This document shows positions 1-33,265 of a DNA stretch of 33,265 bases, piece after piece. The stretch spans positions 1 through 33,265 of the forward strand of contig JBFXGD010000021.1 in NCBI GenBank assembly GCA_050178385.1, written 5' to 3'. This DNA comes from Calditrichaceae bacterium (GTDB lineage Bacteria > Calditrichota > Calditrichia > Calditrichales > JBFXGD01). Position 1 is the first letter of the stretch. Every line of letters starts with the position of its first letter. The translations under genes were made by a program, and so were the position numbers. The notes under the pieces were generated by a model, which saw nothing but the letters and a program-made list of their open reading frames with translations, was not told the origin of the DNA and did not search any database.

Positions 1-1773
1 GCAATGGTCATGATCGCAATTATCATTGTAACCATTCCTTATTATCAGAAGCTTATTGTAGGTGATCAGCCGGTTGAAGAAAAAAAAGAAATTTATCAGT
101 CCGAGGAACAAGATTCAGTTATCTCAAAACCCGTGGTAGAGGATGAAAAGAAAGCGAAGAAAGAAACACCAATTGTTGAAAAAATGAAGGAAGCGAGTGT
201 CTCATCCTACACCAACCTAACAGTTGATCAGGATATCGCGGAAAAAAAGATTGAGATTAATACAGACAAAATTAGAGTAATACTATCAAATCGCGGTGGC
301 GGAAGTCTTGAAAAGTTTGTTCTAAAAAAATACTCCAAGTATGATACCACCCTGGTTAATATGATTGACAGGGAAATCCGCAACGATCTATATCTCAGTT
401 TTCAATCACTAAACGGTTCATATGTTGATGTTAAGGATTTGATTTTCTTTAGCAGCTCCGAGATAAAAAAGAAAAATCTCAGGGAAGGAGAGTCCTTTAA
501 AATAACCTATTCGGTAAAAATTAATAATTCGGAGTTAACAAAAACGTACATATTTTATGATGATGTGTATCATTTTGATGTAATAATTAATTTTACTAAT
601 CCCGATGAACTGCTTTTGAACAGACAGTACGAATATGGTTGGAAAAACGGACTCCCGTCGACAGAATCATATGAATCGGATGATTACAGTTATAACCAGA
701 TTTATGCTTACATGGCAGAAGACCTTGAAAGCTACGATGTTACAGAAGCAGGTGAAAAAGAGAGGGTGACATTAACAGGAACTGCTGACTGGCTTGCAAT
801 TAGAACAAAATATTTTGTTACGAGCGTTTCAAATATTAATGCTGATGTTTCCAACGGAATATATTTTTACGGCATCGGAATCCAAAAAGAGGATTTTGTT
901 CAGCGGCTATATAACACCGGTTTCTTTATTCAGTACAAAAATGAAACAGGCGGGGATTCGCTTCGTGTTTACATGGGCCCGCTGGATGACCATGAACTGA
1001 GTAAATATGATAATAATTTAGAAATTATGATAATGAATAATGGGTGGTACGAAAGAATGTTCAGATGGATCAGTCTTTTAGTGCTGCCTATTTTGACATT
1101 TTTATATTCTTTTATTCCGAACTACGGCGTAGTTATTATAATTTTCTCTATCCTTGTTAAATTCGCATTGCATCCTCTTACGAAAAAAAGCTATCAATCA
1201 ATGAAAGAGATGCAGAAAATTCAACCGATCATGGCCGAGCTGAAGGAGAAATATAAGAGCGATCCTCAGCGGATGAATAAAGAGACAATGAAGCTCTATA
1301 AAGAACATGGAGTTAATCCATTGGGGGGCTGTCTTCCGACACTGCTTCAGATGCCGTTGCTGATTGCTTTGTTTATTGTGTTCCGGTCGACTATTCAGCT
1401 GAGAGGCGCCATGTTTATTCCGGGCTGGATTGAGGATCTTTCAAGAACAGATACGTTATTCCATTTACCTTTTTCGCTGCCGATGTATGGAAATGAATTT
1501 AATCTCTTACCTATTCTTATGGCCGTCACGATGATCTTTCAGTCAAAAATGACGATGACCGACCCAAAACAAAAAGCGATGGTTTATATAATGCCGGTAT
1601 TTATGCTGTTAATCTTTAACCGTTTTCCGGCAGGATTAAATTTATACTATACAATGTTTAATCTTCTTACGATTATCCAGCAAAAATTCATCAGCAAGGG
1701 AACCGGCTTGGAGAAGGCTTCCGTTAAAGTTCCCGTAAAAGAGAAAAAAGCAAGCAAGAGCAAGAGGAGATAA
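1..1773 (+). CDS. yidC: Membrane protein insertase YidC (probably 5'-truncated)
   Basis: N-terminal TM, large periplasmic domain, C-terminal core with NYGVVIIIFSILVK, LYKEHGVNPLGGCLP, PAGLNLYY. Frame is open to the window edge (GCA before the ATG at 4). Typical synteny with mnmE. Confidence 0.97.
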   Translation, partial: AMVMIAIIIVTIPYYQKLIVGDQPVEEKKEIYQSEEQDSVISKPVVEDEKKAKKETPIVEKMKEASVSSYTNLTVDQDIAEKKIEINTDKIRVILSNRGGGSLEKFVLKKYSKYDTTLVNMIDREIRNDLYLSFQSLNGSYVDVKDLIFFSSSEIKKKNLREGESFKITYSVKINNSELTKTYIFYDDVYHFDVIINFTNPDELLLNRQYEYGWKNGLPSTESYESDDYSYNQIYAYMAEDLESYDVTEAGEKERVTLTGTADWLAIRTKYFVTSVSNINADVSNGIYFYGIGIQKEDFVQRLYNTGFFIQYKNETGGDSLRVYMGPLDDHELSKYDNNLEIMIMNNGWYERMFRWISLLVLPILTFLYSFIPNYGVVIIIFSILVKFALHPLTKKSYQSMKEMQKIQPIMAELKEKYKSDPQRMNKETMKLYKEHGVNPLGGCLPTLLQMPLLIALFIVFRSTIQLRGAMFIPGWIEDLSRTDTLFHLPFSLPMYGNEFNLLPILMAVTMIFQSKMTMTDPKQKAMVYIMPVFMLLIFNRFPAGLNLYYTMFNLLTIIQQKFISKGTGLEKASVKVPVKEKKASKSKRR

Positions 1774-1802
1774 AAGACGCCTCTGAAAAGAAGAATCCTG
1801 GT

Positions 1803-3191
1803 ATGATAATAGAAGATCAGAATGACACCATTATTTCGCTAATCAGTTCATCCACCGGAGGAAGCGTTGCAATTCTGAGAATTAGCGGTAATAACGCGGT
1901 GAGCATAACAGAAAAGTTTTTCCCTGGATATGATTTGGTAAAGTCATCCGGGGGAAGATTTTATGTCGGTAATTTTCTTTCTAGTTCACACGAAGTAATT
2001 GATCAGGTTGTTCTTCTAATATATAAAAAGCCGCACTCCTATACCGGCGAAGATGTGGTTGAGATTAATTGTCACGCGAACCCGTTTATCATCCGGAAAA
2101 TAATTGAAGAGTATCTTACCGCCAATTGCAGGATGGCCGCACCCGGAGAGTTTTCAAAAAGGGCTTTTCTAAACGGGAAAATGGATCTGGTTCAGGCTGA
2201 AGCCGTGGCCGATCTAATAAACGCAAAATCGAACGCGATCGTAAAAAACTCACTGCTGCAGCTTAGCGGTCAATTATCAGGCATCATCATCAAAATTAAA
2301 GATGACATGATAAGGATTGCTTCTCTCCTTGAATTGGATCTGGATTTCAGCGAAGAAGACCTAAATATTATCACAGCTGACCAGATTCTTGAAATCCTAA
2401 ATATGGCTGAAAGTAAAATTGATTCCCTTCTAAAAAGCTATAAGGTGGGCCATGTGCTGACCAAAGGAATTGATGTTCTTATAATAGGCAAGCCGAATGT
2501 CGGAAAATCCAGTCTGATGAACGCTTTTTTAAACAAGGACCGTGTCATTGTTTCAAATGTTCCCGGCACTACGCGTGATATTATACATGAAGATATTGTT
2601 ATTAATAATACATATGTCCGTTTTATTGATACGGCCGGTATCAGAATTACAGATGATTTTATAGAATCTGAGGGGGTTTCAAGAACCACTAAATTTATGA
2701 AGCAGGCCGATGTGATTATTCTTCTGGTGGATGCGTCGGAACCCCTGACAAGTGAAGATACACATTTAATTTCTTCCATGACGGCAGAATACCCTCAAAA
2801 GCTGATTGTTGCCGCCAATAAAACAGACAAAGGAACAGATCAAAACTGTGAAAGATATCTAAATAAAGTGAACGTAAAAACACAATACATATCAGCAAAG
2901 CTAAACAAAAACATAGATGTATTAAAAAACAGCATCACCGAAAAAATCTTTCTGCTTGAAAAAGAGATCAGCGAAGAAGTTTTAATTACAAACGAACGCC
3001 AATATGAATCGCTTAAGAAAAGCAGGGCTGATTTAAGAAGCACAAAAGATGGATTAATGAACGGCATGGGGTATGAATTTATTGCAGTGGATATACGCAC
3101 CGCAATCGAACACCTATCCGAAATAACAGGTGAAATTTCAACCGATGACATTCTTAATAACATCTTTTCTCAGTTTTGTATCGGTAAGTAA
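1803..3191 (+). CDS. mnmE: tRNA modification GTPase MnmE (TrmE)
   Basis: SYTGEDVVEI, GEFSKRAFLNGK, G1 GKPNVGKS, GTTRD, DTAG, NKTD, C-terminal FCIGK. Confidence 0.98.
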   Translation: MIIEDQNDTIISLISSSTGGSVAILRISGNNAVSITEKFFPGYDLVKSSGGRFYVGNFLSSSHEVIDQVVLLIYKKPHSYTGEDVVEINCHANPFIIRKIIEEYLTANCRMAAPGEFSKRAFLNGKMDLVQAEAVADLINAKSNAIVKNSLLQLSGQLSGIIIKIKDDMIRIASLLELDLDFSEEDLNIITADQILEILNMAESKIDSLLKSYKVGHVLTKGIDVLIIGKPNVGKSSLMNAFLNKDRVIVSNVPGTTRDIIHEDIVINNTYVRFIDTAGIRITDDFIESEGVSRTTKFMKQADVIILLVDASEPLTSEDTHLISSMTAEYPQKLIVAANKTDKGTDQNCERYLNKVNVKTQYISAKLNKNIDVLKNSITEKIFLLEKEISEEVLITNERQYESLKKSRADLRSTKDGLMNGMGYEFIAVDIRTAIEHLSEITGEISTDDILNNIFSQFCIGK

Positions 3192-3192
3192 A

Positions 3193-3208
3193 TGTTCCAC
3201 GTGAAACA
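3193..3208. promoter_or_regulatory. parS centromere site (TGTTCCACGTGAAACA)
   Basis: Matches the consensus TGTTNCACGTGAAACA. Lies in the 33-bp gap between mnmE and mnmG. Confidence 0.93.
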
Positions 3209-3224
3209 ATTAAACAGGTAATAG

Positions 3225-5096
3225 ATGAAACAGTTTGATGTCGCGGTGATCGGAGGCGGCCATGCTGGAATTGAAGCGGCAATCGTTTCGGCCAGGCTTG
3301 GATTAAAGACCGTGTTAATAACTCTGGAAAAAAATAAAATCGGTTTAATGTCATGTAACCCGGCAATTGGCGGACTGGCTAAGGGACAGCTGGTTCGTGA
3401 GATTGACGCGCTGGGCGGGGTCATGGCTAAAATCACGGATGAGGCCGGCATACATTTCAAAATGCTCAACACTTCAAAAGGGCCGGCGGTTCAATCGCCT
3501 CGGGCTCAGGCCGACCGGATATATTATGCTAAAGTGGCGCAAAAACATATTGACCAAACCGAAAATCTGACAGTAATTCAGGATATGGCAACAGGGATTA
3601 ATGTCATAGGTAATCTTGTCGATTCGATTACATTGAAAAAAAACGGAAAAATTTCAGTTCGCGCGGCGGTGTTGACCGCCGGAACTTTTTTGAATGGTAT
3701 CATCCATATCGGCTTGAATCAACTGCCGGCGGGAAGATCGGGAGAGCTGCCTTCCCTGGGTATTACGGAGTCCTTAAAAGCGCTTGGTTTTGAATCAGGC
3801 CGACTGAAAACCGGAACACCGCCTAGAATTCACCGCGACAGCATCGATTATTCAAAGGTCGAAATACAGTTACCGGATGAAAACCCGCAGCCATTTTCAT
3901 TTTCCACGGATAGTATTATCCGGCGGCAAATAAACTGCTACATTACATATACCAATTCCTCGACTCACGATGAACTGCGACAGGGATTTGATTTTTCTCC
4001 CATGTTTGGTGGCAGAATTCAGGGTGTCGGTCCGCGGTATTGTCCTTCAATCGAAGATAAAATTAATCGCTTTTCTGAGAGGGAGCGCCATCAGCTTTTT
4101 CTGGAGCCGGAAGGATATGACAATGATGAAGTCTATGTAAACGGATTCTCTACCAGCCTTCCCGCGGATGTGCAGGAAAAATCCATCCGAACGATCCAGG
4201 GATTGGAAAACACAAAAATTATCAGACTGGGCTATGCGGTTGAATACGACTTTTTCTCACCAAGCCAGTTGAAATACACACTGGAAACAAAAGAGGTCGG
4301 GAACCTCTATTTTGCCGGACAGATAAATGGCACATCCGGGTATGAGGAAGCGGCTGCCCAGGGCTTTGTCGCCGGAATTAACGCGGCTTTAAAATTAAAG
4401 GGAATGGAGCCTTTTGTTTTAAAACGTTCTGATGCGTATGTGGGAGTGCTGGTTGATGATTTGATCAATAAAATCCATGAAGAACCGTATAGAATGTTCA
4501 CATCACGCGCGGAATTCAGATTAATGCTGAGACATGATAATGCTGATCTCAGGCTGATGGAAATAGGGAAAAAGTATGGCCTGATAGACGACAGGACTTA
4601 TGAAAAATATCAGAAAAGAATAATTGATATCGACCATCTGCGAGGGGATGAGTTAAATAAAAAAATTACGCCCGAGTTGTTTAATTCATCTTATAAAGAC
4701 CAAAGTTCGCCTATTACTCAGGGAATAACTGTAAAGGATATTGTTAAGAGGCCTGAGGTTTCCCTGGATGCAATTCTGAAATTGGTATCAGATAAAAATT
4801 ATGAGCAGGCATCGGTTAGGGAAGTGGAGTTTGGCGTTAAATATGACGGATATATCGATCGCCAGAATATGCTGATGGAGAAGTTTAAGAAAATAGAGAA
4901 CAAGAAAATCGCGGAAGATATCAATTATAATTTAATTAAATCGCTTTCGACGGAAGCGCGGGAGAAGTTGAATAAAATCCGACCGGCTAGTCTTGGACAG
5001 GCATCACGAATATCCGGGGTAAGTCCCGCCGATCTTTCGGTTTTGGTGATATATATTGAAAAATTTAGCATGAACGGTGTTTCACGTGAAACATAA
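3225..5096 (+). CDS. mnmG: tRNA uridine-5-carboxymethylaminomethyl(34) synthesis enzyme MnmG (GidA)
   Basis: GGGHAGIEAA, MSCNPAIGGLAKG, RLKTGTPPR, GPRYCPSIEDK, GQINGTSGYEEAAAQG, EPYRMFTSRAE. Confidence 0.99.
   Translation: MKQFDVAVIGGGHAGIEAAIVSARLGLKTVLITLEKNKIGLMSCNPAIGGLAKGQLVREIDALGGVMAKITDEAGIHFKMLNTSKGPAVQSPRAQADRIYYAKVAQKHIDQTENLTVIQDMATGINVIGNLVDSITLKKNGKISVRAAVLTAGTFLNGIIHIGLNQLPAGRSGELPSLGITESLKALGFESGRLKTGTPPRIHRDSIDYSKVEIQLPDENPQPFSFSTDSIIRRQINCYITYTNSSTHDELRQGFDFSPMFGGRIQGVGPRYCPSIEDKINRFSERERHQLFLEPEGYDNDEVYVNGFSTSLPADVQEKSIRTIQGLENTKIIRLGYAVEYDFFSPSQLKYTLETKEVGNLYFAGQINGTSGYEEAAAQGFVAGINAALKLKGMEPFVLKRSDAYVGVLVDDLINKIHEEPYRMFTSRAEFRLMLRHDNADLRLMEIGKKYGLIDDRTYEKYQKRIIDIDHLRGDELNKKITPELFNSSYKDQSSPITQGITVKDIVKRPEVSLDAILKLVSDKNYEQASVREVEFGVKYDGYIDRQNMLMEKFKKIENKKIAEDINYNLIKSLSTEAREKLNKIRPASLGQASRISGVSPADLSVLVIYIEKFSMNGVSRET
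5078..5093. promoter_or_regulatory. parS centromere site (perfect palindrome TGTTTCACGTGAAACA)
   Basis: Exact consensus within the last codons of mnmG, where it encodes VSRET. Confidence 0.95.
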
Positions 5097-5097
5097 T

Positions 5098-5754
5098 ATG
5101 ATTCTCCCGGATTTGTTTTCGTTTCTGGACACGCAGGGGATCACTTTGAGCGAACGCCAAAGGGCTCTGCTGCTGATTTATTATGATGAGCTGGCAGGCT
5201 GGAGCAAGAAGATGAATCTGGTTTCAACCGGTGATTTGCCGCATATCGTTGAACGACATTTTTTGCCATCATTTGCCTATGTTAATCAATTGGCCGCAGA
5301 CGGGATAGATTCCGGAGCACGGATATTGGATCTGGGAACAGGTTCAGGGTTGCCGGGAATCATACTTTCTATATATTTTAATGACGACAATATCACGCTC
5401 CTGGATTCATCCAGAAAAAAAATACTTTTCTTAAAACGCCTGATTAAAAAACTGGAGCTCCGGACTAATGTGATTCATGGCCGGGCAGAGAGTACAAAAG
5501 AATCGTTCGACATTGTTGTCGCCAGAGCGGTCTCGGATATCCCGGCCTTGATTGATCTTTCCTCGCCGCTCATAAAAATTCCCGGATTTCTTTATATGAT
5601 GAAGGGTGATGATTACCGGCAGGAGTTAAGGGATGCTTTGCCGGATGGTGTCCATTTGGCCGAAGTTGAAATTCCAGGAAGCTGGAAACAATTCTCGCCT
5701 TACCTTCAAAACAAACTTTTCATAAAAATTGAGTTTACGGATGCCGGAAAATAA
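5098..5754 (+). CDS. rsmG: 16S rRNA m7G527 methyltransferase RsmG (GidB)
   Basis: WSKKMNLVS, ERHFLPS, LDLGTGSGLPG, LLDS, VVARAV. Follows mnmG. ATG 5098 is preferred over GTG 5077, which would merely translate the parS site. Confidence 0.95.
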   Translation: MILPDLFSFLDTQGITLSERQRALLLIYYDELAGWSKKMNLVSTGDLPHIVERHFLPSFAYVNQLAADGIDSGARILDLGTGSGLPGIILSIYFNDDNITLLDSSRKKILFLKRLIKKLELRTNVIHGRAESTKESFDIVVARAVSDIPALIDLSSPLIKIPGFLYMMKGDDYRQELRDALPDGVHLAEVEIPGSWKQFSPYLQNKLFIKIEFTDAGK

Positions 5755-6673
5755 GGTGTTTGACGATTTGTCCGCTCTGATAACGGAAGGGCGGAATCCG
5801 CGGACGACTAATATTGATTTGATGAGTACTGATGAAATCATACAATTAATAAATGATGAAGACAGGGTGGTCGCGGAAGCGGTTAAGAAAGAATTGCCAA
5901 AAATTTCCCGCGCAGTGGATATGATTGTTGGCGCGTTCAGGGAACAAGGCCGTTTAATTTATGTCGGCGCAGGCACATCGGGAAGGCTCGGTATGTATGA
6001 CGCGGCTGAATGTCCACCGACTTTTGGAGTCGATCCGGAGATGGTGACCGCGATTATCGCCGGAGGCAGCAATGCCCTGGTTGTATCGATCGAAGGGGCT
6101 GAAGATGATGAAATGGCCGGACGAGAAGATTTGAGGCGCGTGCTAAAATCAAACAAAGATGTGGTTTGCGGGATCGCCGCGAGCGCCAGAACACCATATG
6201 TGAGAGGCGCTCTTGATGAAGCGGGGGCCGCCGGAGCAAAAAAAATCATAATTGTCTGTAATCCCGCAGAAGAATTAAAAATTGATGTTGATGTTGTTAT
6301 TGGGCCTGTTACCGGCCCGGAAGTCATTATGGGATCCACAAGAATGAAAGCAGGGTCAGCTCAAAAGATGATCTTAAATATGCTTACCACTGCATCGATG
6401 GTAAAAATTGGTAAAGTTTATGAAAATCTTATGGTCGATTTAAAGCTGAATTCCAAAAAGCTTACCGAACGGGCCAAAAAACTGATAATGATTGCGGCAG
6501 CCGTTGATTATGAAAAAGCGTCTGATCTGCTTGTCAATTCGGGCGGGAGTGTAAAAACAGCAATTTTTATGGGCAAAACGGGCTGCTCAGTTAGCGATGC
6601 CCGTAATTTTATAGACCAAAGTGATGGTTTTCTGAGAAAGGCAATCCGGGACTGGGAATTGTCGGAAGGTTAA
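5741..6673 (+). CDS. murQ: N-acetylmuramic acid 6-phosphate etherase
   Basis: TEGRNP, GAGTSGRLG, DAAECPPTFG, EGAED, GPEVIMGSTRMKAG, NLMVD. Likely start is ATG 5741. Confidence 0.97.
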   Translation: MPENKVFDDLSALITEGRNPRTTNIDLMSTDEIIQLINDEDRVVAEAVKKELPKISRAVDMIVGAFREQGRLIYVGAGTSGRLGMYDAAECPPTFGVDPEMVTAIIAGGSNALVVSIEGAEDDEMAGREDLRRVLKSNKDVVCGIAASARTPYVRGALDEAGAAGAKKIIIVCNPAEELKIDVDVVIGPVTGPEVIMGSTRMKAGSAQKMILNMLTTASMVKIGKVYENLMVDLKLNSKKLTERAKKLIMIAAAVDYEKASDLLVNSGGSVKTAIFMGKTGCSVSDARNFIDQSDGFLRKAIRDWELSEG

Positions 6674-7848
6674 ATCGCGCTTTGAATGGCCGGGTCATGT
6701 ATTGATTCAAATTTCAAATACTTTTCGTACATGGGTTTGGACAGGTTCATTTCAGGAAACCGATTATATAAGCTTTCCGCAAACATAAAATCGAGGTGAT
6801 TCGTATTGATCGGAGCGAAACCCATAACTTTTTTCCAGATTTCCTTGTCTTCCATACAAAAATAAGTGAATACATCCGGAGAATAATAACGAATCCGGCT
6901 ATAAATTGATCTGAACATTTTTAGACGAATCGGTTTAAAGTAACGTGTCTTTTGGTCTTTACCTATAATTTGTTCACCTCGTATGATTGATGTTCCCGGG
7001 AACCGGTCTCTGATTGTTTCTTTAAGAGAAGGCGGGAACCGTAAACCACCTATGCTGATCCAAACAATGTTGTCGGGATTTATATGCTGAAAAAGCTGAT
7101 CAATAACATTGGAATATCCTGATTCCCATTCATCATAAAAAATAACCGGGTCAAAATGAAATCCCAGCTTAAAGCCCATTTTCTGAGCCTGAACCGCAGA
7201 TTCCAAACGCTCTTTAAGACTGGCGGTTTTAAATTCAATATTTGTTATAACATGATCAGGGTTTAATGACCAGGATAACACTAAATTTTCGGTTTTATTT
7301 TGGAACGATTCCAAATGACGCACATGGTTTGTTTTTGATTTAAGTTCAAAAAAAACATTATGTTTGGTGTCAAAATATGGAATAAGCAAAGAGGAAATTC
7401 CCGTATATTCTTCCAGCGCCAGGCTGTCAGCCAGTTCTCCGGTCCCAATCCGGATAATGCGATCGGGAAATTTCGCTGTAAAGGCGTCAAATTCTTCCAG
7501 AATCTTGTAGTAATTGGCATAAACAGTAAGAACAGAACTGTTCATATAACTCTGAAGAATGCAATAGGCGCAATCAAGCGGGCAGCCGGTTGTCTCGTTA
7601 ATAACCTGGTAATTACAGCAAATATAATCGTGGGATGTTCCCGGGCAGGGCTTACAAAAATTGCCTTTATAATTTGTCACGTAAAGGAGGCGCTTGCCCT
7701 CGGCGATGGAAGATGATTCAAGTTTCTCCGGTGGCGAATCAGAAATGGTAATAGGTATATTTGAAAGTTTGGAGATGATATTCTTCGCAAACGCGCTATC
7801 CCGTACATCCCGATTAATATATATATGTGAAATGGAAATCGGTTTCAT
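6670..7848 (-). CDS. Spore photoproduct lyase (SplB)-like radical SAM protein
   Basis: CxxxCxxC (GCPLDCAYC) followed by LQ, TVYAN, GELADSLALE, ELKSK, WSLNP, ERL..A, GFHFDP and KTRYF, which is the SPL-family layout. Confidence 0.88.
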   Translation of the reverse strand: MKPISISHIYINRDVRDSAFAKNIISKLSNIPITISDSPPEKLESSSIAEGKRLLYVTNYKGNFCKPCPGTSHDYICCNYQVINETTGCPLDCAYCILQSYMNSSVLTVYANYYKILEEFDAFTAKFPDRIIRIGTGELADSLALEEYTGISSLLIPYFDTKHNVFFELKSKTNHVRHLESFQNKTENLVLSWSLNPDHVITNIEFKTASLKERLESAVQAQKMGFKLGFHFDPVIFYDEWESGYSNVIDQLFQHINPDNIVWISIGGLRFPPSLKETIRDRFPGTSIIRGEQIIGKDQKTRYFKPIRLKMFRSIYSRIRYYSPDVFTYFCMEDKEIWKKVMGFAPINTNHLDFMFAESLYNRFPEMNLSKPMYEKYLKFESIHDPAIQSAI

Positions 7849-8816
7849 TAAATATCCAGAAGCTCCTTAAGTGATGCAATATTTTTTTTAGTGTTAAGCA
7901 GACTGAGAGCAGACGTAAAGTCATTCTCATCTTTAATATTTATAATAAGTTGCAATCCCTCGGACTCGAATGAATTGTCAAATCTAATTTGAGCATTGGG
8001 CGGCAGATTTATATCTTTTGTTTTTTGTAATGCTTTTAGTCTGTGCTGTGATATGGCCGGATATCGTAATGAAAAAAGGGCGCTTTTTAGGTGTTGCGTT
8101 TTTTGGCTTTTTGTAAGCTGGTCATTTGATAAAACCACCCGCACGGAATCATGGCTAAGAATCTCTTCAATGCTCACCTTTTTATTCAACGCGGACTCAA
8201 AAACAAGTTCGCTGATATTGATCAATTCAACAAGGCGTACAGATAACTGGATCCCAATGTCAAAAATTGGTTGTAATTCGGCTTCGGATTTATCTAAGAG
8301 CGGGCGCAGTTGTCTGTAGGATGCGTTATATTTGTTTATATAATTTAAAAAAGGTTTAGGCCATTGCAGAATACGCTTGATTTTATCCATTTGTGATTCG
8401 TTGTGAGGAAGATTCAGCTGATTCCGCCATGCATAGAGTTCTTGTATTGGAACGGAATTAATACCTAAAAAATGAAAAATGGATATTTTTTGATACAGGT
8501 TGGGTTCTGAATCATAATTCAGTGAAAAAAGCCGAATTTTTGCGATTTTCTCAAATCCAAAGGAAGAATCCAAAACAATGACCGGAACGGATTTTAGGGA
8601 AAGATCGGCGGCAATATTCAGTCGTTTGTAGCCGTCGATAACATATATACGATCTTTATTAATAAAACAAATTAATGGGCTTAGAATCCCAAATTGGTAG
8701 ATGGATGAACGAAGTTGGCCTGATTCAGGTGACGAATTAATGTCAAAATCCGGCTCCAAATGAATTTCATTCACATTTAAAGATTTATTTTGATTCAGGT
8801 TTTTCATATGCACCAC
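7848..8816 (-). CDS. ParB/Srx N-terminal domain protein (divergent ParB-like)
   Basis: LRSSIYQFGILSPL (box I-like), IDGYKRL (box II-like), VPVIVL, then a helical region. Likely start is ATG 8807. Its stop overlaps the next start (TAATG). Confidence 0.8.
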   Translation of the reverse strand: MVHMKNLNQNKSLNVNEIHLEPDFDINSSPESGQLRSSIYQFGILSPLICFINKDRIYVIDGYKRLNIAADLSLKSVPVIVLDSSFGFEKIAKIRLFSLNYDSEPNLYQKISIFHFLGINSVPIQELYAWRNQLNLPHNESQMDKIKRILQWPKPFLNYINKYNASYRQLRPLLDKSEAELQPIFDIGIQLSVRLVELINISELVFESALNKKVSIEEILSHDSVRVVLSNDQLTKSQKTQHLKSALFSLRYPAISQHRLKALQKTKDINLPPNAQIRFDNSFESEGLQLIINIKDENDFTSALSLLNTKKNIASLKELLDI

Positions 8817-8979
8817 ATTTAGAATTTTAATAACAATAATTATTCCGGCTTATTCCAAGTTTAATACACACCATATAAGGTATTATTAAATTCACAATTA
8901 TAAAAATTAAATAGAATAAAACAAATAATTTTTGTATGTTTATTGCTAAGTAGAACTCTAAATCCTGAAGGAGCTCTTT

Positions 8980-9327
8980 ATGAAGAGATATATCAAATCC
9001 AGTTGGATCCAAACCAATGCAGAATCTCTTGATCCAAAGCTTACACAGCAGGTGTTTAAGTCACAGAATATCATGGTGGTCAGGTATGTTTATGAACCGG
9101 GTTTAGAGTTTCCGGAACACTCACATCCTCAGGAACAAGTTACGATAGTAAGTAGCGGTGAACTTCTTTTCAATATTGACGGAGAGAAGGTAAAAGTGAA
9201 AAAGGATGAAATTTGCGCCATTGCACCCAATGTTCCTCATAGTACTAAGGTGATAAGTGAAGAGGGAGCTCAAACAGTAAGCATATTTACACCAATTAAA
9301 GATAGAGTCATCATCGAACGAGAATAA
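8980..9327 (+). CDS. Cupin domain protein
   Basis: PEHSHPQEQ...G and PNVPHS cupin motifs. SD AAGGAG upstream. Confidence 0.9.
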   Translation: MKRYIKSSWIQTNAESLDPKLTQQVFKSQNIMVVRYVYEPGLEFPEHSHPQEQVTIVSSGELLFNIDGEKVKVKKDEICAIAPNVPHSTKVISEEGAQTVSIFTPIKDRVIIERE

Positions 9328-9402
9328 GTATTCCATTTTTTTCTATTAAGTGTAAACCCTGGTTGAAACAGTATATGATAAATATTTAATTATAAAGGGT
9401 TT

Positions 9403-10581
9403 ATGACAACATTACTAAGCCTGGTTCTACTTATATTTGTTGCATATATCGGTTCAGTTTTTTATCAAAGACTTAGGATTGACGCGCTTTGGGTGAAGAG
9501 TTTTGCTTACTCGGGAAGCGTATATCTTTTGATTGGGTATTTGATAGGACCGGATTCGCTTAAAATTGTGACCGCTGATATCCTGGATCAATTGAAAGTG
9601 CTTTTCGCGCTTGTTCTGGGGTGGGCGGGGTTCCTGATCGGGTTACAGGTTAAAATCAAAGCTTTAAAAAGATTTCAAAGCTCATATTATAAATTTGCAT
9701 CATTAAATTTTATCATTGCCCTGGTTTTAACATATTTTGCGCTTCTTTATTTATTCGGGCAAATTTTTCAGATAACCAACAAAAATGAAATATTTATTCT
9801 TTCGCTGGCTACGGCGGTGACCTCTCCAATTATAATAGGTGTTGTATCCAGGGAGAGAAGGCTGTCTGGAAGATTGTCGCATCTGCTGCAATTTAACGCT
9901 GGTTATGATAACATTCTTGGAATTATGATTGTGGGGATATTCTCGGCAGTTATTAGTAATACAGCACTGCTGGGGGGGTATCATCCCGGGGGCTTGTTAA
10001 TTTTTGTTTCCATGTTAATTGGGCTTACGGCTACATACCTATATAACTTCCTATCCAAAGAATTGAAGACAGAAGAAGAAAATTTCCTGCTGCTGCTTGG
10101 CCTGATGGTATTTATAGTTGGGATTGCCCTTTACCTAAGTCAGAGTCTGCTGTTTATATCGTTTGTGTTTGGCGCGGGACTTGCGAACCGCAAAATGGAT
10201 ACAAAAAAATTATTTTTAAATATAGAAAAAGTAGAGAAACCGCTTTATATCCTACTCCTAATATATGTGGGGGCTAAAATGGATTTAACAGATCCCGTTT
10301 ATATAGGATTACTAATAATATTTCTTGCGGTAACTGTTTTGACAAAATTGTTATCAGGATTTATCGCGAATTATACATTAAATAAACATTCAAGATTAAA
10401 AAATTCAATCGGACTGGCAAATTTAGGGATGGGAGGCTTGTCGCTGGCACTGATTCTGGATTTCCATTTAATTAGTTCATCCGAATATACTCCGGTTCTA
10501 TTGTTTGTCCTTACCGTTTCAATAGTTGTAAACGATTTATTTTCAATGATTTATCTTGGAAGATTAGCCAGGAAGAAATAA
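9403..10581 (+). CDS. Cation:proton antiporter (CPA/Na+/H+ exchanger fold) membrane protein, divergent
   Basis: Roughly 12 hydrophobic segments. YLLIGYLIGP, GFLIGLQ, ATAVTSP, YDNILG, EKPLYILLLIYVGA. Confidence 0.75.
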   Translation: MTTLLSLVLLIFVAYIGSVFYQRLRIDALWVKSFAYSGSVYLLIGYLIGPDSLKIVTADILDQLKVLFALVLGWAGFLIGLQVKIKALKRFQSSYYKFASLNFIIALVLTYFALLYLFGQIFQITNKNEIFILSLATAVTSPIIIGVVSRERRLSGRLSHLLQFNAGYDNILGIMIVGIFSAVISNTALLGGYHPGGLLIFVSMLIGLTATYLYNFLSKELKTEEENFLLLLGLMVFIVGIALYLSQSLLFISFVFGAGLANRKMDTKKLFLNIEKVEKPLYILLLIYVGAKMDLTDPVYIGLLIIFLAVTVLTKLLSGFIANYTLNKHSRLKNSIGLANLGMGGLSLALILDFHLISSSEYTPVLLFVLTVSIVVNDLFSMIYLGRLARKK

Positions 10582-10596
10582 CTTTTGAAGGATGGA

Positions 10597-11886
10597 ATGG
10601 CCAGAATAATTATCACAATATCATTACTGGTTCTATTTTATTTTATCAGATATGGTGTCGACCATGGCGGAGATCTGTCTGCCGAAACGACAATGCTAAC
10701 CGGTATAATGCTGTTAACATCTTACCTTTTGGCTATTTCATTAAAAGACATAAAGCTTCCAAAATTAACAGGTTATATGTTGATGGGAATAGTATTGGGA
10801 CCCATCGGATTAAATTTTCTTACCCATGATATCCTTGACAATTTAAAATTCCTTGAAAATCTGGCGCTCTCTTTTATCGCGATAACGGCCGGAGGAGAAT
10901 TTAAGCGGGAACGTGTAAAGAAGATTCTAAAGACAGTTGTTTATTTAATAGTGGGGCAGTCTGTATTCGTTTTTGCCGGCTTATTTCTCTTAATAATCTT
11001 TCTGGCTGAATATATTCCTTACTTAGCCGGGCTGGAGTCAAACCTGTTAATTGGGTTTGCGATCATGTTTGCCGGAACAGCGACCGCAAAATCACCTGCG
11101 ATAACAATCGGTATAATCACGGAGCTTAAATCAAAGGGTAAAATGACGGATGTGGTACTGGCGGTGACGGTAATCAAATCCATCCTGCTGATTTTATTGT
11201 TTCCGTTTATGATATCCGCCGCAAAAATATTTATAATTGATGGAACTGTAATAAATATAGGAATGCTTTCTGAGCTTTCAGTGCAATTTCTTAGTTCGAT
11301 CGGACTTGGAACATTTCTTGGTGTTTTAACAATTATTTATTTAAAACATATAAATAAAGAAGTTAGCTTGTTTTTGTTGGGCATAGCGATAATTATCATG
11401 GAAATTAGCTCGCTCTTTAACGTGGAAATCCTTTTAGCGTCACTTGTAACCGGCATAATCGTTGAAAATTTTTCTGAACACGGAGATTCTCTGATTCAGG
11501 GAATTGAGAAAAGTTCCCTGCCGCTGTATATAATATTTTTCTGTTTCGCCGGGGCGGATTTACATTTGGGGACACTAAAGCAGGCATTATTATTGACAAC
11601 GTTACTGGTGCTGGGGCGATTATTTTTCATTTACGCAGGAAACTACGTGGGAGCTCTTTTTGCCGGAGAGAACAGAAACATTAAAAATCTATCATGGATG
11701 GGATTTGTGGGTCAGGCGGGTATCGCCGTAGGTTTGGCAACAATAATTGAAAATACTTTTCCGGGTATAGTGGGCCAGCAATTAAAGACGATCCTTATCG
11801 CAACGGTGGTTATCAATGAATTGATAGGGCCAATATTCTTTAAATATATCTTGATTAAATCTGGTGAAACACAACATAAGGGGTGA
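10597..11886 (+). CDS. Cation:proton antiporter (CPA2-like) membrane protein
   Basis: LPKLTGYMLMGIVLGP, IAITAGGE, KSPAIT, FFCFAGADL, QAGIAVGLA, INELIGP. ATG 10597 is preferred (TTG 10585 possible). Confidence 0.85.
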   Translation: MARIIITISLLVLFYFIRYGVDHGGDLSAETTMLTGIMLLTSYLLAISLKDIKLPKLTGYMLMGIVLGPIGLNFLTHDILDNLKFLENLALSFIAITAGGEFKRERVKKILKTVVYLIVGQSVFVFAGLFLLIIFLAEYIPYLAGLESNLLIGFAIMFAGTATAKSPAITIGIITELKSKGKMTDVVLAVTVIKSILLILLFPFMISAAKIFIIDGTVINIGMLSELSVQFLSSIGLGTFLGVLTIIYLKHINKEVSLFLLGIAIIIMEISSLFNVEILLASLVTGIIVENFSEHGDSLIQGIEKSSLPLYIIFFCFAGADLHLGTLKQALLLTTLLVLGRLFFIYAGNYVGALFAGENRNIKNLSWMGFVGQAGIAVGLATIIENTFPGIVGQQLKTILIATVVINELIGPIFFKYILIKSGETQHKG

Positions 11887-11890
11887 AAGT

Positions 11891-12649
11891 TTGGCAGAGA
11901 CAGAAAAAAAAATTATGCCGGGGTGTGAGCCCATATTTCACAAGGGCAATAAGATTGGCGTATTAATGCTGCATGGCTTTACAGGGAGTCCTTTTGAAAT
12001 GAAGCCGTTAGCTGATTCCCTGATACAGGATGGATACACAATTAGTGTGCCTCTCTTGTGCGGTCATGGAACAAGTTATGATGATTTGTTAAAATGTAGA
12101 TGGTACGACTGGTTTAGTAACGCAAAAGAAGCATTGTTTGAAATACGTAAAAACTGCAAAAAAGTAATTGTTTGCGGATTATCAACCGGCGGGAGCCTGG
12201 CCTTGCATCTGGCGGCGCATTATCAGGTAGAAGGCATCGTGGCGCTTGCTCCCGGACTTATGTTGAAAGAAAGAAAATCCATACTTTTGCCCTTTGTTGC
12301 TCCTTTTAAGAAATACCGAAGCAATAACAGCGGTCCGGATATAAATGATCCGGAAATGAAAAAAAAGATACCGGCGTATAAAAAAACTCCGTTAAGGGCG
12401 GCAATGGAGATTGTAAAACTTTATGAGCACCTTCGGATGGATCTGCCCGAGATCTACGCGCCAATAATGCTGGCACATTCCAGAAATGATCATGTCGTTG
12501 ATTTTAAAGGTTCGGAACTGATATATGAAAAAGTATCATCAAAAAACAAAAGATTTTTAAAACTGGATAAATCGTATCATATACTAACATTGGACATCGA
12601 GCAAAAAATATTATTTCGGGAAATAAAGAAGTTTATTGATGAGGTTTAA
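11891..12649 (+). CDS. Alpha/beta hydrolase: carboxylesterase/monoacylglycerol lipase family
   Basis: HGFTGSP, GHGT, GLSTGG nucleophile elbow, DHVV, SYH. Start uncertain (TTG 11891 or ATG 11915). Confidence 0.9.
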   Translation: MAETEKKIMPGCEPIFHKGNKIGVLMLHGFTGSPFEMKPLADSLIQDGYTISVPLLCGHGTSYDDLLKCRWYDWFSNAKEALFEIRKNCKKVIVCGLSTGGSLALHLAAHYQVEGIVALAPGLMLKERKSILLPFVAPFKKYRSNNSGPDINDPEMKKKIPAYKKTPLRAAMEIVKLYEHLRMDLPEIYAPIMLAHSRNDHVVDFKGSELIYEKVSSKNKRFLKLDKSYHILTLDIEQKILFREIKKFIDEV

Positions 12650-12676
12650 CACACGGATTGCAAGGCACAGCAAATC

Positions 12677-12705
12677 TTGATTAATACTTTAAAATTAGTT
12701 AAATT
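12677..12705 (+). promoter_or_regulatory. Candidate sigma70 promoter for the galT-glgA operon
   Basis: TTGATT-N17-TAAATT in the intergenic gap. Confidence 0.4.
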
Positions 12706-12733
12706 ATAAACTTAATGAAAAAATCAAACTAAT

Positions 12734-13717
12734 ATGTCAGAACTGCGAAAAGATCCGATTTTAGGCCGATGGGTAATTATTTCAAAAGAAAGAGGTAAGC
12801 GTCCGATAGATTTTGAGATAATCGCGGCCTCTGTTAAGTCTGATTATTGTCCATTCTGCCCCGGGAACGAAGAAAGTACACCGCCGGAAATTTATAAAAT
12901 CTCCGGTGAAAATAACGGCTGGTCTCTGAGGGTAATACCGAATAAATTTCCGGTATTACATGTTGAGGGGAATCTGGAGCGCAAGGGAGAAGGAATATAT
13001 GATCTTCTGAACGGAATTGGTGCTCATGAGGTGATTATTGAGACGAATGTTCATGATGAAAAGATGGAAAATTATAACCAGCCACATCTTGAAAATATCA
13101 TCAAAACCTACCGTTCGAGAATACTTGATTTAAAAAATGACAATCGTCTTAAGTATGCGATTATATTTAAGAATCATGGCGCGGATGCAGGAGCATCATT
13201 GGAGCACGCGCATTCACAGCTGGTTGCGCTGCCGATTGTGCCTCAGATAATAAATGAGGAGCTTGGCGGGTCTAAAAAGTATTTTGATTTTAAGGAACGG
13301 TGTATTTTTTGTGATATTATTGATCAGGAACTTGTACAGCAAAAGAGAATCGTTCTTGAGAACGAGTATTTTATAGCGCTCGAACCTTACGCGGCCAGGT
13401 TCCCGTTTGAAACATGGATTCTTCCAAAAAAACATGAATCAAATTTTGAGATGCTGGAGAACAGTCGAATACCCAATCTGGCAAATTTATTATTGAATAC
13501 GTTAAAAAAACTAAAAATTGCGTTAAATGATGCGTCATATAACTTAGTGATTCACAGTGCTCCTTTTGCAGACGAATTTATGCCTTATTATCACTGGCAT
13601 ATTGAAATAATACCTAAGGTATCACAGGTCGCGGGTTTTGAATGGGGGACCGGATTCTACATAAATCCGACATCTCCCGAAGAAGCTGCAGAGTTTTTAC
13701 AAAATATAACATTATAA
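12734..13717 (+). CDS. galT: GalT-family (HIT superfamily) sugar-1-phosphate nucleotidyltransferase
   Basis: ELRKDP..RWVII..ER.KRP, CPFCPGNE, NKFP, GAHEVIIE, GASLEHAHSQ (HxHxQ), CIFC, AGFEWGTG. Confidence 0.88.
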   Translation: MSELRKDPILGRWVIISKERGKRPIDFEIIAASVKSDYCPFCPGNEESTPPEIYKISGENNGWSLRVIPNKFPVLHVEGNLERKGEGIYDLLNGIGAHEVIIETNVHDEKMENYNQPHLENIIKTYRSRILDLKNDNRLKYAIIFKNHGADAGASLEHAHSQLVALPIVPQIINEELGGSKKYFDFKERCIFCDIIDQELVQQKRIVLENEYFIALEPYAARFPFETWILPKKHESNFEMLENSRIPNLANLLLNTLKKLKIALNDASYNLVIHSAPFADEFMPYYHWHIEIIPKVSQVAGFEWGTGFYINPTSPEEAAEFLQNITL

Positions 13718-13739
13718 AGCTAAAGATGACGAGGTTATC

Positions 13740-15218
13740 ATGAAACAGTTCAAAATTTTATATCTGGCATCAGAAGTGGCACCTTTTGCAAAGGCGGGCG
13801 GCTTAGCGGATGTCACCGGCGCTTTGCCAAAAGCGCTAAAAGGGTTGAACCAGGAAATTCGTGTCATGATGCCCAAATATAAATTTATTAATGAAAGAAA
13901 GTTTGTACTAAGGGAAGTTATCAGATTGAAAGAAATTCCGGTTACGATTAACGGACGCACTGAAATCGCCAATGTGAAATCCGCATTTTTACCGGATAGC
14001 AAGGTTCAGATATATTTTATTGAAATCGCCGATTTCTTCTCACGCCCGGGAATATATGCAGATCCCAACACCGGAGAACCTTATGAAGATAATGCCGAAA
14101 GATTTGCCTTTTTCTCTAAAGCGGCTATGGAAACATTAAAAATATTGTCATGGCAGCCCGACGCAATACATTGTAATGACTGGCAAACGGCCTGCGTCCC
14201 TGTTTATCTCAAAACTCTCTACCAGGGTGATCCTTTTTTTAAGGGCGTAAAAACAATATATACTATTCATAATCTGACTTCTCAGGGGGCGTTTGAAACA
14301 ATTAAGGCCAAGCCGATTGAATTTGATGAGAGCCAGGTCAAAGAAGGTGGAATGTTCTACAAGGATGGAATGCTGAACCTCACGAAAGGCGCAATCTACT
14401 TTTCGGATTTCATTACTACCGTTTCCGGAAATTATGCGTCAGAGATCATTAGTGATGCTGAATTCGGGTTTGGATTCGGCAAGCTTTTGAAGGAGATGGG
14501 TGAAAAATTTGAAGGTATTCTTAACGGTGTGGATTACACGGTTTGGACACCGGATACGGATAGATTAATTCCAAATCAGTATACTATGGAAGATATGTCG
14601 GGAAAGGAAGAGAACAAGAAAGCCCTTTTGCTCCGACTCGGAATGGAAAGCAAACCGGAAGCGCCTGTCATCAGTTTGGTCTCCAGAATTTCAGCACAAA
14701 AAGGACTGGATCTTGTCGCCGATGCTTTGGATGATTTGCTGAAGATGGATTTGCATCTATGCTTCATTGGTGATGGTGAACCGGCGCTTATAGATAAAAT
14801 AACAACCTATCATAAAAAATATCCGGACAAAATCAGTCTCAATGTAAATTATGATGAAAAAATGGTACATCTGGCCTTGGCCGGATCTGATCTGTATCTG
14901 ATGCCATCAAAATATGAACCATGCGGATTAAATCAGATATACAGCATGAAATACGGAACTATTCCAATCGTGTCGGCTGTCGGAGGGCTTTATGATACTG
15001 TCGATGACATAGATATGGAATCGGGTGACGGCACCGGTTTTTTAATTGAAAGTCTCTCATCAAAGGGTATAATTGATGCAGTCAAAAAAGCGCTGTCTTT
15101 GTACCGGAATAAAAAAGTGTGGGCTGATTTGCAAAAGCGTGTAATGGTTGAAGATTTTTCATGGGAAGTTTCTGCCAACCGTTATGTTGATATATATGAA
15201 AAAGTCATAACTGATTAA
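13740..15218 (+). CDS. glgA: Glycogen synthase (GT5)
   Basis: SEVAPFAKAGGLADV, DNAERF, HCNDWQT, TIHN, GILNGVD, QKG, PSKYEPCGLNQ, FSW. Confidence 0.95.
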   Translation: MKQFKILYLASEVAPFAKAGGLADVTGALPKALKGLNQEIRVMMPKYKFINERKFVLREVIRLKEIPVTINGRTEIANVKSAFLPDSKVQIYFIEIADFFSRPGIYADPNTGEPYEDNAERFAFFSKAAMETLKILSWQPDAIHCNDWQTACVPVYLKTLYQGDPFFKGVKTIYTIHNLTSQGAFETIKAKPIEFDESQVKEGGMFYKDGMLNLTKGAIYFSDFITTVSGNYASEIISDAEFGFGFGKLLKEMGEKFEGILNGVDYTVWTPDTDRLIPNQYTMEDMSGKEENKKALLLRLGMESKPEAPVISLVSRISAQKGLDLVADALDDLLKMDLHLCFIGDGEPALIDKITTYHKKYPDKISLNVNYDEKMVHLALAGSDLYLMPSKYEPCGLNQIYSMKYGTIPIVSAVGGLYDTVDDIDMESGDGTGFLIESLSSKGIIDAVKKALSLYRNKKVWADLQKRVMVEDFSWEVSANRYVDIYEKVITD

Positions 15219-15273
15219 ATTTTAGGCGCTTATGATCGATGGATGGCATTTTTAATACAACGGGAACAGGTGC

Positions 15274-15843
15274 ATGAATCGAGCGGTATTTCTGGACAGG
15301 GATGGAACCATAAATGAAGAAATGGGTTATATAAACCACGTCAAAAGGTTCCGGTTATTTGAATTTGTTCCAGATGCCATTAAGATATTTAATTCTCTTG
15401 AATACAAGGTAATAGTGGTTACAAATCAATCCGGGCTTGGAAGGGGTTATTTTGATGAACAGCTTCTGGATGATGTTCACAAGACTCTTATTAGAACGGT
15501 ATCAGAGAATGGCGGAGTGATAGATAGGATCTACTATTGTCCGCATCATCCAACTGAAGCAATAGAAAAATACAGGATGGATTGTAATTGCAGGAAACCA
15601 AAGACCGGAATGATTGATCGGGCCAGGGAAGATTTTAATATCGACATAAAGAATTCGTTTATGATCGGTGATCGGTTTAAGGATGTAGAATTTGGAAAAA
15701 AAGTGGGATTGCGGACAATCATGGTGCTGACGGGTTATGGGTTGGGAGAATATACTTTTCAAAAAAAAGACTGGCCGTATCTCCCGGATCATGTGGCGGA
15801 TAATCTGCTGGAAGCCGCAAAAATAATTAAAAAACTAGTCTGA
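15274..15843 (+). CDS. gmhB: D-glycero-D-manno-heptose-1,7-bisphosphate phosphatase-like HAD hydrolase
   Basis: FLDRDGTIN, VTNQSG, CPHHP...CNCRKP Zn site, IGDR..D. Confidence 0.85.
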   Translation: MNRAVFLDRDGTINEEMGYINHVKRFRLFEFVPDAIKIFNSLEYKVIVVTNQSGLGRGYFDEQLLDDVHKTLIRTVSENGGVIDRIYYCPHHPTEAIEKYRMDCNCRKPKTGMIDRAREDFNIDIKNSFMIGDRFKDVEFGKKVGLRTIMVLTGYGLGEYTFQKKDWPYLPDHVADNLLEAAKIIKKLV

Positions 15844-15924
15844 GATTCCAATATGGAATACAACAGATTAGCATAAAAATTGAATAATAAATTAGAAAAC
15901 TCAAAATTATCACTCAGGGATGGT

Positions 15925-17130
15925 ATGAAATCTAAGCTGATATTAATTTCAATTGTGTTTTTGGCATCACTATGGGGATGCTCAGATTTGGAAGATACAC
16001 CTTCCAGCGCGGAATTTAATCTAAATGATCGCTATGGATCATTTGTAATTGATACCATATACGCGGTGAAAGATACCTTTATCGTTGGGAATTATGCCGA
16101 TACAGATCTTTCGGAAAAACTGTCAGTAGGCAAAATTGACGGAATCGAGGCCAGTTTTGTTATCAAAGTTCTTAGCTTTCCGGATAGTACGCTCAGTTTG
16201 GATTCCGCCTATATATTGCTTACCGGAGTGGGTACCTTTTCAAGGGATATTCAGAATATTGATCTAAAAATTTATGAAGTAGAGAAAGAATGGGAAAAAG
16301 ATGTCAATTTGGATGAAACGTGGCATTATTATAATCCATCGACAGATCCGATAGTCAATTATTCCGTGAATGTGGATGATACAACGGAACATAAAATTTT
16401 AATAGACCCGGAAGTAGTTTTAGGCTGGCGGGCAAGTCAGGAGATCAACAATGGGCTCTATTTTAAAGCAGCTGAAAATACAGACGGTGTAATAAAAGAG
16501 TTCGGATCTTTTAATTCGAGCACTAGTTTTCCGAAGATGGTATATGTAATGAGTACTGACACATCAACTGTTCGGGATACAATTGATGTAGGATTGGATG
16601 CGACAATATTTGATTATCCCGGTGATGGAAGCGGTGTATTCGATCTCAAATCAAACGAAGATAAATTATTTGTATCGAGCGGAGTTCTTGTACATTCATT
16701 TTTTAAATTTGATTTTGCGGAAATTCCAAAAACAGCCCTGATCGATCAGGTGATTTTAGAGGTCGAGACAGATGATGATAATGATCTTGAAAATCCAGGC
16801 CATTCGGCATCGTTTTATATTCGATCAGTTACTGAGGCGAGCCAGGATTTAAGTACATATGAAATTGATTCCTTGTTTACGCTATATGCTGATTTGAATT
16901 ACCTGCATTCTGAAGAAGATGGTAAGCTGGTGACTTCTGAATCCAGCAGGTCAAGTTTTGGAAAAAGTCTCATTCAGCTGATTGTAGATGGATCTGTTAC
17001 CAATGAATGGCTATATCTGCAGTATATATCAGAGCTTACAGATTTTTCGGTTAAAAAATTTCGCGGTTTAGAATCGTATGTTAATCATCCGCCAAGGATC
17101 ATTGTCAAATATTTTAACGTAGAACGATAA
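15925..17130 (+). CDS. Acidic lipoprotein, DUF4270-like
   Basis: Signal MKSKLILISIVFLASLWG/C (lipobox), acidic residues after the Cys, beta-rich body with DSAYILL...LKIYEV...W and a C-terminal PRIIVKY. Family call is from memory. Confidence 0.7.
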   Translation: MKSKLILISIVFLASLWGCSDLEDTPSSAEFNLNDRYGSFVIDTIYAVKDTFIVGNYADTDLSEKLSVGKIDGIEASFVIKVLSFPDSTLSLDSAYILLTGVGTFSRDIQNIDLKIYEVEKEWEKDVNLDETWHYYNPSTDPIVNYSVNVDDTTEHKILIDPEVVLGWRASQEINNGLYFKAAENTDGVIKEFGSFNSSTSFPKMVYVMSTDTSTVRDTIDVGLDATIFDYPGDGSGVFDLKSNEDKLFVSSGVLVHSFFKFDFAEIPKTALIDQVILEVETDDDNDLENPGHSASFYIRSVTEASQDLSTYEIDSLFTLYADLNYLHSEEDGKLVTSESSRSSFGKSLIQLIVDGSVTNEWLYLQYISELTDFSVKKFRGLESYVNHPPRIIVKYFNVER

Positions 17131-17156
17131 TCTTAAAAAATGAATTGGACCAGTGA

Positions 17157-18362
17157 ATGAAACGAAATATTTTGATTTCTCTTTTACTTCTTTTAAATAT
17201 GTCTTACGCCGGTGAATCGATGTTTGGTTTGGTCGATAATGGCGTAGGTTTTTTAAAAACGATAAATTCCGCCGCGGGACAGGGAAGATCCTATGAGATG
17301 GCTGTCAATGATTCTGTACAGTTAAATTATAGAAATTATGCAAACTGGACGAGTATCCCAAATACGTCATTTACCATTAAATTTGGTTATGACGCGATTT
17401 TTTCAGATGATCTTACAAATGATTATTATGGGGATGCCGGAAATTTTCAGGGTGGGTATCTGGCAATACCGATCCTGCAGAGAAAATTAATTCTTGGGGG
17501 TGGTATTCAGCCGATTTCAAAAGTAGAACAACGTATTGTCGATGAGACCAGTTATGATTTCGGTTCTACTACTGTTATAAAAGAAAATTTACTTATGGAT
17601 GGCGGCCTCGACAGGGCTCTGCTAAACCTTTCATACAGATTTAATATGCTAAGTTTCAGCCTTGGATGGGAATATACATTTGGTAATATAACAGAGAGTC
17701 TTGTTTTGGATATTGAGGACGAAACAACATCGCAATTGTACCTGAATTATGATAATTTATACTCCGGACATGGCATGGTGATTAACGCGTTCTCCGATAA
17801 TATAGATAATTTGAATCTGGGAGTGACCATCCGACCGGCGGTTGACCTGGATCTGGAGACAAAAGGCGATTCCAATTCTGAAATAATTGATAAAACCAGA
17901 AAAAGCACGGTAACTCTTCCGGCTGAATACAATTTTGGAATAGAATATCAATTTAGTAACCGCCTGGCGGCGGGCATGGATGTGATGTATCAGGATTGGA
18001 AGAACGGCTATAAAATCGATGGAAATAAAGTTGAAAACTATGAAAAATATTATAAAATTGGTGTAGGAATAGAAAGAAAATCAAGCGAGAAAAGGTTCAT
18101 AAGTTTAGGCCAGCAGATTGATTACAGAATGGGTCTTTATCTGAGCCAATTAAATATCACAAAAAATGATGAACCAGTGATGGAATATGGTCTGTCTCTC
18201 GGTTTTTCATTACCAATTCAAAGGTTCCGTTCCAAAATTGATTTTTCCGGAATCGTTGGTAAGCGCGGAAGTCTCTCTACCAATGGCCTTGAAGAGACAT
18301 TCGTCTCATTCGGTATATCGGTAAGCGCCAGTGAGAAATGGTTTGTGAAGCTTGACAAGTGA
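17157..18362 (+). CDS. Outer membrane beta-barrel protein, FadL/OmpP1-like
   Basis: Sec signal peptide, N-terminal plug-like segment (N.ANW), amphipathic beta strands, LPAEYNFGIEY, YRMG, C-terminal EKWFVK. Confidence 0.75.
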   Translation: MKRNILISLLLLLNMSYAGESMFGLVDNGVGFLKTINSAAGQGRSYEMAVNDSVQLNYRNYANWTSIPNTSFTIKFGYDAIFSDDLTNDYYGDAGNFQGGYLAIPILQRKLILGGGIQPISKVEQRIVDETSYDFGSTTVIKENLLMDGGLDRALLNLSYRFNMLSFSLGWEYTFGNITESLVLDIEDETTSQLYLNYDNLYSGHGMVINAFSDNIDNLNLGVTIRPAVDLDLETKGDSNSEIIDKTRKSTVTLPAEYNFGIEYQFSNRLAAGMDVMYQDWKNGYKIDGNKVENYEKYYKIGVGIERKSSEKRFISLGQQIDYRMGLYLSQLNITKNDEPVMEYGLSLGFSLPIQRFRSKIDFSGIVGKRGSLSTNGLEETFVSFGISVSASEKWFVKLDK

Positions 18363-18388
18363 TGCGTGAATAATGGAGGATTCAGAAA

Positions 18389-19666
18389 ATGATTAAAATG
18401 AAATGGATGTTAATCATCATGGTTTTAATGACAGTGGTCGCGTTTGATTCCCCGCTGCAAGCTCAGGTGGATGAAATACTAGAGCTGGATTCCACTGAAC
18501 AGACCGTAGATAATAATTGTGAACCTGAAAATTTAGATACACCTTATGATAAGTATGCAAACTCTGAGTTTGAAACGAGTGTTCCAATGCTGTATAACTT
18601 CGGAACAGAGCACTTTAAAAATAAAAATTACAGGGAAGCATTGCCTTATTTATGGAAAGTCTTTTTGCATGATGAAGGCAAAAGAGCGCGTTTATCCATA
18701 AGTAAAATAGCGCAAATATATTTTGAAGAACAAAAAGTGGATAGTGTTTTAATATCTTGTTTCAGGGGACTGGAACGTTTTCCGGAATTGATTCTTCTTC
18801 ATTATTATGCAGGCTATATTCAGGATAAGCTAGGCAAATTCAGATGCGCGATTCCTCACTATGAAAAACTGGTTGAAAGTGATTCTACAAATAAAGCTTA
18901 TTTGAAAACCATTGCCTTTCTCTATTATAAAGATGAAGATGAAAGAGCAATAGAAATGCAGGAAAGATTGGTCGCCCTTGATCCGGGTAATGCGGAAGAG
19001 GCAAATTCCCTGGCCCAGTATAATGTATATTTCCATGGAGCCGGAGCCGGACTGGATGCTTATAAGCAGTCCTATTTCAATGATCCGGAAAATGTGGATG
19101 TTGCCTTGAGTTACGGCCGGTCCGCTTTGGAATCTGGAAAATATAAAGAGTCTCTTGAGCCGTTGACCAAAGTAATTGCAAAAAATCCATCGACAAAGGC
19201 GTTGACACTCAGAGCATCTGCCTATGAAAATCTGGGCAGATTTAATGACGCTATTTCTGACTATAAGAAAGTTTTGGAAAAAGAATCAAACAATGCGGAT
19301 GTCATGTTAAATATTTCATTGAATTACCGCTCACTTAACAGTTTCAGCAATGCGAACTACTGGATAAGTAAAGCGCTGAGCGCCAAACCGGGTTATGGTT
19401 TTGCTTATATTATCAGAGGCGAACTATATGAATCTGCCGTCTCCTATTGTCAGAGTCAGAGAGGTGGTAAAGTGAAATATGAGGATAAGCTGGTATATGA
19501 AAAAGCGGATTTAGAATATGATAAAGCAAAGAATGATCCCATCTTCCGTTCAAAGGCGACGACTAAGCAAAACAATTTAAAGCCGTTTCTACCGACAAAA
19601 GAAGATAAATTTATGCACAAAAACGCTAAAATAAATGATGACTGTTTTAGCTGGATCGAGAATTAG
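18389..19666 (+). CDS. Secreted tetratricopeptide repeat protein
   Basis: Signal peptide, multiple TPR repeats (e.g. RASAYENLGRFNDAISDYKKVLEKE). SD GGAGGA. Confidence 0.88.
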   Translation: MIKMKWMLIIMVLMTVVAFDSPLQAQVDEILELDSTEQTVDNNCEPENLDTPYDKYANSEFETSVPMLYNFGTEHFKNKNYREALPYLWKVFLHDEGKRARLSISKIAQIYFEEQKVDSVLISCFRGLERFPELILLHYYAGYIQDKLGKFRCAIPHYEKLVESDSTNKAYLKTIAFLYYKDEDERAIEMQERLVALDPGNAEEANSLAQYNVYFHGAGAGLDAYKQSYFNDPENVDVALSYGRSALESGKYKESLEPLTKVIAKNPSTKALTLRASAYENLGRFNDAISDYKKVLEKESNNADVMLNISLNYRSLNSFSNANYWISKALSAKPGYGFAYIIRGELYESAVSYCQSQRGGKVKYEDKLVYEKADLEYDKAKNDPIFRSKATTKQNNLKPFLPTKEDKFMHKNAKINDDCFSWIEN

Positions 19667-19675
19667 GAGCACAAT

Positions 19676-20116
19676 TTGAAGATAGCAATTGGTTCTGATC
19701 ATGCAGGGTATCTGCTAAAGGAAACGATTAAAAAATTTCTTGGTGACAAGGAAATCGAATTTACGGATTATGGTACCTTCAAAATGGACTCTGTAGATTA
19801 TCCTGAGTATAGTTATAAGGTCGGCCAGGCGGTGGCGTCTGGTGATTGTGATTTGGGTATCCTGATATGCGGAACGGGAATCGGGATGTGTATCACGGCA
19901 AACAAGATTAAGGGTATCCGCGCCGCTCTTGCTTATAATATAGAAACTGCTCAGCTCAGCCGTTTGCATAACGATTCAAATGTTTTGTGTCTCGGCGGAA
20001 GAATGTTAAAAGAAGATGAAGCCCTGGAGATAGTCGATGCCTGGTTTAATACCACATTTGAAGGTGGACGGCATCAATCCAGACTTAACCTGATTTCCCA
20101 ATTAACAGGATTGTAA
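19676..20116 (+). CDS. rpiB: Ribose-5-phosphate isomerase B
   Basis: IGSDHAG, DYP, ICGTGIG, ANK, HNDSNVL, FEGGRH. TTG start with SD AGGAG. Confidence 0.97.
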
Positions 20117-20126
20117 GGGAGTTGTT

Positions 20127-21422
20127 ATGTTAGAAGAACTGAAAAAATCTGATCCCGAAGTGTATGAATCCATCGTTAAAGAACTTGATCGGCAAAATAA
20201 TACTCTTGAAATGATCGCTTCCGAAAATTTCGTTTCGATGGCTGTGTTGGAAGCTAATGGCTCAGTGCTGACTAATAAATACGCAGAAGGATATCCGGGT
20301 AAAAGATATTACGGCGGATGTGAATATGTCGATATCGCAGAAGATCTGGCAAGAGACCGGGCAAAAATGCTGTTTAATTGTGAATATGTAAACGTCCAGC
20401 CGCACTCCGGTTCGCAGGCCAACATGGCGGTTTATTTTACCTATCTTGAACATGGCGATACAATACTGGGTATGGACCTGGCGCATGGCGGGCACCTAAC
20501 GCACGGGTCACCCGTAAATTTTTCGGGGAAAATCTATAATTTTGTCTCATACGGTGTAAAGAAAGAGACCGGATATATTGATATGGCCGTGGTAGCGAAA
20601 CAAGCCCGCGAACATAAGCCGAAGATGATCGTTGTCGGGGCCAGCGCTTATTCAAGACATTATGAATTTGCCAGGTTTAAAGAGATAGCCGATGAAATTG
20701 GCGCTATATTATTTGCAGATGTCGCCCATCCATCGGGATTGATCGCCGCCGGGCTGCATCCAAGTCCAATACCTTTTTGTGATGTTGTAACAACAACCAC
20801 ACACAAGACGCTGCGCGGCCCGCGGGGCGGAATGATTATGGCGGGTAAAGATACCGAAAATAAAATGGGTATTGTGGCTCCAAAGTCCGGCCGGGTGAAA
20901 ATGATGTCGGAAATTATCGACAGCAATGTAATGCCGGGTATTCAGGGCGGGCCCTTAATGCATGTGATCGCCGCAAAAGCGGTTGCGTTTGGAGAAGCCC
21001 TAAAACCGGAATTTAAAACATATGCCGCTCAGATTATAAAAAATGCAAAAACACTCGCGGATAGTCTGATCGAAAAAGGGTATGATATTGTTTCAGGTGG
21101 CACGGATAATCATGTTTTTCTGGTGGATTTAACCAATAAAAACATCACCGGTAAAGCCGCTGAAAATTCCTTACACGCGGCCGGAATTACAGTAAATAAG
21201 AATATGGTTCCGTTTGATACCAGAAGCCCTTTTGTAACCAGCGGAATACGGCTTGGGACAGCAGCCCTTACCACAAAGGGTATGAAAGAGCATGAAATGA
21301 AATTGATTGCGGGATATATAGATAAAGTATTGACTAATATTGATGATGAACAGGTTTACAGCGAAATAAACGGCAACATTAAAGATCTGAACCGTCATTT
21401 TCAGTTATATAAAATTGATTAA
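20127..21422 (+). CDS. glyA: Serine hydroxymethyltransferase
   Basis: [47 protein letters not shown]. Confidence 0.99.
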
Positions 21423-21471
21423 TCATAAAATTATAAACATCTGTTTGATTTGAGCATAAAGTAGACGGATT

Positions 21472-22203
21472 ATGAGAGAAGTTGAGATGCACTTCCTGGA
21501 TCACCTGGAAGAACTTCGGTGGCGAATAATAAAAGCGCTCGTATCCGTATTTATATTAACTATAATCTGTTTTGCGTTTTCTGATCAGATCTTAAAGCTG
21601 CTGCTGATTCCAACCGAGAATTTAACTTATAAAGTTAATCTGCAAGTCCTGAAAGTGCAGACAATTTTTGTAATCAAACTGGAATTGGCACTAATAGCAG
21701 GGATTATCATAAGCCTGCCGGTTATATTTTATCAAATCTGGGCATTTATCGCGCCGGGTCTTCTTGATCGCGAGAGAAAGTACATCATACCTGTTATAAC
21801 TTTTGCAACACTCAGCTTTCTTGCCGGCAGCGCGTTTGCCTATTATATCATCGTTCCATATTCACTGGAATTTTTTCTCAGTCTTGCCCCGCCGTCAATC
21901 ACAAACAATATTGCCATAGATTTTTATTTTGGATATGTCATCAGAATCATTCTCGTTTTTGGTGTAGTGTTTGAGTTACCGGTTGTCAGTTTGTTGCTGA
22001 CAAAAATTGGGCTGATCACTCCGTCGATGCTAAGAAAATACAGAAGTTATGCAATTGTTATTATCTTTATTGCCGCCGCGATTCTAACCCCGCCCGATCC
22101 CACTACACAAATTCTGCTGGCTGTGCCTCTTGTTATACTTTATGAAATTACCATCATTGTCAGTCATTTCTTTGTCCGGAAAGACAAAAAATCCGCATCA
22201 TAG
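21472..22203 (+). CDS. tatC: Twin-arginine translocase subunit TatC
   Basis: MHFLDHLEELRWRI, YQIWAFIAPGL, FELP, AAILTPPDP, LYEI. Confidence 0.97.
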   Translation: MREVEMHFLDHLEELRWRIIKALVSVFILTIICFAFSDQILKLLLIPTENLTYKVNLQVLKVQTIFVIKLELALIAGIIISLPVIFYQIWAFIAPGLLDRERKYIIPVITFATLSFLAGSAFAYYIIVPYSLEFFLSLAPPSITNNIAIDFYFGYVIRIILVFGVVFELPVVSLLLTKIGLITPSMLRKYRSYAIVIIFIAAAILTPPDPTTQILLAVPLVILYEITIIVSHFFVRKDKKSAS

Positions 22204-22217
22204 TTCAATATATAATG

Positions 22218-22249
22218 TTGATTAACTTGGTATTAATGTTTACATTAAT
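22218..22249 (+). promoter_or_regulatory. Candidate sigma70 promoter with overlapping inverted repeat
   Basis: TTGATT-N17-TACATT. The palindrome ATTAATGT-TT-ACATTAAT (22232-22249) covers the -10. Confidence 0.45.
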
Positions 22250-22258
22250 TTCTTTTTT

Positions 22259-23272
22259 ATGATTATGGAAAATAGTTTAATCAAGGACAAAAGAGATAAA
22301 TTGAATTTAAGCGCGATAAAAAAGCCTTTTAAAAAAGAATTAAATGAATACGATATTACCTTCAATAAAATCATGTCATCAGACATCAAGCTGATTGATT
22401 CTGTTGTAAAATATATTGTCCGTCACAAGGGTAAAAATCTTCGTCCGCTGCTGGTGTTGATGTCCGCTAAATTAGTCGGAACAACCAATGAAAACACCTA
22501 CATCGTGGCATCTATTGTTGAAATGCTTCATTCAGCATCCTTAATACATGATGATGTAGTCGATGATTCAGATATGCGAAGAAGTTTTCCGTCAATAAAC
22601 GCGATATGGAAAAATAAAATAGCGGTTCTAATTGGTGATTATCTTTTATCAAAATGTTTAATAGGCGCGACCATGTCCGGTAAACTGGAAGTAATGAATA
22701 TTTTAGCTCATGCGTCGAAGAGGCTTAGTAAGGGAGAGTTGCTGCAGATTGAAAAGTCGCTGAAAATGAACATTACGGAAGAAGACTACTTTAAAATGAT
22801 TTCTGACAAAACCGCCGCGCTCATAAGCGCCGCGGCGGAGTTAGGCGCTATAACTACGTCATCCAACGAGAAAGACCATGAAAACCTCAGGAATTTTGGT
22901 GAATACCTGGGCATCGCATTTCAGATCAAAGATGATTTACTTGACTACTACGGGCATCAAAGTATATTGGGAAAGCCGGTCGGTAATGACTTCAAAGACA
23001 AAAAAATTACTTTGCCGCTAATACATGCATTTCAGAATGCAAAAGACGGTGAAATCAAGAAGATAAAAAAAGCCTTAAAGAAAGGCGTAAGCAAGAATGA
23101 TGTAAAGGAAATTATCGAATTCGCCGAAAAGAACGGCGGAATCGATTATGCAAAGAAAAAACAAAATGAATACGCTCAGAAGGCTAAAGATTGTCTGGAA
23201 GAATATCCCGAATCTGATTTAAAGTCGGCAATGTGGCATTTTGTGGACTATGTTATTGAGAGAAAAATGTAA
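22259..23272 (+). CDS. Polyprenyl diphosphate synthase (IspB-like)
   Basis: GKNLRP, HDDVVD..RR (FARM), KTA, FQIKDDLLD (SARM), GKPVGND. Exact start uncertain. Confidence 0.95.
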   Translation: MIMENSLIKDKRDKLNLSAIKKPFKKELNEYDITFNKIMSSDIKLIDSVVKYIVRHKGKNLRPLLVLMSAKLVGTTNENTYIVASIVEMLHSASLIHDDVVDDSDMRRSFPSINAIWKNKIAVLIGDYLLSKCLIGATMSGKLEVMNILAHASKRLSKGELLQIEKSLKMNITEEDYFKMISDKTAALISAAAELGAITTSSNEKDHENLRNFGEYLGIAFQIKDDLLDYYGHQSILGKPVGNDFKDKKITLPLIHAFQNAKDGEIKKIKKALKKGVSKNDVKEIIEFAEKNGGIDYAKKKQNEYAQKAKDCLEEYPESDLKSAMWHFVDYVIERKM

Positions 23273-23277
23273 GAAAG

Positions 23278-24309
23278 ATGGACGATAATTCTCCAAAAAT
23301 ATTAATAATTCGGCTAAGTTCCATCGGCGATGTATTATTAACCACTCCATTTATCAGACAAACCCGCATCAAATTTCCAACGGCCCGGATAGACTTTGCG
23401 GTTAAAAAGGAATTTGAGGACCTGATAAGGTACAATCCGCATATTAACGATGTTTACACCTTTGATAAATACAATAAAAATAAGGAATTAAAATCTCTCC
23501 AAAAGCAATTTAAAGCTGTTGATTACAACTATATATTTGATCTGCACAATAACTTCCGGTCAAAATTTCTGTTAAAAGCAGGGACCAATGCCCAAAAAGC
23601 CCATATCCGTAAAGACAAATTGAAACGCGCGCTTCTGGTTTACACTAAAATAAATCTATATAGCGAAGTCAAACCTATTCCGCTGAGGTATCTGGATGTC
23701 GGAAAAATAGCAGAGATAGAAAATGATTTTCAGGGGCTTGAAATTTTCTGGAAAAATGAGATTGAAGAGAAAGTTGACAGGATCCTGAAGGAAAAAGGTG
23801 TGGCGGGTGATAGTGTCGTTATTGCCCCGGGCGCCGGATTTTTTACAAAACAATGGCCGATGGAATATTTTAAAGAGTTGACCGGGCTTTTTGTAGAAAA
23901 ACGTGATGAGAATATCATTATACTCGGCGGGAAAAATGAAATTGGCAGGTTTGATTCACTTGAAATTTCAGAAAAGGTGATTAATTTAACCGGAAAACTA
24001 AGTTTGCTGGAATCTGCCGCGGTATTATCGAGATCAAGGGCTGTTGTATCAAATGATTCCGGATTGATGCATATGGCGTCTGCCGTAAAAACGCCCGTTG
24101 TCGCAATATTTGGTTCGACCGTTAAAGAACTGGGATTCTTCCCATACAGAAGCAATTCGATAATAATTGAAAACAGGAATTTGAAATGCCGCCCATGTTC
24201 TCATATAGGAAGAAAGAAGTGTCCGCGGGGTCATTTTAAGTGCATGCGTGATATAAAACCCGAGCTGGTATTTAAAAATGTGCAATCAGTTTTGACGGGG
24301 AAGTTATAA
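23278..24309 (+). CDS. Glycosyltransferase family 9, LPS heptosyltransferase (WaaF-like)
   Basis: IIRLSSIGDVLLTTP, APGA...KQWP, NLTGKLSL, NDSGLMHMA, IFGST. Confidence 0.92.
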   Translation: MDDNSPKILIIRLSSIGDVLLTTPFIRQTRIKFPTARIDFAVKKEFEDLIRYNPHINDVYTFDKYNKNKELKSLQKQFKAVDYNYIFDLHNNFRSKFLLKAGTNAQKAHIRKDKLKRALLVYTKINLYSEVKPIPLRYLDVGKIAEIENDFQGLEIFWKNEIEEKVDRILKEKGVAGDSVVIAPGAGFFTKQWPMEYFKELTGLFVEKRDENIIILGGKNEIGRFDSLEISEKVINLTGKLSLLESAAVLSRSRAVVSNDSGLMHMASAVKTPVVAIFGSTVKELGFFPYRSNSIIIENRNLKCRPCSHIGRKKCPRGHFKCMRDIKPELVFKNVQSVLTGKL

Positions 24310-24312
24310 AAT

Positions 24313-25602
24313 ATGAAATGGGTAATGGGATTAGTATATACATACCTCGTTTTTCCGTGCATTCTGTTAATCGCAAAGACAGTAAGCCTGTTCAACAGCG
24401 ATATCAGAAAAGCTCTGAATCTGAGATATTGTGTTTTTGACGAACTGCGACGAATAAAAAATAAAATACCCCATCAAAATAAAATAGTTCTGCTGCATGC
24501 CGCTTCGATGGGTGAATTTGAACACGTAAAGCCATTAATAACAAAGATAAAATCGACATATAACACGTCAATAATTGTGACATTTTTTTCACCGTCCGCG
24601 TATGAAAACGTCAAACAGTATCCCGGTGTAGAGTTGTTTATTTATCTGCCTCTGGATAAGCGGTCAAACTGGCAAAAATTTTATGATATTTTAAAACCCG
24701 ATCTGATCATTATTTCAAAACATGATGTCTGGCCTAATCAAATATGGATGGCCGAGAAATACAGAATACCAATATTTCTCGTCAATGCTTCTTTGTCGAG
24801 GAATTCAAGCCGAACACGGTTCTGGATACGTTATTTCCTGAAATATGTGTATCGGTCGTTTGATCACATTTTTGCCATAAGCACTCAGGACATGGAAAGA
24901 TTCGCCAAATACTTTCCGCTTTGCCGCGTTTCAAAGATGGGAGATACAAAATTTGATCAGGTGCTGATCCGGAAAGACGAGGCGGCCTCAAAACATTTAA
25001 TTCCCGGACAGTGGACGGAAAACAATTTGATCATTCTCCTGGGAAGCATTTGGCCGGAGGATTCTGAACATATTCTGCCCGTTATCAGCACGATTTTAGA
25101 AAAAAAAGCCAATGTAAAGGTAATTATCGTTCCGCACCAGCCGTCGAATCACTTTATTGAGTCATTAAACGCCGGTATGCAGAAGTTCGATCCTGTACTT
25201 TTTACGGATCGCAGCCATCTTCGGGAATCACGTTTGTTGATAATTGATGTAGTCGGTGTGTTGGCGGATCTTTACAAATACGCGGATATCGCCTATGTGG
25301 GAGGCAGTTTTAAACAGGGGATCCATAATGTGATGGAACCGGCGATTTACAAGATACCGGTTCTTTACGGACCGGTTCATAAAAACTCATTCGAAGCAAT
25401 TAATTTGCATAAGGCCGGCGGCAGTGTTCTTTTGAATAATGAAAAAGATGGCCTGGCAATTTTGGAAGATTTAATAGGGAATGAAAATAAACGCGTTGAA
25501 ATTGGCAATATGGCGTATAAATTCGCCGTGGAAAATCTCGGCGCTACCGATAGAATTGTGAGAGAATGGGTTGATTATTTGTCTCAAACCGACCGCGGAT
25601 AG
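24313..25602 (+). CDS. waaA: 3-deoxy-D-manno-octulosonic acid (Kdo) transferase
   Basis: HAASMGEFE, TFFSPS, YLPLD, WPN, GDTKFD, AYVGGSF, HNVMEPA. Confidence 0.93.
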   Translation: MKWVMGLVYTYLVFPCILLIAKTVSLFNSDIRKALNLRYCVFDELRRIKNKIPHQNKIVLLHAASMGEFEHVKPLITKIKSTYNTSIIVTFFSPSAYENVKQYPGVELFIYLPLDKRSNWQKFYDILKPDLIIISKHDVWPNQIWMAEKYRIPIFLVNASLSRNSSRTRFWIRYFLKYVYRSFDHIFAISTQDMERFAKYFPLCRVSKMGDTKFDQVLIRKDEAASKHLIPGQWTENNLIILLGSIWPEDSEHILPVISTILEKKANVKVIIVPHQPSNHFIESLNAGMQKFDPVLFTDRSHLRESRLLIIDVVGVLADLYKYADIAYVGGSFKQGIHNVMEPAIYKIPVLYGPVHKNSFEAINLHKAGGSVLLNNEKDGLAILEDLIGNENKRVEIGNMAYKFAVENLGATDRIVREWVDYLSQTDRG

Positions 25603-25623
25603 ATTAATTTTTTTACAAAAATC

Positions 25624-25657
25624 AAAAAAGCCCGATATCAAATACCGGGCTTTTTTT
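25624..25657. terminator. Bidirectional rho-independent terminator
   Basis: AAAAAAGCCCG-loop-CGGGCTTTTTTT between the convergent waaA and aminotransferase genes. Confidence 0.88.
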
Positions 25658-25670
25658 ATAAACAGATAAT

Positions 25671-26870
25671 TTAGGATACTCTTCCGGGATATGCTTTTAA
25701 TCCTTCGGAGAGAATAAACATGGCCCGTTTTATATCCGGGACATTCAACACATAGGCGATCCGAACTTCATTTTTCCCAAGACCGGGAGTGGAGTAAAAA
25801 CCGTTGGCGGGAGCAATCATAACGGTTTCATTGTCAATATTAAAGTCGGTCAGCATCCAGCGGGCAAAATTATCGGCATCATCAACCGGCAGTTTTACCA
25901 CCAGATAGAACGCTCCCTTGGGCATGGGCGCGATCACACCCGGCATGGCTCTCAGTGCTTTAACCATTGTGTCCCGGCGGTCCTTGTATTCGGAAATAAC
26001 GTTGTCAAAATACTCATTAGGCGTATCGATACCCGATTCAGCGCCTAATTGTTCAATCGTCGGAGGGCATAAGCGCGCCATTCCAAATTTCAATGCGGCT
26101 TCAATGATCTGACTGTTTTTTGTGACAATCATGCCGATCCGCGCGCCACAGGCAGAATACCTTTTTGATACGCTGTCCAGCATGATCGCTCTGTCTTCGA
26201 TATCGGGTAAATGCATAACCGATGTATGGGTCTCGCCATCATAAAGAAATTCCCGGTAAACCTCATCCGATAGCAGATAAAGATCATGTTTCTTTACGAT
26301 CTCTTTTAAGGCATACAGTTCCTTTTCGGAATAAACATATCCTGTGGGATTATTGGGATTACAGATTAAAATAGCTCTGGTTTTATCGGTAATCTTTTCG
26401 GCGATGGATTGAATAGAGGGTAACTGGAAATCATTTTCAATGTTGGATGTGATCGGTACAATCCGGACTCCGGCTTCAACCGCGAAACCATTGTAATTGG
26501 TATAAAACGGTTCGGGAATAATGATTTCGTCTCCAGGATCCGCAATGGCCATCAGAGTGAAAATAATTGCTTCACTGCCTCCGGTTGTTATCAGAATATC
26601 ATTCATATCGACATTAATATTAAATTTGCGATAGTACTCTGTCATTTTAATTCTGAGTGATGTTAAACCTGCCGAAGGCCCATAAGATAAAACGGGCATA
26701 TTTAGATTTTTTATCGGATTCATAAACGAGTCGGGAGTTTTAATATCCGGTTGCCCGATATTCAAATAATAAACATGCTTTCCCTTTGCCACGGCCTGAT
26801 CCGCGAAGGGAACAAGTTTACGAATGGGAGAAGATGGCATCAAGTTGCCGCGATTAGATAATATTTTCAT
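25671..26870 (-). CDS. PLP-dependent aminotransferase class I/II (aspartate aminotransferase-like)
   Basis: LNIGQPD, GGSEAI, NPNNPTG, SDEVY, SVSKRYSACGARIG (PLP lysine), GAFY. Confidence 0.95.
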   Translation of the reverse strand: MKILSNRGNLMPSSPIRKLVPFADQAVAKGKHVYYLNIGQPDIKTPDSFMNPIKNLNMPVLSYGPSAGLTSLRIKMTEYYRKFNINVDMNDILITTGGSEAIIFTLMAIADPGDEIIIPEPFYTNYNGFAVEAGVRIVPITSNIENDFQLPSIQSIAEKITDKTRAILICNPNNPTGYVYSEKELYALKEIVKKHDLYLLSDEVYREFLYDGETHTSVMHLPDIEDRAIMLDSVSKRYSACGARIGMIVTKNSQIIEAALKFGMARLCPPTIEQLGAESGIDTPNEYFDNVISEYKDRRDTMVKALRAMPGVIAPMPKGAFYLVVKLPVDDADNFARWMLTDFNIDNETVMIAPANGFYSTPGLGKNEVRIAYVLNVPDIKRAMFILSEGLKAYPGRVS

Positions 26871-27164
26871 TTTGTATTTATCCCTGAATTTTTATTTTGT
26901 TCTATAATATAATATAGATAAAAAATATATTGATTGTTAAATAAAAAAAAGGATTAATCTGTTGGTAAACAGCTAAAAAAAAATAAAGAGAAGTTGTGAA
27001 AATGGGTTTAAATGTCTAAATTGTGGGACTTCCTAAAATTAGGAAAAACAATAACATTTCACTTGAGCGATAAGAAATATAAAAACCGGATTAGCGAATT
27101 AATAATCACTTTAATTCTAAAATAAATAAAGGCTTACGAGAAGAGTAGCTATGAATCGAGAAAA

Positions 27165-27180
27165 TGGCATATAATTTGTA
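27165..27180 (+). promoter_or_regulatory. Candidate sigma54 (-24/-12) promoter upstream of PFOR
   Basis: TGGCATATAATTTGTA gives GG-N10-GT with TT before the G. The invariant -12 C is replaced by T. Confidence 0.4.
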
Positions 27181-27266
27181 ACAAATATTGATTCTAAACA
27201 TATCTTTTCAATTCAAAAAACAGGGTTAAAACATAAACCTTCACCGCACAACAGAAGGAGTTGAAC

Positions 27267-30200
27267 ATGAAACGAAAAAAGGTCACAATAGATGGAAACG
27301 AAGCTGCTGCTTATGTGGCCCATAAAGTAAATGAAGTTATAGCCATCTATCCGATAACACCCTCATCGAACATGGGGGAATGGGCTGATGAATATTCCGC
27401 AAAGGGCCAGAAAAATATATGGGGAACAATTCCGAGCGTCACAGAGATGCAGAGTGAAGGCGGCGCCTCCGGCGCGGTACACGGAGCTTTGCAGACCGGC
27501 GCGTTAACAACCACATTTACAGCATCACAGGGATTGCTTCTTATGATCCCGAATATGTATAAAATAGCGGGTGAATTAACAGCGACGGTCTTTCATGTTT
27601 CGGCGCGTTCCATCGCCGCGCAGGCATTATCCATATTTGGGGATCACAGCGATGTGATGGCAACCCGCCAGACGGGTTTCGCGTTACTGGCGTCAAATTC
27701 AGTTCAGGAAGTTATGGATTTTGCGCTGATTACGCAGGCCGCCACACTCGAAGCAAGAATTCCTTTTGTACACTTTTTTGATGGTTTCAGAACATCTCAC
27801 GAAGTTATGAAAATTGAACAGCTTACGATTGATGATATGAAAGAGATGATCGATGATGATCTGGTTATTGCCCACAGAAAAAGAGGCTTGACACCGGATA
27901 AGCCTGTAGTCCGTGGAACGGCACAGAATCCGGATGTGTTTTTCCAGGCCAGGGAAACGGTCAATCCATATTACGAAAAAACTCCGAATATTGTCCAAAA
28001 AGCCATGGATAAATTTGCAAAAATAACGGGTCGCCAGTATAAATTGTTTGAATATGTCGGACATCCGGAAGCCGAACGTGTAGTTGTAGTAATGGGTTCG
28101 GGCGCTGAAGCCGTTCAGGAAGCCGTTGAATATTTAATGGCTGCAGGGGAAAAAGTTGGTATGATAAAAGTTCGTCTATACCGCCCCTTCTCGAAAAAGC
28201 ATCTAATGGAAGCTCTGCCGAAGACAACCAAAGCAATGGCTGTTTTAGACAGGACAAAAGAGCCGGGTTCCGCGGGTGAACCATTGTACCAGGATATCAT
28301 GACTTCAATGATGGAAGGCATGACGGAAGGAATTCTGCCTACTGAACGTTTCCCGAAATTTATTGGTGGCCGTTACGGGCTTTCATCCAAAGAATTTACG
28401 CCCGCCATGATCATGAGTATTTATGACGAATTAAAGAAGGAAAAGCCGAAAAATCATTTCACCATCGGTATAAAAGATGATTTATCAAACACCAGTCTTG
28501 AATATGATCCGAGTTTGTCCACGGAATCCAAAGATGTTATCCGCGGAATGTTTTACGGATTAGGAGCTGACGGGACGGTTGGCGCGAATAAGAATTCAAT
28601 TAAGATTATCGGCGAAGAAACAGATAATTATGCCCAGGGTTATTTTGTATATGATTCAAAGAAATCGGGTTCGGTGACCATTTCGCATTTGCGTTTTGGG
28701 AAGAAGCCGATTCATTCAACCTATCTTATCTCAAAAGCAAATTTTATCGCTTGCCATCAATTCACATTTGTTGAAAAATTTGATATTCTTGGAAACGCGA
28801 TGGAAGGCGCGACATTTTTGCTGAACAGTCCTTATGAAAAGGATGAGGTTTGGAATAAACTGCCAAAACTTGTTCAAAAACAGATGATCGACAAGAAACT
28901 TAAATTTTATGTGATTGACGCTTATGAAGTCGCGAAACATACAGGTATGGGACAGCGTATCAATACGATCATGCAGACTTGCTTCTTTGCGATTTCGGGT
29001 GTATTGCCAAAAGATGAAGCAATCGAAAAAATTAAAAATACCATCAAAAAAACCTATGGCCGCAAAGGTGAAGATATTGTAAAAATGAATTATAACGCGG
29101 TTGATCAAACGCTGGCCAATTTGCATGAAATAAAAGTACCGGCTCAGATAAGCAGTCTGATAGATCTGCCGCCGGTTGTATCCGAAAAGGCGCCGGATTT
29201 TGTTAAAGATGTGACGGCGATGATGATGGCCGGAAAAGGTGATGATCTTCCGGTAAGCGCGATGCCCGATGACGGGACATATCCTACAGGGACAACACAG
29301 TGGGAAAAACGGAATATCGCTCTTGAAATTCCTGTCTGGGATGAAGAAATATGTATTCAATGCGGCAAATGCGCTATGGTATGTCCGCATGCGGTTATCA
29401 GAATAAAAGCCTATGATGAAAAACATCTCGAAAACGCTCCATCCACATTTAAACATATGGTCGCCAAGGGAAAAGAATGGCCGGAGAAAACCATGTACAC
29501 GATTCAGGTTGCTCCGGAAGATTGTACCGGATGTGAGATGTGTGTGGAAGTGTGCCCGGCAAAAAGCAAAGAAGTGGTTGGGCATAAAGCGCTGGATATG
29601 GCGCCTCAGCTGCCTCTCAAGGAAGCGGAAAAAGAGAACTGGGATCACTTCCTTAATATCCCTGAATTTGATCGGTCGATGCTAAAGCAGGATACGGTAA
29701 AAGGTTCACAGTTCCTTCAGCCTCTGTTCGAATTCTCCGGAGCGTGCGCCGGGTGTGGTGAAACGCCGTATATCAAACTGGTTACCCAGCTTTTTGGTGA
29801 CAGAATGGTGATTGCCAATGCTACGGGATGTTCATCCATTTATGGCGGTAATCTTCCTACGACCCCCTATACAACGAATGAAGATGGCCGCGGACCGGCA
29901 TGGTCGAACTCATTATTTGAGGATAATGCCGAATTTGGTCTTGGTTACCGGCTTACAATTGATAAACAAACCGAACAGGCTTTTGAATTGCTTACTAAAT
30001 TAAAGGATCAGCTTGATTCCGCGTTGGTTGATGAAATTATGAACGCGAATCAGGCAGAAGAGACCGAAATTTTTGAGCAGAGAAAACGTGTTGAAAAACT
30101 CAATGAGCAGTTGCTGAAAATAAATTCAAAAGAGTCAAAACTGCTTCTGAGTTTGAGTAATTACCTGGTGAAGAAGAGTGTATGGATTATCGGCGGTGAC

Positions 30201-30854
30201 GGCTGGGCTTATGATATCGGTTACGGCGGTCTGGATCATGTTCTCGCTTCAGGAAAGAATGTTAATATTCTTGTACTGGATACGGAAGTCTATTCCAATA
30301 CAGGCGGTCAGATGTCCAAAGCAACCCCGATGGGCGCCGTGGCAAAATTCGCGGCCGGCGGTAAGCCCGCCCCAAAGAAAGATCTCGGAATGCTGGCCAT
30401 GTCATACGGCAATGTTTACGTGGCGAAAATCGCCATGGGCGCGAGTGATACTCAAACGGTAAAAGCGATCATCGAAGCGGAAAAATATGACGGTCCTTCT
30501 CTGATCATCGCTTACAGCCACTGTATCGCTCATGGATATAATATGCGCTACGGAATGCAGCAGCAAAAACTCGCGGTCGATTCCGGTCACTGGCATTTAT
30601 ACCGCTACAATCCGGATATGGCAAAAGAGGGAATCAATCCGTTAAAACTCGATTCCAAAGAGCCGAAAATCGCGCTGGAAGATTACATTTACAATGAAAC
30701 CCGTTACAAAATGCTGACCAAGATGAATCCGAAAGCAGCAAAAGAACTTCTTGCTCAGGCCCAGGAAGATGTCAAGGAACGGTATAAGTTGTACGCCAAT
30801 ATGGCAAAAATGGATTATTCCACCGACAAAGAAGATGAGAGTAATGAAAAATAA
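27267..30854 (+). CDS. nifJ: Pyruvate:ferredoxin (flavodoxin) oxidoreductase, single-chain
   Basis: YPITP, EMQSEGGA, two ferredoxin motifs (CIQCGKCAMVCP, CTGCEMCVEVCP), GACAGCGE, GGDGWAYDIG (TPP). SD GAAGGAG favours ATG 27267. Confidence 0.98.
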   Translation: MKRKKVTIDGNEAAAYVAHKVNEVIAIYPITPSSNMGEWADEYSAKGQKNIWGTIPSVTEMQSEGGASGAVHGALQTGALTTTFTASQGLLLMIPNMYKIAGELTATVFHVSARSIAAQALSIFGDHSDVMATRQTGFALLASNSVQEVMDFALITQAATLEARIPFVHFFDGFRTSHEVMKIEQLTIDDMKEMIDDDLVIAHRKRGLTPDKPVVRGTAQNPDVFFQARETVNPYYEKTPNIVQKAMDKFAKITGRQYKLFEYVGHPEAERVVVVMGSGAEAVQEAVEYLMAAGEKVGMIKVRLYRPFSKKHLMEALPKTTKAMAVLDRTKEPGSAGEPLYQDIMTSMMEGMTEGILPTERFPKFIGGRYGLSSKEFTPAMIMSIYDELKKEKPKNHFTIGIKDDLSNTSLEYDPSLSTESKDVIRGMFYGLGADGTVGANKNSIKIIGEETDNYAQGYFVYDSKKSGSVTISHLRFGKKPIHSTYLISKANFIACHQFTFVEKFDILGNAMEGATFLLNSPYEKDEVWNKLPKLVQKQMIDKKLKFYVIDAYEVAKHTGMGQRINTIMQTCFFAISGVLPKDEAIEKIKNTIKKTYGRKGEDIVKMNYNAVDQTLANLHEIKVPAQISSLIDLPPVVSEKAPDFVKDVTAMMMAGKGDDLPVSAMPDDGTYPTGTTQWEKRNIALEIPVWDEEICIQCGKCAMVCPHAVIRIKAYDEKHLENAPSTFKHMVAKGKEWPEKTMYTIQVAPEDCTGCEMCVEVCPAKSKEVVGHKALDMAPQLPLKEAEKENWDHFLNIPEFDRSMLKQDTVKGSQFLQPLFEFSGACAGCGETPYIKLVTQLFGDRMVIANATGCSSIYGGNLPTTPYTTNEDGRGPAWSNSLFEDNAEFGLGYRLTIDKQTEQAFELLTKLKDQLDSALVDEIMNANQAEETEIFEQRKRVEKLNEQLLKINSKESKLLLSLSNYLVKKSVWIIGGDGWAYDIGYGGLDHVLASGKNVNILVLDTEVYSNTGGQMSKATPMGAVAKFAAGGKPAPKKDLGMLAMSYGNVYVAKIAMGASDTQTVKAIIEAEKYDGPSLIIAYSHCIAHGYNMRYGMQQQKLAVDSGHWHLYRYNPDMAKEGINPLKLDSKEPKIALEDYIYNETRYKMLTKMNPKAAKELLAQAQEDVKERYKLYANMAKMDYSTDKEDESNEK

Positions 30855-30866
30855 TTAAGTTAAATG

Positions 30867-30901
30867 ATGCAGGAGGCTGAAGATAAGTCTCCTGCATTTT
30901 T
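30867..30901 (+). terminator. Intra-operon hairpin/terminator between PFOR and the DHODH-like gene
   Basis: ATGCAGGAGGCT-loop-AGTCTCCTGCAT followed by TTTT. Confidence 0.6.
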
Positions 30902-30925
30902 AAATTATGGGGGAAAGGAGCCGAT

Positions 30926-31918
30926 ATGGATCTTTCAACAAAGTATCTAGGCTTAAAGTTAAAAAATCCGCTTGTACCTTCCGCGTCACCTTTATCAAAT
31001 AATATTGACACCGTAAAAAAACTTGAAGACGCTGGCGCTGCCGCGGTGGTAATGTACTCATTGTTTGAAGAACAGATCACCCACGAAAGCAACGAGATCG
31101 ATACGTTTTTAACCTATGGTTCTGAAAGTTTCTCCGAAGCATTGAGTTATTTTCCTCAGCCTGAGGCGTTTAACAATTTGGATGCGGAAGAATATCTGGA
31201 ACAGGTTGCCCGTCTAAAAAGCGCGGTTGATATTCCGATAATAGGGAGTTTAAATGGCGTTTCATCAGGCGGATGGATGAAGTACGCGAAAAAAATTGAA
31301 GAAGCAGGCGCCGACGCGCTGGAGCTAAATGTTTATTATATTCCGACCGATCCGAACATGACGTCACAGCAGGTCGAAGAGATTTATCTCGATAATCTTA
31401 AAACGGTGAAAGAATCTATTAAAATACCGGTCGCGATTAAATTGAGTCCCTTCTTCAGCGCCTTCGCCAATATGGCAACAAAACTGGATAAAGCAGGCGT
31501 CGACGGCCTTGTACTGTTTAATCGTTTCTATCAGCCGGATATCGACCTCGAGGAATTGGAAGTTGTCCCGAATTTAATCTTTAGTTCGTCACATGAAATG
31601 CGGCTGCCCTTAAGATGGCTCGCTATTTTATACGGCAAGATAAACGCGAATCTCGCGGCGACGACCGGGATACACGACGCGAAGGATGTTCTCAAGATGG
31701 TAATGGCCGGCGCGGATGTGACCATGATGGCGTCAGTGCTTCTGAAGGACGGTGTCGGTCAAGTTTCCAAAATTCTGGCTGATCTTGAAAAGTGGATGGA
31801 AGAACATGAGTATAAATCAATTTCACAGATGAAGGGATCGATGAGCTACAAGAATGTGGCGGAACCGGCAGCGTACGAACGGGCCAACTATATGAAAACA
31901 CTTCAGAGTATAAAATAA
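30926..31918 (+). CDS. Dihydroorotate dehydrogenase-like FMN protein (PFOR-associated family)
   Basis: [66 protein letters not shown]. Confidence 0.92.
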
Positions 31919-31920
31919 TC

Positions 31921-31946
31921 AAAGCCCCGCCCGGCGGGGCTTTTTT
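31921..31946 (+). terminator. Rho-independent terminator
   Basis: AAAGCCCCGC-CCG-GCGGGGCTTTTTT just after the stop codon. Confidence 0.88.
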
Positions 31947-32062
31947 ATTTAATCAGGTTTGGTAAATTTAGATTTCTAAAAAAATGCATCAGCATAAATT
32001 TCACATTATATTTATTATAATCAAACCGTCTTAATTTATGCCATCCTATTCCCGGAGAGAAA

Positions 32063-33037
32063 ATGCCCGTTGAAGAGTCAAAGTTAGGTCTGGTATTGGG
32101 AAGCGGCGCGTCGAGAGGATTAGCGCATATCGGCGTCATAAAAATTCTGGAAAAATATGATGTCAAAATCGGCAGCGTCACCGGTACGAGCATTGGAGCA
32201 TTGATTGGCGGATTGTACGCGTCGGGAATGACCGGAAAACAGATGGAGGAAATTGCCTGTAATACAGACTGGCGCACCGTCGCGAAAGTTTTTCTGCCGA
32301 CCTTATTTAGAAATACTTCTTTTGCGGGAAAATATCTTAAGGAATTTATCACGGCCCTGGTGGGAGACACAGATTTTAAGGATTTAAACATACCTTTCGC
32401 GTGCGTCACAACCGATTTACTGAGCGGGGATGAAATCATTGTTGATAAGGGTTCGCTTTCGGAAGCGATTCTGGCAAGCCTTGCCCTGCCGGGATTATTT
32501 AAGCCTGTTCAAACAGGGGGGCGGCTTTTGGTTGACGGGGGGTTGGTCAATCCGCTTCCGGTAAGTCTGGCAAAATATCTTGGGGCGGAAATGACGATCG
32601 CGGTCAATGTGACACCGCCGATGGACCGGCCCATGAAAAAGTTAAAAGTAAAATCCGCCAGGAAGTCATCTTTTCTTAAATTCGCGGACAATTCTAAAAT
32701 ATTGTCAGAAAGATTGTCATTATATTTTAAGATCGCGGATAACCTTAAAGATGAAAAATTTTTGTTTTTTGATCCGGGCCGGCCTAAAAAAGGGATGAAA
32801 GTACCATCCTTAATGGAAACGGCAACACAGGCCGTGGTAATTATGCAGAATCAGATTATTAAACTAAAACTTGGAGAACATCCCACCAACATTCTTATCG
32901 AGCCGGATGTTTCACAATTTCAGCTGTTGGATTTTTCAGACGCGAAAAAAATTATCAAACAGGGTGAAATTGAGACAGAAAAACATATCGGGAAAATATT
33001 CAATATCATTGAAAAAATGGAAAAACTTAGTATTTAG
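32063..33037 (+). CDS. Patatin-like phospholipase (RssA/NTE family)
   Basis: GSGASRG oxyanion motif, GTSIG nucleophile, DGG catalytic Asp, NPLP. Confidence 0.93.
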   Translation: MPVEESKLGLVLGSGASRGLAHIGVIKILEKYDVKIGSVTGTSIGALIGGLYASGMTGKQMEEIACNTDWRTVAKVFLPTLFRNTSFAGKYLKEFITALVGDTDFKDLNIPFACVTTDLLSGDEIIVDKGSLSEAILASLALPGLFKPVQTGGRLLVDGGLVNPLPVSLAKYLGAEMTIAVNVTPPMDRPMKKLKVKSARKSSFLKFADNSKILSERLSLYFKIADNLKDEKFLFFDPGRPKKGMKVPSLMETATQAVVIMQNQIIKLKLGEHPTNILIEPDVSQFQLLDFSDAKKIIKQGEIETEKHIGKIFNIIEKMEKLSI

Positions 33038-33265
33038 ATTATAAAGTTTGCCCGTCTGCCGTCTAATTTTAACATCCGTATAACTTTTATGTCTTTTTTT
33101 AAATAGTATCGGTTTTTACGCATCTATTATCATTTGCTTCAATCGTGGAAATGTGGATGTCATTATTTCTGTTTTATAAAGATGTCAGCGCATTATATTG
33201 ACACAATACTATGCCGGATTTCAAATACAAACAAAGGTTTGGGGTGTGTCGTACAATACCCGACA

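Follow-up and report, generated by a model that had tools for sequence, protein, structure and literature searches.

The enzyme and its host

What would a ParB paralog do for a relative of spore photoproduct lyase (SPL) in a bacterium that does not form spores? The question arises from a stretch of Calditrichaceae DNA (the window, 33,265 nucleotides), in which an earlier note had described two minus-strand genes that overlap by one base, run against their neighbours and have no parA partner. All three points are borne out: the ORF coordinates give the TAATG overlap, the remaining window genes that were identified all lie on the plus strand, and the window contains no parA. The pair, its junction and two neighbouring parS sites outside the system are as follows.

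7848-8816, minus strand: ParB paralog, 322 aa from GTG (319 aa by public gene callers, which start at Met4)
6670-7848, minus strand: SPL-like radical SAM enzyme, 392 aa, of the short 'type S' clade
7846-7850, minus strand: one-base stop/start overlap TAATG (TAA 7850-7848, ATG 7848-7846), with AAGGAG upstream
5078-5093, plus strand: parS site at the mnmG/rsmG junction, 0 mismatches
3193-3208, plus strand: parS site at the mnmE/mnmG junction, 1 mismatch

Overlaps of 1-4 nt are found in 6/6 adjacent Calditrichota pairs. A promoter and terminator scan gave counts no higher than those of shuffles (9 vs 10.9 and 0 vs 2.2). At 1.6 and 3.5 kb, the two parS sites fall within the distance of about 4 kb given before, and they are the only matches in the assembly with two or fewer mismatches; three parS matches at up to three mismatches occurred in 0/100 shuffles. 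A functional link between these sites and the pair did not hold up. Among 306 fetched loci, parS was near the pair in three Calditrichales loci only, in which the pair follows mnmG-rsmG-murQ, and no parS was found in the 11-13 kb pair loci of other lineages; parS next to the pair is a lineage coincidence. A canonical parA-parB pair sits on another contig of the same genome (C24), where the ParB placed after parA scores 180 bits to TIGR00180 (cut-off 58.45); this protein, rather than the ParB-like gene of the pair, is taken to be the genome's parS ParB. That the host is a non-sporulator is likewise upheld, as no Spo0A_C or SASP match was found in this 94% complete genome with models that matched the B. 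subtilis control.

Of the two Pfam families expected for the pair, SPL matched the enzyme (93 bits, cut-off 27), whereas ParB_N fell short in its partner (19 bits, cut-off 26.3). The SplB model TIGR04070 gave the enzyme 109.8 bits without reaching its cut-off of 400, and TIGR03886 gave 38.6 bits against 437.55. The AF2 model (pLDDT 91.4) has both parts of the SPL fold, the alpha/beta domain at the N-terminus and the partial TIM barrel, and aligns with 4FHC at Z 32.4 (rmsd 2.4, 322 residues aligned), the next match being MqnE at Z 14.6; Foldseek against SPL structures gave E 7e-23 and TM 0.72-0.74 to the query. Two cysteine features could be placed in the sequence.

7561-7584, minus strand: CxxxCxYC iron-sulfur motif, C89/C93/C96, invariant in 121/121 aligned homologs
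7615-7647, minus strand: extra conserved cysteines C68 and C77-C78, from the profile alignment and conservation

The roles of individual SPL residues as SAM contacts and lesion readers are described in PMC3467042, and in the alignment D141, K172, S194, Y95 and R270 of the enzyme match D143, K174, S195, Y96 and R273 of SPL. The lesion-reading residues that the mapping covers are R193, E268 and Y98 (Y339 and K309 fall outside the alignments), and all three are altered, to S192, an invariant S265 and I97, respectively; R193 and E268 bind dihydrothymine in SPL (PMC3467042). C140, the H-donor cysteine of the Bacillus enzyme, is replaced by E138 in a column that is invariantly Glu or Gln. C68, present in 99% of the 121 homologs and missing from the nucleosidase-type and 'noCC' clades, aligns with S76C of 4RH0 and so would occupy the clostridial H-donor position. 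The enzyme resembles the SplB of G. thermodenitrificans (4FHC-4FHG, 4K9R, 4RH0) in its fold, iron-sulfur motif, SAM contacts, R273 and a cysteine at S76/C77, and differs in being only 20% identical, in these four replacements, in adding C77-C78, C331 and a C-terminal extension of about 60 residues, in having a partner gene or a fused helical module, and in its non-sporulating hosts. Databases nevertheless label such enzymes 'spore photoproduct lyase' or 'DNA photolyase', despite the altered pocket.

In one rival reading the enzyme is a true clostridial-type lyase that removes spore photoproduct in dried vegetative cells, with the ParB-like protein as its loader or an SplA-like regulator. The match to SPL over its whole length, the cysteine at S76/C77 and retention of the phosphate-binding R273 as R270 are consistent with this, but the shortfall against TIGR04070, the loss of R193, E268 and Y98 and the failure to find SASP or Spo0A make it improbable in our view. 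It would also be surprising for a pure transcription regulator to have given the enzyme one of its domains or to have exchanged its own N-terminus for a nucleosidase, as described below. SplA, a Pfam family, was absent from Pfam scans of the partners and of the long forms of the enzyme.

The ParB-like partner

The partner's descent from ParB is visible by profile: a search with the single sequence returned just 3 matches, whereas the profile gave 1043 clusters at E<=1e-30 and matched Spo0J/ParB/Noc structures across the N-terminal and central domains at E 1e-15. The best Foldseek matches of its AF2 model (pLDDT 95.5) are likewise Noc and ParB. It is not a canonical ParB, with 19.3 bits to TIGR00180, below the cut-off that the ParB on C24 exceeds, and with no parA neighbour. 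Its domains are as follows.

8502-8816, minus strand: ParB/Srx N-terminal nucleotide-binding fold, residues 1-105, from VIA-align and column counts
8622-8633, minus strand: GYKR within that fold, from column counts, with S38, G43 and P47 also present
8271-8501, minus strand: central helical domain, residues 106-182, a homolog of the ParB HTH domain, from alignments with 6SDK and with the canonical ParB of this genome
8034-8270, minus strand: helical module, residues 183-261, QK...K..L...RYP, from hhalign
7851-8033, minus strand: C-terminal alpha/beta domain, residues 262-322, with invariant E284, from AF2 secondary structure and hhalign

VIA-align places the N-terminal fold close to sulfiredoxin (Z 11.2, rmsd 2.5, 87 residues aligned) and PadC (Z 10.1, rmsd 2.2, 98 aligned). 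The partner shares with ParB/Spo0J, Noc and PadC the order of N-terminal, central helical and C-terminal domains and the residues S38, G43 and GxxR (S68, G73 and R95 in M. xanthus), with S38 in 94%, G43 in 97% and GxxR in 149/150 of the family. Unlike those proteins, it has GERR in 0/150 members and a Glu at the hydrolytic column in 0/150, keeps the EN..R part of the degenerate ENLQR box in 11/150 and an LG[RK]GL-like ParA-binding motif in 2/150 (the query has no LGRGL), shows no conservation in the recognition-helix columns, and carries a helical addition of about 45 residues. From these columns we infer that the family is hydrolysis-dead, with an N-terminal domain that possibly binds CTP. 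The C-terminal domain probably corresponds to the dimerisation domain of ParB; it scores below significance against the C-terminus of the canonical ParB, so that its role in dimerisation is putative.

The earlier note had proposed a ParB-type clamp or nucleotide switch that recruits or regulates the enzyme. A CTP switch at the heart of the mechanism is not supported: the hydrolytic Glu is absent in all 150 members, divergent partners lose GxxR as well, and the N-terminal half is nucleosidase-like in one clade and absent in fused forms. The constant part is instead the C-terminal half, since fused and nucleosidase-type forms carry that module. The helical module recurs in fused SPL-like enzymes, as part of their N-terminal extensions, and in the partners whose ParB-like N-terminal half has been swapped for a nucleosidase-like domain. 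With controls at 1.2% or less, hhalign gave it probabilities of 96.2% against the type A fusion extension, 69.9% against type B (residues 156-228) and 96.6% against the nucleosidase-type partner, in which the C-terminal alpha/beta domain is also present. Two comparisons tell against the accessory-subunit reading given below: the extensions of types A and B show no direct match to one another (0.4%), and the short 'N2' partners show none to the ParB-like profile (0.4%). An initial hhalign run on mixed alignments (7%) carried no information. The module alone had no convincing structural match (Z <=6); this newly identified partner domain is unannotated and has no Pfam family. It is because other SPL branches carry a matching piece fused that the ParB paralog is likely to be a helper subunit of the enzyme. 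We give the fusion events no order, since the SPL tree is a quick, midpoint-rooted version that omits about 85% of the metagenome type B rows and labels two loci (L201 and L007) 'other'; the metagenome scan itself returned long-form loci only.

A full ParB-SPL fusion of 714 aa was sought in the long open frames and did not turn up there: the frames of 665-745 aa from GC-rich Acidobacteriota are stop-to-stop artefacts. A 738-aa Omnitrophota frame (genome G132) is a GT2 glycosyltransferase joined to a long SPL rather than to ParB.

Co-retention of enzyme and partner

SPL-like genes were found in 75/86 Calditrichota, 79/151 Omnitrophota and 55/201 Acidobacteriota genomes searched. The C-half module occurs in 39/201 Acidobacteriota genomes, comprising 38 of the 55 that carry an SPL-like gene and 1 of the 146 without, and in 22 the partner is immediately upstream of the enzyme on the same strand. 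The other 17/55 have no C-half match and fusions explain only some of them, which counts against the accessory-subunit reading given below. Omnitrophota with a whole short enzyme have a partner in 45/45 genomes (41 full length, 4 fragments). In Calditrichota 26/86 genomes carry the ParB-like gene, 26 the type S enzyme and 24 both, adjacent in 6 only. Related genomes are not independent events, and these co-retention counts are to be read accordingly. Where the module is fused, or the enzyme is of the long form, the separate gene is missing: none was found in 19 Omnitrophota genomes with a type A fusion, in 11 with only long type B (5 rechecked) or in the remaining 40 Calditrichota SPL genomes, of which the 8 inspected have the long form.

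In principle an orphan ParB, whether Noc-like or acting as a second reader of parS, could have come to lie by chance next to an SPL homolog with which it has nothing to do. The two genes are unlinked in 18/24 Calditrichota genomes and on separate contigs in all 41 Omnitrophota genomes with a full-length partner, and partners without an enzyme match occur in 5 Omnitrophota, 2 Calditrichota and 1 Acidobacteriota genomes. Co-retention is, however, near-complete even where the genes are unlinked, separate partners and fused forms exclude each other, the shared domain is homologous, and the two Calditrichota exceptions are only 62% and 81% complete. Chance association is by this evidence largely refuted and very improbable. 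The ParB-like gene and the SPL-like gene are a dedicated unit, and its recurrence across three phyla, partly fused, supports the expectation that a non-sporulator here has a two-component system which is conserved and uncharacterised. The pair was not found in the literature searched, which did not include Iyer et al. 2013.

Proposed function

We give a probability of about 0.5 to the reading that the ParB paralog is a dedicated accessory subunit whose C-terminal half docks the SPL-like enzyme on DNA for pyrimidine repair. This reading starts from what was observed, namely that three phyla retain the two genes together, that fused and domain-swapped forms exist, and that both folds and the altered residues are as described; to these it would add physical binding, DNA as the substrate, radical quenching and a hydrolysis-dead N-terminal domain. 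The enzyme would bind to the C-terminal half and be kept by it on chromosomal DNA, where it is predicted to use a SAM-derived radical, which C68 (or C331) may quench, in repairing a damaged pyrimidine, probably other than the classic spore photoproduct. The N-terminal domain, possibly CTP-binding without hydrolysis, would be helpful yet dispensable across the family. The replacement of R193, E268, C140 and Y98, and the loss of C68 from two clades, tell against this reading.

The closest parallel is in phage, where T-dioxygenases (5mYOX) require a ParB homolog on dsDNA whose NTP residues are dispensable (PMC13229309). In both systems a dedicated ParB homolog co-occurs with one clade of a predicted DNA-base-acting enzyme, partner-independent enzyme clades exist, and the NTP residues appear dispensable. 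In contrast to the phage system, the present enzyme is a radical SAM rather than an Fe/2OG enzyme and is chromosomal and single-copy, and its partner retains an HTH-like domain in the middle and has an additional helical module, which in other clades is fused to the enzyme; activation would here be by analogy. If the accessory-subunit reading is true, these enzymes require a partner module, which makes the target for co-expression clear and a role for SPL homologs outside spore formers testable, and the reuse of ParB as an activator of DNA-acting enzymes extends beyond phage dioxygenases to radical SAM enzymes of the chromosome.

The same partnership could instead modify a base, with GT2 and nucleosidase-like domains elaborating a radical-activated or adenosylated base; this would parallel, independently of oxygen, the ParB-dependent oxidation of thymine in phage and the glycosylation that follows. 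GT2 occurs in 32/201 Acidobacteriota genomes, every one of which belongs to the 55 that carry an SPL-like gene; it adjoins SPL-like loci and is fused to the enzyme in the 738-aa frame of G132; the nucleosidase-type partner matches PNP_UDP_1 (E 4e-7) and futalosine hydrolase (E 5e-8); and the Bacillus H-donor cysteine has become an invariant Glu or Gln. Because GT2 tracks the enzyme and one partner type is nucleosidase-like, synthesis or modification fits these forms better than repair. GT2 was not found, however, in the Calditrichaceae source genome, in genome G001 or in 17 genomes of family f5, including the single-contig G435, it is present in 7/11 Calditrichota genomes without an SPL-like match, and among 109 candidates none proved to be a viral relative of the enzyme. 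We think base modification unlikely. Its more specific form, in which the SPL-fold enzyme is brought to DNA by a clamp or adaptor derived from ParB and installs, for example, an activated or adenosylated pyrimidine that GT2 glycosylates, is slightly less probable again; were it true, it would represent an undescribed, oxygen-independent bacterial DNA mark, widespread, single-copy and chromosomal in non-sporulators, with a modular adaptor fused in turn to ParB, nucleosidase and enzyme.

A radical SAM enzyme, a nucleosidase and a GT2 also recall the logic of HpnH/HpnG/HpnI and MqnE/MqnB, and the system might make a small molecule, a glycan or the head group of a lipid, with the ParB part as a vestigial scaffold. 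The nucleosidase-type partner's weak match to HpnG (E 0.0014), alongside that to futalosine hydrolase, and the scattered, non-repair neighbourhoods point this way. Against it, the enzyme stands far nearer SPL than MqnE by Z score, most partners retain the whole DNA-clamp-like architecture, and the source genome has no GT2 match and a partner without a nucleosidase domain; we regard such a role as distinctly improbable.

A defence role received no support, PADLOC giving only a weak match of the ParB domain to an MTase model. Thirty plasmid records were retrieved, all below 60% identity, and the 15 listed of these 30 are 23-28% identical and mostly canonical splB. No DNA-repair neighbourhood is conserved across the loci, which we count against the repair reading; a UvrD-like gene lies near the pair in one Acidobacteriota lineage only.

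A conserved pair of genes

The ParB-like and SPL-like (spore photoproduct lyase-like) genes form a real and conserved pair. No description of this pair was found in the open full-text literature searched, and within that literature it appears to be an undescribed form of SPL enzyme, one that would rely on a partner module derived from ParB. The main text of a ParB-fold survey (bioRxiv 2025.10.10.680097) does not contain radical SAM, photoproduct or lyase, and the passages of PMC3765255 consulted tie SplB-like enzymes to SOS neighbourhoods without mention of ParB. As the earlier note had described, the two genes are overlapping minus-strand reading frames among plus-strand neighbours:

7848-8816, minus strand, ParB-like ORF, 322 aa
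6670-7848, minus strand, SPL-like ORF, 392 aa
7846-7850, minus strand, one-base stop/start overlap of the two ORFs, sequence TAATG

Gene order is identical in the closest named relative, a Calditrichaceae MAG with 87% identity. The stop codons of murQ (plus strand) and the SPL-like gene (minus strand) overlap head to head at window 6670-6673, and no terminator-like site was found between them there. Two tandem membrane-only Na+/H+ exchanger-family genes, preceded by a cupin gene, lie at window 9403-11886, and the cupin or first exchanger also adjoins the pair in the G001, G004 and G037 loci.

The expectation that the pair would recur in other genomes was borne out by co-retention in Calditrichota, Omnitrophota and Acidobacteriota, in counts that include related genomes and so are not independent of one another. 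Among 86 Calditrichota genomes, 75 encode an SPL-like enzyme, 26 the short form (type S), 26 the ParB-like protein and 24 both; the two genes are adjacent in six of these and unlinked in the rest (in G435, a single contig, 140 kb separates them), and the four genomes with a mismatch between type S and ParB-like genes are 62-85% complete. SPL-like enzymes occur in 79 of 151 Omnitrophota genomes. Every one of the 45 that encode a complete short enzyme also has the partner, which is full length and on a different contig in 41 and fragmentary in 4; it is likewise present in 4/4 further genomes with a partial enzyme match, as against 5/72 without any enzyme match. In Acidobacteriota (201 genomes), the C-terminal module of the partner was found in 39, comprising 38 of the 55 genomes with SPL-like enzymes and one of the other 146, with a profile built partly from the counted genomes (27 of the 39 supplied sequences, and SPL genomes make up 11 of the remaining 12); it lies directly upstream of the SPL-like gene in 22. 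Of the 17 SPL genomes without a module match, three have fused forms (G283, G331, G306), G214 and G330 encode a short partner of the nucleosidase type, and several of the remaining 12 are weak SPL matches that may belong to other families. The genomics thus lend strong support to the partnership itself, and chance association of the genes, even with most Calditrichota pairs unlinked, is extremely improbable.

Two SPL-like enzymes per genome were seen in G102 (L155, L150), G186, G306, G210 and G184, and belong to different types in the first three. In one Acidobacteriota lineage (L256, L258, L259, L260) the pair is divergent from two genes recognised by eye, one TPR-like and one for a UvrD/PcrA-like helicase.

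A probable partner: a ParB paralog with a shared C-terminal module

As a single sequence the ParB-like protein scores under the Pfam ParB_N cut-off, but its proposed identity was upheld by a profile of 11 homologs, which matches Spo0J at E 1e-15 across the N-terminal and central domains and retrieves 1043 clusters at E<=1e-30 from 1.84 billion representatives. Its AF2 model (pLDDT 95.5) finds Noc and ParB with Foldseek, and with VIA-align sulfiredoxin (Z 11.2), PadC (Z 10.1) and KorB (Z 9.8). In 150 aligned members, read with residue roles of M. xanthus ParB as given in PMC13229309, S38 (94%), G43 (97%) and GxxR (149/150) are conserved, GERR and the hydrolytic Glu are found in none, and a ParA motif is present in two. 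The recognition helix is unconserved, and GxxR is entirely absent from more divergent partners. On this profile, fold and residue evidence we regard the protein as an orphan, probably hydrolysis-dead ParB paralog; the protein proposed in the earlier note as a clamp or nucleotide switch keeps ParB/Spo0J homology and GxxR, but not the hydrolytic Glu.

When locus ORFs were searched with the ParB-like HMM, which contains no SPL sequence, the best non-ParB matches were extensions at the N-terminus of long SPL-like proteins (types A and B, with a fused helical extension). In profile-profile comparison, type A extensions match ParB-like residues 183-261 (96.2%, E 2e-9), type B extensions residues 156-228 (69.9%, E 4e-5), and the C-terminus of the nucleosidase-like gene that lies upstream where the enzyme is type N residues 185-322 (96.6%, E 5e-10); reversed and 45 shuffled controls reached at most 1.2%. 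Partial fusion of the pair elsewhere, fusion having been raised as a possibility beforehand, is seen as extensions homologous to the partner module. Direct comparison of type A with type B extensions, and of short N2 partners with the ParB-like profile, was not significant. A separate partner gene occurs in 0/19 type A and 0/11 type-B-only Omnitrophota genomes and in 0/40 remaining Calditrichota SPL genomes (8 inspected, all type B), while 35 Calditrichota genomes have a separate module (26 ParB-type, 9 nucleosidase-type). In a quick tree, types A, B and N are each separated from the rest by a well-supported branch. The sharing of the module by fusions and nucleosidase-type partners argues that the C-terminal module is the constant element and the N-terminal cargo variable.

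The nucleosidase-like partners (upstream ORFs of L244-L252) retain GEA, (V/I)DxE and KxxSD, which we take to resemble MTA/SAH nucleosidase catalytic motifs. If these partners clear 5'-deoxyadenosine, stoichiometric SAM use would be implied.

An SPL fold with an altered active site

The SPL-like identity given earlier holds for the fold, which aligns over 322 residues at Z 32.4, against 14.6 for the next radical SAM match, but not for SplB proper, against which the enzyme scores 110 for a cut-off of 400. Residues read off the printed alignment were compared with roles given in PMC3467042. The cluster Cys, Y96, L99, D143, K174, S195 and R273 (SPL numbering) are kept, and C140, Y98, R193 and E268 are replaced by E138, I97, S192 and S265. 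Conserved C68 aligns with S76C of 4RH0, a G. thermodenitrificans SPL mutant structure, which is the clostridial H-donor Cys position; C77, C78 and C331 are also conserved. C68 is absent from two other SPL-like clades and C331 from one. Neither Spo0A_C nor SASP was found in the source genome (94% complete), in agreement with the view that the organism is not a spore former. True clostridial-type repair of the spore photoproduct, with C68 in its favour and the replaced residues to be accounted for, is improbable. One SPL-like clade (L226-L229) is without C68, C77 and C78 and mostly without C331, and has divergent unlinked partners (L297-L299, L301).

We favour, at a probability of about one half, a model in which the ParB-derived accessory subunit would dock the SPL-like enzyme and keep it on DNA, where it may repair, by a radical route, a pyrimidine lesion distinct from the classic spore photoproduct. 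The closest functional precedent in the literature searched is the phage ParB-dependent T-dioxygenases (PMC13229309). Small-molecule synthesis is highly doubtful.

Base modification involving a glycosyltransferase is a further, rather unlikely alternative. A distinct GT2 family adjoins several SPL-like loci, and in G132 is fused to the enzyme:

L154:2327-4540 (G132), 738-aa single ORF, GT2 with helical module and type B SPL-like enzyme

The family occurs in 32/201 Acidobacteriota, every one SPL-positive, and in 55/86 Calditrichota, including 7 of the 11 without an SPL match; it was not found in the source genome, G001 or any of 17 genomes of family f5. GT2 is associated with SPL-like enzymes, yet not obligatory.

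Genomic context

Two parS matches, the only ones in the assembly with <=2 mismatches, lie in the window:

3193, parS match, mnmE/mnmG junction
5078, parS match, mnmG/rsmG junction

A link between the pair and parS did not survive a survey of 306 loci (1.64 Mb), in which parS was close to the pair in just three, all from Calditrichales and carrying rsmG, and the remaining matches fell in loci of canonical-type ParB matches; parS proximity reflects the place of insertion of the pair. Nor is the ParB-like protein the sole ParB of the genome, since a canonical parA-parB (GERR and LGRGL present; TIGR00180, 180 bits) is found on another contig, C24, where it adjoins an M23 peptidase gene. Window 1-6673 holds a yidC-mnmE-mnmG-rsmG cluster with both parS sites, and rsmG is followed by murQ, not parA-parB; the usual origin-proximal order is presumably rearranged here, with this cluster apart from parAB. 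Window 27261-31918 contains a pyruvate:ferredoxin oxidoreductase-like gene and, after it, one resembling dihydroorotate dehydrogenase (identification by eye); this would suit an anaerobe whose radical SAM enzymes draw on low-potential electron donors.

Follow-up and report, generated by a model that had tools for sequence, protein, structure and literature searches.

Does a three-gene locus of a Calditrichaceae bacterium encode BamG and BamH subunits of the outer-membrane protein insertase BAM, and is the exported TPR protein encoded behind them a further component? BAM, an essential machine, is also a target for drugs. Descriptions of its extension by BamG and BamH date only from 2025 (Liu et al. 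Nature 2025, PMC12611786; Silale et al. Nat Microbiol 2025, PMC12578637), and according to Liu et al. six of the seven other FCB phyla conserve both subunits. The window, meaning the whole stretch of 33,265 nucleotides that was analysed, contains the features listed in Table 1. We conclude, with a probability of roughly 0.88, that the first two genes of the trio are the Calditrichaceae versions of BamH and BamG. The TPR protein is only a candidate for a BAM-associated periplasmic component.

Table 1. Features of the bamH-bamG-TPR locus, with positions in the window.
Feature	Position	Strand	Characteristics
Full-length glycogen synthase glgA	13740..15218	+	Pfam Glyco_transf_5 E 2e-77 plus Glycos_transf_1
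GmhB-like heptose-bisphosphate phosphatase, directly 5' of bamH	15274..15843	+	NCBIfam NF006506 E 4.8e-52, 176.1 bits (cut-off 178)
bamH-like surface lipoprotein	15925..17130	+	401 aa; lipobox LWGC, Cys19, then SDLED; two beta-sandwich/CBM-like domains
bamG-like FadL-type outer-membrane barrel	17157..18362	+	401 aa; signal peptide, mature N-terminus GES.FG, C-terminal E.WFV tail
Exported TPR superhelix protein	18389..19666	+	425 aa; type I signal peptide, acidic linker, about 9-10 TPR-like hairpins

The three genes are co-directional and span positions 15925-19666, with 26 bp in each internal gap. Their coordinates and signals bear out the original prediction of three tightly spaced genes for exported proteins. 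Glycogen synthase was also correctly placed two genes upstream of the lipoprotein, and the gene in between is the GmhB-like phosphatase. GmhB heptose-bisphosphate phosphatase belongs to the LPS core pathway. The full order from 5' to 3' is glgA, gmhB-like, bamH-like, bamG-like, TPR, rpiB, and glyA. The description of the trio as an operon holds for its tight, co-directional spacing but not for the limits of the unit. The gaps between TPR and rpiB (9 bp) and between rpiB and glyA (10 bp) are both smaller than the bamG-TPR gap, so tight spacing sets no boundary around three genes. Neither a convincing terminator nor a convincing promoter came up when the borders of the trio were scanned for consensus signals.

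The barrel, which ends in SEKWFVKLDK, matches a single NCBIfam family, BamG (NF053685; E 1.9e-50, 172.1 bits, profile positions 31-395 of 397). It scores below the curated equivalog cut-off of 250 bits, which is an annotation threshold and not a biological feature. No protein of the genome exceeds that cut-off in the NCBIfam profile search, and the window barrel is the best BamG match of the genome by more than 110 bits (172 against 58 for the next). When the same model was run on 14 control genomes, two rang (Caulobacter and Bacteroides) and only one rose above the cut-off. In a phmmer search of the PDB, the barrel matched 9n2d_B, annotated as 'Bam G' (E 3.2e-21, residues 4-398 against 4-405), and the BamG chains 9hiv_F (E 1.8e-11) and 9hjm_F (E 1e-4); no other chain reached E ≤ 1. 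All eight aligned Calditrichota barrels conserve AGES.FG at the mature N-terminus and E.WF at the C-terminus, motifs that align with the ends of 9n2d_B. In the PDB alignments, the WFVK of the barrel is paired with WFVK in 9n2d_B and with WFFK in 9hiv_F. The barrel is like FCB-type BamG in its FadL-type architecture, its full-length similarity, and apparently its terminal motifs, and the proposed resemblance to BamG is supported by NCBIfam and PDB sequence matches to BamG alone.

The lipoprotein reading frame starts at an ATG giving MKSKL, where database copies also begin; an upstream TTG at 15880 is open in the same frame. The lipobox was read from the sequence, its cysteine is invariant in 69 sequences, and the N-terminal tail is conserved across the family. 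Published BAM work takes acidic residues after the lipidated cysteine as a surface export signal and notes that each of BamH-K carries two or more such residues close to the cysteine of the lipid anchor, a description that the acidic SDLED fits. A phmmer search with the lipoprotein returned no PDB match. With the solved BamH chains it shares 12-14% identity, so its homology rests on its fold, an N-terminal profile match, and gene context. When the AF2 model (pLDDT 92.8) was compared with 350,542 PDB chains using Foldseek, ranks 1-3 were the BamH chains 9n2d_C, 9hjm_G, and 9his_G, with E values from 3e-14 to 2e-12; rank 4 was weaker by nine orders of magnitude. VIA Z against the three BamH chains was 21.9, 20.0, and 18.4, with 349, 337, and 334 of 401 residues aligned at rmsd 5.4, 3.9, and 3.5. 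The match covers both domains, including the CBM-like first domain. The best single-domain CBM was a chondroitin-sulfate-binding module (8wab, VIA Z 14.3). In its two-domain fold, CBM-like first domain, lipobox, and acidic N-terminal tail the lipoprotein is like FCB-type BamH, as had been predicted. For barrel and lipoprotein alike, none of the findings that the original prediction had named as grounds for rejecting it was obtained.

Assignment of the lipoprotein to DUF4270, also part of the original prediction, stands in one respect and fails in another. The only significant PDB match of the lipoprotein-family profile is the P. gingivalis DUF4270 protein 9hjm_G (E 3.7e-5). The Pfam model itself (PF14092) gave no match to the lipoprotein at E ≤ 1, to five close relatives at E ≤ 10, or anywhere in the 94%-complete genome, and among 54 family members it matched two, both below threshold (20.5 and 16.3 bits; cut-off 27). 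The lipoprotein is therefore not filed under DUF4270 as Pfam draws that family. Searched with Pfam and NCBIfam as a single sequence, it matches only the NCBIfam DNRLRE domain (E 9.7e-9), just over the cut-off. In the literature collection searched, no publication treats DUF4270 together with glycogen synthase.

The two genes form a consistent pair across the phylum. Our sample comprised 61 genomes of the phylum, 59 of them with bamG. In 55 of these 59 the gene immediately upstream of bamG is BamH-like; the other four are broken by contig ends. A metagenome scan with the barrel alignment returned 19 loci, 13 of them Calditrichota-like and six from one distant lineage that lacks the TPR gene. 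A search with a five-sequence lipoprotein alignment reached Calditrichota only, and scans of viral contigs gave no related loci. A bamH-bamG pair outside Bacteroidota, as predicted, is thus present, but it is not a novelty. The supplementary table of Liu et al. (PMC12611786) includes Caldithrix abyssi with adjacent BamG/BamH tags (Cabys_4206 and Cabys_4207) and gives adjacent tags for Ignavibacterium, Fibrobacter, Gemmatimonas, and Salinibacter as well. The pair described here adds a genus to a system that was already known.

An alternative is that the pair corresponds to the paralogous BamG2-BamH2 module of Bacteroides, described as a putative operon whose products were undetected in the BAM complex or the proteome (PMC12578637), and not to working BAM subunits. 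The adjacent H-G order is indeed that of the BamH2-BamG2 operons (Bt1786-Bt1785 in Bacteroides, as described in PMC12578637; Fjoh_1685-Fjoh_1686 in Flavobacterium), whereas the main bamG and bamH copies of both genera are unlinked. At 401 residues the lipoprotein is also shorter than the solved BamH proteins (439-520 resolved residues), and the published BamH2 falls short of BamH by about 100 residues. In contrast to BamH2-BamG2, however, the pair is the only copy in its genome. With a single BamH-like gene and a single strong BamG match there is no other candidate for the main pair, and this one is presumably the working pair. Judging from the tags tabulated by Liu et al. (PMC12611786), adjacency looks usual outside Bacteroidia and Flavobacteriia. 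We therefore consider a BamG2-BamH2-type module quite improbable. Still less credible is an ordinary FadL-type channel for hydrophobic compounds or a PorV-type T9SS shuttle, with the lipoprotein as cargo or an unrelated carbohydrate-binding surface protein: BamG does fall in the FadL superfamily (PMC12611786), members of the lipoprotein family match CBM96, DNRLRE, and disaggregatase-repeat models, and the genome encodes the T9SS protein SprA, but no FadL, TodX, TbuX, or PorV chain matched the barrel by phmmer at E ≤ 1, nor did Pfam Toluene_X at E ≤ 1, the lipoprotein matches BamH specifically over both domains, and the barrel appears to keep the conserved N- and C-terminal extensions published as separating BamG from transporters. 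LptQR was considered separately as an identity for the pair and was ruled out; according to the LPS-translocon preprint, LptQ is an 8-strand barrel.

If the pair is BamH and BamG, its probable mechanism follows by homology to the solved complexes of F. johnsoniae (9n2d), B. thetaiotaomicron (9hiv/9his), and P. gingivalis (9hjm) (PMC12611786; PMC12578637). As in FCB-type BAM, the same genome encodes BamA candidates and a separate BamD (TIGR03302, 142 bits, over the cut-off) on contig C34. BamH and BamG would extend this BamA-BamD core, as they do in Bacteroidota and most other FCB phyla. By analogy, the 14-strand FadL-type barrel of BamG would pack on the back of the BamA barrel, with its conserved N-terminal tail threading through its own lateral opening. 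The extracellular strands of BamG would grip the surface lipoprotein BamH by its N-terminal tail and first domain, and the acyl chains of BamH may wedge between the BamG and BamA barrels. BamH would then form a canopy arching over the BamA seam, and this canopy may assist the folding or quality control of outer-membrane proteins whose external parts are large. Neither of two SusD Pfam models matched anything in the genome, so the published link of BamGH to SusCD clients may not apply here.

The third gene encodes a protein of a different kind. Its signal peptide ends in PLQA, with Q as the next residue, and its tail is LPTKEDKFMHKNAKINDDCFSWIEN; the family tail PTKED.FMH...CY.WI is conserved. 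Across 50 sequences, four cysteines (C44, C153, C354, and C419) never vary. The protein matches Pfam TPR families, and its AF2 model (pLDDT 92.4) is all helical. We expect it to act as a soluble periplasmic scaffold, probably stabilised by two disulfides. Foldseek returned generic TPR proteins only, the best being designed consensus TPRs and the OGT/SPINDLY TPR domains. Profile matches to TPR_Slam (31.5 bits against 35.2), tol_pal_ybgF, BepA, and LapB were weak and sub-threshold. Periplasmic TPR factors of envelope biogenesis include BamD, the BepA TPR domain, CpoB/YbgF, the Slam N-terminal TPR, and PilF/PilW. Like these, the protein is an exported TPR scaffold, and its gene neighbours genes for outer-membrane assembly, but it differs in its four invariant cysteines, its distinctive C-terminal tail, and the lack of a family-specific match. 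BamD was rejected as its identity: the protein has no lipobox, is much longer than BamD, and is absent among the 25 BamD-model matches listed for the genome, whose BamD match is the one on contig C34. When BamG (19-401) and the TPR protein (26-425) were modelled together as a complex, each as an alignment, ipSAE was 0.00 in two runs without controls, which counts neither way.

Whether this protein is part of BAM turns largely on how its gene order is read. The TPR gene is present in 60 of the 61 sampled genomes. In 56 of the 59 with bamG it is the next gene downstream of bamG; in the three exceptions it is on other contigs. All 11 fetched loci, from seven families, keep the H-G-TPR order, including seven in which glgA, gmhB, and rpiB are gone from the block. 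Two genomes with two TPR copies (G010 and G011) retain one behind bamG, and the TPR protein is exported, as are the products of bamG and bamH. These observations argue against the reading that we nevertheless lean towards, in which the TPR protein is a periplasmic scaffold of some other process and its position behind bamG reflects stably inherited gene order. The cytoplasmic housekeeping gene glyA keeps its place in 10 of the 11 fetched phylum loci (those reaching past the TPR gene), so synteny at this block is sticky in general. Upstream of bamH, glgA is found in 7/7 genome loci reaching that far and likewise in the distant lineage. That lineage has the orthologous block glgA-(gmhB)-bamH-bamG-rpiB-glyA-tatC without a TPR gene in all six loci. 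The TPR gene is also closer to rpiB than to bamG, a paralogue sits beside a YceI-like gene away from any BamG, and the fold is a generic superhelix. No longer, fused forms of the barrel, including a BamG-TPR fusion, were found, which is weak evidence.

The proposal of an additional periplasmic component therefore stands as to export and phylum-wide linkage to bamG, but the linkage is not universal. Our most likely single guess is that the TPR protein is co-expressed with bamHG and assists, in the periplasm, the biogenesis of the envelope or of outer-membrane proteins. That it is a new subunit of the BamGH-extended BAM, or an assembly factor dedicated to it, in Calditrichota and possibly neighbouring FCB phyla, is a tentative reading that we think unlikely to be correct. 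For example, it could dock on the periplasmic C-tail of BamG, by analogy with BamD in F. johnsoniae, or fill the role of the Flavobacteriaceae-restricted BamP. The descriptions consulted of purified Bacteroidota BAM complexes give no TPR subunit besides BamD, the LPS-translocon preprint names none, and the titles and opening abstract lines of literature from 2025 onwards connected BamG neither with Calditrichota nor with a TPR partner. As leads only, TPR genes may lie beside bamG in Ignavibacteria and Cytophagales, and similar TPR proteins may exist in Fidelibacterota, the commonest known phylum of TPR clusters in the ESM Atlas.

In Calditrichota, bamH and bamG are a stable adjacent pair. The lipoprotein has drifted beyond the reach of Pfam DUF4270, so surveys relying on sequence comparison will under-count BamH; one such survey called BamH 'confined to the Bacteroidota'. 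The exported TPR protein is much better conserved and has travelled with bamH-bamG across the whole phylum. Beyond the stable pair, the drift from DUF4270, and this co-travelling protein, the locus adds little to the picture of BAM. Should the TPR protein prove to belong to BAM, the complex would gain a new periplasmic subunit; otherwise the locus is a matter of routine annotation.

The window carries a long series of genes in the same direction on the + strand, among them three that encode exported proteins: a lipoprotein, a beta-barrel and a TPR protein. Coordinates of these and related features are collected in the table below. The original prediction described this trio, with a 26-bp gap at both internal junctions and glgA two genes upstream, and all of these elements were found in the sequence. 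The TPR gene is separated from rpiB by 9 bp and rpiB from glyA by 10 bp, and a consensus scan gave no convincing terminators or promoters at the borders of the trio. The borders of the three-gene operon are less sharp than they appear. LPS-core genes around the BAM genes give the neighbourhood an envelope-biogenesis character.

Coordinates and properties of the features discussed (positions refer to the window unless another contig or locus is named)
Feature	Position	Strand	Remarks
Open reading frame	7848-8816	-	322 aa; lies beside a radical SAM gene resembling spore photoproduct lyase; unmatched in Pfam and NCBIfam
glgA, full-length	from 13740		GmhB-like phosphatase gene between it and the lipoprotein gene
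GmhB-like heptose-bisphosphate phosphatase	15274-15843		adjoins bamH on its upstream side; scores 176 bits (cut-off 178)
bamH-like lipoprotein	15925-17130	+	401 aa; starts MKSKL; lipobox LWGC; mature start CSDLED
bamG-like barrel	17157-18362	+	401 aa; signal peptide; mature N-terminus GESMFG; C-terminal end SEKWFVKLDK
TPR protein	18389-19666	+	425 aa; type I signal peptide; acidic linker; tail LPTKEDKFMHKNAKINDDCFSWIEN
GT9 heptosyltransferase and Kdo transferase (Glycos_transf_N)	23278-24309, 24313-25602		~4-5 kb downstream; tatC between
SprA-type T9SS translocon gene	contig C6 of the same genome, 5487-6710		open frame 2066 aa
Second TPR copy of genome G010	locus L053, 6566-7987		begins 1 base past the stop of a YceI-like gene (5921-6565); DsbD_2-family gene nearby

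The sole NCBIfam family match of the barrel is the 'BamG family beta-barrel-assembly machinery protein' (E 1.9e-50, positions 31-395 of 397), at 172 bits, which falls below the curated equivalog cut-off of 250. Searched against all PDB sequences, the barrel matches three chains at E<=1, and all are BamG chains: 9n2d_B, annotated 'Bam G', from F. johnsoniae (E 3.2e-21, aligned end to end), and the F chains of the B. thetaiotaomicron BAM entries 9hiv/9hj3 (E 1.8e-11) and of the P. gingivalis complex 9hjm (E 1e-4). A possible affinity with true fatty-acid transporters or PorV was not borne out, as no FadL, TodX or PorV chain appears among these matches and Pfam gives no Toluene_X match. In a profile search of its own genome the barrel is the top BamG match, more than 110 bits ahead. 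Eight Calditrichota barrel orthologues share a mature N-terminus AGES.FG and a C-terminal E.WF motif. In the available text of the 2025 BAM papers, conserved terminal extensions set BamG apart from FadL transporters, and the last residues of the BamG C-tail contact BamD (PMC12611786, PMC12578637). On these sequence comparisons the barrel is a predicted BamG.

The lipoprotein has no Pfam match, phmmer against the PDB returned nothing, and the DUF4270 model has no match anywhere in the genome, which is 94% complete. A word-based search recovered no more than 6 relatives; five of these, combined in a profile, gave 585 matches at E<=0.001 among 1.84 billion representatives. Members of this family contain two tandem CBM96/DNRLRE/disaggregatase-like beta-sandwich domains, with DUF4270 appearing below threshold in 2 of 54 scanned members. 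The proposed DUF4270 affinity therefore fails with the Pfam model, but a 69-sequence profile does reach one significant PDB match over its first 163 positions, a P. gingivalis 'DUF4270 domain-containing protein' (9hjm_G, E 3.7e-5; second-best match E 0.42). An AlphaFold model built from the 69-sequence alignment (pLDDT 92.8, pTM 0.86) places the solved BamH chains at Foldseek ranks 1-3 (9n2d_C, E 3e-14; 9hjm_G, E 2.5e-13; 9his_G, E 1.7e-12), with rank 4 at E 3.5e-5. VIA-align superimposes the model on these three chains with Z 21.9, 20.0 and 18.4 over 349, 337 and 334 residues, covering both domains; among single-domain matches, the chondroitin-sulfate-binding CBM 8wab comes highest (Z 14.3). 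Sequence identity to the solved chains is only 12-14%. The modelled structure identifies the lipoprotein as a BamH-type protein, by fold rather than by Pfam.

Across 61 genomes sampled from eight families within a single class of the phylum, we found BamG-like proteins in 59, BamH-like proteins in 58 and the TPR protein in 60. Where BamG is present (59 genomes), BamH lies directly upstream of it in 55 and the TPR gene directly downstream in 56. In the exceptions the partner match sits on a different contig (six cases), or no partner was found and the BamG match of that genome is itself truncated (G056). One genome that is 97% complete (G025) matched none of the three proteins and one that is 87% complete (G050) matched the TPR protein alone; these count as 'not found' rather than 'absent'. 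In seven more distant loci, identity to the proteins of the window is 29-33% for the lipoprotein, 39-45% for the barrel, 44-57% for the TPR protein, 67-78% for rpiB and 76-83% for glyA. The lipoprotein evolves fastest by this measure.

Both proteins are homologous to BamG and BamH, with export signals and paired genes. The claim of a bamH-bamG-like locus outside Bacteroidota is confirmed at the level of homology, and the observation and its core interpretation are correct; the system itself is known and already reported for the phylum. The nearest public loci all belong to Calditrichaceae, Calditrichia or Calditrichaeota MAGs. Supplementary Table 1 of Liu et al. (PMC12611786) lists Cabys_4206 and Cabys_3919 as BamG and Cabys_4207 as BamH of Caldithrix abyssi, and therefore the Calditrichota pair is already in print. 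The same table gives adjacent BamG/BamH tags for Ignavibacterium, Fibrobacter, Gemmatimonas, Salinibacter and Gracilimonas. In the accessible part of their paper, Silale et al. (PMC12578637) describe BamH as seemingly confined to Bacteroidota in a BLAST-type survey, and note that BamH2 and BamG2 of B. thetaiotaomicron form a putative operon.

The genome also has BamA candidates, BamD and SprA. By analogy with the solved complexes, BamG would dock on the back of BamA, the two barrels would hold between them the N-terminal tail and lipid anchor of BamH, and BamH would form an extracellular canopy above the seam. A published correlation links BamGH with SusCD. Two SusD Pfam models (PF07980, PF14322) have no match in this genome at 94% completeness, and on these two models the genus may depart from the correlation. 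Should the canopy act on particular clients here, giant barrels of the SprA type would be more plausible than SusCD.

In the genus of the window, bamH is preceded by a full-length glgA, either immediately or with one gmhB-like gene between them (13740-17130 in the window). Such linkage occurs in loci L015-L021, L023, L024, L026, L030, L036, L037, L039 and L040, including 7 of 7 genome loci that extend that far and a distant lineage that lacks the TPR gene; it was not seen in the fetched loci of families f5-f7. The original prediction places the same linkage in Bacteroidota. A literature search found no paper combining 'DUF4270' and 'glycogen synthase', and we are aware of no reason why a glycogen synthase gene should travel with a BAM subunit gene.

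The TPR protein is not BamD, which is encoded on contig C34 (142 bits, above cut-off). Its model is an all-helical superhelix (pLDDT 92.4) with structural matches to generic TPR arrays only (designed consensus TPRs, OGT and SPINDLY TPR domains). Four cysteines (C44, C153, C354, C419) are invariant in 50 sequences, and a CA(I/V)PH motif and a C-terminal tail ending CY.W are near-invariant. In the family alignment (A6), His157 is invariant and His138, within the CA(I/V)PH motif, near-invariant. From this conservation we infer that the cysteines may form two periplasmic disulfides. A preprint reportedly describes a MauE-centred disulfide-forming pathway in Calditrichota. The conserved Cys/His residues could either form disulfides or make up a metal site. 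Two or three TPR copies occur in some larger genomes from family f7 of the phylum.

The original prediction also proposed the TPR protein as an additional periplasmic component acting with bamHG. Apart from the phylum-wide adjacency to bamG, all 11 fetched loci, which represent seven families, have the order bamH-bamG-TPR, and 7 of them keep it though glgA, gmhB and rpiB have left the block. In G010 and G011, which have two TPR copies each, one copy still follows bamG. The original prediction and an ESM Atlas look-up suggest that Bacteroidota, Ignavibacteriota or Fidelibacterota may also have a homologous TPR gene beside bamG. However, glyA also keeps its adjacent place in those fetched loci that extend beyond the TPR gene (10 of 11), and gene order in the block is therefore conservative generally. 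The TPR paralogue in L053 adjoins a gene for a YceI-like, lipid/polyisoprenoid-binding periplasmic protein, and our search found no fused BamG-TPR form. In the available text of PMC12611786 and PMC12578637, BamD is the only TPR subunit mentioned for the BAM complexes purified from three Bacteroidota. In all six metagenome loci of the distant lineage (L036-L041; barrel 23-27% and glyA 62-68% identical to those of the window) the order is glgA-(gmhB)-bamH-bamG-rpiB-glyA-tatC, with rpiB beginning straight after the barrel and no TPR gene. That the TPR protein works with BAM is less likely than not, though the chance is well above negligible. The TPR protein is well conserved, and the TPR-less lineage may provide a natural 'minus-TPR' comparison.
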